Shown: positions 1-32,000 of the stretch, piece after piece | Layout of the letters: each line of letters opens with the position of its first letter | How positions within the stretch are numbered: position 1 is the stretch's first letter | Position numbers and translations under genes: made by a program | Assembly: GCF_042660085.1 (NCBI RefSeq) | Contig: NZ_JBHSTI010000008.1 | Span: 1,020,001 to 1,052,000 of the forward strand | DNA length: 32,000 nucleotides | DNA from: Longivirga aurantiaca | GTDB lineage: Bacteria; Actinomycetota; Actinomycetes; S36-B12; CAIYMF01 | Reading direction: 5' to 3' | Notes under the pieces: generated by a model | The model's database searches: none | Told to the model about the DNA's origin: nothing | The model's input: only the letters and a program-made list of their open reading frames with translations

Positions 1-231
1 GTCGAGGGGCCGCACGAGCGCCTGCGGCCCGGCATGAACCATGTGGCGTTCTGGGCCGGCTCCCGTACGGAGGTCGACGCCCTCGTGGTCGAGTCGGGGC
101 ATCACGGGTGGACGCTGCTGTTCGCCGAGCGGCATCCGTACGCCGGCGGTCCCGAGCACTATGCGGCGTACCTCGCAGACCCGGACGGCTACGAGGTCGA
201 GCTGGTCGCCGACCCCCTCGGCATCGCCTGA
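1..231 (+). CDS. VOC/glyoxalase-family protein, C-terminal part (5' end outside window)
   Basis: The frame is open from base 1 to TGA 229-231; track ORF 34..231 is only the ATG-delimited part. HVAFWAGSRTEVDALV...YAAYLADPDGYEVELV resembles the last module of glyoxalase/bleomycin-resistance fold proteins. Confidence 0.5.
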   Translation, partial: VEGPHERLRPGMNHVAFWAGSRTEVDALVVESGHHGWTLLFAERHPYAGGPEHYAAYLADPDGYEVELVADPLGIA

Positions 232-256
232 GGCACGACCACCCGCCCCCGTCACC

Positions 257-303
257 CTGATCGATCCGTCGCTTCCCGGCCCCGGAAACGACGGATCGAT
301 CAG
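257..303. terminator. Bidirectional hairpin between convergent genes
   Basis: Perfect 15-bp inverted repeat CTGATCGATCCGTCG (257-271) / CGACGGATCGATCAG (289-303) with a 17-nt loop. It lies between the stops at 231 (+) and 325 (-). There is no U-tract, which is common in high-GC actinobacteria. Confidence 0.55.
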
Positions 304-324
304 TCTGAGCGACAGGGGCGTCGA

Positions 325-2382
325 CTAGTTCGAGAGGGCGGCCTTCTTCACGAAGTTGCCGAAGTACGGCTTGCCCTTCTCGGTGAGGTGCAGGCCGTCC
401 TTGAACCAGCCGTCCTTGTCGGTGGAGTAGGTGCGCCAGTCGGCGAGCACGACGTTGTCGTGCCGCGAGGCGACCGCGGCCATCACCTGGTTGCTCGGCT
501 TCACCCACGCGAACCGCGCCGTCGAGGTGACGAGCACGATGCGGGTGCGGTCGCCGAGCTGGGCGATGGTGGCCTCGAGCCGGTCCTCGGACACCGGGCC
601 CGCCGTGCCCATGTGCATCACGACGATCGGGCGCAGGGTGCCGCGGGCCAGGCTCGCGAGCACGGCGTCCTGCATGTTCGCGGGCGACCGGTTGATCGCG
701 GCATCGAGCTTCACGCCCGGCAGGATCGCGCGGAGCGCGTCGGCCGACCACAGGGTGACGGAGTCGCCGTACCAGCTGATGTCGCCGGTACCGAGGCCCT
801 CGGTCGAGCGCTTCTCGCCCGGGGGGAGGACGACCGGGGGCTTCGAGCTCGCGCTCGGCTTCGGCGTGGGCGTGGTCGACGGCTTGCTCGAGGGCGTGGT
901 CGACGGCTTCGTGGACGGCGACATGCTCGGCGCAGCGGTCGGTGAGGCGTCGTCCGAGATGGCCTCGGTGGAGCCGTACTCGCCGTACGCGGCCGCCACG
1001 GGATCGGTCTTGGGCAGCGTCGCGAACGACGCCACGAGGGCCGCGGCCACGGCGGTCGTCACGAGCAGCGTGCCGATGGTGGCGCCGCGGCGCGGGACCA
1101 CGGCGTCCACCGGTCCGACGGTGCGCGCGCGCTCGCGCATCGATGCCACGGCCTTCCCGATCGCGCCGTGGCGGATGGGCACCTCGACGTACCGGTACGA
1201 CAGCGCGGCGACGCCGAGGGTCAGGGCGACCCGGCCGACGTCGACGAGCGGGCCCTCCCATGGGATGTCCACGCCCGGCCGTGTCACCAGGAGGATCGGC
1301 CAGTGCCAGAGGTAGATGCCGTACGACCGCTCGCCGACCCACCGCATCGGGGCGACGTCGAGCAGGCGCCCGATCGGTGCGCCGGGGTGGGTTGCCGAGG
1401 CGATGACCAGCGCGAAGACCGCTGCGGCGAGGAGGAACCCGCCGCGGTAGAGCCACGGGGTGTACTCCGTGATGGTGACGAACAGCCACGCCGTCATCGC
1501 GAGCCCGACGACGCCGGCGCCGATCATGGCCGTGCGGGCGCCGGCGGGGATGGTGGTGCGGAAATGGGCGGGGCGCCACACCGTGGCCAGCGCCGCCCCG
1601 AGCAGCACCGACATCGCGTGCGTGTCGGTGCCGAAGTAGACGCGGGTCGGGTCGGCGTCGAGGGGCATGCCGCGCGAGATCGACAGCCACGACATCCAGA
1701 GCGTGGAGGCGACCGCGCCGCCGAGCGCAACGATCAGCACGAGGCGCCGCCGCGACAGCCCGCGCCGGTTGGCGAACCAGCAGAGCCCGCCCAGGATCAC
1801 CGGCCACAGCAGGTAGAACTGCTCCTCGACCGCGAGCGACCACAGGTGCGCGAGCACGTTTCCGCGCCCGATCAGCTCGAAGTAGGACTGCTCCTGCCCG
1901 AGCGCCCACCAGTTGCTGATGTAGAGCGCGGCGCCGGGGAGGTCGCGCAGGAACTGCTCGGCCACGTCGTTCGCGACCGTCGACACGAGGATCGCCGTGC
2001 CGACGAGCATGAGCACGAGCGCGGGGAGCAGGCGCCGGGCGCGCCGGAGGTAGAAGCCCGTGAAGTCGATGCGACCGCGGACACCGACCTCGGCGAGCAG
2101 CAGGGTCGTGATGAGGAAGCCGCTGATGACGAAGAACAGGTCGACGCCGAGGAAGCCCCCGGGCAGCCACTCGATGCCCAGGTGGTAGATCACGACCGCG
2201 GTGACCGCGATCGCGCGCAGGCCGTCGAGGCCGCCGATCCGGCTGCCGGCGCCCGGCACGCCGGCGTGCTTGCGCCTGCGAGGGGCGCGCACGGCGTCGC
2301 CCGAGACCCCGCCCGAGGCGAGGCGCGGCTGATCCGCGGAGAACGGCACGGGGGTCCGCGCGGTGGTCGGGGACGACGTCAT
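325..2382 (-). CDS. Acyltransferase-3 family membrane O-acyltransferase fused to a C-terminal SGNH domain (OafA-like)
   Basis: 685-aa ORF. The multi-TM N-terminal region opens with GLDGLRAIAVTAVVIYHL, typical of the AT3 family. A P/T/S/K-rich linker follows. The C-terminal domain carries SGNH block I (WYGDSV) and block V (DGLHLT). Confidence 0.85.
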   Translation of the reverse strand: MTSSPTTARTPVPFSADQPRLASGGVSGDAVRAPRRRKHAGVPGAGSRIGGLDGLRAIAVTAVVIYHLGIEWLPGGFLGVDLFFVISGFLITTLLLAEVGVRGRIDFTGFYLRRARRLLPALVLMLVGTAILVSTVANDVAEQFLRDLPGAALYISNWWALGQEQSYFELIGRGNVLAHLWSLAVEEQFYLLWPVILGGLCWFANRRGLSRRRLVLIVALGGAVASTLWMSWLSISRGMPLDADPTRVYFGTDTHAMSVLLGAALATVWRPAHFRTTIPAGARTAMIGAGVVGLAMTAWLFVTITEYTPWLYRGGFLLAAAVFALVIASATHPGAPIGRLLDVAPMRWVGERSYGIYLWHWPILLVTRPGVDIPWEGPLVDVGRVALTLGVAALSYRYVEVPIRHGAIGKAVASMRERARTVGPVDAVVPRRGATIGTLLVTTAVAAALVASFATLPKTDPVAAAYGEYGSTEAISDDASPTAAPSMSPSTKPSTTPSSKPSTTPTPKPSASSKPPVVLPPGEKRSTEGLGTGDISWYGDSVTLWSADALRAILPGVKLDAAINRSPANMQDAVLASLARGTLRPIVVMHMGTAGPVSEDRLEATIAQLGDRTRIVLVTSTARFAWVKPSNQVMAAVASRHDNVVLADWRTYSTDKDGWFKDGLHLTEKGKPYFGNFVKKAALSN

Positions 2383-2743
2383 GCGCGCACCACCGCGGGG
2401 GTGGGCGCGGAGCAGGTGCCGGGCCGTGGGTCACGGCGCGGCGCCACACGCTGGGGCATGGGAGTCCCTCCGGGGCAAGCGTAGGCCGCAGGGGCCTCGG
2501 TCCCCGCCTCCCGGGGCCGGCCGGGCCTGGGACGTGTCGGCGGCCCGACGGTTCGACCCCGCGCGACCGCATCAGGTTCCCGCCCGAGGGGCTCGGTGCA
2601 GGTGTCGCCCGCCACCCCCCGGGCCGGGCGGAGCCCATCGCCCTGTCTCCGGTGTGGACCGGGCGGTCGGGGCGTAGCCTCGGGTCAGCCGCCCCGGGGG
2701 ACGGCGTACTGCGCGACAGCACGACCCGACTGCTCGACCTGAT

Positions 2744-2792
2744 GCACCACTGACTGCACCACTGACCGCACACCTGACCGCACCACCCGACT
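2744..2792. repeat. 4 x 12-bp tandem repeat GCACCACTGACY in the rny / acyltransferase divergent region
   Basis: Four units: gcaccactgact, gcaccactgacc, gcacacctgacc, gcaccacccgac(t). They were read directly at 2744-2792, about 120 nt upstream of the rny ATG. Confidence 0.8.
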
Positions 2793-2909
2793 CCGCCCTT
2801 CCTGCCGGCGCACGCGCGCCTCGTCCGCCGCCCCTGACCGGGTGCTGCGGGCATCCGTGCAGGTCAGGGCGTTGCGGCGGTGTCGGCGTCGGCGTGCTTG
2901 GGAGGACCG

Positions 2910-4628
2910 ATGGACCTCGCCCGAGGTGTCGGCCCGGGGGACACCCCCGCGCTCGGCAGCCCGCTCGTGATCACCCTGCTCGTCGCCGTCCTGGCCCTCG
3001 TGGGCGTGCTCGTCTGGCTGGTGCTCCGGAGCCGTCGGCACGACGCCGAGGCCCTGCGCGACCGCGACGCCGCCGTCGCGGCGGCCGTGGACGCCGAGCT
3101 CGGACGCCGTCAGCGCGACCTCGACGACCGCGCGGAGAAGGTGCGGGCCGACGCCGCGGCCGAGGCCGGCCGCACCCGTGCCCTGGCCGAGCAGGCGCTC
3201 GCCTCGGCCGAGCAGGCGCGCGCCGAGGCCGCGGACGACGTCCGACGGGCCGAGGAGCGGCGCACGCAGGCGGAGTCCGACGTGGCCGCCGCCCGGGCCG
3301 AGCTGACCGCGCTGCGCGAGGAGGCCCAGCGCCGCGAGGAGCGGCTCGCCGAGCGCGAGTCGCGCCTCGACGCCGAGCTGGCCGACCTCGTCGCCCGGCT
3401 CGACGCCGTCACCGCCGCGGAGGCCGCACTGGTCGCCCGCCAGGCGGTCGTGGCGGAGGCGGAGTCCCGGCTCGCCGCCGAGCGCGCCGTCGCGCTCGAG
3501 CGCGTGGCCGAGATGACCGCGGCCGACGCCAAGACCGAGCTCGTCGCCACGATCGAGGCGCAGGCCAAGCGCGAGGCAGCCCTCACCGTCCGCGAGATCG
3601 AGCGCGAGGCGAAGGAGGAGGGGGAGGACCGCGCCCGGCGCATCGTCACCCTCGCCGCCCAGCGCATCGCGACCGAGCAGACGGCGGAGTCGACGGTGTC
3701 GGTGCTGCACCTGCCCGACGACTCGATGAAGGGCCGCATCATCGGCCGCGAGGGCCGCAACATCCGCACCTTCGAGGCCGTGACCGGCGTCAACCTGCTC
3801 ATCGACGACACCCCCGAGGCCGTGCTGCTGTCGAGCTTCGACCCGGTGCGGCGCGAGGTCGCCCGGGTCACGCTCGAGGCGCTCGTCGCCGACGGCCGCA
3901 TCCAGCCCAGCCGGATCGAGGACGAGTACGAGCGGGCCCGGCTCGAGGTCGATGCGCGCTGCATCCGCGCCGCCGAGGACGCCCTCGTCGACCTCTCGAT
4001 CGGCGACATGCACCCGGATCTCATCGCCCTGCTGGGCCGGCTGCGGTTCCGGACGTCGTACGGCCAGAACGTCCTCGGCCACCTCGTCGAGGCCGCGCAC
4101 CTGGCGGGGATCATGGCCGCCGAGCTCGGCCTGCCCGTCGAGCACTCGAAGCGGTGCGCGCTGCTGCACGACATCGGCAAGGCGCTCACGCACGAGGTCG
4201 AGGGCTCGCACGCGCTCATCGGCGCCGAGGTCGCGCGCCGGTACGGCGAGCACGAGGACGTCGTCCACGCGATCGAGGCGCACCACAACGAGGTCGAGGT
4301 GCGCACCCTCGAGGCCGTGCTCACCCAGACCGCGGACGGCATGAGCGGCGGACGTCCCGGAGCCCGGCGCGAGTCGCTCGAGCACTACGTCGAGCGGCTC
4401 GAACGTCTCGAGTCGATCGCGTCGGGATACGCCGGCGTCGAGAAGGTCTTCGCCATGCAGGCCGGTCGCGAGGTGCGCGTGGTCGTCGTCCCCGAGCAGG
4501 TCGACGACATCAGCATGCAGGTGCTCGCCCGCGACATCGCCGCCGAGATCGAGCACGAGCTCACCTATCCCGGCCAGATCCGCGTCACCGTCGTCCGCGA
4601 GTCGAGAGCCACCGGCCTCGCCCGCTGA
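2910..4628 (+). CDS. rny: Ribonuclease Y
   Basis: N-terminal TM helix, then a long Ala/Glu/Arg coiled-coil region. KH motif GRIIGREGRNIR; HD domain LLHDIGKA...IEAHH. ATG 2910 is preceded by GGAGG (2901-2905). In-frame GTG 2880, the track start, is an alternative. Confidence 0.93.
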   Translation: MDLARGVGPGDTPALGSPLVITLLVAVLALVGVLVWLVLRSRRHDAEALRDRDAAVAAAVDAELGRRQRDLDDRAEKVRADAAAEAGRTRALAEQALASAEQARAEAADDVRRAEERRTQAESDVAAARAELTALREEAQRREERLAERESRLDAELADLVARLDAVTAAEAALVARQAVVAEAESRLAAERAVALERVAEMTAADAKTELVATIEAQAKREAALTVREIEREAKEEGEDRARRIVTLAAQRIATEQTAESTVSVLHLPDDSMKGRIIGREGRNIRTFEAVTGVNLLIDDTPEAVLLSSFDPVRREVARVTLEALVADGRIQPSRIEDEYERARLEVDARCIRAAEDALVDLSIGDMHPDLIALLGRLRFRTSYGQNVLGHLVEAAHLAGIMAAELGLPVEHSKRCALLHDIGKALTHEVEGSHALIGAEVARRYGEHEDVVHAIEAHHNEVEVRTLEAVLTQTADGMSGGRPGARRESLEHYVERLERLESIASGYAGVEKVFAMQAGREVRVVVVPEQVDDISMQVLARDIAAEIEHELTYPGQIRVTVVRESRATGLAR

Positions 4629-4652
4629 CGTGTGCGATGACGTGTGCGATGA
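4626..4652. repeat. 2 x 12-bp tandem repeat TGACGTGTGCGA starting at the rny stop (three in-frame TGA codons)
   Basis: tgacgtgtgcga tgacgtgtgcga tga gives TGA at 4626, 4638 and 4650, all in the rny frame. Confidence 0.7.
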
Positions 4653-4833
4653 AGGGTTGGGCCCCCGCCGGGCGACGATGGCGAAGCCTCGCCCGGTAGG
4701 GGACTTCGTTGCTAAGAGGGCAACATCCCCGGCCTTCATGGACACGGCGAGGCCCAGCGGGCGTGGCAGCGTGCGCGGGCTCGGCGCCGCGCCGTAGCCT
4801 CGCGCGCATGGCCCGGCGTACGGCGGTGAGCGC

Positions 4834-5547
4834 GTGAGCACCACCGTGCCCCGCCCCGCGGTGTCGAAGCAGGACCTGCCGCTCGTCACGCGCCGCGGCG
4901 GCGCCTGGGGCGCGTTCTGGGCGACGCTCGCGGTCATCGCCCTCGCGGTGCTCGTCGAGCGCGACTGGGCGCCGCTCGTCGACATCGACACCGGGGTGCT
5001 CGAGACGGTGCGGCGCTGGGCCCTGCGCAACGACTGGGCCGTCGAGGTGTCGCTGTGGCTGCAGTCGGCGGGCTCGTTCCGCGTCGCCGCCTGGGTGGGT
5101 GTGGCCGGTGTCCTGCTGCTGCTCGCGCGACGCCGCTACTGGCAGGCGCTGACCCTCGCCCTGCTCGCCTCGCTCGCGCCTCTCGTCGCCAACCTGATCA
5201 AGCCGCTCGTCGCGCGCGAGCGCCCGATCTGGGACGTCTACCTCGCCACCGAGGACTCGTTCTCCTACCCCTCCGGCCACGCCACGTGCGGGATCGCGGT
5301 CTACCTCGCGGTCGGCGTCGCGCTCGGCGCGCTGCTGCGCAACCGCGTCGCCGGGGCGTTCGTCGTGCTCGCGTTCTCGCTGGTCGGGATCGCCATCGGC
5401 CTCTCGCGCATCGTGCTCGGCGTGCACTACCCGAGCGACGTCGTCGGCGGCTGGTGCGTCGCGATCGCGTTCGCCGGGCTGCTCGGCGCGCTCTTCGTGC
5501 TGCCGCCGTACGAGCCGCACCTGAAGGCCGCCCGCCTCCGGCACTGA
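4834..5547 (+). CDS. PAP2-family membrane phosphatase (phosphatidic acid / undecaprenyl-PP phosphatase type)
   Basis: All three PAP2 motifs are present: KPLVARERP, YPSGHA, SRIVLGVHYPSDVVGG. The protein is hydrophobic with multiple TM segments. GTG start. Confidence 0.85.
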   Translation: MSTTVPRPAVSKQDLPLVTRRGGAWGAFWATLAVIALAVLVERDWAPLVDIDTGVLETVRRWALRNDWAVEVSLWLQSAGSFRVAAWVGVAGVLLLLARRRYWQALTLALLASLAPLVANLIKPLVARERPIWDVYLATEDSFSYPSGHATCGIAVYLAVGVALGALLRNRVAGAFVVLAFSLVGIAIGLSRIVLGVHYPSDVVGGWCVAIAFAGLLGALFVLPPYEPHLKAARLRH

Positions 5548-5617
5548 TCGCCCCGTACGCCGCCGGCGCGACTGCGCCACGCCCGCGGACTAGCGTGGAG
5601 GCGTCAGGAGGTGCGCC

Positions 5618-6571
5618 GTGCGAGCCGCCTCGCGGCCCCGGAACACCCGGACCCTCGCCCGGGCGGCTGTCGCGCTCGCCCTGGTGAGCCTCGTCGCTGC
5701 GTGCACGACGTCGCCGGCGCCCGAGCCCAGCGTCCCCACGTCGACCACCTCCCCGCCGACGAGCCCAGCACCGACCACCTCCGCGCCGACGAGCCCAGCA
5801 CCGACCACCTCGGCGCCCACGACGCCGACGCCGACGACCACCACGCCGACCACGCCGGCCCCGACCAGCAGCAAGCCGTCGACGCCTGCACCGACCACGC
5901 CGTCACCCACGGCGACTGCCGTGCCTGCCTGGCTCGTGGGCGAGGACGTGCGCCGCGTGCCCACCTCCCGCAAGGTCGTGGTCCTCACCTTCGACGGCGG
6001 CGGCAACGCGGCCGGTCTCGCGAGCATCCTCGCCACGCTGGAGGCCGAGAAGGTGCCCGGCACGTTCTTCCTCACCGGGCGCTGGGTGCAGGTGTATCCC
6101 CGTGAGGCGCAGGCGATCGCCGACGCCGGCCATGTGATCGGCAACCACACGATGACCCATCTGCACAGCACGGCGGTCCCCGATTCCGTTCTGCTGAAAG
6201 AGATCCGGGACGCCGCCCTCACGATCCGCGCGGCGACCGGCGTCGACCCACGTCCATGGTTCCGCTTCCCGTACGGCGAACGCACGGAAGCCGACGTCCG
6301 GCTCGTCAACGCGCACGGCTACGTCTGCGTGAGCTGGGGCCTCGACACACTCGGCTGGCTCGGCAGCTCGCGCGGCACGGCCGCGGACGTCACCAGGCGG
6401 GTCGTCGCCGCGCTCCAGCCCGGGCTCATCGTGCTCATGCACGTCGGGGCCAACCCGGACGACGGCACCACGTACGACGCCGACTCGCTCGCGGCCACGA
6501 TCGCGGCGCTGCGGGCGCGCGGCTACACGTTCGCGACGGTGACCGCCCTGCTCGACCGGCCGCAGCGCTGA
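5618..6571 (+). CDS. Polysaccharide deacetylase (NodB domain) lipoprotein with PT-rich linker
   Basis: GTG start lies 7 nt after AGGAGG. The signal peptide has a lipobox (LVSLVAAC). The PT linker includes a 30-bp tandem duplication at 5755-5814. NodB motifs: LTFDGGG and GNHTMTH. Confidence 0.88.
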   Translation: MRAASRPRNTRTLARAAVALALVSLVAACTTSPAPEPSVPTSTTSPPTSPAPTTSAPTSPAPTTSAPTTPTPTTTTPTTPAPTSSKPSTPAPTTPSPTATAVPAWLVGEDVRRVPTSRKVVVLTFDGGGNAAGLASILATLEAEKVPGTFFLTGRWVQVYPREAQAIADAGHVIGNHTMTHLHSTAVPDSVLLKEIRDAALTIRAATGVDPRPWFRFPYGERTEADVRLVNAHGYVCVSWGLDTLGWLGSSRGTAADVTRRVVAALQPGLIVLMHVGANPDDGTTYDADSLAATIAALRARGYTFATVTALLDRPQR

Positions 6572-6577
6572 GCGCGG

Positions 6578-6907
6578 TCAGCCAGCGGCGGCAGACACCG
6601 CGACGCGCGCCCACGGGAGCCAGCGGGCCGACGACTCGACAGGGACGACGACCCAGTCGGGCAGCGCGGCGTTCATGGTGCTCGGCGCCCAGGTGTGCGC
6701 GCCCTCGACGGCGAGCGCCTCGGCGTGCTCGGGAGAGGCGACGGGCAGCCGGAACACCATGCTGTCGCCGGCGAGGCAGGCGACGCCGAGCCCCGAGTGC
6801 TTGAGCGCGCGGTGCCCGAAGGCCATCCCGATGGAGACCCCGTCGCCGCGCAGCTCGGTCGCCAGGCCGTCGAACAGGAGCCGGGCGGCCGCGCTGGGAG
6901 GGGTCAT
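6578..6907 (-). CDS. Small conserved protein, TfoX N-terminal-domain-like
   Basis: 109-aa product from ATG 6907 (MTPPSAAARLLFDGL...). GMAFGHRALKHSGLGVACLAGDSMVFRL resembles the TfoX_N pattern MFGG.g....gk.Fa...d..l.lr. The track ORF extends to 7129, but that extension is Arg-rich and not protein-like. Confidence 0.45.
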   Translation of the reverse strand: MTPPSAAARLLFDGLATELRGDGVSIGMAFGHRALKHSGLGVACLAGDSMVFRLPVASPEHAEALAVEGAHTWAPSTMNAALPDWVVVPVESSARWLPWARVAVSAAAG

Positions 6908-7127
6908 ACCTGCAACCGTACGGGGGTACCGGCCGCGCAGCGACACGGGCGCTGACGCTGCGTGATCCGCTGGGACGGCGCGAGTCGGCAGGAGTTCGTC
7001 CGATCGGGTGGTCGACGAGCACCGCACGTGCCCGACGCGGAAGACTGGACGCGCGATCGTGCGAGCCATCGGTCCGGCTCGGTCTCGGGGGCCGCGCCTC
7101 CGCGCGACGCGGATGGAGGAGCGCGTC

Positions 7128-8576
7128 ATGGCACGGCCGGTCGTCGTCCTGCTGGATCCGCATCACCCGTACGCCGGGAGGTTCTCGGCCATCGCCGACC
7201 GGCGCTGGGGCCTCGACACCGTCTGCCTCTGGAGCCGCACGACCGCCTGGGACCGCGCCCTGGCCACCGACTATCTCGACCGGTCCGACGCCGTGGTCGC
7301 GCACTACTCGTTGCCTCTCGACTCGATCGAGGCAGCGGCGGTCGCGCTCGGGCGGAGGCACGAGGTCGTCGGCGTCCTGCCGCACTTCGAGGACAGCCTC
7401 GAGGCGGCGGTGACCGTCGCCGAGACGCTGGGTGTCGCCTGGGCCGACCCGACCGATCTGCGTCGCTTCCGCAACAAGTCGGGGCTCAAGGCGCACCTGC
7501 GTGCGGTGCCCGGGGGCCCGCGCATCAATGCGACGGCGGCTGTGCGCACGCGGCAGGAGATCCGGGCAGCGCGCGAGACCGGGCCGTTCGAGCGCTTCGT
7601 GCTCAAGCCCAACGACGGCATGAGCAACAGCCGTATCGGCTTCTTCGACGGCGACGTCACCGACGAGCAGCTCGACACGTACCTCGCGTCGTCGGGCGGG
7701 GGCCTGCTCGCGATGGAGGAGTTCCTCGACGGCGCGGAGTACTGCGTCAACGGCCAGGTCGACGAGCACGGCGTCGTCACCACGCTCAGCGTCTACCGCA
7801 CCCACCACACCGCAGCCAACGGGCGCACGCAGCTCGCCGAGCGGTTCGAGCTGCTGCGTCACGACTCGCCGTTGTTCGACCGGCTCGCGACGTACGCCTC
7901 CGACGTGCTCACCGCCGCACGGCTGCGGCGCAGCCCGTTCCACATGGAGGTGATGGTCGACGACGACGGTCCATGCCTCATCGAGGTCGGCGCGCGCCTC
8001 GGCGGTGTCTCGATGGCGTTCGACGTCGGCGTCGTGCACGGCGGCGCCGTCGACGCGTTCGAGCTGGCCGTCCAGCACTACCTCGGCCGACCGTCCGAGC
8101 GGCCGCTCCAGCCTGACTGGGCCGCGTACGACGCCCGCGCTCTGCGCATCGTCTGCGGGATCAGCGACGAGGACGTGCGCGCGGCGTCCTGGGACGGCAT
8201 CCGGGAGGTCGAGGCGATGCCGGAGTTCGTGCACTGGGTCAGCAGGCCGCGCGCCGGACAGCGGGTCCGGCCCACGCGCGACCTGGCTACGAGCCCGTGG
8301 CAGGTCACCATCGCCGCGGCCTCGACCGAGCAGGCGGACGCCGCGGAGGCGCGCGTGCGCGCGCTCGTCGGGTGGAACCGCGCCACCGTCGACCGGTCGA
8401 AGGTCGGGCTGAAGGCGCATGCCACCGTGGTGCGCGCCGGCCACCGGCTGCGGCTCGTGCCCGGTGCCGTCCGCACGCGACCCGTTCCGCTCCCCACCAC
8501 GGTCCCCGTGGACATGACCGGACGTGCGGCGCGGCTGCCGTCGACGAACGACTCCCGGGGGGCAGGCACATGCTGA
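7128..8576 (+). CDS. ATP-grasp domain enzyme (carboxylate-amine ligase type), substrate unknown
   Basis: ATG 7128 lies 7 nt after GGAGGA (7115-7120). ATP-grasp signatures: FVLKPNDGMSNSRIGFF, MEEFLDGAEYCVNG, PFHMEVMVDDDGPCLIEVGARLGG. Confidence 0.8.
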   Translation: MARPVVVLLDPHHPYAGRFSAIADRRWGLDTVCLWSRTTAWDRALATDYLDRSDAVVAHYSLPLDSIEAAAVALGRRHEVVGVLPHFEDSLEAAVTVAETLGVAWADPTDLRRFRNKSGLKAHLRAVPGGPRINATAAVRTRQEIRAARETGPFERFVLKPNDGMSNSRIGFFDGDVTDEQLDTYLASSGGGLLAMEEFLDGAEYCVNGQVDEHGVVTTLSVYRTHHTAANGRTQLAERFELLRHDSPLFDRLATYASDVLTAARLRRSPFHMEVMVDDDGPCLIEVGARLGGVSMAFDVGVVHGGAVDAFELAVQHYLGRPSERPLQPDWAAYDARALRIVCGISDEDVRAASWDGIREVEAMPEFVHWVSRPRAGQRVRPTRDLATSPWQVTIAAASTEQADAAEARVRALVGWNRATVDRSKVGLKAHATVVRAGHRLRLVPGAVRTRPVPLPTTVPVDMTGRAARLPSTNDSRGAGTC

Positions 8577-9505
8577 AGCGCGTCGTGCGCCGGGTCGGCT
8601 ATGCCGGGCCGGTCCGTCGCACCATCACGAGCTCATCCGGTCTCGGGCGCGTCACCGGCCGCTTCGTGGGCGGCCTCGACGAGGTGTCCGCCGTCGCCGT
8701 GGCGCAGCGTCTGCGCGCGCAGGGGATGCTCACCACTCTGCATGTGCGCCAGGGGAATCCGGTCGACGAGGCCGGTGCTGACGCGCACGTGGAGCTCTAT
8801 CGCCGCCTGGTGGCCCAGCACGTCGAGGCCGGCTTGCGGGAGGGGTCGGAGATCTCGCTCAAGATGGCGCAGTTCGGCCTGCTCGCCCCGGGTGGTCTCG
8901 ACGGCGCGGTCGAGCGGATGCGTGCGACCGTGGCCGACGCCTATGCGGCCGGCATCGGCGTCACGGTCGACATGGAGGGCATCGAGGAGGTCGACGTCAC
9001 CCTCGACGCCGTGTGCCGCCTGCGTGCCGATCAGCCCGACGTGGGCATCGCGATCCAGGCCTACCTGCTCCGCAGCGAGGCCGACTGCCACGCTCTCGCG
9101 TCGACGGGTGCACGGGTGAGGCTCGTGAAGGGCGCGTACGGCGCCGGCCCCGACGTCGCGCACACCACGCGGGCCACGGTCGACTCGGCGTACGAGCGCT
9201 GCCTCGAGATCCTGTTCGCCGGCGGCGCCTACCCGATGGTCGCGAGCCACGACCTGCGCATGGTCGAGGCCGCCCGCGCGATGGCCCGCGAGGCGGGGAA
9301 GGGCCGCGACGCCTACGAGATCCAGATGCTCATGGGGGTGCGCACGCAGGACCAGGTGCGGCTTGCGGCCGCGGGCGAGCGGCTGCGCGTCTACGTGCCG
9401 TACGGCCCCGACTGGTACGGCTGGTTCGTCAACCGCATCGTCGAGAAGCCGAGCAACGTGCGGCTGCTGGCGCACGCGCTGGTGAGCCCCGGTCCGCGGG
9501 TCTGA
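8570..9505 (+). CDS. Proline dehydrogenase family protein (stand-alone PRODH barrel)
   Basis: ATG 8570 overlaps the ATP-grasp stop (ATGCTGA, 7-nt overlap). Family-typical motifs: [42 protein letters not shown]. Confidence 0.85.
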
Positions 9506-9552
9506 CCTGCGATTCGGCCGGTGCCGCGGGGTCGCCGTACCCTGTGACCACC

Positions 9553-11019
9553 ATGCGCACGTACGAGGTCCGCACCTACGGGTGCCAGATGAACGTCCAC
9601 GACTCCGAGCGTCTCTCCGGCTTGCTCGAGGGCGCCGGCTACGTGCGCCCCGGCGAGGGCGAGCAGGCCGACGTCGTCGTGTTCAACACCTGCGCCGTGC
9701 GCGAGAACGCCGACAACCGCCTCTACGGCAACCTCGGCCACCTCAAGCCGATCAAGGACGCGCACCCCGGCATGCAGATCGCCGTCGGCGGCTGCATGGC
9801 GCAGAAGGACCGCGGCGAGGTCGTGCGCCGTGCTCCGTGGGTCGACGTCGTCTTCGGCACCCACAACATCGGCTCGCTCCCGGTGCTGCTCGAGCGCGCC
9901 CGGTCGCTCGAGGAGGCTCAGGTCGAGATCCTCGAGTCGCTCGAGGTGTTCCCGTCGACCCTGCCGACGCGACGCGAGTCGGCGTACGCCGCCTGGGTGT
10001 CGATCAGCGTCGGCTGCAACAACACCTGCACGTTCTGCATCGTGCCGTCGCTGCGCGGCAAGGAGAAGGACCGGCGACCGGGCGACATCCTCGCCGAGAT
10101 CGAGGCGCTCGTGGCCGAGGGCGTGTGCGAGGTGACGCTGCTCGGGCAGAACGTGAACGCGTACGGCGTCGAGTTCGGCGACCGCGCCGCATTCGCCAAG
10201 CTGCTGCGCGCGTGCGGCTCGATCGACGGGCTCGACCGCGTGCGGTTCACCTCGCCGCACCCCGCCGACTTCACGGACGACGTGATCGCCGCGATGGCCG
10301 AGACGCCGAACGTCATGCCGCAGCTGCACATGCCGCTGCAGAGCGGCAGCGACCGCCTGCTCAAGGCGATGCGCCGGTCGTACCGCAGCGAGAAGTACCT
10401 CGGCATCATCGAGCGCGTGCGCGCGGCGATGCCCGACGCCGCGATCACCACCGACATCATCGTCGGCTTCCCCGGCGAGACCGACGAGGACCACGAGGCC
10501 ACCCTCGAGGTCGCGCGTGCCGCGCGGTTCGCCTCCGCGTTCACGTTCCAGTACTCGCCGCGCCCGGGCACTCCGGCCGCGACGTACGACGACCAGGTGC
10601 CGCCCGAGGTCGTGAAGGAGCGCTACGCCTCGCTCGCGGCGCTCGTCGACGAGATCGCGTGGGACGAGAACAAGCAGCTCGTGGGCCGCTCGGTCGAGCT
10701 GCTCGTGGCCGAGGGGGAGGGGCGCAAGGACGGCGCGACCCTGCGCCTGTCGGGCCGCGCACCCGACAACCGCCTCGTGCACTTCGTGCCGGGCGCCGAC
10801 CTGCCGCGCCCGGGCGACATGGTGACCGCGCAGATCACCTACGCCGCGCCGCACCACCTGGTGAGCGACCTGCCCGCCACCGGCCTGCGCCGCACCCGCA
10901 GCGGCGACGCCTGGGCCGACCGCCAGAGCGCCGACTCCTGCGCCCCGCCGTCCACCCCCGGCACCCCGGGAGCCGGCGCCCCCGTCCTCCTCGGCCTCCC
11001 CACCCTCCCCCCAGCCTGA
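9553..11019 (+). CDS. miaB: tRNA-2-methylthio-N6-dimethylallyladenosine synthase
   Basis: N-terminus [19 protein letters not shown]; radical-SAM [11 protein letters not shown]; C-terminal TRAM region; Pro-rich actinobacterial tail. The track ORF from 9013 is an upstream run-on. Confidence 0.95.
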
Positions 11020-11033
11020 GTTCTCGGCCCTGA

Positions 11034-11085
11034 GGGTCGATCACGGCAGTTGAACCGCAGTCGTTGACCCGTGCTCGTGATCGTG
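11034..11085 (+). repeat. 52-nt conserved element E1, 15 nt downstream of the miaB stop
   Basis: gggtcgatcacggcagttgaaccgcagtcgttgacccgtgctcgtgatcgtg is 46/52 identical, without gaps, to 14063-14114. Confidence 0.75.
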
Positions 11086-11264
11086 ACCGAGCGGGGAGGC
11101 CGCCTCAGACCCGCGCAGATCGGTACGGCGTGTCGCGGAACCGGGGCGTCGTCGTCGTACGTCGTAGGGGCACGGTCCGCCGGTGGTGCTGGGCGCAGCC
11201 CACCGGCGGGACCGGCCAACCTCGTCGCGTCGCCGCTCCGGACGCGTCCGCATAGGGTCGTCCA

Positions 11265-11963
11265 GTGATCACCGGCGCCGCCTTCGTCCCGAGCGCGCCG
11301 ATGCTCGTGCCCGTCGTCGCGCAGGGCGCGGCTGCGGACCTCGACGACATCCGCGCTGCCTCGCTCGACGCCGTACGCCGTGCCCTCGCCGCGCCGGCGC
11401 AGCGCGTCGTGATCGTCGGCGCGGGCACCGCCACGCGCACCCACTCCGCCGGCACGGCCTCGTTCCGCGGCTTCGGCGTGCCGTACGACGTACCCCTCGA
11501 CCCGGCCGCGCCCGGCGGTGATCCGCTCCCGCTCGCGCTGTCGGTCGGCGCGTGGCTGCTCGCGCAGGTCGGGTGGCCGGGGGAGCGGCTCGCGCTGGAG
11601 GTGGCGGCGACGGCCGACGACGACGAGCTCGACGACGCCGGTATCGCGCTCGCCCAGGGCGGCATCGCGACCGCGCTGCTCGTGGTGGCCGACGGCTCGG
11701 CCGCGCGCAGCGAGAGGGCGCCCGCCCACCTGCACCCGGGGGCTGAAGCGTTCGACGCATCCGTGGCCGCGGCGCTCAGCATCGGCGACCCCGGGCTGCT
11801 CGCCGCGATCGACCGGGCCGTGGCGCGCGAGGTGGCCGCGGCCGGACGCCCCGCCTGGCGTACGGCGGCCACCGCGCTGCATGGTCTGCGCTGGGATGCC
11901 GCGCTCCTCGCCGACACCGCACCGCTCGGCGTCGGCTACGTCGCTGCAGCCTGGACCCGTTGA
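11265..11963 (+). CDS. Conserved actinobacterial hypothetical protein (LigB / class III extradiol dioxygenase subunit B-like fold suspected)
   Basis: 232-aa Ala-rich ORF with GTG start and coding-like composition. It occupies the miaB-miaA interval, where a protein of this type is recalled in other actinobacteria. No catalytic motif was verified. Confidence 0.55.
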   Translation: MITGAAFVPSAPMLVPVVAQGAAADLDDIRAASLDAVRRALAAPAQRVVIVGAGTATRTHSAGTASFRGFGVPYDVPLDPAAPGGDPLPLALSVGAWLLAQVGWPGERLALEVAATADDDELDDAGIALAQGGIATALLVVADGSAARSERAPAHLHPGAEAFDASVAAALSIGDPGLLAAIDRAVAREVAAAGRPAWRTAATALHGLRWDAALLADTAPLGVGYVAAAWTR

Positions 11964-11990
11964 GCCGTCAGGGTTCTCGCGCTCAGGGCG

Positions 11991-12371
11991 TCACGGCGTT
12001 GGACTGGCGTGGGCGGCGATCACCCGCCAGCCCGAGTCGGGCGAGTGGATCCACGTCCGGGTGAAGCTGAGCCGGGCGGAGAACTCTGTGCCGTCGAAGG
12101 TGCCCTCCAGCGTGCCGCGGAACCACGTGACGCCCGTGCATCCCTCGACGAGGACGGTCAGGTCCTCCTCCGCGACCTTCGTCAGCACCTGTCGGCGCGT
12201 TCGTTGGAGCTCGAGGTCGTCGCTCTTGGAGTACCGGCCGCCGTTCGGCCCGCCCGTGTAGATGAGGCGGTCGTCGAGCAGGTCGTCGAGCGCGTCGGCG
12301 TCGCCGGCGAGCTGAGCGGCTTGCAGCCGACGCTCCGCACCGCGCAGCGCCTCGGCCATGTCGTCGGTCAT
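11991..12371 (-). CDS. DUF4440 / SnoaL-like (NTF2 fold) protein
   Basis: ATG 12371 is preceded by GGTGAGGA. The 126-aa product (LQAAQLAGDADALDDLLDDRLIYTGGPNGGRYSKSDDLE...WIHSPDSGWRVIAAHAS) fits the NTF2-like DUF4440 pattern. Confidence 0.65.
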   Translation of the reverse strand: MTDDMAEALRGAERRLQAAQLAGDADALDDLLDDRLIYTGGPNGGRYSKSDDLELQRTRRQVLTKVAEEDLTVLVEGCTGVTWFRGTLEGTFDGTEFSARLSFTRTWIHSPDSGWRVIAAHASPTP

Positions 12372-12480
12372 GTCGTCCTCACCCCCACATCGCCGCCACG
12401 GTCGACGGCAGAGCACCAGATGCCGATGATGCGCGACGGCGTCGGTCGCGCACCGGTGCTCCGCTTTCGGCGTACGACGC

Positions 12481-12519
12481 GACGACGCCGCAGCGTCCCG
12501 AGATCGCTGCGGCGTCGTC
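12481..12519 (-). terminator. Hairpin downstream of the antitoxin-like gene
   Basis: Perfect 15-bp stem GACGACGCCGCAGCG / CGCTGCGGCGTCGTC with a 9-nt loop, 45 nt beyond the stop at 12565. Confidence 0.6.
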
Positions 12520-12564
12520 GTCCCCCCTGAGGAGACCTGTGCTCGGCGGGTGACCGCCCGTGGA

Positions 12565-12996
12565 TCAGGTGGCGGCGGGCGGGTCGGACTTCAGGGCGTC
12601 GACGGCCTTCTCGGCCACGCCCTCGACCGCACCCGTGACGGAGTCGAGCTTGCCGCCGGTCTTGTCGCTGACGAACGCCGTCGCCGACGACACCGCGCCG
12701 GTGACCTTGTCGCCGTGCTGGTCGGCGAGGCCGGTGACGGCCTCCTTGGCCTGGCCGGCGAGCTCGCCCGCCTTGACCGCTGCGGTGCCGGCGGCGGCCT
12801 TGGCCTGCTCGGCGGCGGGGCCTGCCGCGGCCTTGGCCTGCTCGGCGACGCCCGAGGCCTTCTCCGCGATGGGGGCCGCGGCAGCTGTGGCCTTCTCGGC
12901 GAGCGGCGCGGCAGCCGCAGCCGCCGTGCTCGCGACGCCGGCGGCCTGGTCCTTGGCCTGGCCGAAGAGTCCCTTGAGGGTGTCCAGAAGTCCCAT
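12565..12996 (-). CDS. MT0933-like 'antitoxin' family small protein with Ala-rich repeats
   Basis: ATG 12996 is preceded by GGAGGA. The C-terminal DKVTGAVSSATAFVSDKTGGKLDSVTGAVEGVAEKA matches the kvd.avdka.d.v..kTGGK pattern of that family. There is an internal 33-bp duplication (AEQAKAAAGxA x2; 12796-12813 / 12829-12846). Confidence 0.65.
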   Translation of the reverse strand: MGLLDTLKGLFGQAKDQAAGVASTAAAAAAPLAEKATAAAAPIAEKASGVAEQAKAAAGPAAEQAKAAAGTAAVKAGELAGQAKEAVTGLADQHGDKVTGAVSSATAFVSDKTGGKLDSVTGAVEGVAEKAVDALKSDPPAAT

Positions 12997-13067
12997 GTCG
13001 ATCCTCCAGTGGTGTGGACGAGGGGAGGTCCGTCGACCTCCTCCGACCGTAAGGGAGGATGCGGGGC

Positions 13068-14009
13068 ATGGCCCCCGCTTCCGGCAATCCCGTCACGGTC
13101 GTGGCGGTGGTGGGGCCGACGGCGTCGGGGAAGTCCGACCTCGGGGTGGCGCTCGCGCAGTCCCTCGGGGGCGAGGTGGTCAACGCCGACTCCATGCAGG
13201 TCTACCGCGGCATGGATGTCGGTACGGCGAAGCTCACGCCGGCCGAGCGGCACGGCGTTCCGCACCACATGCTCGACCTCTGGGAGGTCACCGAGGTCGT
13301 GTCGGTGGCGGAGTACCAGAAGCTGGCGCGCTCGGTGGTCGACGGCCTGCTCGCGGCGTCGACCGTGCCCGTGGTGGTCGGCGGCTCCGGGCTCTACGTG
13401 CGCGCGCTGCTCGACGACCTCGAGTTCCCCGGCACCGATCCGGAGGTGCGGGCGCGGCTCGAGGCAGAGCTCGAGGCGGTCGGCCCGGACGCGCTGCACC
13501 AGCGGCTGGCCGAGGCCGACCCCGCGGCGGCGATGGCGATCCTCCCGACGAACGGGCGCCGCATCGTGCGCGCGCTCGAGGTCGTCGAGATCACCGGTCG
13601 TCCGTTCACGGCGTCCCTCCCGGAGGTGCGCGACGTCTACCCGAACGTGCAGATCGGCCTCGATGTGCCGCGCCCGGTGCTCGATGAGCGCATCGACGAG
13701 CGCGTCACGCGCATGTGGGCGGCCGGTCTCGTCGACGAGGTACGCCGGCTGCTCGACGTCGGCCTGCGCGACGGGCATACGGCGTCGCGCGCGCTCGGCT
13801 ACGCGCAGGTGATCCGGTTCCTCGACGGCGAGTGCAGCGAGGAGGAGGCGCTGATCGAGACCCAGCGCGCCACCCGCCGCTTCGCCCGCCGCCAGGACAC
13901 CTGGTTCCGCCGCGACGAGCGCGTGCACTGGCTGCCCTACGACGCCGACGACCTCCTGCCCCGCGCCCTCGCGGCCGCCCGCCCCCACGCGCACGACACC
14001 ACCCGCTGA
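13068..14009 (+). CDS. miaA: tRNA dimethylallyltransferase
   Basis: P-loop VVGPTASGKS, then NADSMQVYRGMDVGTAK. ATG 13068 lies 9 nt after GGGAGG; ATG 13059 (the track start) abuts the SD and is less likely. Confidence 0.95.
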   Translation: MAPASGNPVTVVAVVGPTASGKSDLGVALAQSLGGEVVNADSMQVYRGMDVGTAKLTPAERHGVPHHMLDLWEVTEVVSVAEYQKLARSVVDGLLAASTVPVVVGGSGLYVRALLDDLEFPGTDPEVRARLEAELEAVGPDALHQRLAEADPAAAMAILPTNGRRIVRALEVVEITGRPFTASLPEVRDVYPNVQIGLDVPRPVLDERIDERVTRMWAAGLVDEVRRLLDVGLRDGHTASRALGYAQVIRFLDGECSEEEALIETQRATRRFARRQDTWFRRDERVHWLPYDADDLLPRALAAARPHAHDTTR

Positions 14010-14062
14010 GGGCAGAGCGCGCCAGTCACGGGCGCGTTCCGTCCTCTACTGCTCGTCCCCTT

Positions 14063-14114
14063 GGGTCGATCCAGGCAGTTCAACTGCACTCGTTGACCCG
14101 TACTCGTGATCGTG
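14063..14114 (+). repeat. 52-nt conserved element E2, 54 nt downstream of the miaA stop
   Basis: gggtcgatccaggcagttcaactgcactcgttgacccgtactcgtgatcgtg is 46/52 identical to E1. It contains the 13-bp palindrome GCAGTTcAACTGC (14075-14087). Confidence 0.75.
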
Positions 14115-14202
14115 CTGCTGGTTTCGTGGCGGCGTCCGCCGGCGTCGGAGAAGCGGACAGGGCTCGCCCCTCACGGGACGTTCCCGTCCTTCGCAGACGA
14201 AC

Positions 14203-14979
14203 TCAGCCGCGGGGGCGGTGCACGTAGTACTCGGTGCCGAAGACCCTCGCGTAGACCGGTCGCGGCAGCTTGAGGAACACCGACAGCGTGCGCGGGCCGT
14301 CGTCGGCGGTGGCCTGCGACGCGTGCGCGGCCATCGACGCGCGCTTGACGTCGAGGAACCGGCGTACGTCGACGCGGTGCGTGATGTCGGCCGACGCCGT
14401 GAACGCGCGGTCGAACGACGTCGGGTCGAACTCGGGAGGGAACGGGTAGACCTTCGCCGCGGCCTTCACCGCGCGAGCCATGAGGTCGCGGGGCGCCGTC
14501 GCCTCGAAGAGCGACGCCGTGCCCGCGAGATCGGCCGCGAGCGCCCCGGCATCGTGCACGCGGATGTGGTCGGGGTGGCCGTAGCCGCCGTTGGCGTCGT
14601 ACGTGACCAGCACGTCGGCGCCCTCCTCGCGCAGCACCTCCGCAACAGCGGACGCCGCCTCCTCCAGCGGCGCCGCGCACCACGGCACCGCGCCCCCCGG
14701 CTGCTGCACCGCGTCGCCGTGCAGCCCGGAGTCGGCGTACGGCAGGCGCACCACCCGGTGCACGCCGAGCGCGGCGGCGGACCGGTCGAGCTCCGCCGAG
14801 CGCCGCGCGGCGAGACCGCCTGCCGCCATGTCGGACGACGCGAGCCCCTCCGCGCCATCGGTCGCGACGACCAGCACCACGCGCTGCCCCTCGGCCACGG
14901 CGCGCGCCATCGTCCCTGCGGTCAGCAGCGCCTCGTCATCGGGGTGCGCGTGCAGGAACACCAGCGTCTTCGCCCTCAC
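14203..14979 (-). CDS. PIG-L (LmbE-like) family deacetylase
   Basis: GTG 14979 lies 8 nt after GGGAGGA. AHPDDEAL and GYGHPDHIRVH are the metal-binding motifs of the family. Confidence 0.85.
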   Translation of the reverse strand: MRAKTLVFLHAHPDDEALLTAGTMARAVAEGQRVVLVVATDGAEGLASSDMAAGGLAARRSAELDRSAAALGVHRVVRLPYADSGLHGDAVQQPGGAVPWCAAPLEEAASAVAEVLREEGADVLVTYDANGGYGHPDHIRVHDAGALAADLAGTASLFEATAPRDLMARAVKAAAKVYPFPPEFDPTSFDRAFTASADITHRVDVRRFLDVKRASMAAHASQATADDGPRTLSVFLKLPRPVYARVFGTEYYVHRPRG

Positions 14980-15088
14980 GCGCCCGATCCTCCCAGATCC
15001 GCCGTACCCCGTTCGCGCCCGCCGTACGCCGCTCGCGCACCAGCACGCCGTCCGTCGACCGGCGCACGGCGCGGGTAGGGTCGCGCAC

Positions 15089-16240
15089 GTGCGGATCGTC
15101 CACATCTCCGACTGCTACCCGCCTCGGCTCGGTGGCATCGAGACCCAGGTGCGGGCGCTCGCCGTGCGCCAGGCGGCCGCCGGCCACGACGTCCACGTCA
15201 TCACCGCGACGCCCGGCGAGACGATCCGCAACGGCACCGAGATCCTCGACGGTGTCACGGTGCACCGCACCACGTTCAAGCTCCCCGCCGACCTCCCCGT
15301 GCACCCGCGCGTCACGAGCGTCATCGGCGACCTCCTGAAGCCCGGGGGAGCGGCGGCGGACGCCGATGCGGTGCACGTGCACGGCGGCGTCGTCTCGCCG
15401 TTCGCCTATCCGGGCATGCGCGTGGCCCGCAAGCTCGGGCTGCCCACGGTGCTCACGATCCACGGCGTCTGGGGCGGCGTGTTCCAGCCGACCGCGAGGC
15501 TCACCGAGGGCCTGCTCAAGTGGGCGCAGTGGGGCGTCGTCCTCAGCGCTGTGTCCGACGCCGCCGCCGACCCGATGCGCAGCGTCGTCGGCGCCGGTGT
15601 GCCTGTGAGCCTCATGCCCAACGGCATCGACGTCGACCACTGGCGCGTCCAGCCCGTCGCGGGCGACCCGAACGAGACGCGCCTCATCGCCGTCATGCGC
15701 CTCGCCCCGCGCAAGCGCGCGATGGCGCTCGTGCAGATGGCGCACGGCGCGAGCCGCATGCTGCCGAGCGGCAGGCGTCTGCGCCTCACGATCGTCGGCA
15801 GCGGCCCCATCACCGCGCAGGTGCAGAGGTACGTCGCCAAGCACGGGCTCACCGCCGGCCGGTTCGTCGTCGACCTGCCCGGACGCCTCGCGCCCGACCA
15901 GGTGAAGGCCGCGCTCGCGGCGTCCGACGCGTTCGTCGCACCGGCCAAGCTCGAGTCGTTCGGGATCGCGGCCCTCGAGGCGCGTACGGCGGGGCTTCCC
16001 GTCCTGGCGTACGCCTCCACCGGCATCCGCACGTTCGTGCACCACGAGGTCGAGGGCCTCCTCGCGCGCGACGACCGGCAGATGGTCGACAACATCTGCC
16101 GCATCGCGTCCGACGTCGCCCTGCGCGAGGCCATCACCGCGCACAACCGCAGCACCGAGCCGGCGCAGTCGTGGCCGCACGTGCTCGAGACCGCCGAGGC
16201 GCTGTACGCCGAGGCCGCGCAGCAGACCGCCCGCCCCTGA
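15089..16240 (+). CDS. Glycosyltransferase family 4 (GT-B, retaining)
   Basis: GTG 15089 gives (M)RIVHISDCYPPRLGGIE, a typical GT4 N-terminus. The C-terminal E-X7-E region is ESFGIAALEARTAGLPVLA. The track ORF from 14591 is a run-on. Confidence 0.85.
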   Translation: MRIVHISDCYPPRLGGIETQVRALAVRQAAAGHDVHVITATPGETIRNGTEILDGVTVHRTTFKLPADLPVHPRVTSVIGDLLKPGGAAADADAVHVHGGVVSPFAYPGMRVARKLGLPTVLTIHGVWGGVFQPTARLTEGLLKWAQWGVVLSAVSDAAADPMRSVVGAGVPVSLMPNGIDVDHWRVQPVAGDPNETRLIAVMRLAPRKRAMALVQMAHGASRMLPSGRRLRLTIVGSGPITAQVQRYVAKHGLTAGRFVVDLPGRLAPDQVKAALAASDAFVAPAKLESFGIAALEARTAGLPVLAYASTGIRTFVHHEVEGLLARDDRQMVDNICRIASDVALREAITAHNRSTEPAQSWPHVLETAEALYAEAAQQTARP

Positions 16241-16261
16241 CCGCGCCGTCCAGGTAGGTGC

Positions 16262-16423
16262 GCGGCGATTCCGTCGCAGAGCGCACGCTCGTTACCCGGG
16301 TAAGGAGGCACCCGCCTAGCTGAGCGGCGATTCCGTCGCAGAGCGCACGCTCGTTACCCAGGTAAGGAGGCACCCGCCTAGCTGAGCGGCGATTCCGTCG
16401 CAGAGCGCACGCTCGTTACCCAG
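16262..16423 (+). repeat. Array A: 62-bp tandem repeat, 2 full + 1 partial copy
   Basis: Unit: gcggcgattccgtcgcagagcgcacgctcgttaccc(g/a)ggtaaggaggcacccgcctagctga. Copies at 16262-16323 and 16324-16385 are 61/62 identical; a 38-bp partial copy lies at 16386-16423. Confidence 0.9.
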
Positions 16424-16462
16424 CTTCGCGGTCCGACCCCTGACCGGGCCGTCCAGGTCTCC

Positions 16463-16522
16463 GAGTTACTGCCCACATGGTCGCTGAAGACGACCTCTCC
16501 GCGACCATTCGGGCAGTAACTC
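16463..16522 (+). other. 60-nt composite hairpin just upstream of dapF
   Basis: GAGTTACTGCCC (16463-16474) pairs with GGGCAGTAACTC (16511-16522). An inner stem pairs ATGGTCGC (16477-16484) with GCGACCAT (16501-16508). The loop is 16 nt. The ATG of track ORF 16477 sits in the inner stem. Confidence 0.6.
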
Positions 16523-16575
16523 GCGGAACACCAGCGGGAGCGGACGGCGGGCGCGGCTCGACTACCATCGGCGGC

Positions 16576-17460
16576 GTGACCAGCCATGCCGCCGCGCTCG
16601 GCGAGCTCGAGGGCCTGGCTGTGCTCAAGGGGCACGGCACGGGCAACGACTTCGTGCTCGTGCCCGACGCCGACGGCGCCCACCCCCTCACGCCCGCGCA
16701 GGTGCGCGCGCTCGCCGACCGCCGCTTCGGCCTCGGAGCCGACGGCGTCCTGCGCGTCGCGCGCACGAAGGACAGCCCCGAGGTCGCCGACCAGGCCGCC
16801 GACGCAGAGTGGTTCATGGACTACCGCAACGGCGACGGCACCACCGCCGAGATGTGCGGCAACGGCGCGCGGGTGTTCGCCCGCTACCTCGTCGACTCCG
16901 GTCTCGAGAGCGGTACGTCGTTCAGCATCGCGACCAGAGGCGGCGCGCGAGCAGTCCGCATCGAGGGCGACGGCGACGTCACGATCGACATGGGCGTGGC
17001 GACCGGACCGCTGCTCCGCGCGATGCCGGTGGTCAGCGTCGGCCCGGAGTCGTGGAACGCCACCGCGGTCAACGTGCCCAACCCGCACGCCGTGGTCTTC
17101 CTCGAGGAGCCGGACGACCTCGACGCCCTCGACCTCACCCAGCCGCCGCAGGCCGGGCCGCCCGCGATGTTCCCCGACGGCGTCAACGTCGAGTTCGTCG
17201 TGCGCGTCGGCGCGCCGGACGAGCGGCACGTGCGGATGCGCGTGCACGAGCGCGGCGTCGGTGAGACTCTCAGCTGCGGCACCGGGGCGTGCGCCGTGAT
17301 GGTCGCGGCCGCAGGCCGTGACCAGGCTCCGGCTGAGGTCGCCTACACCGTCGACGTGCCCGGAGGAACAGTGGTCGTGACCCGTCGAGCCGACGAGCAC
17401 ATCGAGCTGCGCGGCCCTGCCGAGATCGTGGCCATCGCGACCATCACGTCCGCGCCGTGA
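16576..17460 (+). CDS. dapF: Diaminopimelate epimerase
   Basis: KGHGTGNDFVLVPD plus both catalytic Cys motifs (EMCGNGARVF and LSCGTGACAV). GTG 16576 gives the usual ~294-aa size and lies 7 nt after a TACCAT -10-like hexamer, so the mRNA may be leaderless. ATG 16477 (327 aa) is the alternative start. Confidence 0.9.
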   Translation: MTSHAAALGELEGLAVLKGHGTGNDFVLVPDADGAHPLTPAQVRALADRRFGLGADGVLRVARTKDSPEVADQAADAEWFMDYRNGDGTTAEMCGNGARVFARYLVDSGLESGTSFSIATRGGARAVRIEGDGDVTIDMGVATGPLLRAMPVVSVGPESWNATAVNVPNPHAVVFLEEPDDLDALDLTQPPQAGPPAMFPDGVNVEFVVRVGAPDERHVRMRVHERGVGETLSCGTGACAVMVAAAGRDQAPAEVAYTVDVPGGTVVVTRRADEHIELRGPAEIVAIATITSAP

Positions 17461-18227
17461 GCCGCCCCGACGTCGACGTCGACGACGGCCCCGAGTTCGC
17501 CGCAGCCGTCGGATCGTTCGTCAGCGACCTGGGCGGCGGGTTCATGATCTCCAGCCAGGCCAAGGCGTTCGGCAAGGACAACGGCCTGCGCGGTCGCCAG
17601 GCCTACGTGCTCGGCCGCGGCAGCGTGCTCGGCGACGTCGATGCCGACGTCATCACGAGCGCCTTCGGCTTCTGGCCCGCCGACGTCGTCCGCGAGGCGT
17701 GGGACGCCGGCCGCGAGGTGATGCCGGTGGCCGCTGCGCGCGAGGCGTACACCGCCGCCTGCCACGCGTGGGGCGTCGAGCACTACGACCGCCTCGAGGG
17801 CGCCGAGCGCCTCTGCGAGCTCATCGAGTGGATCGTCGACGGCACCGACGTCGCCGGCCTGCCCCTGTACGCCGGCTGGCGTGCCGTGCCGCTGCCCGAC
17901 GACCCGCGCGCGCGCCTCGCCCAGCTCATGCACCTGCTGCGCGAGCACCGCGGCAGCCTGCACATCGTCGCCGTCGTCGCATGCGGCCTCTCGCCGCTGC
18001 AGGCGATCCTCGCCGGCAAGGGCGGCCACGGGAACGCCACCTTCTTCGGCTGGGAGGAGCCGTTCGAGGACTTCAGCGGCCACCTCGTCGCGCGGTCCGA
18101 GGCCGAGGCGCTCACCGACCGGCTCGTGGCCCCGGCGTACGACGTGCTCGGTCACGACGAGCGCATCGAGCTGCTCGAGCTGCTGCAGGCCGCGGCCGAC
18201 GCCGCCTACGGCCCCGAGGTCGCGTAG
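17457..18227 (+). CDS. Conserved actinobacterial protein of unknown function
   Basis: The GTG start overlaps the dapF stop (GTGA). The 256-aa product has coding-like composition and LMHLLREHRGSLHIVAVVACGLSP, a motif recalled from a conserved actinobacterial hypothetical family. Function unknown. Confidence 0.7.
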   Translation: MSRPDVDVDDGPEFAAAVGSFVSDLGGGFMISSQAKAFGKDNGLRGRQAYVLGRGSVLGDVDADVITSAFGFWPADVVREAWDAGREVMPVAAAREAYTAACHAWGVEHYDRLEGAERLCELIEWIVDGTDVAGLPLYAGWRAVPLPDDPRARLAQLMHLLREHRGSLHIVAVVACGLSPLQAILAGKGGHGNATFFGWEEPFEDFSGHLVARSEAEALTDRLVAPAYDVLGHDERIELLELLQAAADAAYGPEVA

Positions 18228-18229
18228 CC

Positions 18230-19447
18230 GTGGCGGGCACCGAGGCTCTGGAGAAGCCGGCGCCGCGGGGGATCCGCGGCAAGGCCGGCCGCATCGTCGG
18301 CATCGACGTGGCGCGAGGCATCGCGCTCATCACGATGGCCGCGACGCACATGCTTCCCGTGCACGGTCCCGACGGGCACCTCACGCTGAGCGGGTTCCTG
18401 TTCGGCGGCCGCGCCTCGGCGCTGTTCGCGCTGCTCGCCGGCGTGAGCCTGGCGATCGTCACGGGTGGTGCCACGCCGAAGGCGGGTCGCGACATGACCC
18501 GCGCCCGCGCCATCATCGCCGTGCGTGCCCTGGTCATCGGGCTCATCGGCCTGATGCTCGCGATGACGGACACGATCGTGGCGGTGATCCTCGCCTACTA
18601 CGCCGTCTACTTCCTGATCGCGCTGCCGTTCCTGCGGCTGCGGGCCTCGACCCTGATGTCGCTGGCCGTGCTGTGGGGTGTGGTGAGCCCGCAGATCAGC
18701 TTCTGGCTGCGCGGGATGCTGCCCGACCCTCCGCGCGGCCAGGTCGACCTGATCATGATCTTCACCGATCCCGCGTCCGCGCTGAACGCGTTGCTGTTCA
18801 CCGGCTACTACCCGGCCTTCACCTGGCTCACGTTCATCCTGGCGGGCCTCGCCGTCGGCCGGATGGACCTGCGCGCCAAGGGAACCGCGATCGCGCTCGC
18901 CGTGGGCGGGCTCGTCGTGGCGGCGGCCGCCTGGCTCACCTCGGGCCTGCTCCTCGAGCTGTTCGGCGTCACCACGCCGTGGTCGACCGAGAACGGCCCG
19001 GTCGTGTTCAGCGGCTGGGAGATCAACAACATCGGGTGGTACGGCACCACGCCCGCCGGCGACTCGGTCTGGCTGCTGGTCGCCGGGCCGCACGCCGGTA
19101 CGACGTTCGACCTCATCGGCGTCACCGGCTCGGCTCTCGCGGTGCTCGGGGTGTGCCTGCTCGCAATGCGGACCGACCTGCTGCGGAAGATCGCCTACCC
19201 CGTCGCCGCCGCCGGCGCCATGACGCTGACCCTCTACACCATCCACGTGCTCGTGCTGTCGTTCGACGTCGGCGACCTCGGGTCCAAGACCTACTACCTG
19301 ACCCATGTGATCATCGGGCTGTCGATCGCGCCGATCTGGCTGTCGTTCTTCGCCAAGGGGCCCCTGGAGTGGGTGGTGCACGAGATCGCCACCGGCATCG
19401 GCACCGCGGCCGTGCCGCGTGAGCCGAAGCGGCCGGTCGGCGGCTGA
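18230..19447 (+). CDS. DUF1624/DUF418-type polytopic membrane protein (heparan-alpha-glucosaminide N-acetyltransferase-like)
   Basis: GTG 18230 lies 2 nt after the upstream stop. RIVGIDVARGIALITMAATHM matches the opening motif of this family. About 10 hydrophobic segments. The track ORF from 17699 is a run-on in another gene's shadow. Confidence 0.72.
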   Translation: MAGTEALEKPAPRGIRGKAGRIVGIDVARGIALITMAATHMLPVHGPDGHLTLSGFLFGGRASALFALLAGVSLAIVTGGATPKAGRDMTRARAIIAVRALVIGLIGLMLAMTDTIVAVILAYYAVYFLIALPFLRLRASTLMSLAVLWGVVSPQISFWLRGMLPDPPRGQVDLIMIFTDPASALNALLFTGYYPAFTWLTFILAGLAVGRMDLRAKGTAIALAVGGLVVAAAAWLTSGLLLELFGVTTPWSTENGPVVFSGWEINNIGWYGTTPAGDSVWLLVAGPHAGTTFDLIGVTGSALAVLGVCLLAMRTDLLRKIAYPVAAAGAMTLTLYTIHVLVLSFDVGDLGSKTYYLTHVIIGLSIAPIWLSFFAKGPLEWVVHEIATGIGTAAVPREPKRPVGG

Positions 19448-19469
19448 ACCGCGCGCCCGGCGCGGCGTG

Positions 19470-19604
19470 TCAGGCGGACGGGCGCGGCTCGGTCGACGCC
19501 CAGGTGTAGAGGCCGGCGACCACCAGCCACACCGCGGTCGGAGCGATGAGCAGCGCCGCCTGCCACGAGACCGACGCCACGACGGCGAGGACGTCGAGCC
19601 GCAT
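19470..19604 (-). CDS. Possible 44-aa small membrane protein
   Basis: ATG 19604 is preceded by GAGGAGGTG at good spacing. MRLDVLAVVASVSWQAALLIAPTAVWLVVAGLYTWASTEPRPSA has two hydrophobic stretches. It is too short to judge by composition. Confidence 0.4.
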   Translation of the reverse strand: MRLDVLAVVASVSWQAALLIAPTAVWLVVAGLYTWASTEPRPSA

Positions 19605-19749
19605 CGGCCCACCTCCTCTCTGCCCAGTCTCGGTCATGCAGGACGCAGACCGACGCACCCGCCCGTCCGATGCTGCGGCCGCAGCGCGATGACGCTGAGC
19701 GAGAACCGGGTACGCACGCCCGCTCAGGCCGTGCGACCCTGGAGCCAAC

Positions 19750-21153
19750 ATGACTGACTCCTTCATCGACGCCGACGAGCTCACCACCGGCGAGTTCGAG
19801 CTCTCCGACCGTGCGGCGCTGCGCCGTGTCGGCGGCCTGTCGACCGAGCTCACCGACGTCACCGAGGTCGAGTACCGGCAGATCCGGCTCGAGCGCGTGG
19901 TGCTGGTCGGCGTCTGGACCGAGGGCACCGTGCTCGACGCCGAGCGCAGCCTCGCCGAGCTCGCACGTCTCGCGGAGACCGCCGGCTCGGTCATCGTCGA
20001 CGGCCTGATCCAGCGCCGCGACCGGCCGGACCCGGCGACGTACATCGGCTCGGGCAAGGCCAAGGAGCTGCGCGACGTCGTCATCGAGCACGGCGCCGAC
20101 ACCGTCATCGCCGACGGCGAGCTCACGCCCGGCCAGCTGCGCCAGCTCGAGGACGTCGTGAAGGTGAAGGTCGTCGACCGCACCTGGCTGATCCTCGACA
20201 TCTTCGCCCAGCACGCACGCAGCCGGGAGGGCAAGGCGCAGGTCTCGCTCGCACAGATGCAGTACCTCCTTCCGCGCCTGCGCGGCTGGGGCGAGTCGCT
20301 CTCCCGCCAGGGCGGTGGCGCCGGAGGCTCCGGCGGCGGCGTCGGCACGCGCGGCCCCGGTGAGACCAAGATCGAGACCGACCGCCGTCGCATCAACACC
20401 TCGATGGCCAAGCTGCGCCGCGACATCAAGGAGATGAAGACCGCACGCGACACCCAGCGCGCGGACCGTCGTCGCCACGGTGTGCCGAGCGTCGCGATCG
20501 CCGGCTACACCAACGCCGGCAAGTCCAGTCTCCTCAACTGCGTCACGGGCGCGGGTGTCCTCGTCGAGGACTCGCTGTTCGCCACGCTCGACCCGACCGT
20601 ACGACGTACCCACACGCCGACCGGTCGCGAGTACACGGTCACCGACACGGTCGGCTTCGTCCGCCACCTGCCGCACCAGCTCGTCGAGGCGTTCCGCTCG
20701 ACGCTCGAGGAGGTGTCGGAGAGCGACCTGATCCTGCACGTGGTCGACGGCAGCGACGACGACCCCGAGGGCCAGATCACCGCCGTGCGCGAGGTGCTCG
20801 CGGAGATCGGCGCGCAGCACGTGCCCGAGATCATCGTGATCAACAAGGCCGATGCAGCCGACCCCGAGACCATCGCGCGGCTGCAGCGGCGCGAGCCGCA
20901 CTCGATCGTCGTCAGCGCCAAGACGGGCGCGGGGATCGAGCAGCTGCTCGGCATGATCGAGCACGACCTGCCGCGCAGCGCCGTCGAGGTCGACGTCGTC
21001 GTCCCGTACGAGCGCGGAGACCTCGTGGCCCGCGCGCACAAGGACGGCGAGGTTCTCGGCGTCGACCACACCGAGTCCGGCACCCGGCTGAAGGCGCGCG
21101 TGCCGCAGAGCCTGGCCACCGAGCTCGAGGCCGCGGCAGCCTCCGCGTCGTAG
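19750..21153 (+). CDS. hflX: GTPase HflX
   Basis: HflX N-domain, then G1 GYTNAGKSSL, G3 DTVGF and G4 NKAD. ATG lies 6 nt after GGAG. Confidence 0.95.
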   Translation: MTDSFIDADELTTGEFELSDRAALRRVGGLSTELTDVTEVEYRQIRLERVVLVGVWTEGTVLDAERSLAELARLAETAGSVIVDGLIQRRDRPDPATYIGSGKAKELRDVVIEHGADTVIADGELTPGQLRQLEDVVKVKVVDRTWLILDIFAQHARSREGKAQVSLAQMQYLLPRLRGWGESLSRQGGGAGGSGGGVGTRGPGETKIETDRRRINTSMAKLRRDIKEMKTARDTQRADRRRHGVPSVAIAGYTNAGKSSLLNCVTGAGVLVEDSLFATLDPTVRRTHTPTGREYTVTDTVGFVRHLPHQLVEAFRSTLEEVSESDLILHVVDGSDDDPEGQITAVREVLAEIGAQHVPEIIVINKADAADPETIARLQRREPHSIVVSAKTGAGIEQLLGMIEHDLPRSAVEVDVVVPYERGDLVARAHKDGEVLGVDHTESGTRLKARVPQSLATELEAAAASAS

Positions 21154-21256
21154 CCCGTCCGGGCACCCGGCCGTCGGACGACTCCGGCACCTGCTCTACG
21201 GTCGCCCCTGCATCCGCCCCGCGCTCGCGGGGTCACCCGAGCGAGAGGCGCGCACC

Positions 21257-21595
21257 ATGAGCGAGAGCAACGAGACCGCGGCCGAGGCCCAGGTCGAGAC
21301 CGTCGTCCTGGTCGACGTGGACGGCGACGGCACCGTCGACGCGGTCGTCGTCGTCGAGGACAACGGCGACTCCGTCACCGCGGTCGACCTCGACGGCGAC
21401 GGGACGATCGACGCCGTCATCACCACGACCGAGGGTGGCGCCACCGTCATCTCGATCGACGAGGACGGCGACGGCACCCCCGACGTCCTGCTCGTCGACG
21501 TCGACGGCGACGGCACCATCGATGCGGTCGCGACCCTGGACGAGAACGGCGAGATCGACGAGATCGCCGAGGTCGAGAAGGCCCCGGAGGCCTGA
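21257..21595 (+). CDS. Small highly acidic protein with four DxDGDGTxD calcium-binding-type repeats
   Basis: 112 aa. Repeats: VDVDGDGTVDAV, VDLDGDGTIDAV, IDEDGDGTPDVL, VDVDGDGTIDAV. No signal peptide or TM segment was seen. Confidence 0.7.
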   Translation: MSESNETAAEAQVETVVLVDVDGDGTVDAVVVVEDNGDSVTAVDLDGDGTIDAVITTTEGGATVISIDEDGDGTPDVLLVDVDGDGTIDAVATLDENGEIDEIAEVEKAPEA

Positions 21596-21606
21596 TCCAC
21601 GAACGC

Positions 21607-21646
21607 CCTGTGGGCCCTGGAACCAGCCGGTTCCAGGGCCCACAGG
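21607..21646. terminator. Strong bidirectional hairpin between convergent genes
   Basis: Perfect 18-bp stem CCTGTGGGCCCTGGAACC / GGTTCCAGGGCCCACAGG with a 4-nt loop, between the stops at 21595 (+) and 21675 (-). Confidence 0.8.
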
Positions 21647-21674
21647 TCTGTCCGGCGCCGTCGTCGTACGACGG

Positions 21675-22700
21675 CTACGCGCGGTTCGCGCCGCGTGAGC
21701 GCTTCGCGTCGAGGAGCGCCTCGTCCGCGCGGCCCAGGGCCGCGTACAGCTCCTCGCCCGAGCCCATCTCGGCCCATCCTGCGGTCCATCCCCCGCTCGC
21801 CGGCAGTGCCGCCGCTGGCCGCTGCCCGCGTACGCGCGCCTCGAGGCTCCGAGCGTCGGCGAGCCGCGAGCCCACCAGCACCAGGGCGAACTCGTCCCCG
21901 CCGAAGCGACCGGCGAGATCGCTCTCGCGCAGCGCGCGCTGCCACGCGGCCGAGACGTCCCGCAGCCGCTGGTCGCCGGCGAGGTGCCCGTGCGTGTCGT
22001 TGTAGAGCTTGAACTGGTCGAGGTCGACGAGCCCGACGGTCACCGGCACCCCCGAGCGCGCACAGGCCGCGACGAGCGTGGGCGCCATGAGGTCGAGACC
22101 GCGGCGGTTGAGCAGCCCGGTGAGGTCGTCGTGCAGCGCCAGATCACGCAGCCGCCGCACGAGTCCCGACACGAGGATCGCGAGGCCCGTGATGACGGCG
22201 ACGATCATCCAGTAGACCGCGGGCGACGACATCTGGGGGTTGCTGCGCTCGGCCAGCCCGAGCAGCAGGAACGCCAGGGCGAGCGACACCAGGAGCCGGC
22301 CGCTGGTCAGGAAGTACGCCGCGAACACGACGTAGCTGGCGAGGCCGAGCCCGATGAGCACCTGCCCCTCGGCGGTCGGGCTCAGCACCACCGCCCCGGC
22401 GGCGAGGAGGTACCCCAGGCCGAGGGAGACATCGACGCCGGTGCCGTGGGGGAGCAGGGGCAGCACCCACAGGGTGACGGCGACGAGCAGCAGGAGGACC
22501 CCGGCGAGGATCGCCAACGACGCGTCGCTGACCGATGCCTGCACCTCGGCGACGGTGAACCCGAGGCAGAGCACCGCGGCGAGCGCCTGGATCCCGGCGA
22601 GGATGCGGAAGGGCGTGCGACGCCGCGTGAGGTGATGGTCGTCGCGTTGGGCGGGACGCCTCGTCCGGATGGAGGGGACACCCGCCCCCTCGGTGGTCAT
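21675..22700 (-). CDS. Membrane-anchored diguanylate cyclase (GGDEF domain)
   Basis: N-terminal half has about 6 TM segments. DDLTGLLNRRG, DLDQFKLYNDTHGHLAGD, I-site RESD and active-site GRFGGDEF are all present. Confidence 0.9.
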   Translation of the reverse strand: MTTEGAGVPSIRTRRPAQRDDHHLTRRRTPFRILAGIQALAAVLCLGFTVAEVQASVSDASLAILAGVLLLLVAVTLWVLPLLPHGTGVDVSLGLGYLLAAGAVVLSPTAEGQVLIGLGLASYVVFAAYFLTSGRLLVSLALAFLLLGLAERSNPQMSSPAVYWMIVAVITGLAILVSGLVRRLRDLALHDDLTGLLNRRGLDLMAPTLVAACARSGVPVTVGLVDLDQFKLYNDTHGHLAGDQRLRDVSAAWQRALRESDLAGRFGGDEFALVLVGSRLADARSLEARVRGQRPAAALPASGGWTAGWAEMGSGEELYAALGRADEALLDAKRSRGANRA

Positions 22701-22775
22701 GCGCTCAGGCTACGGAGCGCGCCCGTCTCGTTGCACGCTGCGCAGAGCAGCACTCACCCACGCTTGGATGTGCCC

Positions 22776-23489
22776 ATGCTCACCCTCGCGACGTGGAACG
22801 TGCTCGCCCCGGCGTACGCGCTGCCCACCCGGTACGAGGGGGTCCCGTCGGACCTGCTGGAGGCGCCGCACCGCACGCCGCGCGTGCACGCGCGCCTGGA
22901 GGCGCTGCTCGACCGGTGCGACGTCGTCGCGGTGCAGGAGGCCGACCTCGACCTGGTCGGGTGGCTGCGCGAGGTCGCGGGCGCGAGCGTGCTGCACGCG
23001 CCCCGGCCCTCGTCGGTGGACGGCGTGCTGCTCGCGTCGCGACGGCACCGGCTCGACGGGCTGACCGGTGGCTCGGCCGATCAGCGCCGTACCTGGGCAG
23101 CGGCAGAGGTGTCGGGCGTGCTGGTGGTGTCGGTCCACCTCGATCCGGAGTGGCCAGCCAAGCGGCTGCGTGGCGCGGTGCAGGCGGCGCAGCTGGTCAC
23201 GTGGCTCGACGAGGAGGCCGACGCCCGTGCGGTCGTCATCGCCGGCGACATCAACGCGTCGTGGGACCGGCAGACCGGCGATGCGTTGCGCTGGGGCAGG
23301 TTCGACGCTCAGCGGGTAGGTGCCACTGCGGCCACGAACGGGAAGTGCCGTGAGCTGGACGTGATCGCGACCCGGGGGTGCGCGGCGGCCGTGGAGCCGA
23401 CCGGGCTCCCGCCCGTGGGGACGGCGTACCGGCTGCCCGATCTCGACGTGCCGAGCGACCACGCGCCGCTGCTGGCGACGATCCGGTAG
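22776..23489 (+). CDS. Endonuclease/exonuclease/phosphatase (EEP) family protein
   Basis: MLTLATWNVL..., VVAVQEAD, AGDINAS and the C-terminal VPSDHAPLLATI are EEP catalytic motifs. The track ORF from 21984 is a run-on. Confidence 0.85.
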   Translation: MLTLATWNVLAPAYALPTRYEGVPSDLLEAPHRTPRVHARLEALLDRCDVVAVQEADLDLVGWLREVAGASVLHAPRPSSVDGVLLASRRHRLDGLTGGSADQRRTWAAAEVSGVLVVSVHLDPEWPAKRLRGAVQAAQLVTWLDEEADARAVVIAGDINASWDRQTGDALRWGRFDAQRVGATAATNGKCRELDVIATRGCAAAVEPTGLPPVGTAYRLPDLDVPSDHAPLLATIR

Positions 23490-23490
23490 G

Positions 23491-23949
23491 TCAGCTCAGG
23501 GAGGGGGAGCGGTTCGTGGCGAGGAGGTAGTCGTCGTGCGCGGCGCCGACGACGCCCATCGTGCTGAGGTCGGAGGTCCACAGCGCGTAGCCCGGCCACC
23601 ATCCGCTGGAGGTCAGCGTGCGCACGCGCTCGTTGAGCGCGACCGCGGCGTCGACGTCGAGCCCCGGGAGAACGGCGATGAACTCGTCCCGGCCGGAGCG
23701 GGCCATGATCGCCCCGAACGGCAGGGCCGACTGCCAGGCGATGACGGCGCCGTCGATCGCCTCGTCGCCGGCGCGCACGGAGTCGTCGTCGCGCATGTGC
23801 TTGACGGGCCGCACCTCGAAGAAGACCACCGCGACGGGTCGGTCGGCGCTCCACGCGCTCTCGGCGACGGCTCGGCCGTCCTGGCGGAGCTTCCTGCCGG
23901 ACCACACCCCGGTCACCGGGTCGACCTCGTGCACGGGGCTCACCACCAT
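23491..23949 (-). CDS. Soluble degenerate GGDEF-domain protein (SGRDEF, metal-site residues lost)
   Basis: The 152-aa product from ATG 23949 aligns by eye to the neighbouring cyclases: DPVTGVWSGRKL vs D.LTGL.NRRGL, and ARSGRDEFIAVLPG vs ARFGGDEFAVVLPG. DLD is replaced by FEV and there is no RxxD I-site. Confidence 0.6.
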   Translation of the reverse strand: MVVSPVHEVDPVTGVWSGRKLRQDGRAVAESAWSADRPVAVVFFEVRPVKHMRDDDSVRAGDEAIDGAVIAWQSALPFGAIMARSGRDEFIAVLPGLDVDAAVALNERVRTLTSSGWWPGYALWTSDLSTMGVVGAAHDDYLLATNRSPSLS

Positions 23950-24120
23950 CGAAGAGTAGGCGCTAGGGCATGGACGCCCCAAGGCCTGACGGGGACGTCC
24001 CTCGTACGAGTGACCAGCGTCCCGCACGGATCGACGGGGTCGCGCGGCACGGAAGGTGAACGTGAGGAGAACAAGAACCTCGGCAATGGTGACGCAGCAG
24101 AATCACTCGACCACGCAGCG

Positions 24121-24290
24121 TCAGGCCTTGGGACGGAGGCGGCTGCGCTGGGCGTCGACGAGGGCCTCGTCGGCGCGGTCGAGGGCGTCGTACAGGTCCT
24201 CGCCGAGGACCGGCGGCGAGGCCGACGCTGAACGCGGCGCTCGTGCGGGCTCGCACCCGGGCGATCACGTCCTCGACCTGCGGGGGAGGA
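24121..24290 (-). pseudogene. Frameshifted 3' fragment of a GGDEF gene
   Basis: One minus-strand frame reads ...PPQVEDVIARVRARTSAAFSVGLAAGP. The adjacent frame reads GEDLYDALDRADEALVDAQRSRLRPKA* (stop 24121-24123). Joined across one frameshift, these parallel the C-terminus of the 24347..25345 product (AQELVERVRQRCASGWSIGLETWDAGEDLYAALARADASL). Confidence 0.5.
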
Positions 24291-24346
24291 CGCTCACGGC
24301 GCGATCGGCATGGTTCCTGCCCAGCGGACGCCGGCGACCGGTCAGG

Positions 24347-25345
24347 TCACTCCGGGTGCGACTCGAGGGCCCGTTCGGCTGCGAAGAGCGACGCGTCGGC
24401 TCGCGCGAGGGCGGCGTACAGGTCCTCGCCCGCGTCCCAGGTCTCCAGCCCGATGCTCCACCCCGAGGCGCAGCGCTGGCGGACCCGTTCGACGAGCTCC
24501 TGCGCCTGGGCCGGCGTCGAGCCGGGGAGAACCACCGCGAACTCGTCCCCGCCGAACCGCGCCAGCACGTCGCCATGGCGGAGCTCGGCGTTCCAGCAGG
24601 CGGCGACGCACCGGAGCTCGTCGTCGCCGGCGAGGTGTCCGTAGAGGTCGTTGAAGCCCTTGAAGTCGTCGAGGTCGAGGATGCCGACGGTGACGCAGCC
24701 GCCGCTGCGGCGTGCCGAGGCGCTGACGGCCGGTGCCAGGAGGTCGAGGCCGCGCCGGTTGAAGGCGCCGGTGAGCGAGTCGTGCAGGGCCTGGTCGCGC
24801 AGCCTCACCGCGAGCCGCGACACCATCATCGACACGCCCACGAGCGCGAGGCAGATGACGACGTAGTCGACCGCGGTGTCGAGCAGCGGGTTCACGAGCA
24901 GGGCGGCGCCGTAGCCCACGACGATCACGACGAGGTGGAGTGCGAGCAGCCGCGGCGGTCGATAGCTCGCCGCGAACACGCCCAGCAGGACCAGCCCGAC
25001 GCCGATGAGCACCTGGTCCTGGGCCGTCGGCACCACGAGCGCGCCCCCGCTCGCGACCACCGCGCCGAACACGATGCCGACGTCCAGGCCGACGCCCTCC
25101 CGGAACCGCGGGGCGACCCAGCGGCTGAGCGCGGAGGCCACCAGCAGGAGCACCCCGGCGGCGACGTCGTACGGGCGCAGGGCGTCATCGGTGCCAGGGA
25201 TGATGCTGAACAGCAGCGAGACGATCCCGCCGATGAGCCAGATGAGCGAGAGCACGCGGTAGGGGGCCAGCCGCTCGGCCGCCGAGCTCGCTGACGGGTG
25301 CGTTGTCTCGAGCGCACGGCCAGGGCCGTCGCCCCGTACCGACAT
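24347..25345 (-). CDS. Membrane-anchored diguanylate cyclase (GGDEF domain), paralog of 21675..22700
   Basis: Multi-TM N-terminal half. DSLTGAFNRRG, DLDDFKGFNDLYGHLAGD, I-site RHGD and ARFGGDEF are present. Confidence 0.9.
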   Translation of the reverse strand: MSVRGDGPGRALETTHPSASSAAERLAPYRVLSLIWLIGGIVSLLFSIIPGTDDALRPYDVAAGVLLLVASALSRWVAPRFREGVGLDVGIVFGAVVASGGALVVPTAQDQVLIGVGLVLLGVFAASYRPPRLLALHLVVIVVGYGAALLVNPLLDTAVDYVVICLALVGVSMMVSRLAVRLRDQALHDSLTGAFNRRGLDLLAPAVSASARRSGGCVTVGILDLDDFKGFNDLYGHLAGDDELRCVAACWNAELRHGDVLARFGGDEFAVVLPGSTPAQAQELVERVRQRCASGWSIGLETWDAGEDLYAALARADASLFAAERALESHPE

Positions 25346-25406
25346 GCCTCCACGTTAGGGCGATGCCCTGGGGGAGTCGCGGCGACGGGGCGTTGTCCAT
25401 CGTCCT

Positions 25407-27575
25407 GTGGACGCGCTGCGCGGCGCGTGCCGCCAGGGCTGGTTGGATCAGGGGGTGAGCACCCCCGACGACGCCGACGAGCCCTCCGGCGTCGAGCGTG
25501 GCCCGACGGTGACGCGCCCCAAGAAGTCGTCGTCTGCGAACAAGAAGAGCGCCCCCGAAGCCTCGGTGGCCGAGGCGCTGGCAGCGGCCGTGGGCGGGCT
25601 CGACGGCGAGGGCGAGGACCGCCCGGGGCAGCTGCAGATGGCCGAGGCGGTCGCCTCCGCGCTCGGTGGCTCCGGTCACCTGCTCGTCCAGGCCGGCACC
25701 GGCACCGGCAAGTCGCTCGCCTACCTCGTGCCGGCGATCCTGCACGCGACGTCGCCCGAGCGCCGCGTGGTCGTCGCCACCGCCACCCTGGCGCTGCAGC
25801 ACCAGCTCGTGAGCCGCGACCTCCCACGCTTGGCGGACGCTCTCGAGCCCGTGCTGGGGCGGCGTCCGACGTACGCCGTGCTCAAGGGACGGCACAACTA
25901 CCTCTGCCTCGACCGGCTGCACCGCGGGGTGCCGGACGACTCCGACGACGATGCGCTGTTCGCCGCGCCCACCACCGTGCTGGGCAAGCAGGCCAAGGAG
26001 CTGCGCGAGTGGTCGGACGACACCGAGACCGGAGACCGCGACGACCTCCCCTTCGCCGTCGACGGGCGCGTGTGGCGCGCGGTGTCGGTGAACGGCCGCG
26101 AGTGCGTGGGCGCTGCCAAGTGCTCCTACGGCCAGGAGTGCTTCGCCGAGGCCGCTCGTGCCAAGGCGGTGCAGTCGCAGGTGGTGATCACCAACCACGC
26201 GATGCTTGCGATCCACACGCTCGACAACGTGCCCGTGCTGCCCGAGCACGACGCCGTCGTGATCGACGAGGGGCACGAGCTCGTCGACCGCGCGACGGCC
26301 GCGGTGTCGTCCGAGCTGTCGGGCCCGCTCGTCGAGCGCGCGGTGCAGCGCTCGCGCCGGCTCATCGAGGCCGACCTCGCCGACCGGCTCGACTTCGCCG
26401 CCGAGGCGCTCGGGATCGAGCTCGCGCTCCGCGCCGAGGGGTCGACGTCGTCGATCAGGCTCGAGGAGATCACGGGCTCGCTGCTGCTCGCGCTCGCCTC
26501 GGTGCGCGACACCACGCACGCGGCGATCACGGCGTTGAACGGCGCGATGAGCTCGGCGAAGGACGACCCCGAGGCGCTCGCGACCTCCACCCGCGCGCGC
26601 GGGCTGCTCACCGAGATCCACGACGTCGCCGGCGCGCTGCTCGAGATGGACGACGAGGACGTCGTGTGGATCGACACCGGCGACCGCCGCGCGCCCGTGC
26701 TCAAGCTCGCGCCGCTCTCGGTCGCGGGGCTGCTGCGCACGCAGCTGTTCGACACCTCGCGCGTGGTCGTCACGTCGGCCACGCTGCAGCTCGGCGGCTC
26801 GTTCGAGCCCGTCGCACGGTCGTTCGGCCTGCCGCTCGACGGCACGTCGTCCGCCGAGGGTGCCTGGACCGGCCTCGACGTCGGATCGCCGTTCGACCAT
26901 GCGCGCCAAGGGATCCTGTACGTCGCCACTCGCGTGCCGCCGCCGGGGCGCGGCGGCACCGACGACGCCGCGATGGAGGAGCTGGCCGACCTGATCGGTG
27001 CGGCGGGTGGTCGGACCCTGGCGCTGTTCTCGTCGTGGCGCGGCGTCGAGAAGGCCGAGGAGGCGCTCGGCGAGCTGCTGCCCGACCGTCTCCTCGACCG
27101 CAAGATCGTGCCGCTCGACGTGCCGGTCTACGTGCAGAGGCGCGGCGACTCCGTGGCCGACCTCGTGTCTCGCTTCTCGGCTCACCCGCGGTCGGTGCTG
27201 CTGGGCACGCTCTCGCTCTGGCAGGGCGTCGACGTGCCGGGGGAGGCGTGCCACCTCGTGGTGATCGACCGCATCCCGTTCCCGCGGCCGGACGATCCGC
27301 TGGTCGCCGCGCGATCGCGCTTCGCCGAGGAGCACGGGTCGAACGGGTTCACCGCGGTCTCGGTGCCGCGCGCGGCCCTGCTGCTCGCCCAGGGCGTCGG
27401 GCGGCTCATCCGTACCTCGTCCGACCGCGGGGTCGTGGCCGTGCTCGACCCGCGGCTCGCGACGTCCGGCTATGGGCCGTACCTGCGCAAGAGCCTGCCG
27501 CCGTTCTGGTTCACCACCGACGGTGCGCTCGTCCGCCAGAGCCTGACGCGCCTCGACGAGCTCGCCTCCGGCTGA
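25407..27575 (+). CDS. dinG: ATP-dependent DNA helicase, DinG/XPD (Rad3) family with Fe-S cluster cysteines
   Basis: Walker A QAGTGTGKSLAYL and DEGH box (VVIDEGHEL). Four Cys lie in the Fe-S insertion (YLCLD, GRECVG, AKCSY, QECFA). C-terminal helicase motifs LFSSW and GLWQGVDVPG-like (SLWQGVDVPG). GTG 25407; in-frame GTG 25455, after AGGGGG, is an alternative start. Confidence 0.9.
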   Translation: MDALRGACRQGWLDQGVSTPDDADEPSGVERGPTVTRPKKSSSANKKSAPEASVAEALAAAVGGLDGEGEDRPGQLQMAEAVASALGGSGHLLVQAGTGTGKSLAYLVPAILHATSPERRVVVATATLALQHQLVSRDLPRLADALEPVLGRRPTYAVLKGRHNYLCLDRLHRGVPDDSDDDALFAAPTTVLGKQAKELREWSDDTETGDRDDLPFAVDGRVWRAVSVNGRECVGAAKCSYGQECFAEAARAKAVQSQVVITNHAMLAIHTLDNVPVLPEHDAVVIDEGHELVDRATAAVSSELSGPLVERAVQRSRRLIEADLADRLDFAAEALGIELALRAEGSTSSIRLEEITGSLLLALASVRDTTHAAITALNGAMSSAKDDPEALATSTRARGLLTEIHDVAGALLEMDDEDVVWIDTGDRRAPVLKLAPLSVAGLLRTQLFDTSRVVVTSATLQLGGSFEPVARSFGLPLDGTSSAEGAWTGLDVGSPFDHARQGILYVATRVPPPGRGGTDDAAMEELADLIGAAGGRTLALFSSWRGVEKAEEALGELLPDRLLDRKIVPLDVPVYVQRRGDSVADLVSRFSAHPRSVLLGTLSLWQGVDVPGEACHLVVIDRIPFPRPDDPLVAARSRFAEEHGSNGFTAVSVPRAALLLAQGVGRLIRTSSDRGVVAVLDPRLATSGYGPYLRKSLPPFWFTTDGALVRQSLTRLDELASG

Positions 27576-27596
27576 GCGTCCACCGACCTCTCGCCC

Positions 27597-27785
27597 GCAG
27601 CCGGGTAACCAGGGTGCTCTCTACGACGGATTCGCCACTCAGCCACCGCGCGGGCCCCGAAGCTGGGTAACCAGGGTGCGCTCTACGACGGATTCTCCAC
27701 TCAGCTATCGCGCGGGCCCCGCAGCCGGGTAGCCAGGGTGCGTTCTACGACGGATTCGCCACTCAGCCAGCACACCCGCGCGCCG
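27597..27785 (-). repeat. Array B: 62-bp tandem repeat, about 3 copies, same family as array A but inverted
   Basis: The (c/t)cgggta(a/g)cc landmarks recur at 27601, 27663 and 27725, a period of 62. The B2 unit is 37/43 identical to the reverse complement of the array A unit over gggtaac...ctcagcta. Confidence 0.85.
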
Positions 27786-27926
27786 GTCGTACGGGGTGCG
27801 GGGTACGCCGTCCGGTGGGCGGTCGATCCGAGGCTCGTGCGCGTCAGGTGGTTTGCGCGCTCCGCGACCGGGGAGCACAGGGTCATGCGGTGACGCGTGC
27901 TGTCGCCCCGATGAGCAGGAGCAGCC

Positions 27927-28805
27927 ATGACCTACCAGCCCGAGCGCGACGGATTCAGCGTCGCCCGTTCGAACGCCGACACCCAGGACGACCGCCCCGT
28001 CGTCGTCGACGACGACGGCACCACCCGCACCGCCGACGACGCGCACCTGGTCGACGACACGCGCACCGATCACGTCGCCAGCGAAAGGCTGGAGACCGAC
28101 CGCGACGCTGGCCGGCACACTAGGGCGACGGACGCCGAGGATGCCCACACCGTGGTCGCCGGCGACCCGCGCGCCGTCCGTGGCCGCCGTGTCGACACCG
28201 TCGCGACGACGATGATGGCGCCCTCTGCCGTCGTCGCCCGCGAGCGTGCAGCGTTCGGCGGCATCAAGTGGGGCTCGGCGTTCTTCGGCTGGCTCAGCGC
28301 GATGGGCCTCGCCGTCATCCTCACCGGCCTCGTCGCCGGCGCTGGCACGGCACTCGGCATCGCCAACGACGTGAACGGCTCGGATGTCGTGGGCGACGTG
28401 ACCCGCGGGAACGCCTCGACCATCGGCGTCGCCGGTGCGATCGCCGTACTTCTGATCATCCTGGTCTCGTACTACGCGGGCGGCTACGTCGCCGGCCGCA
28501 TGGCCCGCTTCGACGGTGCCCGCCAGGGCCTCGCCGTCTGGCTGTGGTCGATCGTGATCGCCGTCATCGTCGGCGTCGTCGCCCTCGTGGCCGGGAGCCA
28601 GTACGACGTGCTCGGCAACCTCAACGTGTTCCCGCGCCTGCCGTTCGGCGACTCCGAGCTGAGCACAGCAGGCGTCATCGCGCTGCTCGCGACGGTCGTG
28701 GTCAGCCTGCTCGGCGCCATCCTCGGCGGACTCGCGGGGATGGGCTTCCACCGCAAGGTCGACGCCGTGGCGTTCGACCCCGAGCCCGTGACCGTCTCCG
28801 CCTGA
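27927..28805 (+). CDS. Membrane protein of unknown function with long acidic N-terminal region
   Basis: ATG lies 6 nt after AGGAG. The first ~105 aa are Asp/Thr/Arg-rich and low-complexity. Four hydrophobic helices follow, starting at FGGIKWGSAFFGWLSAMGLAVIL. Confidence 0.7.
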   Translation: MTYQPERDGFSVARSNADTQDDRPVVVDDDGTTRTADDAHLVDDTRTDHVASERLETDRDAGRHTRATDAEDAHTVVAGDPRAVRGRRVDTVATTMMAPSAVVARERAAFGGIKWGSAFFGWLSAMGLAVILTGLVAGAGTALGIANDVNGSDVVGDVTRGNASTIGVAGAIAVLLIILVSYYAGGYVAGRMARFDGARQGLAVWLWSIVIAVIVGVVALVAGSQYDVLGNLNVFPRLPFGDSELSTAGVIALLATVVVSLLGAILGGLAGMGFHRKVDAVAFDPEPVTVSA

Positions 28806-28809
28806 TCTC

Positions 28810-28836
28810 GACCGTCGGCTGAGGAGCCGACGGGTC
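28810..28836 (+). terminator. Hairpin immediately after the membrane-protein stop
   Basis: GACCGTCGGCT gagg AGCCGACGGGTC: a 11-12 bp stem with one bulged base and a 4-nt loop, starting 5 nt after TGA 28803-28805. Confidence 0.6.
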
Positions 28837-28973
28837 TGGCGACGCGCACGTGGTGGAGGCACCCACTCTCCCGCCGTCCCGTGCAAGCGCCGGATATCCG
28901 GACGAGGGCCGTGACCCCGCTCGAGTCACGGTTCTCGTCATGTTTGGCGTCAGCGATTGCGGGCATTGAGCGT

Positions 28974-29029
28974 CTGCGATTCCGTCGTCTCCCGGGCCGG
29001 ATTGGGGCCGGGAGACGGCGGGTCCGCAG
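28974..29029 (+). repeat. 56-bp palindromic element H1 (downstream of the CPBP gene)
   Basis: ctgcgattccgtcgtctcccgggccgg...ggccgggagacggcgggtccgcag has imperfect ~24-nt arms. It is 46/56 identical, without gaps, to H2. Confidence 0.65.
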
Positions 29030-29068
29030 CTGGTACGCCGCCCGCCGCCGGATCACCAGAGCGCCGGA

Positions 29069-29818
29069 TCACCAGAGCGCGTAGATGGGCCCGACGAGGA
29101 AGTACGCCGTCATCCCGATCGTGTTGTTGAAGCCGTGGGCCAGGACCGCCGCCCAGAGGCTGCGGTAGTGCAGGCGGAGCACGGCGAAGAACAGGGCGTC
29201 GAGGAAGGTCAGGACGACACCGACCGTGCCCTGCTCGGTGTGGATCAGCGCGAAGAGCGCGGACGACACAAGAACAGCCACCACCACGCCAAGCGCGCCC
29301 GGACCGATCGCGTCCGCGATCCGGGTGAGGACGAAGCCGCGGAACGCGAGCTCCTCGCCGACGGCCGCGAGGGTCCACGAGAGCGCGAGCAGCACAGCAA
29401 GGCGGGCGACGTCGCCCTCCAGGCTGACGAAGGCCGACACGTCCTGCTGCTCGCCGATCAGGTGCTCGAGCACCGGCATGAACAGCGCGATCACCGCGAC
29501 CGTCCAGCCGACCGAGAGCGCGAGAACGATCCCGGCAGTCCGCCAGGGATGGTCGAGTCGTCGCATCCCCAGCGTGCTCAGGTGCTCGCGACGTACGAGC
29601 AGCGAGACCACCATGACCAGCAGGATCACCAGCGACGGCAGGGCCAGATCCAGGACGACCGCCACCGCGCAGGCCACCACCTCGACGGCAGCGACCCAGC
29701 GCCACAGCGTCGAGCACCGTCGCGGCGGATCCGAGGTGAATGCTCCGATGTCGGCGCGCGCAGCGCTCGTGAGTGCGGCCACCGTCCACCCCCAGGCGAG
29801 ATCCGTTCGGGCCGTCAT
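29069..29818 (-). CDS. CPBP family intramembrane glutamic endopeptidase (CAAX protease / Abi family)
   Basis: Motif 1 AAVGEELAFRGF, motif 2 SSALFALIH, motif 3 AVLAHGFNN. The protein has multiple TM segments. Confidence 0.85.
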   Translation of the reverse strand: MTARTDLAWGWTVAALTSAARADIGAFTSDPPRRCSTLWRWVAAVEVVACAVAVVLDLALPSLVILLVMVVSLLVRREHLSTLGMRRLDHPWRTAGIVLALSVGWTVAVIALFMPVLEHLIGEQQDVSAFVSLEGDVARLAVLLALSWTLAAVGEELAFRGFVLTRIADAIGPGALGVVVAVLVSSALFALIHTEQGTVGVVLTFLDALFFAVLRLHYRSLWAAVLAHGFNNTIGMTAYFLVGPIYALW

Positions 29819-29966
29819 CGAGGTTAGGACCGTGAGGCGCGCGGTCGCAGCCGAGCGGGCGGGGTGTCAGGCGGCTCACCGACGTGCGGCGCCTGACTGC
29901 CCGTGGCGACGGCCGGGCTGCCTCGACGTGCGGTGCGGGTCACGGCCCCGGCAGGCGGCGTACGGG

Positions 29967-30022
29967 CTGCGAATCCGTCGTCTCCCGGGCCGGTCAGGAC
30001 CTGGGAGACGACGGATCCACAG
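29967..30022 (+). repeat. 56-bp palindromic element H2 (upstream of CPBP; probable hsp20 terminator)
   Basis: ctgcgaatccgtcgtctccc...gggagacgacggatccacag has a perfect 14-bp core stem, ATCCGTCGTCTCCC / GGGAGACGACGGAT. It lies 21 nt beyond the hsp20 stop (30043). Confidence 0.65.
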
Positions 30023-30042
30023 ATGGTGCGCCGTGCCGACGG

Positions 30043-30510
30043 TCAGGTGGCGGTGACCTGCGGCGCGTCGACGTGGCCGGCGACAACCTTGGCGTCGTTC
30101 GTCACCGCGATGTCGATGCGGCGCGGCTTGGCCTTCTCCGCCACGGGGATCGACACGGTGAGCACGCCATTCTCATAGGTCGCCGAGATGCCGTCGGTGT
30201 CGACGCCCTCGCCGAGGGAGAGCTGGCGCATGTAGCTGCCGGTGAAGCGCTCGCTCGCGAGCCACTCGACCGACTCCTCGGTGCGGCCGCTGCGCTCGGC
30301 GCGGATGGTGAGCGTGCCGTTGTCCACGTGGACGTCGACGGAGCCCGGGTCGACGCCCGGGAGGTCGGCGTGCAGCACGTAGTGGTCGCCGGACTTGTAG
30401 AGGTCCATCGGCATGAAGCGCGGTGCGCGCGGGGAGCCTGCCGGGACTCCGAGCATCTGCTCGGTCAGCCGGTCCAGGTCACGGAACGGGTCGAAACGAA
30501 GCACGGCCAT
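30043..30510 (-). CDS. Small heat-shock protein, Hsp20/alpha-crystallin family
   Basis: ATG 30510 lies 6 nt after AAGGAGG. MAVLRFDPFRDLDRL, the ACD core (DLYKSGDHYVLHADLPGVD...LTIRAER) and YENGVLTVSIP are present. The track start 30540 is upstream of the SD. Confidence 0.92.
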   Translation of the reverse strand: MAVLRFDPFRDLDRLTEQMLGVPAGSPRAPRFMPMDLYKSGDHYVLHADLPGVDPGSVDVHVDNGTLTIRAERSGRTEESVEWLASERFTGSYMRQLSLGEGVDTDGISATYENGVLTVSIPVAEKAKPRRIDIAVTNDAKVVAGHVDAPQVTAT

Positions 30511-30579
30511 GGTGACCTCCTTGGGCGCTGTTCGTGCCACCCCACCACCGCGGTGAGGCGGCTCCGTGCACGGCTCAGA

Positions 30580-30606
30580 TTAGCAGTCGGCACCGGAGAG
30601 TGCCAA
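30580..30606. promoter_or_regulatory. CIRCE-like inverted repeat (putative HrcA operator) upstream of hsp20
   Basis: TTAGCAGTC-N9-GAGTGCCAA matches the CIRCE consensus TTAGCACTC-N9-GAGTGCTAA at 16/18 positions with exact 9-nt spacing. It lies 70-96 nt upstream of the hsp20 ATG. Confidence 0.55.
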
Positions 30607-30835
30607 GTGGTACGACGCCCGCGATCCGATGCGGCACACCAGGTATGGGTCACCGTCTGCCCGATCAGGGGGCCGAGTCGACGCGTTCCGTGCGGCCGTC
30701 CGCGTGGTGCCGCATGAGGGGGCCGGCGTCGTCGTTCGGCGCCGTCGTACAGATCTGCTGCCACGAGGATCGATCCCCGGTCGGGCGACCTCGCCGACCT
30801 CCTCGTGCTCGGGCGTGAACCAGAACCGAGCATGG

Positions 30836-30872
30836 CCGGACACCACGAGGCGGGAGGCCTCGTGGTGTCCGG
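30836..30872. other. Strong isolated hairpin in an unassigned region
   Basis: 15-bp stem CCGGACACCACGAGG / CCTCGTGGTGTCCGG with the 7-nt loop cgggagg. Confidence 0.5.
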
Positions 30873-31030
30873 TCCGGGGTGGAGAACTAGAGGCGGCGCA
30901 GCACCGCGACGAGCGTGCCGACGCACGGCGACCGGTGAGCGGCTCACGAGGCGGTGGTCGGATCGGCGGCGCGTCCGACCCCTGCGCCCCGCCGGCCGGG
31001 GACGGGTCCGCGGTCGTGCGCAGGGGGCGG

Positions 31031-31061
31031 CGCCGCATCGCGTAGAGGGGGAGATGCGGCG
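31031..31061 (-). terminator. Hairpin 26 nt downstream of the repeat-protein stop
   Basis: 9-bp stem CGCCGCATC / GATGCGGCG with a 13-nt loop. Confidence 0.45.
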
Positions 31062-31086
31062 CCGCGTCGGGGACGTCCGAGGACGT

Positions 31087-31854
31087 CTACATGCTGGCCA
31101 GGATGGCCCGCTCGGCCACGTCGGGGCCGCCGGACATCCAGTAGGCGATGCCGGCCCGCTCGGCCACGTCGGGACCGCCGGACAGCACCGGGACGAGCCC
31201 TGCGCGCTCGGCCACGTCGGGGCCACCGGACTTCCAGTAGCCCGGCACCGAGGTCTTCGCGAGGATCGCGCGCTCGGCCACGTCGGGGCCGCCGGACAGC
31301 ACCGGGACGAGCCCTGCGCGCTCGGCCACGTCGGGGCCGCCGGACATCCAGTAGCCCGGCACCGAGGTCTTCGCGAGGATCGCGCGCTCGGCCACGTCGG
31401 GACCGCCGGACATGCCGTCATCGAGGGCGGCCGCCAGGGCCATGCGCTCGAGACCGGCGCGCTCCGCGACGTCGACACCGCCGGGGAGCAGGTACTCGAT
31501 GCCCGCGCGCTCGGCCACGTCGGGTCCGCCCGACATGTCCGTGACGACGGGGATGAGCGTGACAGGCGCCGGCGCCGGAGGCGCGGGCGGCTGGGTCTGG
31601 GTCGTCGACATCAGCTGGATCACGATCGCCGCGACCACCATGCCGACGAGGACGACGATGATGAGCCCGACCAGGATCGGGGAGGGACGCGCCGCCGGGG
31701 CGGGCGTCGGAGTCGTGCCGACGGGCGGAATCGTCGGGGACACCTCCACCTTGGGGGTGTCCGTGAGCGCGTGCAGCGACGAGATGTCGTCCGGGACGAC
31801 GGGCTGCTCGTGCAGGGTGTCGAACTCATGCGGGTTCTGCGTGGGAGTACTCAT
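31087..31854 (-). CDS. Single-pass membrane protein with eight SGGPDVAERA repeats
   Basis: ATG 31854 lies 6 nt after GGGAGG. The N-terminal ~57 aa are followed by the TM helix ILVGLIIVVLVGMVVAAIVIQL and a Pro-rich linker. Then come 8 copies of (M/K)SGGPDVAERA(G/I)(L/I), separated by short hydrophobic/aromatic segments, to the C-terminus. Confidence 0.8.
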   Translation of the reverse strand: MSTPTQNPHEFDTLHEQPVVPDDISSLHALTDTPKVEVSPTIPPVGTTPTPAPAARPSPILVGLIIVVLVGMVVAAIVIQLMSTTQTQPPAPPAPAPVTLIPVVTDMSGGPDVAERAGIEYLLPGGVDVAERAGLERMALAAALDDGMSGGPDVAERAILAKTSVPGYWMSGGPDVAERAGLVPVLSGGPDVAERAILAKTSVPGYWKSGGPDVAERAGLVPVLSGGPDVAERAGIAYWMSGGPDVAERAILASM

Positions 31855-32000
31855 GACGACCTCCCAGGTCGCGACGCCGATTCCCTGGCGTCCAGCTCAA
31901 GGATAGATCGCGGCCGAGGTCGTAGCGCGCCGGGCGAGCCCGGGCGCCGGGTGCTGCTGGGGCCCGCCCGACCCGCACGCGCCGAGGGCCGAGAACCAGA

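Follow-up and report, generated by a model that had tools for sequence, protein, structure and literature searches.

Array A, the tandem repeat block between a GT4-family glycosyltransferase gene and dapF in Longivirga aurantiaca, is a lineage-specific, REP/MIRU-like 62-bp repeat of the DNA level, and it is probably a gene-less ('solo') array of a non-coding family that would be selfish or near-neutral, with a candidate nuclease possibly aiding its spread. It belongs to a dispersed family, has expanded locally, has been copied to a second site behind uppS and lacks a conserved fold and, judged against the orthologous sites of relatives, it is a real insertion. The window analyzed is the 32,000-nt stretch C8:1020001-1052000 of the L. 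aurantiaca genome (G000; 3.67 Mb, 71 contigs), and positions given without a contig are those of the window.

Array A between the glycosyltransferase gene and dapF

The gene upstream of Array A encodes a GT4-family glycosyltransferase (longest ORF 14591-16240, plus strand; Pfam Glyco_transf_4, 5e-22, and Glycos_transf_1, 1e-19) that ends on a TGA at 16238-16240; its real start possibly lies further downstream. The initial annotation had described two units, at 16262-16323 and 16324-16385, as nearly identical, and both the sequence and TRF bear this out, the single difference (G/A) lying inside a palindrome, TTACCCGGGTAA (TTACCCAGGTAA in copy 2), which in both full units is followed by AAGGAGG, as had also been reported. 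A third copy, previously taken to be a partial one, is indeed present, but according to the family model it possesses a full core and a different linker. As delimited with nhmmer, the array consists of unit 1 at 16254-16315 (core 16254-16302, with AAGGAGG in the linker; E = 4.9e-16), unit 2 at 16316-16377 (E = 3.3e-17), whose internal linker equals that of unit 1 (identity 1.0), and unit 3 at 16378-16436 (E = 5.1e-15), in which a full core (16378-16426) is followed by the terminal linker AGCTTCGCGGTCCGA, all on the plus strand. This terminal linker is unlike the internal linkers of Array A and, in a comparison with C8:2142984-2143194, is common to a sister array behind uppS. TRF places the tandem repeat at 16255-16423, with a period of 62, 2.7 copies, 97% matches and a score of 317. 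The whole block is bracketed by a 22-mer, CCCCTGACCG[C/G]GCCGTCCAGGT, whose copies at 16234-16255 (CCCCTGACCGCGCCGTCCAGGT) and 16437-16458 (CCCCTGACCGGGCCGTCCAGGT), both on the plus strand, agree at 21 of 22 positions; the first copy contains the GT4 TGA, in line with the original description, and is the native GT4 3' end (last codon, stop codon and 15 nt), and the second is a duplicate of this GT4 3' flank. A 23-nt core, of which the window has six occurrences, appeared in none of 100 shuffles, and the direct repeat in the flanks has a score of 19 where the null reaches 11 at most, so that the repeat is not a product of chance. An assembly artifact, or a purely local slippage product unrelated to other loci, would be in keeping with three arrays of the family lying at contig ends, where repeats trouble the assembler, but Array A lies inside a 2.36-Mb contig, has unique flanks and distinguishable units, and belongs to a family seen in three independent assemblies, so that we give this explanation almost no credence.

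Directly behind the second 22-mer lies a REP-like palindromic element at 16461-16524, composed of CGAGTTACTGCCCA, an inner hairpin of ~34 nt and TGGGCAGTAACTCG, which represents a second repeat family with 37 copies in the genome and a strong fold, occurs at the same place in the congeners G007 and G021, and is probably the 3'-end hairpin of GT4. The next ORF downstream of Array A is dapF, with a DAP_epimerase domain. In Actinobacteria, leaderless promoters have a -10-like box shortly before the start codon, and most congeners have kept a block of this kind (TAnnnT, 7-8 nt and GTG or ATG) ahead of dapF; here the predicted leaderless promoter and start span 16563-16578 on the plus strand, with TACCAT (-10-like TANNNT) at 16563-16568, 7 nt and a GTG at 16576. 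A simple scan for sigma-70 promoters and terminators returned neither at the locus. Because dapF has this conserved block of its own, it would not be served by the AAGGAGG ~200 nt upstream and appears to be expressed independently of it from a leaderless-type promoter, which is a warning that AAGGAGG-bearing spacers do not necessarily carry ribosome-binding sites.

With regard to RNA, the first reading of the block had found no tRNA or RNA motif to account for it, and the searches agree: Rfam gave no match for the Array A region at gathering scores, a permissive Rfam scan gave only weak chance matches of generic miRNA-precursor hairpin models on the neighboring hairpin, and ARAGORN gave no tRNA or tmRNA in the region. 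A tRNA-derived unit, with GTAGCTGAGTGG..TAGAGCGCA as a D-arm-like and CGAATCC as a T-loop-like part, was rejected, the best local scores against the 52 tRNAs of the genome (21-23) being those of the null (19-20 +/- 2.2 for shuffled sequence). RNA hairpins at unit positions 12-15/21-24, 26-29/34-37 and 7-11/33-37 were rejected as well; they show no covariation, and RNAalifold found 0 conserved base pairs across 40 units. The region does fold better than its shuffles (z = -5.0), the source of this being the hairpin at 16461-16524 and the pairing of identical units with one another. Peptide coding by the unit was also discarded, as its variable positions have no three-base periodicity.

This absence of periodicity bears on a MIRU-type translational coupler, in which each unit would hold a small ORF with an NTGA start/stop overlap and ribosomes would be passed from GT4 to dapF. 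The period of 62 equals 3n-1, reading from unit position 5 gives a frame that stays open in 39 of 40 units and closes on the TGA of the following unit (positions 6-8), and in unit 1 of Array A a GTG occupies that position, all as a coupler would have it; yet a canonical start overlaps the TGA in only 8 of the 40 units, units 2 and 3 of Array A read CTGA, and an open frame of 19 codons is expected by chance at 72% GC. Moreover, dapF has a start of its own, the conserved TAnnnT, 7 nt and GTG, ~100 nt past the array and behind a long hairpin, and some arrays are inverted relative to their neighbors, which together make coupling very improbable. We conclude that the array has no evident role as an RNA gene or as a ribosome-binding site, nor as a device that couples translation.

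The 62-bp repeat family and the copying of Array A behind uppS

The initial annotation had proposed counting further copies in the genome, and these are numerous: a whole-genome nhmmer search recovered 45 units at E<1e-3 in 22 loci, and a sequence-only covariance model 51, with several arrays at contig ends (C26, C42 and C51) and copy numbers therefore possibly under-assembled. Each locus holds 1-4 units in head-to-tail order with a strictly kept period of 61-63 bp, and a unit consists of a 49-nt core, sTAGCTGAGTGGCGAwTCCGTCGyAGAGCGCACsCTsGTTACCCGGGTAAC, and a linker of ~13 nt. Between arrays the core is 80% identical and the linker is at chance level (0.37 versus 0.34), whereas within arrays the internal linkers are identical or close to it; the arrays therefore grew by local duplication of the 62-bp unit, and only the core has been kept across loci. 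AAGGAGG is found only in Array A and one sister array; at its position the other arrays have GGGTAACG or GGGTAGCG, a decayed right arm of the palindrome. The 12-bp palindrome is perfect in most units and degenerate in many, it reaches 32 bp (CGCACGCTCGTTACCC|GGGTAACGAGCGTGCG) in a few copies only, and most of the 49-nt core is non-palindromic. A 49-nt element that inserts with a 13-bp target duplication was rejected as the origin of the linkers, since neither what precedes the first core nor what follows the last one matches the internal linkers.

With gene positions taken from GC3-based ORF calls, most arrays follow an ORF and have unidirectional or convergent genes on their two sides, and in 14-16 of the ~20 arrays the beginning lies at -6 to +29 bp relative to the stop codon of an upstream gene in the same orientation, with three upstream genes stopping on the unit's own TAG or TGA. 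In a few arrays the orientation is inverted and a stop codon lies 15-17 bp from the 3' end; among them is Array B, a three-unit array on the minus strand of the window (27590-27769 by TRF, which gives 27594-27769, and nhmmer), whose units are the reverse complement of the Array A unit and which lies 15 bp past the stop codon of a DEAD/Helicase_C_2 gene. Most units contain TAG (positions 2-4), TGA (6-8) and TAA or TAG (48-50) in three different frames across the unit junction, and because these stops cover all three frames, upstream genes would still terminate. The genes beside the arrays are functionally unrelated (GT4, helicase, uppS, pta and DUF305). More than half of the arrays (12 of 22) are concentrated within C8 1.02-1.17 Mb, that is 152 kb or 4% of the genome (binomial P ~1e-11).

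These arrays have a patchy distribution among relatives, of which the closest by GT4 identity are G018 (94%), G021 (92%) and G007 (91%). An empty GT4-dapF site with a single 22-mer had been anticipated, and G007 provides it: in its spacer (...CCCCTGACCCCGCCGTACAGGC|CCCGAGTTACTGCCCA...), one 22-mer-like copy (19/22) is joined straight to the hairpin element. The spacer of G021 is likewise free of an array, and that of G018 holds two units and no hairpin, the terminal linker TTCGCGG(C)TCCG being common to G018 and G000. The presence of an array in G018 and the empty sites in G007 and G021 place the origin of Array A in the G000/G018 lineage. None of G018, G021 and G007 has Array B in the spacer behind its helicase orthologue, and over the GT4-dapF, helicase and uppS loci close relatives differ in whether an array is present, although these relatives are few and related to one another and hence not independent. 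A strict-pattern search found 41 units in G000, 16 in G007 and 9 in G018, and none in 21 other congeners and 16 other genera of the order. An exact-core scan of ~185,000 species genomes found the core in only two other genomes, MAGs named 'uncultured Actinomycetes bacterium' and 'Candidatus Nanopelagicales bacterium'; the core was found in just three genomes, all from a single actinobacterial genus that is uncultured or little studied.

Such a distribution has to be set against a selected host cis-element, which would consist either of phased protein-binding sites, with the palindrome as a dimer site, or of 3'-UTR elements that stabilize or terminate mRNAs. A period of 62 bp amounts to about six helical turns, the 61-63-bp period is kept even in sister families, the arrays sit at gene 3' ends and the locus folds better than shuffles; in addition, the core has remained 80% identical despite randomized linkers, which could mean a host function rather than selfish turnover. 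Against this, close relatives differ in the presence of arrays at three loci, the neighboring genes have unrelated functions, arrays occur in either orientation with respect to the gene upstream, many units have a degenerate palindrome, and the folding score comes from the neighboring hairpin and the pairing of identical units, with no covarying stem. We therefore regard a host cis-element as unlikely and favor a selfish or near-neutral repeat that would act at the DNA level and be tolerated at gene 3' ends.

How such a repeat may move is illustrated by the sister array behind uppS (C8:2142956-2143194), 1.1 Mb from Array A. At ≤1 mismatch the 22-mer has three copies in the genome, namely those on both sides of Array A and one 3' of the uppS array, and the two arrays have in common an otherwise unique GGTAAGGAGGCAC linker and the terminal linker AGCT[T/G]CGCGGTCCGA. 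The uppS array is specific to G000: in G007, uppS is followed directly by an element of the hairpin family, and in G018 and G021 another gene is found there. On the other hand, four species have the 22-mer as a native part of the 3' end of GT4, with homologous sequence after the GT4 stop in G007, G021 and G018. Because of this, comparison of the two sites identifies the uppS array as a copy of the 3' part of Array A with 22 bp of GT4 flank attached. The right-hand junction of the copy falls in the dispersed hairpin family (CCAGGTCyCCGAGTA). That the GT4 flank was carried along is direct evidence for spread by copying from a template (gene conversion or template switching) rather than by precise transposition.

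The initial annotation had read the block as an insertion with target-site duplication; the insertion is upheld by the empty sites in relatives, but the duplication is not a family trait, as none of the 17 other testable arrays shows a direct repeat in its flanks that exceeds the null maximum and Array A is the sole case among 18. Target-site duplication was accordingly rejected for the family. Arrays as cargo of a larger mobile element were also ruled out, no flanks of >80 bp being shared between arrays. Both the 17 arrays without a flanking direct repeat and the absence of longer common flanks are consistent with templated copying. Under the reading that we favor, the repeat entered the 3' untranslated spacer of GT4, behind the stop codon and ahead of a REP-like hairpin that was already there, and afterwards grew in place by tandem duplication of the 62-bp unit; Array A then served as the template from which its 3' part and 22 bp of GT4 flank were copied behind uppS. 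More generally, new arrays would arise from existing ones by break-repair or template-switch copying, and the breaks may be made by an AbiEi_4-DUF559 (HTH-nuclease) protein, for which there is a candidate gene.

A candidate partner nuclease

A GTAG-tagged REP/BIME mobilized by a RAYT (Y1) transposase would account for units that start with GTAG or CTAG and contain a palindrome, and for their position downstream of genes, between unidirectional or convergent ORFs, which is where Di Nocera et al. (2013; PMC3733652) place REPs. However, PF01797 (Y1_Tnp) has no match in G000, which is 96.3% complete, as against matches in six control genomes, and a RAYT partner gene was rejected as absent on this ground. 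In addition, the tag (TAG at positions 2-4 in 28 of 40 units) lies ~35 nt upstream of the palindrome rather than directly at its end, and the units are head-to-tail and form no inverted dimers, so that mobilization by a RAYT is hardly credible. An all-against-all BLASTP of array neighbors revealed no recurrent protein family of ≥90 aa.

The candidate that we propose instead is the gene at C8:1168546-1169523, which lies in the same 152-kb stretch as the clustered arrays and whose product matches DUF559 (27.8 bits), with a sub-threshold AbiEi_4 match at its N-terminus. G000 has six matches to DUF559 (PF04480), of which this is the only one that adjoins arrays. It is bracketed by three units on one side and two on the other, in direct orientation, and its stop codon is the TGA of the unit. 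Its orthologue in G007 (87%) is bracketed by 2+4 motif-bearing units, and at the orthologous site of G018 there is no gene and one degenerate solo unit. The ORF C8:1119617-1120723 is bracketed by arrays as well but shows no relation to the DUF559 protein. No relative of this protein was found by sequence in the PDB, and a literature search found no published link between DUF559 and dispersed repeats.

In 23 of 28 congeners the AbiEi_4-DUF559 family has more than one copy, and bracketing extends to its other members. When bracketing is defined as a shared repeat (BLAST E<1e-8 between flanks of 500-600 bp), 15 of 24 homologue loci are bracketed (5/8 + 10/16) versus 4 of 500 random G000 genes, a control count that includes the gene C8:1168546-1169523 itself. 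The most conserved part of the 62-bp unit, a central motif CGTCGyrGrG(AG)CGC that Array A units carry as CGTCGCAGAGCGC, is found at 7 of the 24 homologue loci, in six genomes, and on both sides of the gene at six of the seven; the homologue flanks contain it 25 times versus 0.2 expected. The motif-bearing bracketing repeats are direct and on the strand of the nuclease gene, and the arms that frame the motif differ between paralogues and remain complementary.

The bracketing tandem repeats have periods of 62 bp in G000, G007 and G021 (3+2 units in G021) and of 61 bp in G042 (2+2). The sister family of G021 numbers 25 copies, of which 20 are not next to the gene and mostly have a spacing of 62-63 bp, and that of G042 comprises the four bracketing copies and three dispersed ones. 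The repeat and the nuclease occur together in G000 and G007, and G021 and G042 each have a repeat family of their own with a bracketed paralogue, in what is a small and related sample; these data therefore define three lineage-specific repeat families, each with its own bracketed paralogue. On the other hand, G018 has 12 units yet no close nuclease orthologue, its best match being a 46% paralogue. The enzyme is therefore dispensable for the persistence of the repeats, and there is no strict co-occurrence of repeat and gene.

It is conceivable, and we advance it tentatively, that the HTH-DUF559 nuclease has the 62-bp units as its cognate sites on DNA, in a partnership that would resemble that of REP and RAYT and involve an unrelated enzyme of the PD-(D/E)XK type. 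The motif CGTCGTGGAG(AG)CGC and the paralogue-specific arms would then set specificity, breaks cut by the nuclease and mended with other arrays as template would seed new solo arrays at gene ends, of which the one behind GT4 would be an example, and each species of the genus would have a co-diversified pair of enzyme and repeat with a period of ~62 bp. The bracketing would be explained equally well by a nuclease that spreads its terminal repeats and by a nuclease cassette that homes into pre-existing arrays.

Relation to known repeat systems

Taken alone, Array A is one more lineage-specific intergenic repeat, of use in annotation and as a VNTR-type strain marker. The daughter array behind uppS adds a dated and directional example of array spread, and since this daughter carries host flank, copy-repair is favored over cut-and-paste transposition. 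From a wider point of view, tandem repeats at gene ends that were unexplained are here tied to a candidate partner enzyme, DUF559, with three pairs of paralogue and repeat in one genus, and the origin of REP/MIRU-like repeats outside Proteobacteria becomes testable with one protein and one 62-bp DNA. We propose that the repeats are the terminal repeats of AbiEi_4-DUF559 cassettes, which are not a published family.

Several known systems have features in common with this arrangement. MITEs and solo terminal repeats (Correia, ERIC, solo LTR-like footprints) are, like the 62-bp family, scattered gene-less end sequences of a coding cassette, and G018 keeps a solo unit where the nuclease cassette is absent, as such footprints would. 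Unlike MITEs, the 62-bp family is tandem, lacks terminal inverted repeats and a family-wide target-site duplication, and has no known transposase. MIRUs, compared by description, share with it the host phylum Actinomycetota, units of 40-100 bp that form short tandem arrays in direct orientation, scattered over intergenic spacers, a position beside start or stop codons, a copy number that varies between relatives and a unit length of 2 mod 3. MIRUs insert at start codons and have a coupled internal ORF at -4 spacing (PMC12548453), whereas the 62-bp arrays abut stop codons, show the overlap in 8 of 40 units only and belong to a different host lineage. The REP/BIME/REPIN-RAYT systems of Proteobacteria differ in that REPs form inverted pairs, whereas the 62-bp units are head-to-tail with a fixed period and a hairpin that is largely worn down, and in that the bracketed gene here encodes no Y1 transposase but an unrelated AbiEi_4-DUF559 protein (PD-(D/E)XK-type) with direct, not inverted, flanking repeats. 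The likeness to these systems lies in short non-coding repeats in tens of copies, specific to a species or lineage and mostly placed just downstream of coding regions, in a GTAG-like 5' tag together with a palindrome, and in one enzyme gene flanked by its own repeats.

Array B and other repeats in the window

Array B (window 27590-27769, minus strand), which comprises three units of the dispersed 62-bp family, lies 15 bp 3' of the stop codon of the DEAD/Helicase_C_2 gene and is inverted relative to both neighboring genes; it is missing from the orthologous spacer of all three relatives compared (G018, G021, and G007). Tandem Repeats Finder also reported a 114-bp unit present in 2.2 copies with 97% identity (31157-31412), 15/30-bp units (5735-5907), and 33-87-bp units (12744-12915), all of which are probably repeats within coding sequences. 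Elsewhere in the L. aurantiaca genome, one array of the family is broken by a run of 40 Ns (C8:1149801-1149840) and three others are located at contig ends (C26:997-1139, C42:4877-end, and C51:1-107), indicating that these repeats interrupt or trouble assembly, so that array copy numbers in this genome may be underestimates.

Related units and a possible origin of the 3' module

The congener G021 has no L. aurantiaca-type 62-bp unit but harbors a sister family of tandem 62-63-bp units (GAAGCGGGCGTGGATGCG-CGTCGTGGGGCGCGC-GCAACCGCTGCCGCTTC...) totaling 25 copies at locus L103 (C12:68150-69513) and about 11 other loci; five of these copies (3 + 2) bracket an AbiEi_4-DUF559 nuclease paralogue. In G018, the site orthologous to the L. 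aurantiaca array-DUF559-array cassette (L092, C3:323501-323571) carries only a single degenerate unit, between the stop codon of a DUF305 gene and that of the convergent gene. Either the two direct arrays may have recombined out, leaving this unit as a deletion footprint, or the site may be an unoccupied one. The 3' half of the 62-bp unit also occurs in L. aurantiaca in solo form (C8:1135707-1135802, C8:1149736-1149825, and C2:254607-254668), as a perfect 32-bp palindrome (CGCACGCTCGTTACCC|GGGTAACGAGCGTGCG), suggesting that this 3' module was originally a full hairpin.

The probable dapF start and a second, palindromic repeat family

Upstream of dapF, the gene downstream of Array A, the sequence TACCAT is followed by 7 nt and GTG (16563-16578), and this block (TAnnnT, 7-8 nt, and a start codon) is conserved in most congeners, which suggests that the dapF transcript is leaderless. 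The start of the longest dapF ORF, ATG 16477, is probably not the one used and falls within a hairpin (16461-16524) belonging to a palindromic repeat family distinct from the 62-bp family and found at 37 places across the L. aurantiaca genome (e.g. C2:26872, C8:324091, and C8:2142892). Its members consist of CGAGTTACTGCCCA, an inner hairpin of ~34 nt, and TGGGCAGTAACTCG, in that order. The inner hairpin occurs in two versions, one with aatggtcgctgaag..cttcagcgaccatt and the other with aagtggggtg..caccccactt, and shows compensatory changes. Members of the family usually sit immediately 3' of stop codons, and the family probably represents REP-like or I-shaped terminator hairpins.

Follow-up and report, generated by a model that had tools for sequence, protein, structure and literature searches.

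The locus analysed here, array B, consists of three head-to-tail units with an exact period of 62 bp, and lies downstream of a dinG-type helicase gene at about 27594–27780 of the window, i.e., the whole stretch of 32,000 nucleotides that was analysed and to which coordinates refer unless a contig is named. Three copies with a 62-bp period directly after dinG had been described in an initial sequence-only reading, and both Tandem Repeats Finder (27594–27769, period 62, 2.8 copies, 89% matches, score 296) and a repeat search (copies at 27594, 27656, and 27718, spacing 62 and 62, the second and third 90% and 87% identical to copy 1) agree with this description. By direct reading of the sequence, the landmark GGGTA recurs at 27603, 27665, and 27727. 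The dinG stop codon occupies 27573–27575, and the array begins ~22 nt later, 152 nt ahead of the next start. The features of this region are as follows, with G000 denoting the genome that carries array B, and G007, G009, G018, G021, G042, and G043 the other genomes compared.

25407..27575, + strand: dinG-type helicase gene (Pfam DEAD and Helicase_C_2 domains; open reading frame list)
27598..27645, + strand: array B unit 1, 48-nt conserved core, columns 4–51 of alignment A1 (nhmmer E 2e-14, covariance model E 7e-16)
27646..27659, + strand: array B linker 1, a near-copy of linker 2, without family-wide conservation (~0.1 bit/column; alignment A1)
27660..27707, + strand: array B unit 2 core (nhmmer E 1.5e-15, covariance model E 6e-16)
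27708..27721, + strand: array B linker 2 (alignment A1, information content)
27722..27769, + strand: array B unit 3 core, the last unit, followed by sequence that is not linker-like (nhmmer E 7e-14, covariance model E 5e-15)
27800..27926, + strand: conserved upstream block of the next gene, taking in 27851–27892 (aligns with the intergenic regions of G018 and G021, both array-free)
27927..28805, + strand: gene 3′ of array B, function unknown (syntenic in G018 and G021)
16255..16429, − strand: array A, three units in the orientation opposite to array B (between a GT4 glycosyltransferase gene and dapF)

Orthologues of dinG in relatives display 81–92% identity, and the gene at 27927–28805 had no match in Pfam or NCBIfam. 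A fourth, degenerate copy had also been suspected at 27851–27892; this segment yielded no match to the family HMM or covariance model, and aligns with array-free relatives. Since the whole of 27800–27926 aligns with both of these relatives, we consider it to be upstream sequence of the next gene and not repeat. This block, common to G018 and G021, includes GGTTTGC and CCGGGGAGCAC, and probably serves as promoter or 5′ leader for the gene at 27927–28805.

Array A was delineated by Tandem Repeats Finder at 16255–16423 (period 62, 2.7 copies, 97% matches). Both arrays had been said to start about 22 nt past a stop codon, which is correct for array B (~22 nt) and incorrect for array A, as the latter, located upstream of dapF, starts 14 nt past the stop codon (16238–16240) of the upstream GT4 gene. 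B units match reverse-complemented A units in an ungapped alignment, and the two arrays therefore represent one family in opposite orientations, as first proposed. The reported identity of 37/43 was likewise recovered, with B2 and A2 differing at 6 positions of the 43-nt stretch when compared by eye on the alignment. Two further observations concern the surroundings of array A. First, two direct copies of a 22-nt sequence (21/22 identical; 16234–16255 and 16437–16458) enclose it, resembling a long duplication of a target site or junction; the first copy includes the stop codon of the GT4 gene. Second, it is adjoined by an unrelated hairpin repeat (16462–16523, 26-nt arms starting with CGAGTTACTGCCC, 88% complementary), further copies of which were found in G000 at C8:2142897, at the orthologous G021 site (there without 62-bp units), and twice 3′ of dinG in G009. 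Elsewhere in the window, a minus-strand ORF without a Pfam match contains a 114-bp tandem repeat (31105–31412, 2.2 copies, 97% identical) that overlaps a 48-bp repeat, and overlapping ORFs at 5735–5907 contain 15- and 30-bp tandem repeats (5–9 copies) rich in CCGACC/ACGCCG, probably coding for a low-complexity linker of the Pro/Thr/Asp type.

To establish the extent of the family, a first profile was built from the six units of arrays A and B and applied with a cut-off of E<1e-3 to the genome (3.67 Mb, 72% G+C, 96% complete). This search, which had been put forward as a check in the earlier reading, did uncover further members: 44 units at 22 loci on eight contigs, about 45 units in all. Orthologous arrays occur in two other species, so that the outcome named in that reading as refuting a functional element, a lack of both members and conservation, was not observed. 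A second profile round based on 41 units added a few partial or hairpin-shaped copies, and the sequence-only covariance model R1 yielded 43–48 matches. Each of the 22 loci includes 1–3 tandem units, always with a period of 61–63 bp. In the gap-free alignment A1 of 40 units, the unit divides into a 48-nt conserved core (columns 4–51, 1–2.8 bits each) and a ~14-nt linker (~0.1 bit/column). The core begins with the palindrome GTTACCCGGGTAAC and ends around CAGCTA, and the linkers are similar inside one array and unrelated from locus to locus. Array B displays the features of this family throughout: B1–B3 match the profile, are arranged head to tail with a 62-bp period, and are intergenic beside a stop codon. 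Array B is thus an ordinary member of a dispersed repeat family and, being a routine copy, should not be taken as a regulatory element of dinG or a recombination device of the dapF–dinG block. The pairwise difference among B units (9–13%) also argues against a very recent origin or fresh insertion of the array.

The anatomy of the unit is suggestive of a hairpin ancestry. At 3 of the 22 loci, the repeat takes a true hairpin form, in which the left 21–23 nt occur twice, inverted, around a 6–10-nt loop. Complementarity between the two halves is weak in the common 62-bp unit: the hairpin register is 52% paired vs 26–37% in slid controls, and its outer nine pairs are 74% paired vs 22–37%. The unit may therefore be read as a degenerated hairpin. 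Units differ in how their left end relates to this structure. The flank CG(A/C)AGC(T/C)GGGTA is common to all three B units, the terminal unit of array A, and the first unit of the array at C8:2142987, which bears out the resemblance previously noted between the tails of B units and the last copy of array A. The B-type left end, AGC(T/C)GGGT, replaces ACCCGGGT; it gives a longer closing stem in pairing with the right end of the same unit, and breaks the palindrome. It had been suggested from the two arrays alone that this B-type unit is ancestral and the tail of A1/A2 derived. Across the family, however, the TTACC of the A1/A2 tail is the consensus (~30/40 units) and forms the palindrome GTTACCCGGGTAAC, the B-type left end (AGCY) is a minority form (8/40 units), and A and B units are equidistant from the consensus (85–89%). 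In addition, the array A site is also occupied in another species, G018, and the array B site is not. The B-ancestral claim is therefore unsupported; B-type ends keep more hairpin closure, and three genomes are too few to tell which left-end type came first. The GGAGG of the A1/A2 tail is a locus-specific linker, in common with the paralogous array at C8:2142985. With TTACC belonging to the consensus palindrome and GGAGG to the linker, the Shine-Dalgarno look of AAGGAGG in this tail appears to be largely a by-product of their juxtaposition.

All loci of the family are intergenic. Wherever the two neighbouring genes are co-directional (10 of 10 pairs), the distance from the array to the upstream stop (−10 to 22 nt) is smaller than that to the next start (37–159 nt), and several other arrays occupy the gap between convergent genes. 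Orientation relative to the abutting gene is mixed, with ~7 arrays in the A sense and 3, including array B, in the B sense. On contig C8, 13 of 15 loci share one orientation, array B being one of the two exceptions; GC skew on this contig was too noisy to place an origin or terminus and to relate the orientation to replication direction. Ten of the 22 loci are clustered within 50 kb (C8 1119424–1169631), a segment that ends at a gene encoding a DUF559 nuclease.

Next, we evaluated the distribution of the family across genomes. Among the genomes searched, it is restricted to three closely related freshwater actinobacteria. Covariance model searches detected it in 3 of 28 genomes of the genus (43–48 matches in G000, 23–31 in G007, and 11 in G018), and in 0 of 16 genomes from other families of the order. 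A scan of 185,579 species genomes (one each) with a degenerate 27-mer from the core matched only the G007 and G018 assemblies, which are labelled "Ca. Nanopelagicales bacterium" and "uncultured Actinomycetes bacterium". A metagenome scan returned two contigs only, and a plasmid collection searched in distant mode had no family match. Most of the G007 and G018 loci are orthologous to G000 loci and differ in copy number: array A includes 3 units in G000 vs 2 in G018, the C8:1147 locus 2/4/2 across the three genomes, the arrays flanking the DUF559 gene 3+2 in G000 vs 3+4 in G007, and the C26 locus 2 in G000 and 1 in each relative. Most loci are old, with little sign of recent movement, which counts against the mobile reading given below. 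Arrays whose copy number varies between species in this way may also provide typing markers for the clade.

The array B site is empty in G018 and G021, with the same flanking genes present (dinG protein identity of 89% and 92%, respectively, and 81% and 69% for the downstream gene). In these two genomes, the gap between dinG and the downstream gene is 235 nt and 210 nt, vs 351 nt in G000. A decayed relic of array B was sought in both empty sites: local alignment against the consensus was not significant (p ~0.07–0.1 in G018, 0.6–0.7 in G021), and nhmmer --max returned nothing. G007 was considered as a third witness and rejected, as the 4.5 kb past dinG are replaced in this genome and the candidate array maps to another site. 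Array B is thus known only from G000, which may reflect either gain there or loss elsewhere.

The replacement in G007 was observed by comparing its contig C60 (L038) with G000 C8:1047576–1052114: the 4.5 kb past dinG, which in G000 hold array B, the gene of unknown function, Rce1-like, Hsp20, and other genes, are exchanged for an unrelated stretch of 2.3 kb, and the breakpoint coincides exactly with the dinG stop codon, the place at which array B begins in G000. A second instance of an array at the edge of a variable segment was found past the window, at C8:1053672–1057181 (about 1672–5181 of L078), where the genes for a GT4 glycosyltransferase and a glycogen-debranching-like hydrolase lie on a 3.5-kb segment of G000. 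Elsewhere, this site is a 62-bp array, with 4 units in G007, 1 in G018, and 2 on a metagenome contig (flank 97.6% identical).

One protein-coding gene has arrays of the family on both sides:

C8:1168579–1169523: AbiEi_4 and DUF559 gene, 314 aa, with an array of 3 units on one side and an equally oriented array of 2 units on the other (AbiEi_4-like HTH and DUF559 nuclease domain)

Its orthologue in G007 (87% identical, dN/dS 0.23) is flanked by arrays in the same manner. More broadly, each of the ten homologues that we examined, from ten genomes of the genus, has a related ~50-nt palindrome on either side, the sequence of which differs in each lineage. The palindromes flanking the G042 and G021 homologues are themselves dispersed, with 75 and 35 BLAST matches, respectively, and the element beside the G043 homologue has its loop and right arm in common with the core of the 62-bp family. 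The closest unit to the B units outside of array B is also found beside the DUF559 gene (89–91.5%). In every case examined, the family is tied to a DUF559 nuclease by position, which is to be read as an association only. Speaking against a simple nuclease–repeat picture, G018 keeps its units without a close DUF559 orthologue (best match 46% identity). The DUF559 protein had no match among solved structures or in NCBIfam. In the literature searched, we found no paper joining DUF559 with REPs or palindromic repeats.

We then compared the rates at which the different parts of the unit change, using positional orthologues in arrays of equal copy number only. Core identity was 86% for G007 (432 nt) and 82% for G018 (288 nt), and linker identity 58% and 55%, respectively; non-orthologous cores are 79% identical between genomes. 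With a synonymous divergence between G000 and G007 ranging from 0.29 (DUF559 gene) to 0.43 (dinG), the cores change more slowly than silent sites, and ~3 times more slowly than linkers. The cores are thus held alike either by selection on each copy or by conversion between copies. Host-serving binding sites, e.g., for a nucleoid-associated or DNA-topology protein, selected at gene ends and phased by 62 bp for cooperative binding independently of mobility or DUF559, would be consistent with this slow change, as well as with the even conservation of the entire 48-nt core in either orientation to transcription and with a period fixed at 61–63 bp despite unrelated linkers. The 12-mer TTACCCGGGTAA also occurs 37 times in the genome with one mismatch allowed, vs ~0.06 expected (our own estimate from base composition). 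However, 36 of these 37 palindromes lie within the family, which leaves no independent use as an operator, and the autocorrelation of information content has no peak at 10–11 nt, so that the conservation is without helical phasing. Given its absence from 25 of 28 congeners, the family cannot fill a general housekeeping role, and array B itself is missing from the same site in two relatives in which the neighbour genes are unchanged. We therefore consider binding sites of this kind an unlikely explanation.

A structured RNA, either a 3′-UTR stabiliser, an attenuator, or a small RNA, transcribed with dinG or alone, is less likely still. Array B is probably co-transcribed with dinG given that it begins 22 nt past its stop, and unit B2, the ends of which provide the best closing stem among the three B units (AAGCTGGGT / ACTCAGCTA), is able to form a 10-bp closing stem. 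REPs of other bacteria are also thought to act partly as RNA hairpins (PMC3733652). Nonetheless, conserved secondary structure with compensatory changes, which the initial reading had asked to be checked, was absent: the RNAalifold consensus of 40 units reached −0.93 kcal/mol with 5 pairs and zero compensatory changes, and covariation on the closing stem and the full hairpin register equalled that of column shuffles. Folding of the B units, singly or as the whole array, does not surpass that of dinucleotide shuffles (z −0.32 to +1.22), and the occurrence of arrays behind the upstream gene in both senses is not what would be expected from a transcribed structure. Rfam had no match at gathering score in the window, with one chance-level match (E 5.6) in 27500–27950, and neither a sigma-70-like promoter nor an intrinsic terminator was found around array B. 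Finally, it is hardly credible that arrays A and B, although mutually inverted, 11 kb apart, and ~86% identical over the core, form a functional pair that inverts or bounds the 11-kb dapF-hflX-GGDEF-dinG block, since the family to which they belong is dispersed over 22 loci, since they have only short exact stretches in common within their 48-nt cores, and since G018 has an orthologue of array A with the same gene order and orientation through dinG yet lacks array B, and G021 has the same order without either array.

Taken together, the reading we favour, with a probability of roughly 70%, places array B in a DNA-level family of non-coding interspersed repeats, confined to one lineage, with REP-like placement and ancestry and a MIRU-like layout, whose arrays change by slippage or unequal recombination and whose cores are kept by protein recognition, most plausibly by the DUF559 nuclease. 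Under this scenario, arrays would grow and shrink in a 62-bp register, and recognition by the nuclease would keep the cores alike. The nuclease may act in a RAYT-like manner by seeding, copying, or converting units, so that the family would probably spread as REPs do, perhaps with the nuclease gene as a helper. The constant 62-bp period combined with unrelated linkers goes beyond simple slippage from single copies and is not explained by it; fixed spacing with free linkers calls for a measuring mechanism.

A more far-reaching proposal, which we put forward tentatively and regard as possible rather than probable, is that AbiEi-HTH/DUF559 nucleases play in actinobacteria the part that RAYTs play elsewhere, with every paralogue keeping or spreading its own hairpin-derived repeats. 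In this clade, the partner palindrome would have turned into a half-palindromic 48-nt core repeated in 62-bp steps. If so, the absence of an array at the B site in two sister species, along with the closeness of the B units to a unit beside the nuclease gene, would make array B a product of this nuclease. Should the link be causal, it would suggest a role for DUF559 proteins and offer an independent example of cohabitation between a repeat and an enzyme. The family is of moderate interest; in the literature searched, we found no REP–enzyme partnership in its phylum, and no paper that combines REPIN, RAYT, and Actinobacteria.

Several known systems offer points of comparison. REPs are 20–40-bp palindromes, located mostly downstream of coding regions, often in tandem, and species- or clade-specific (Di Nocera et al. 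2013, PMC3733652). Like REP/BIME and REPIN–RAYT elements of Proteobacteria, the present family is non-coding, short, clade-specific, and often in tandem, with tens of dispersed copies. Its loci, too, mostly follow genes, with co-directional or convergent ORFs to either side, and some copies flank a gene for a putative cognate enzyme; the units have a hairpin ancestry, with hairpin forms at three loci. Unlike REPs, however, its prevailing unit is not palindromic (52% paired, no covariation), the core is 48 nt long instead of 20–40, and units follow each other head to tail with a fixed 62-bp period. As to the unpaired GTAG or CGTC tag at one end of REPs, 16 of 40 units, none of them B1–B3, close their core with CTAC, which reads GTAG on the opposite strand, and the column carries 0.2 bit. 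The host phylum, Actinomycetota, is absent from the survey cited above (PMC3733652). As for the REPIN–RAYT system, no Y1 transposase (RAYT, PF01797) was detected in the genome, with positive controls matched in 6 of 14 genomes, and the repeat-flanked gene instead encodes an AbiEi-HTH/DUF559 (PD-(D/E)xK-type) nuclease.

MITEs resemble the family in being small, dispersed, and non-autonomous-looking, and the core ends carry imperfect 9-bp terminal inverted repeats. In contrast to MITEs, 17 of 18 loci, including array B, have no target-site duplication above chance level, and the units stand in fixed-register tandem arrays. The search for flanking direct repeats at these 18 loci returned only the 22-nt repeat of array A and the element's own palindrome, and no matching transposase or parent IS was found for the family. 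A CRISPR array was considered and rejected, given that the "spacers" measure 14 nt and, inside any one array, nearly repeat one another, and that 1–3 units occur at 22 loci.

According to the summary in PMC3914561, MIRUs, or mycobacterial interspersed repetitive units, occupy 41 loci as tandem repeats of 46–101 bp. The present family is likewise actinobacterial, with a 62-bp unit in the MIRU size range, arranged head to tail in few copies at many dispersed intergenic loci, and orthologous loci vary in copy number among three species. MIRUs are also said, by Supply et al., to have overlapping small ORFs and translational coupling. Such coupling would not apply here since 62 cannot be divided by three; the likeness to MIRUs described here concerns layout. 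The family further differs from MIRUs in its mixed orientation to flanking genes, its split into a core and a free linker, and its association with a nuclease gene. Overall, it fails the defining features of REPs, namely a palindromic unit and a RAYT, and lacks the duplications of MITEs. With its REP-like placement and MIRU-like layout, it is best filed with the REP/MIRU kind, as a variant thereof.

Follow-up and report, generated by a model that had tools for sequence, protein, structure and literature searches.

A lineage-restricted actinobacterial gene for a predicted single-pass membrane protein carrying eight SGGPDVAERA repeats

The DNA analysed here, referred to below as the window, is a stretch of 32,000 nucleotides with a G+C content of 73%. 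It is a housekeeping stretch of an actinomycete chromosome, which includes genes for an RNase Y-like protein, a MiaB-type radical-SAM protein (UPF0004), miaA, dapF, hflX, three GGDEF proteins and a DinG-like helicase. Neither Rfam families nor tRNA genes were found anywhere in the window. The gene considered here (the target, Table 1) lies at the end of the window. Downstream of it follow a lexA remnant, a gene for Hsp20, a gene of the CPBP family and a gene for a membrane protein; upstream, the window ends after 146 nt.

Several frames are open over the target, and long ORFs in such number are due to the high G+C content of the window. The reading frame of the target is characterized by GC by codon position of 0.73/0.54/0.93, which resembles the values of the neighbouring Hsp20 and CPBP genes (0.69/0.47/0.92 for Hsp20), whereas this coding signature is absent from the alternative ORFs overlapping the target (0.64/0.84/0.73, 0.77/0.94/0.59 and 0.51/0.73/0.89). 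GC3 reaches 0.92 in the non-repeated first 110 codons and 0.945 in the repeats. The target is thus a genuine coding ORF; the searches described below show the gene to be lineage-restricted. The start codon is preceded by a Shine-Dalgarno-like sequence, and the stop codon is followed by a terminator-like hairpin with a predicted RNA folding energy of -40 kcal/mol over 81 nt (z = -4.5 versus shuffled sequences). Since a T-run is absent from this hairpin, it was not reported by the consensus terminator scan; scanning for consensus promoters and terminators gave no match, as expected at such GC content. The frame ending upstream of the target has the top GC3 at its position (0.88, from 34 visible codons only). 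If this ORF tail is real, the target would close a small operon, the first member of which lies outside the window.

Table 1. Coordinates of the target gene, its parts and the neighbouring features in the window.
Feature	Position	Strand	Description and basis
Target CDS	31087..31854	(-)	255 aa; ATG 31854-31852, stop TAG 31089-31087; ORF list and GC by codon position
Shine-Dalgarno-like GGGAGG	31860..31865	(-)	5 nt 5' of the target ATG; read from the sequence
N-terminal tail	31681..31854	(-)	Residues 1-58, Pro/Thr-rich; net charge -5; low AlphaFold confidence
Single transmembrane helix	31603..31680	(-)	Residues 59-84; AlphaFold pLDDT 78-96 and hydropathy
Pro/Ala-rich linker	31534..31602	(-)	Residues 85-107, STTQTQPPAPPAPAPVTLIPVVTDM; translation
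Array of eight units	31090..31533	(-)	Residues 108-255 (148 residues); unit table, repeat finder
Tandem duplication of a 114-bp two-unit block	31157..31384	(-)	31157-31270 versus 31271-31384, 111/114 identical
Terminator-like hairpin	31027..31065	(-)	13-bp perfect stem, 13-nt loop, 22 nt past the target stop; inverted repeat
Candidate 3' end of an upstream gene	31897..32000	(-)	...RRATTSAAIYP*; ends 42 nt before the target ATG, exits the window
lexA remnant	30887..30923	(-)	Last ~36 nt, ...LVAVLRRL*; 34/36 identity to the lexA 3' ends of L002, L003 and L089-L093
Hairpin just past the lexA remnant	30836..30872	(-)	16-bp perfect arms; alignable with sequence beyond the lexA stop codon in L002 and L003
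CIRCE-like inverted repeat of Hsp20	30580-30606		TTGGCACTC-N9-GACTGCTAA
CPBP (Rce1-like, Abi) gene	29069-29818	same strand as target	Pfam Rce1-like, E 4e-19; 1.3 kb from the target

In the N-terminal tail of the target protein, one Arg is located three residues ahead of the transmembrane helix. This helix is the sole confident AlphaFold element in the protein, and it coincides with the Kyte-Doolittle maximum (3.3 in a 19-residue frame, at residues 60-61). According to the positive-inside rule, here applied to a single Arg, and to the size of the C-terminal part, the N-terminus would be cytoplasmic and the C-terminus would be located outside. A role as a membrane-bound anti-sigma factor was considered and rejected. 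Such factors have an N-terminal cytoplasmic domain of the zf-HC2 or RskA type and are usually encoded beside an ECF sigma gene, whereas residues 1-107 have no Pfam match, a His/Cys motif is missing and the visible flank contains no gene for a sigma factor.

The remainder of the protein is made up of eight units, each consisting of the core [S/P]GG[P/V]DVAERA and a variable hydrophobic segment of 5-15 residues. The units start at positions 31533, 31485, 31410, 31344, 31296, 31230, 31182 and 31134 and are 15, 16, 22 or 25 residues long. The repeat finder recovered 8 copies with start-to-start distances of 48, 48, 66, 48, 66, 75 and 48 nt, each a multiple of 3. A 23-nt core pattern, allowing up to 3 mismatches, occurs 7 times, always inside the target ORF (0.03 occurrences expected by chance); the eighth copy is the divergent GGVDVAERA of unit 2. 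The variable segments are GIEYLL, GLERMALAAALDDGM, ILAKTSVPGYWM, GLVPVL, ILAKTSVPGYWK, GLVPVL, GIAYWM and ILASM. They have no residue common to all and no shared residue class beyond hydrophobicity. The net charge of the repeat region is -8, and the whole protein lacks Cys.

Two adjacent two-unit blocks of the array are nearly identical at the DNA level. TRF reports a 114-bp period in 2.2 copies with 97% matches over 31157-31412, and the blocks differ at 3 sites, two of which are synonymous (GGT/GGC) and one of which replaces a residue (ATG/AAG, M170/K208). The 111/114 identity of the blocks indicates that the duplication was probably produced by recent unequal recombination between units. An earlier note on this DNA had described the 255-aa ORF with a single membrane helix ahead of the repeats, the eight cores with their coordinates and spacings, the variable segments between them and a recent 114-bp duplication at 111/114 identity. 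All of this is borne out: the ORF by its location on the minus strand with a genome-like codon GC signature, the helix by the AlphaFold model together with the hydropathy peak, the cores by the repeat finder, the segments by the unit table and the duplication by block alignment and TRF.

Variation within the 30-nt core is mainly silent. Ten nucleotide sites are variable, and seven of them are third codon positions, all synonymous; the three non-synonymous sites all belong to unit 2, in which S is changed to P and P to V. At least nine silent codon variants were counted among the eight cores. Even in unit 2, the most diverged copy, the part encoding DVAERA differs at 3 nucleotides, all silent. 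Because silent differences dominate within the cores, drift at silent sites with the core peptide held constant suggests selection on the peptide and favours a function exerted by the protein. A confounder is gene conversion between the cores, the effect of which could resemble that of purifying selection.

The earlier note had also proposed structure prediction of the repeats, which was performed with AlphaFold without an alignment and gave no confident fold: pLDDT is 30-38 over the repeats, in the full-length and repeat-only models alike. Short low-confidence helices are placed on each DVAERA stretch, with a hydrophobic moment of 0.16-0.36. As modelled, the array is probably not a compact domain, and a membrane-surface-binding role is not indicated, since the helical segments are only weakly amphipathic. 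Amphipathic repeats of the apolipoprotein or perilipin type were rejected owing to these low moments and to unit lengths of 15, 16, 22 and 25 residues versus the regular period of 11 or 22. In the array the hydrophilic core is invariant and the hydrophobic inserts vary in length, the opposite of what is expected of a folded solenoid repeat. An architecture of processing sites would account for this pattern no less well than a display function would.

Searches for relatives covered protein families, protein sequences and nucleotide collections. In Pfam, the whole protein matched 0 families at E<=10, and queries with the repeats only or the N-terminal part only gave sub-threshold matches, among them TetR_N versus the repeat (E 0.02-0.06, 13.6-15.1 bits, under the 24-bit cut-off). 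The best NCBIfam match scored 11 bits, where the cut-off is 86, the best E-value in PHROGs was 0.24, and no match to the target was obtained with PADLOC or among PDB sequences. The earlier note, which recognised in the repeat no named cell-wall-binding, Ca-binding or anti-sigma repeat, is thereby upheld, as none of these five resources gave a match above threshold. A word-indexed search of 5.8 billion proteins returned nothing at E<=0.001. Exhaustive HMMER comparison with 1.84 billion cluster representatives returned one match, P0001 (E 4e-7); it is a 1356-residue SGSVDTASFAFTASYL low-complexity repeat protein, which matches through composition and periodicity only and was rejected as a relative.

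Nucleotide searches gave a similar outcome. Scans with the back-translated peptide revealed no relative in one genome per species (185,579 species) or in 241 million metagenome records. A degenerate DNA pattern of two DVAERA cores, set apart by the spacing seen in the target, had 0 matches in viral contigs and 7 in metagenome contigs, all of them by chance or out of frame and none in a comparable context. tblastn of the target found nothing in phage and plasmid collections or in 80 loci centred on Hsp20. The sole other trace of the target is L001, a 3.4-kb contig of a sister strain from run SRR36426638 that is 97.9% identical to window positions 27738-31134. It carries the last 47 nt of the target and ends precisely where the final repeat unit begins, and a break inside the repeat is where short-read assembly would be expected to stop. 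The sequence family appears to be new, as nothing related was detected in the protein and DNA collections searched.

The closest genomes are the MAGs L002 and L003, whose Hsp20 proteins are 95% and 94% identical to that of the window. L003 is labelled Candidatus Nanopelagicales, and the LexA cluster of both MAGs also holds Longivirga aurantiaca (Sporichthyaceae). The gene order in both is nrdR, a LysM gene, lexA, Hsp20, a variable slot, a gene for a 292-residue membrane protein and the helicase gene, with lexA directly upstream of Hsp20. Nucleotide homology of the window to these MAGs upstream of Hsp20 extends to ~30651. Further upstream, a short lexA remnant stands downstream of the target and is accompanied by a hairpin, and identity upstream of the remnant drops abruptly to random level. 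The remnant and the lineage-specific DNA around the target had been missed by the earlier note.

No other part of lexA is present in the window. Among LexA homologs, covering cluster members and contigs, none came from the sister-strain sample, and all of them matched the window solely across the final 35 nt of lexA; a contig of the same species carrying lexA was not found among the LexA homologs of public assemblies. The position after lexA is occupied by a different gene in each relative examined. As lexA is reduced to its last ~36 nt, on the downstream side of the target, the alignments place the target on lineage-specific DNA that has a sharp breakpoint and interrupts or replaces the junction at which lexA and Hsp20 ancestrally met. 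The breakpoint could be one end of an integrated element duplicating the lexA 3' end, or it could result from a local rearrangement. For a candidate element integrated at the lexA 3' end, one junction would be inside the window, namely the 36-nt remnant with its sharp breakpoint, and the second junction, together with any integrase, would be located past position 32000.

A functional link of the target to the CPBP gene, raised in the earlier note, is pure speculation. The two genes are separated by Hsp20, which is conserved in the MAGs and separately regulated through its CIRCE-like operator. Adjacency of CPBP to this Hsp20 is seen in the window and in L001 alone, and in none of the 80 genome loci; in L002 its slot is occupied by a small membrane protein and a putative short helix-turn-helix-like ORF. 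The C-terminus of the target, ILASM, contains no Cys and so forms no CAAX box, and the protein is therefore not a CAAX-type CPBP substrate. To our knowledge, the substrate rules of bacterial CPBP enzymes have not been defined, and a missing CAAX box is compatible with cleavage.

Some known systems resemble the target in part. In multi-core RiPP and pheromone precursors (cyanobactin PatE, multi-core microviridin, yeast alpha-factor), as in the target, near-invariant spacers alternate with variable segments, and the spacer is more strictly conserved than the segments. Unlike them, the target begins with a long tail and a membrane anchor where a soluble leader or cleavable signal would stand, and it has no Cys or other modifiable residue (Ser/Thr, Lys with Asp/Glu) shared by the variable segments, no visible cognate protease, cyclase or transporter and no sequence similarity. 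Its N-terminus matched no leader family in Pfam or NCBIfam. Multi-core precursors are described as rare in RiPP biosynthesis in a passage of PMC5934393. Another likeness is to a CPBP enzyme and its substrate, such as MroQ and AgrD: a CPBP gene lies near the target on the same strand, and the candidate substrate is membrane-associated. A passage of PMC9388083 assigns the membrane protease MroQ a direct role in maturation of the AgrD pheromone in Staphylococcus, and a passage of bioRxiv 10.1101/516914 describes MroQ as an Abi/CPBP family member. The target differs from this pair in its ILASM end without Cys, in the Hsp20 gene lying between the two genes and in an adjacency that is not conserved.

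Lineage-specific tandem-repeat envelope proteins of Gram-positives and actinomycetes share with the target an architecture of anchor, Pro-rich linker and extracytoplasmic repeats, a copy number that shifts by recombination and a narrow taxonomic distribution. In contrast to such proteins, the units of the target are very short (15-25 residues), their conserved part is hydrophilic and their variable part hydrophobic, and no sortase, LysM, choline-binding or other named wall-binding motif is present. The core stretch DVAERAG is also similar to a very common motif, the first helix of the TetR/LacI-type HTH (...DVAERAGVS...). The match, however, covers ~10 residues, includes no recognition helix, falls below the family cut-off and concerns a protein part with a predicted extracytoplasmic location. 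At most, this likeness may be a hint to the origin of the amplified segment.

Taken at about even odds (a probability of roughly 0.5), the target would be a lineage-restricted accessory envelope protein, composed of a signal-anchor helix, a Pro/Ala stalk and a flexible extracytoplasmic array remodelled by unequal recombination. The product would be inserted in the cytoplasmic membrane through its one signal-anchor helix, with the acidic N-terminal tail remaining inside the cell, and the Pro/Ala stalk would carry the 148-residue array of eight modules outside the membrane. In each module, the hydrophilic SGGPDVAERA motif could comprise a flexible Gly-Gly and then Pro-Asp-x-x-Glu opening a short helix, after which a hydrophobic or aromatic segment of variable length would follow. 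On the cell envelope, the flexible array would present one short peptide motif in multivalent form, and this conserved motif, as a site of binding or of recognition, would be the part that functions. Unequal recombination could alter how many modules there are and of which type, as exemplified by the 114-bp duplication. The gene itself would have come with, or arisen in, the DNA segment interrupting the lexA-Hsp20 junction.

The main rival reading, possible if rather unlikely, is that the ORF is instead young or non-functional, that is, a proto-gene produced by tandem amplification in recently acquired or rearranged DNA without a selected function, which is open and coding-looking only through its origin in coding-like high-GC sequence. 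Such an origin would agree with the lack of detectable homologs, with the location at a rearrangement breakpoint in a slot whose content differs in every relative examined and with the failure of AlphaFold to fold the repeats; the sub-threshold TetR_N likeness of the core to the HTH stretch DVAERAG could hint at derivation from a gene fragment. About nine silent events in the cores versus replacements in one unit only argue against this reading, as do the seven spacings, all in frame, and a GC3 signature that covers the non-repeated N-terminal 110 codons as well. The good ribosome-binding site, the plausible anchor-linker-array architecture and the gene's own terminator also speak against a proto-gene. 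The same in-frame arrangement makes it highly improbable that the repeats act as DNA, for instance as the iterons or the protein-binding sites of an integrated element, with the ORF being incidental. Eight near-identical elements of ~30 bp are indeed found within 450 bp, beside a possible integration junction, but the spacings (48, 66, 75) are multiples of 3 and not of the helical turn, variation is concentrated at the third codon positions of one frame, the core as read from the sequence has no dyad symmetry, and the ORF runs on through 110 non-repeated codons with a coding signature. A CRISPR-like or iteron reading was rejected on the first three of these points.

Doubtful, too, is processing of the product as a membrane-tethered multi-core polyprotein, in which an extracytoplasmic or intramembrane protease cuts the SGGPDVAERA spacers and frees hydrophobic peptides. 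By analogy with known precursors, the released GLVPVL, GIAYWM, GIEYLL(P), ILAKTSVPGYWM/K and other segments might be signals or antimicrobials. Gram-positive pheromones are short and hydrophobic, and the variable segments, with their 5-15 residues, are similar to them. The part of the earlier note's multi-core proposal that stands is the pattern itself: the flanks are invariant, the cores vary in sequence and length, and silent changes have left the flank peptide conserved; in addition, the gene for a membrane protease of the CPBP/Rce1 type lies at a distance of 1.3 kb. What the proposal lacks is a Cys or any residue type common to all variable segments, a soluble leader, the place of which is taken by the 58-residue tail and the transmembrane anchor, and a maturation enzyme in the visible flank. 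Such precursors are matured by subtilisin-like PatA/PatG, YcaO, radical-SAM or ATP-grasp enzymes and served by transporters; the ATP-grasp (7008-8576) and radical-SAM MiaB-like (9013-11019) genes of the window are >20 kb off, among housekeeping genes. Against the proposal also stand the conserved Hsp20 gene, which lies between CPBP and the target and has a CIRCE-like operator of its own, the CPBP-Hsp20 adjacency missing in 80/80 genome loci and the empty PADLOC, PHROGs and Pfam results; it would be unusual for a signalling or antibiotic system to occur in a single species and have no relatives.

Single-pass orphans built from short tandem repeats are familiar, and no new mechanism is shown here. 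The target is a single-species orphan and a candidate for proteomics, which leaves current understanding unchanged. If the precursor reading were true, it would represent a new actinomycete route to families of secreted hydrophobic peptides, an actinobacterial counterpart, with unmodified peptides, of multi-core pheromone and RiPP precursors, diversifying by unit duplication. If the protein is made, SGGPDVAERA would be a new short repeat with no detectable relative among ~15 billion predicted proteins, and the gene would illustrate, on a small and clean scale, how an orphan envelope gene can grow through tandem duplication of units with its core peptide kept constant.

In the two closest MAGs, L002 and L003, lexA is located immediately 5' of the Hsp20 gene. 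The lexA gene is absent from the whole window, where only a 3' remnant (the final ~36 nt) is present between Hsp20 and the gene of the repeat-containing membrane protein, accompanied by a hairpin whose sequence can be aligned to what follows the lexA stop codon in both MAGs. The site of the remnant is a sharp breakpoint; an element may have integrated at the 3' end of lexA, with this site as one of its boundaries.

Coordinates of the features discussed (window positions unless L002 is named)
Feature	Position	Strand	Remark
lexA 3' remnant	30887-30923	(-)	between target gene and Hsp20
Hairpin	30836-30872		between target gene and Hsp20
CIRCE-like inverted repeat, TTGGCACTC-N9-GACTGCTAA	30580-30606	(-)	upstream of Hsp20
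Candidate C-terminal tail (...RRATTSAAIYP*)	31897-32000	(-)	same-strand upstream gene
CPBP/Rce1-like gene	29069-29818	(-)	slot in window and L001
Small four-helix membrane protein and short putative helix-turn-helix-like ORF	L002 10648-11285		replace CPBP in slot
292-residue protein	27927-28805	(+)	
GGDEF ORF	21675-22700	(-)	
GGDEF ORF, middle	23491-24027	(-)	
GGDEF ORF	24347-25345	(-)	
112-residue ORF	21257-21595	(+)	

The CIRCE-like repeat is also kept in L002 and L003, and suggests HrcA-type heat-shock control of Hsp20, separate from the target gene. The slot that separates Hsp20 from the gene of the 292-residue membrane protein varies in content across the window, L001 (a sister-strain contig) and L002. 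The 292-residue protein, which has no match in Pfam or PADLOC, combines an acidic N-terminal region with a multi-helix membrane domain rich in glycine; it is also conserved beside the DinG-like helicase in L002 and L003, at 60–70% identity.

Further away, three consecutive GGDEF-domain ORFs are found (21675-25345). At 178 residues, the second of these is short and spans just two thirds of the domain, and therefore may be a truncated paralog. The 112-residue ORF weakly matches multiple Pfam families of Ca-binding loop motifs, EF-hand and FG-GAP-like, at E-values of about 1e-6 to 1e-7; its product may be a small repeat protein that is secreted or binds Ca.

The DVAERAG core of the repeats (31090-31533, (-)) produces sub-threshold Pfam TetR_N matches (E 0.02–0.06), owing to its likeness to helix 1 of common helix-turn-helix regulators (...DVAERAGVS...). 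The resemblance may hint at where the amplified unit came from, or may be a coincidence.

A public gene call on L001 (2-670 (+), equivalent to window about 31133-30465 (-)) gives a 222-residue product, which uses a non-coding alternative frame and spans the lexA remnant and the intergenic region. GC by codon position for this frame in the window is 0.64/0.84/0.73. The call is probably spurious, and it shows that protein libraries may contain this stretch in the wrong frame. On the other side of the target, the candidate tail of an upstream gene stops 42 nt 5' of the target ATG; if this tail is real, the target would be co-transcribed with a partner gene located beyond the window.
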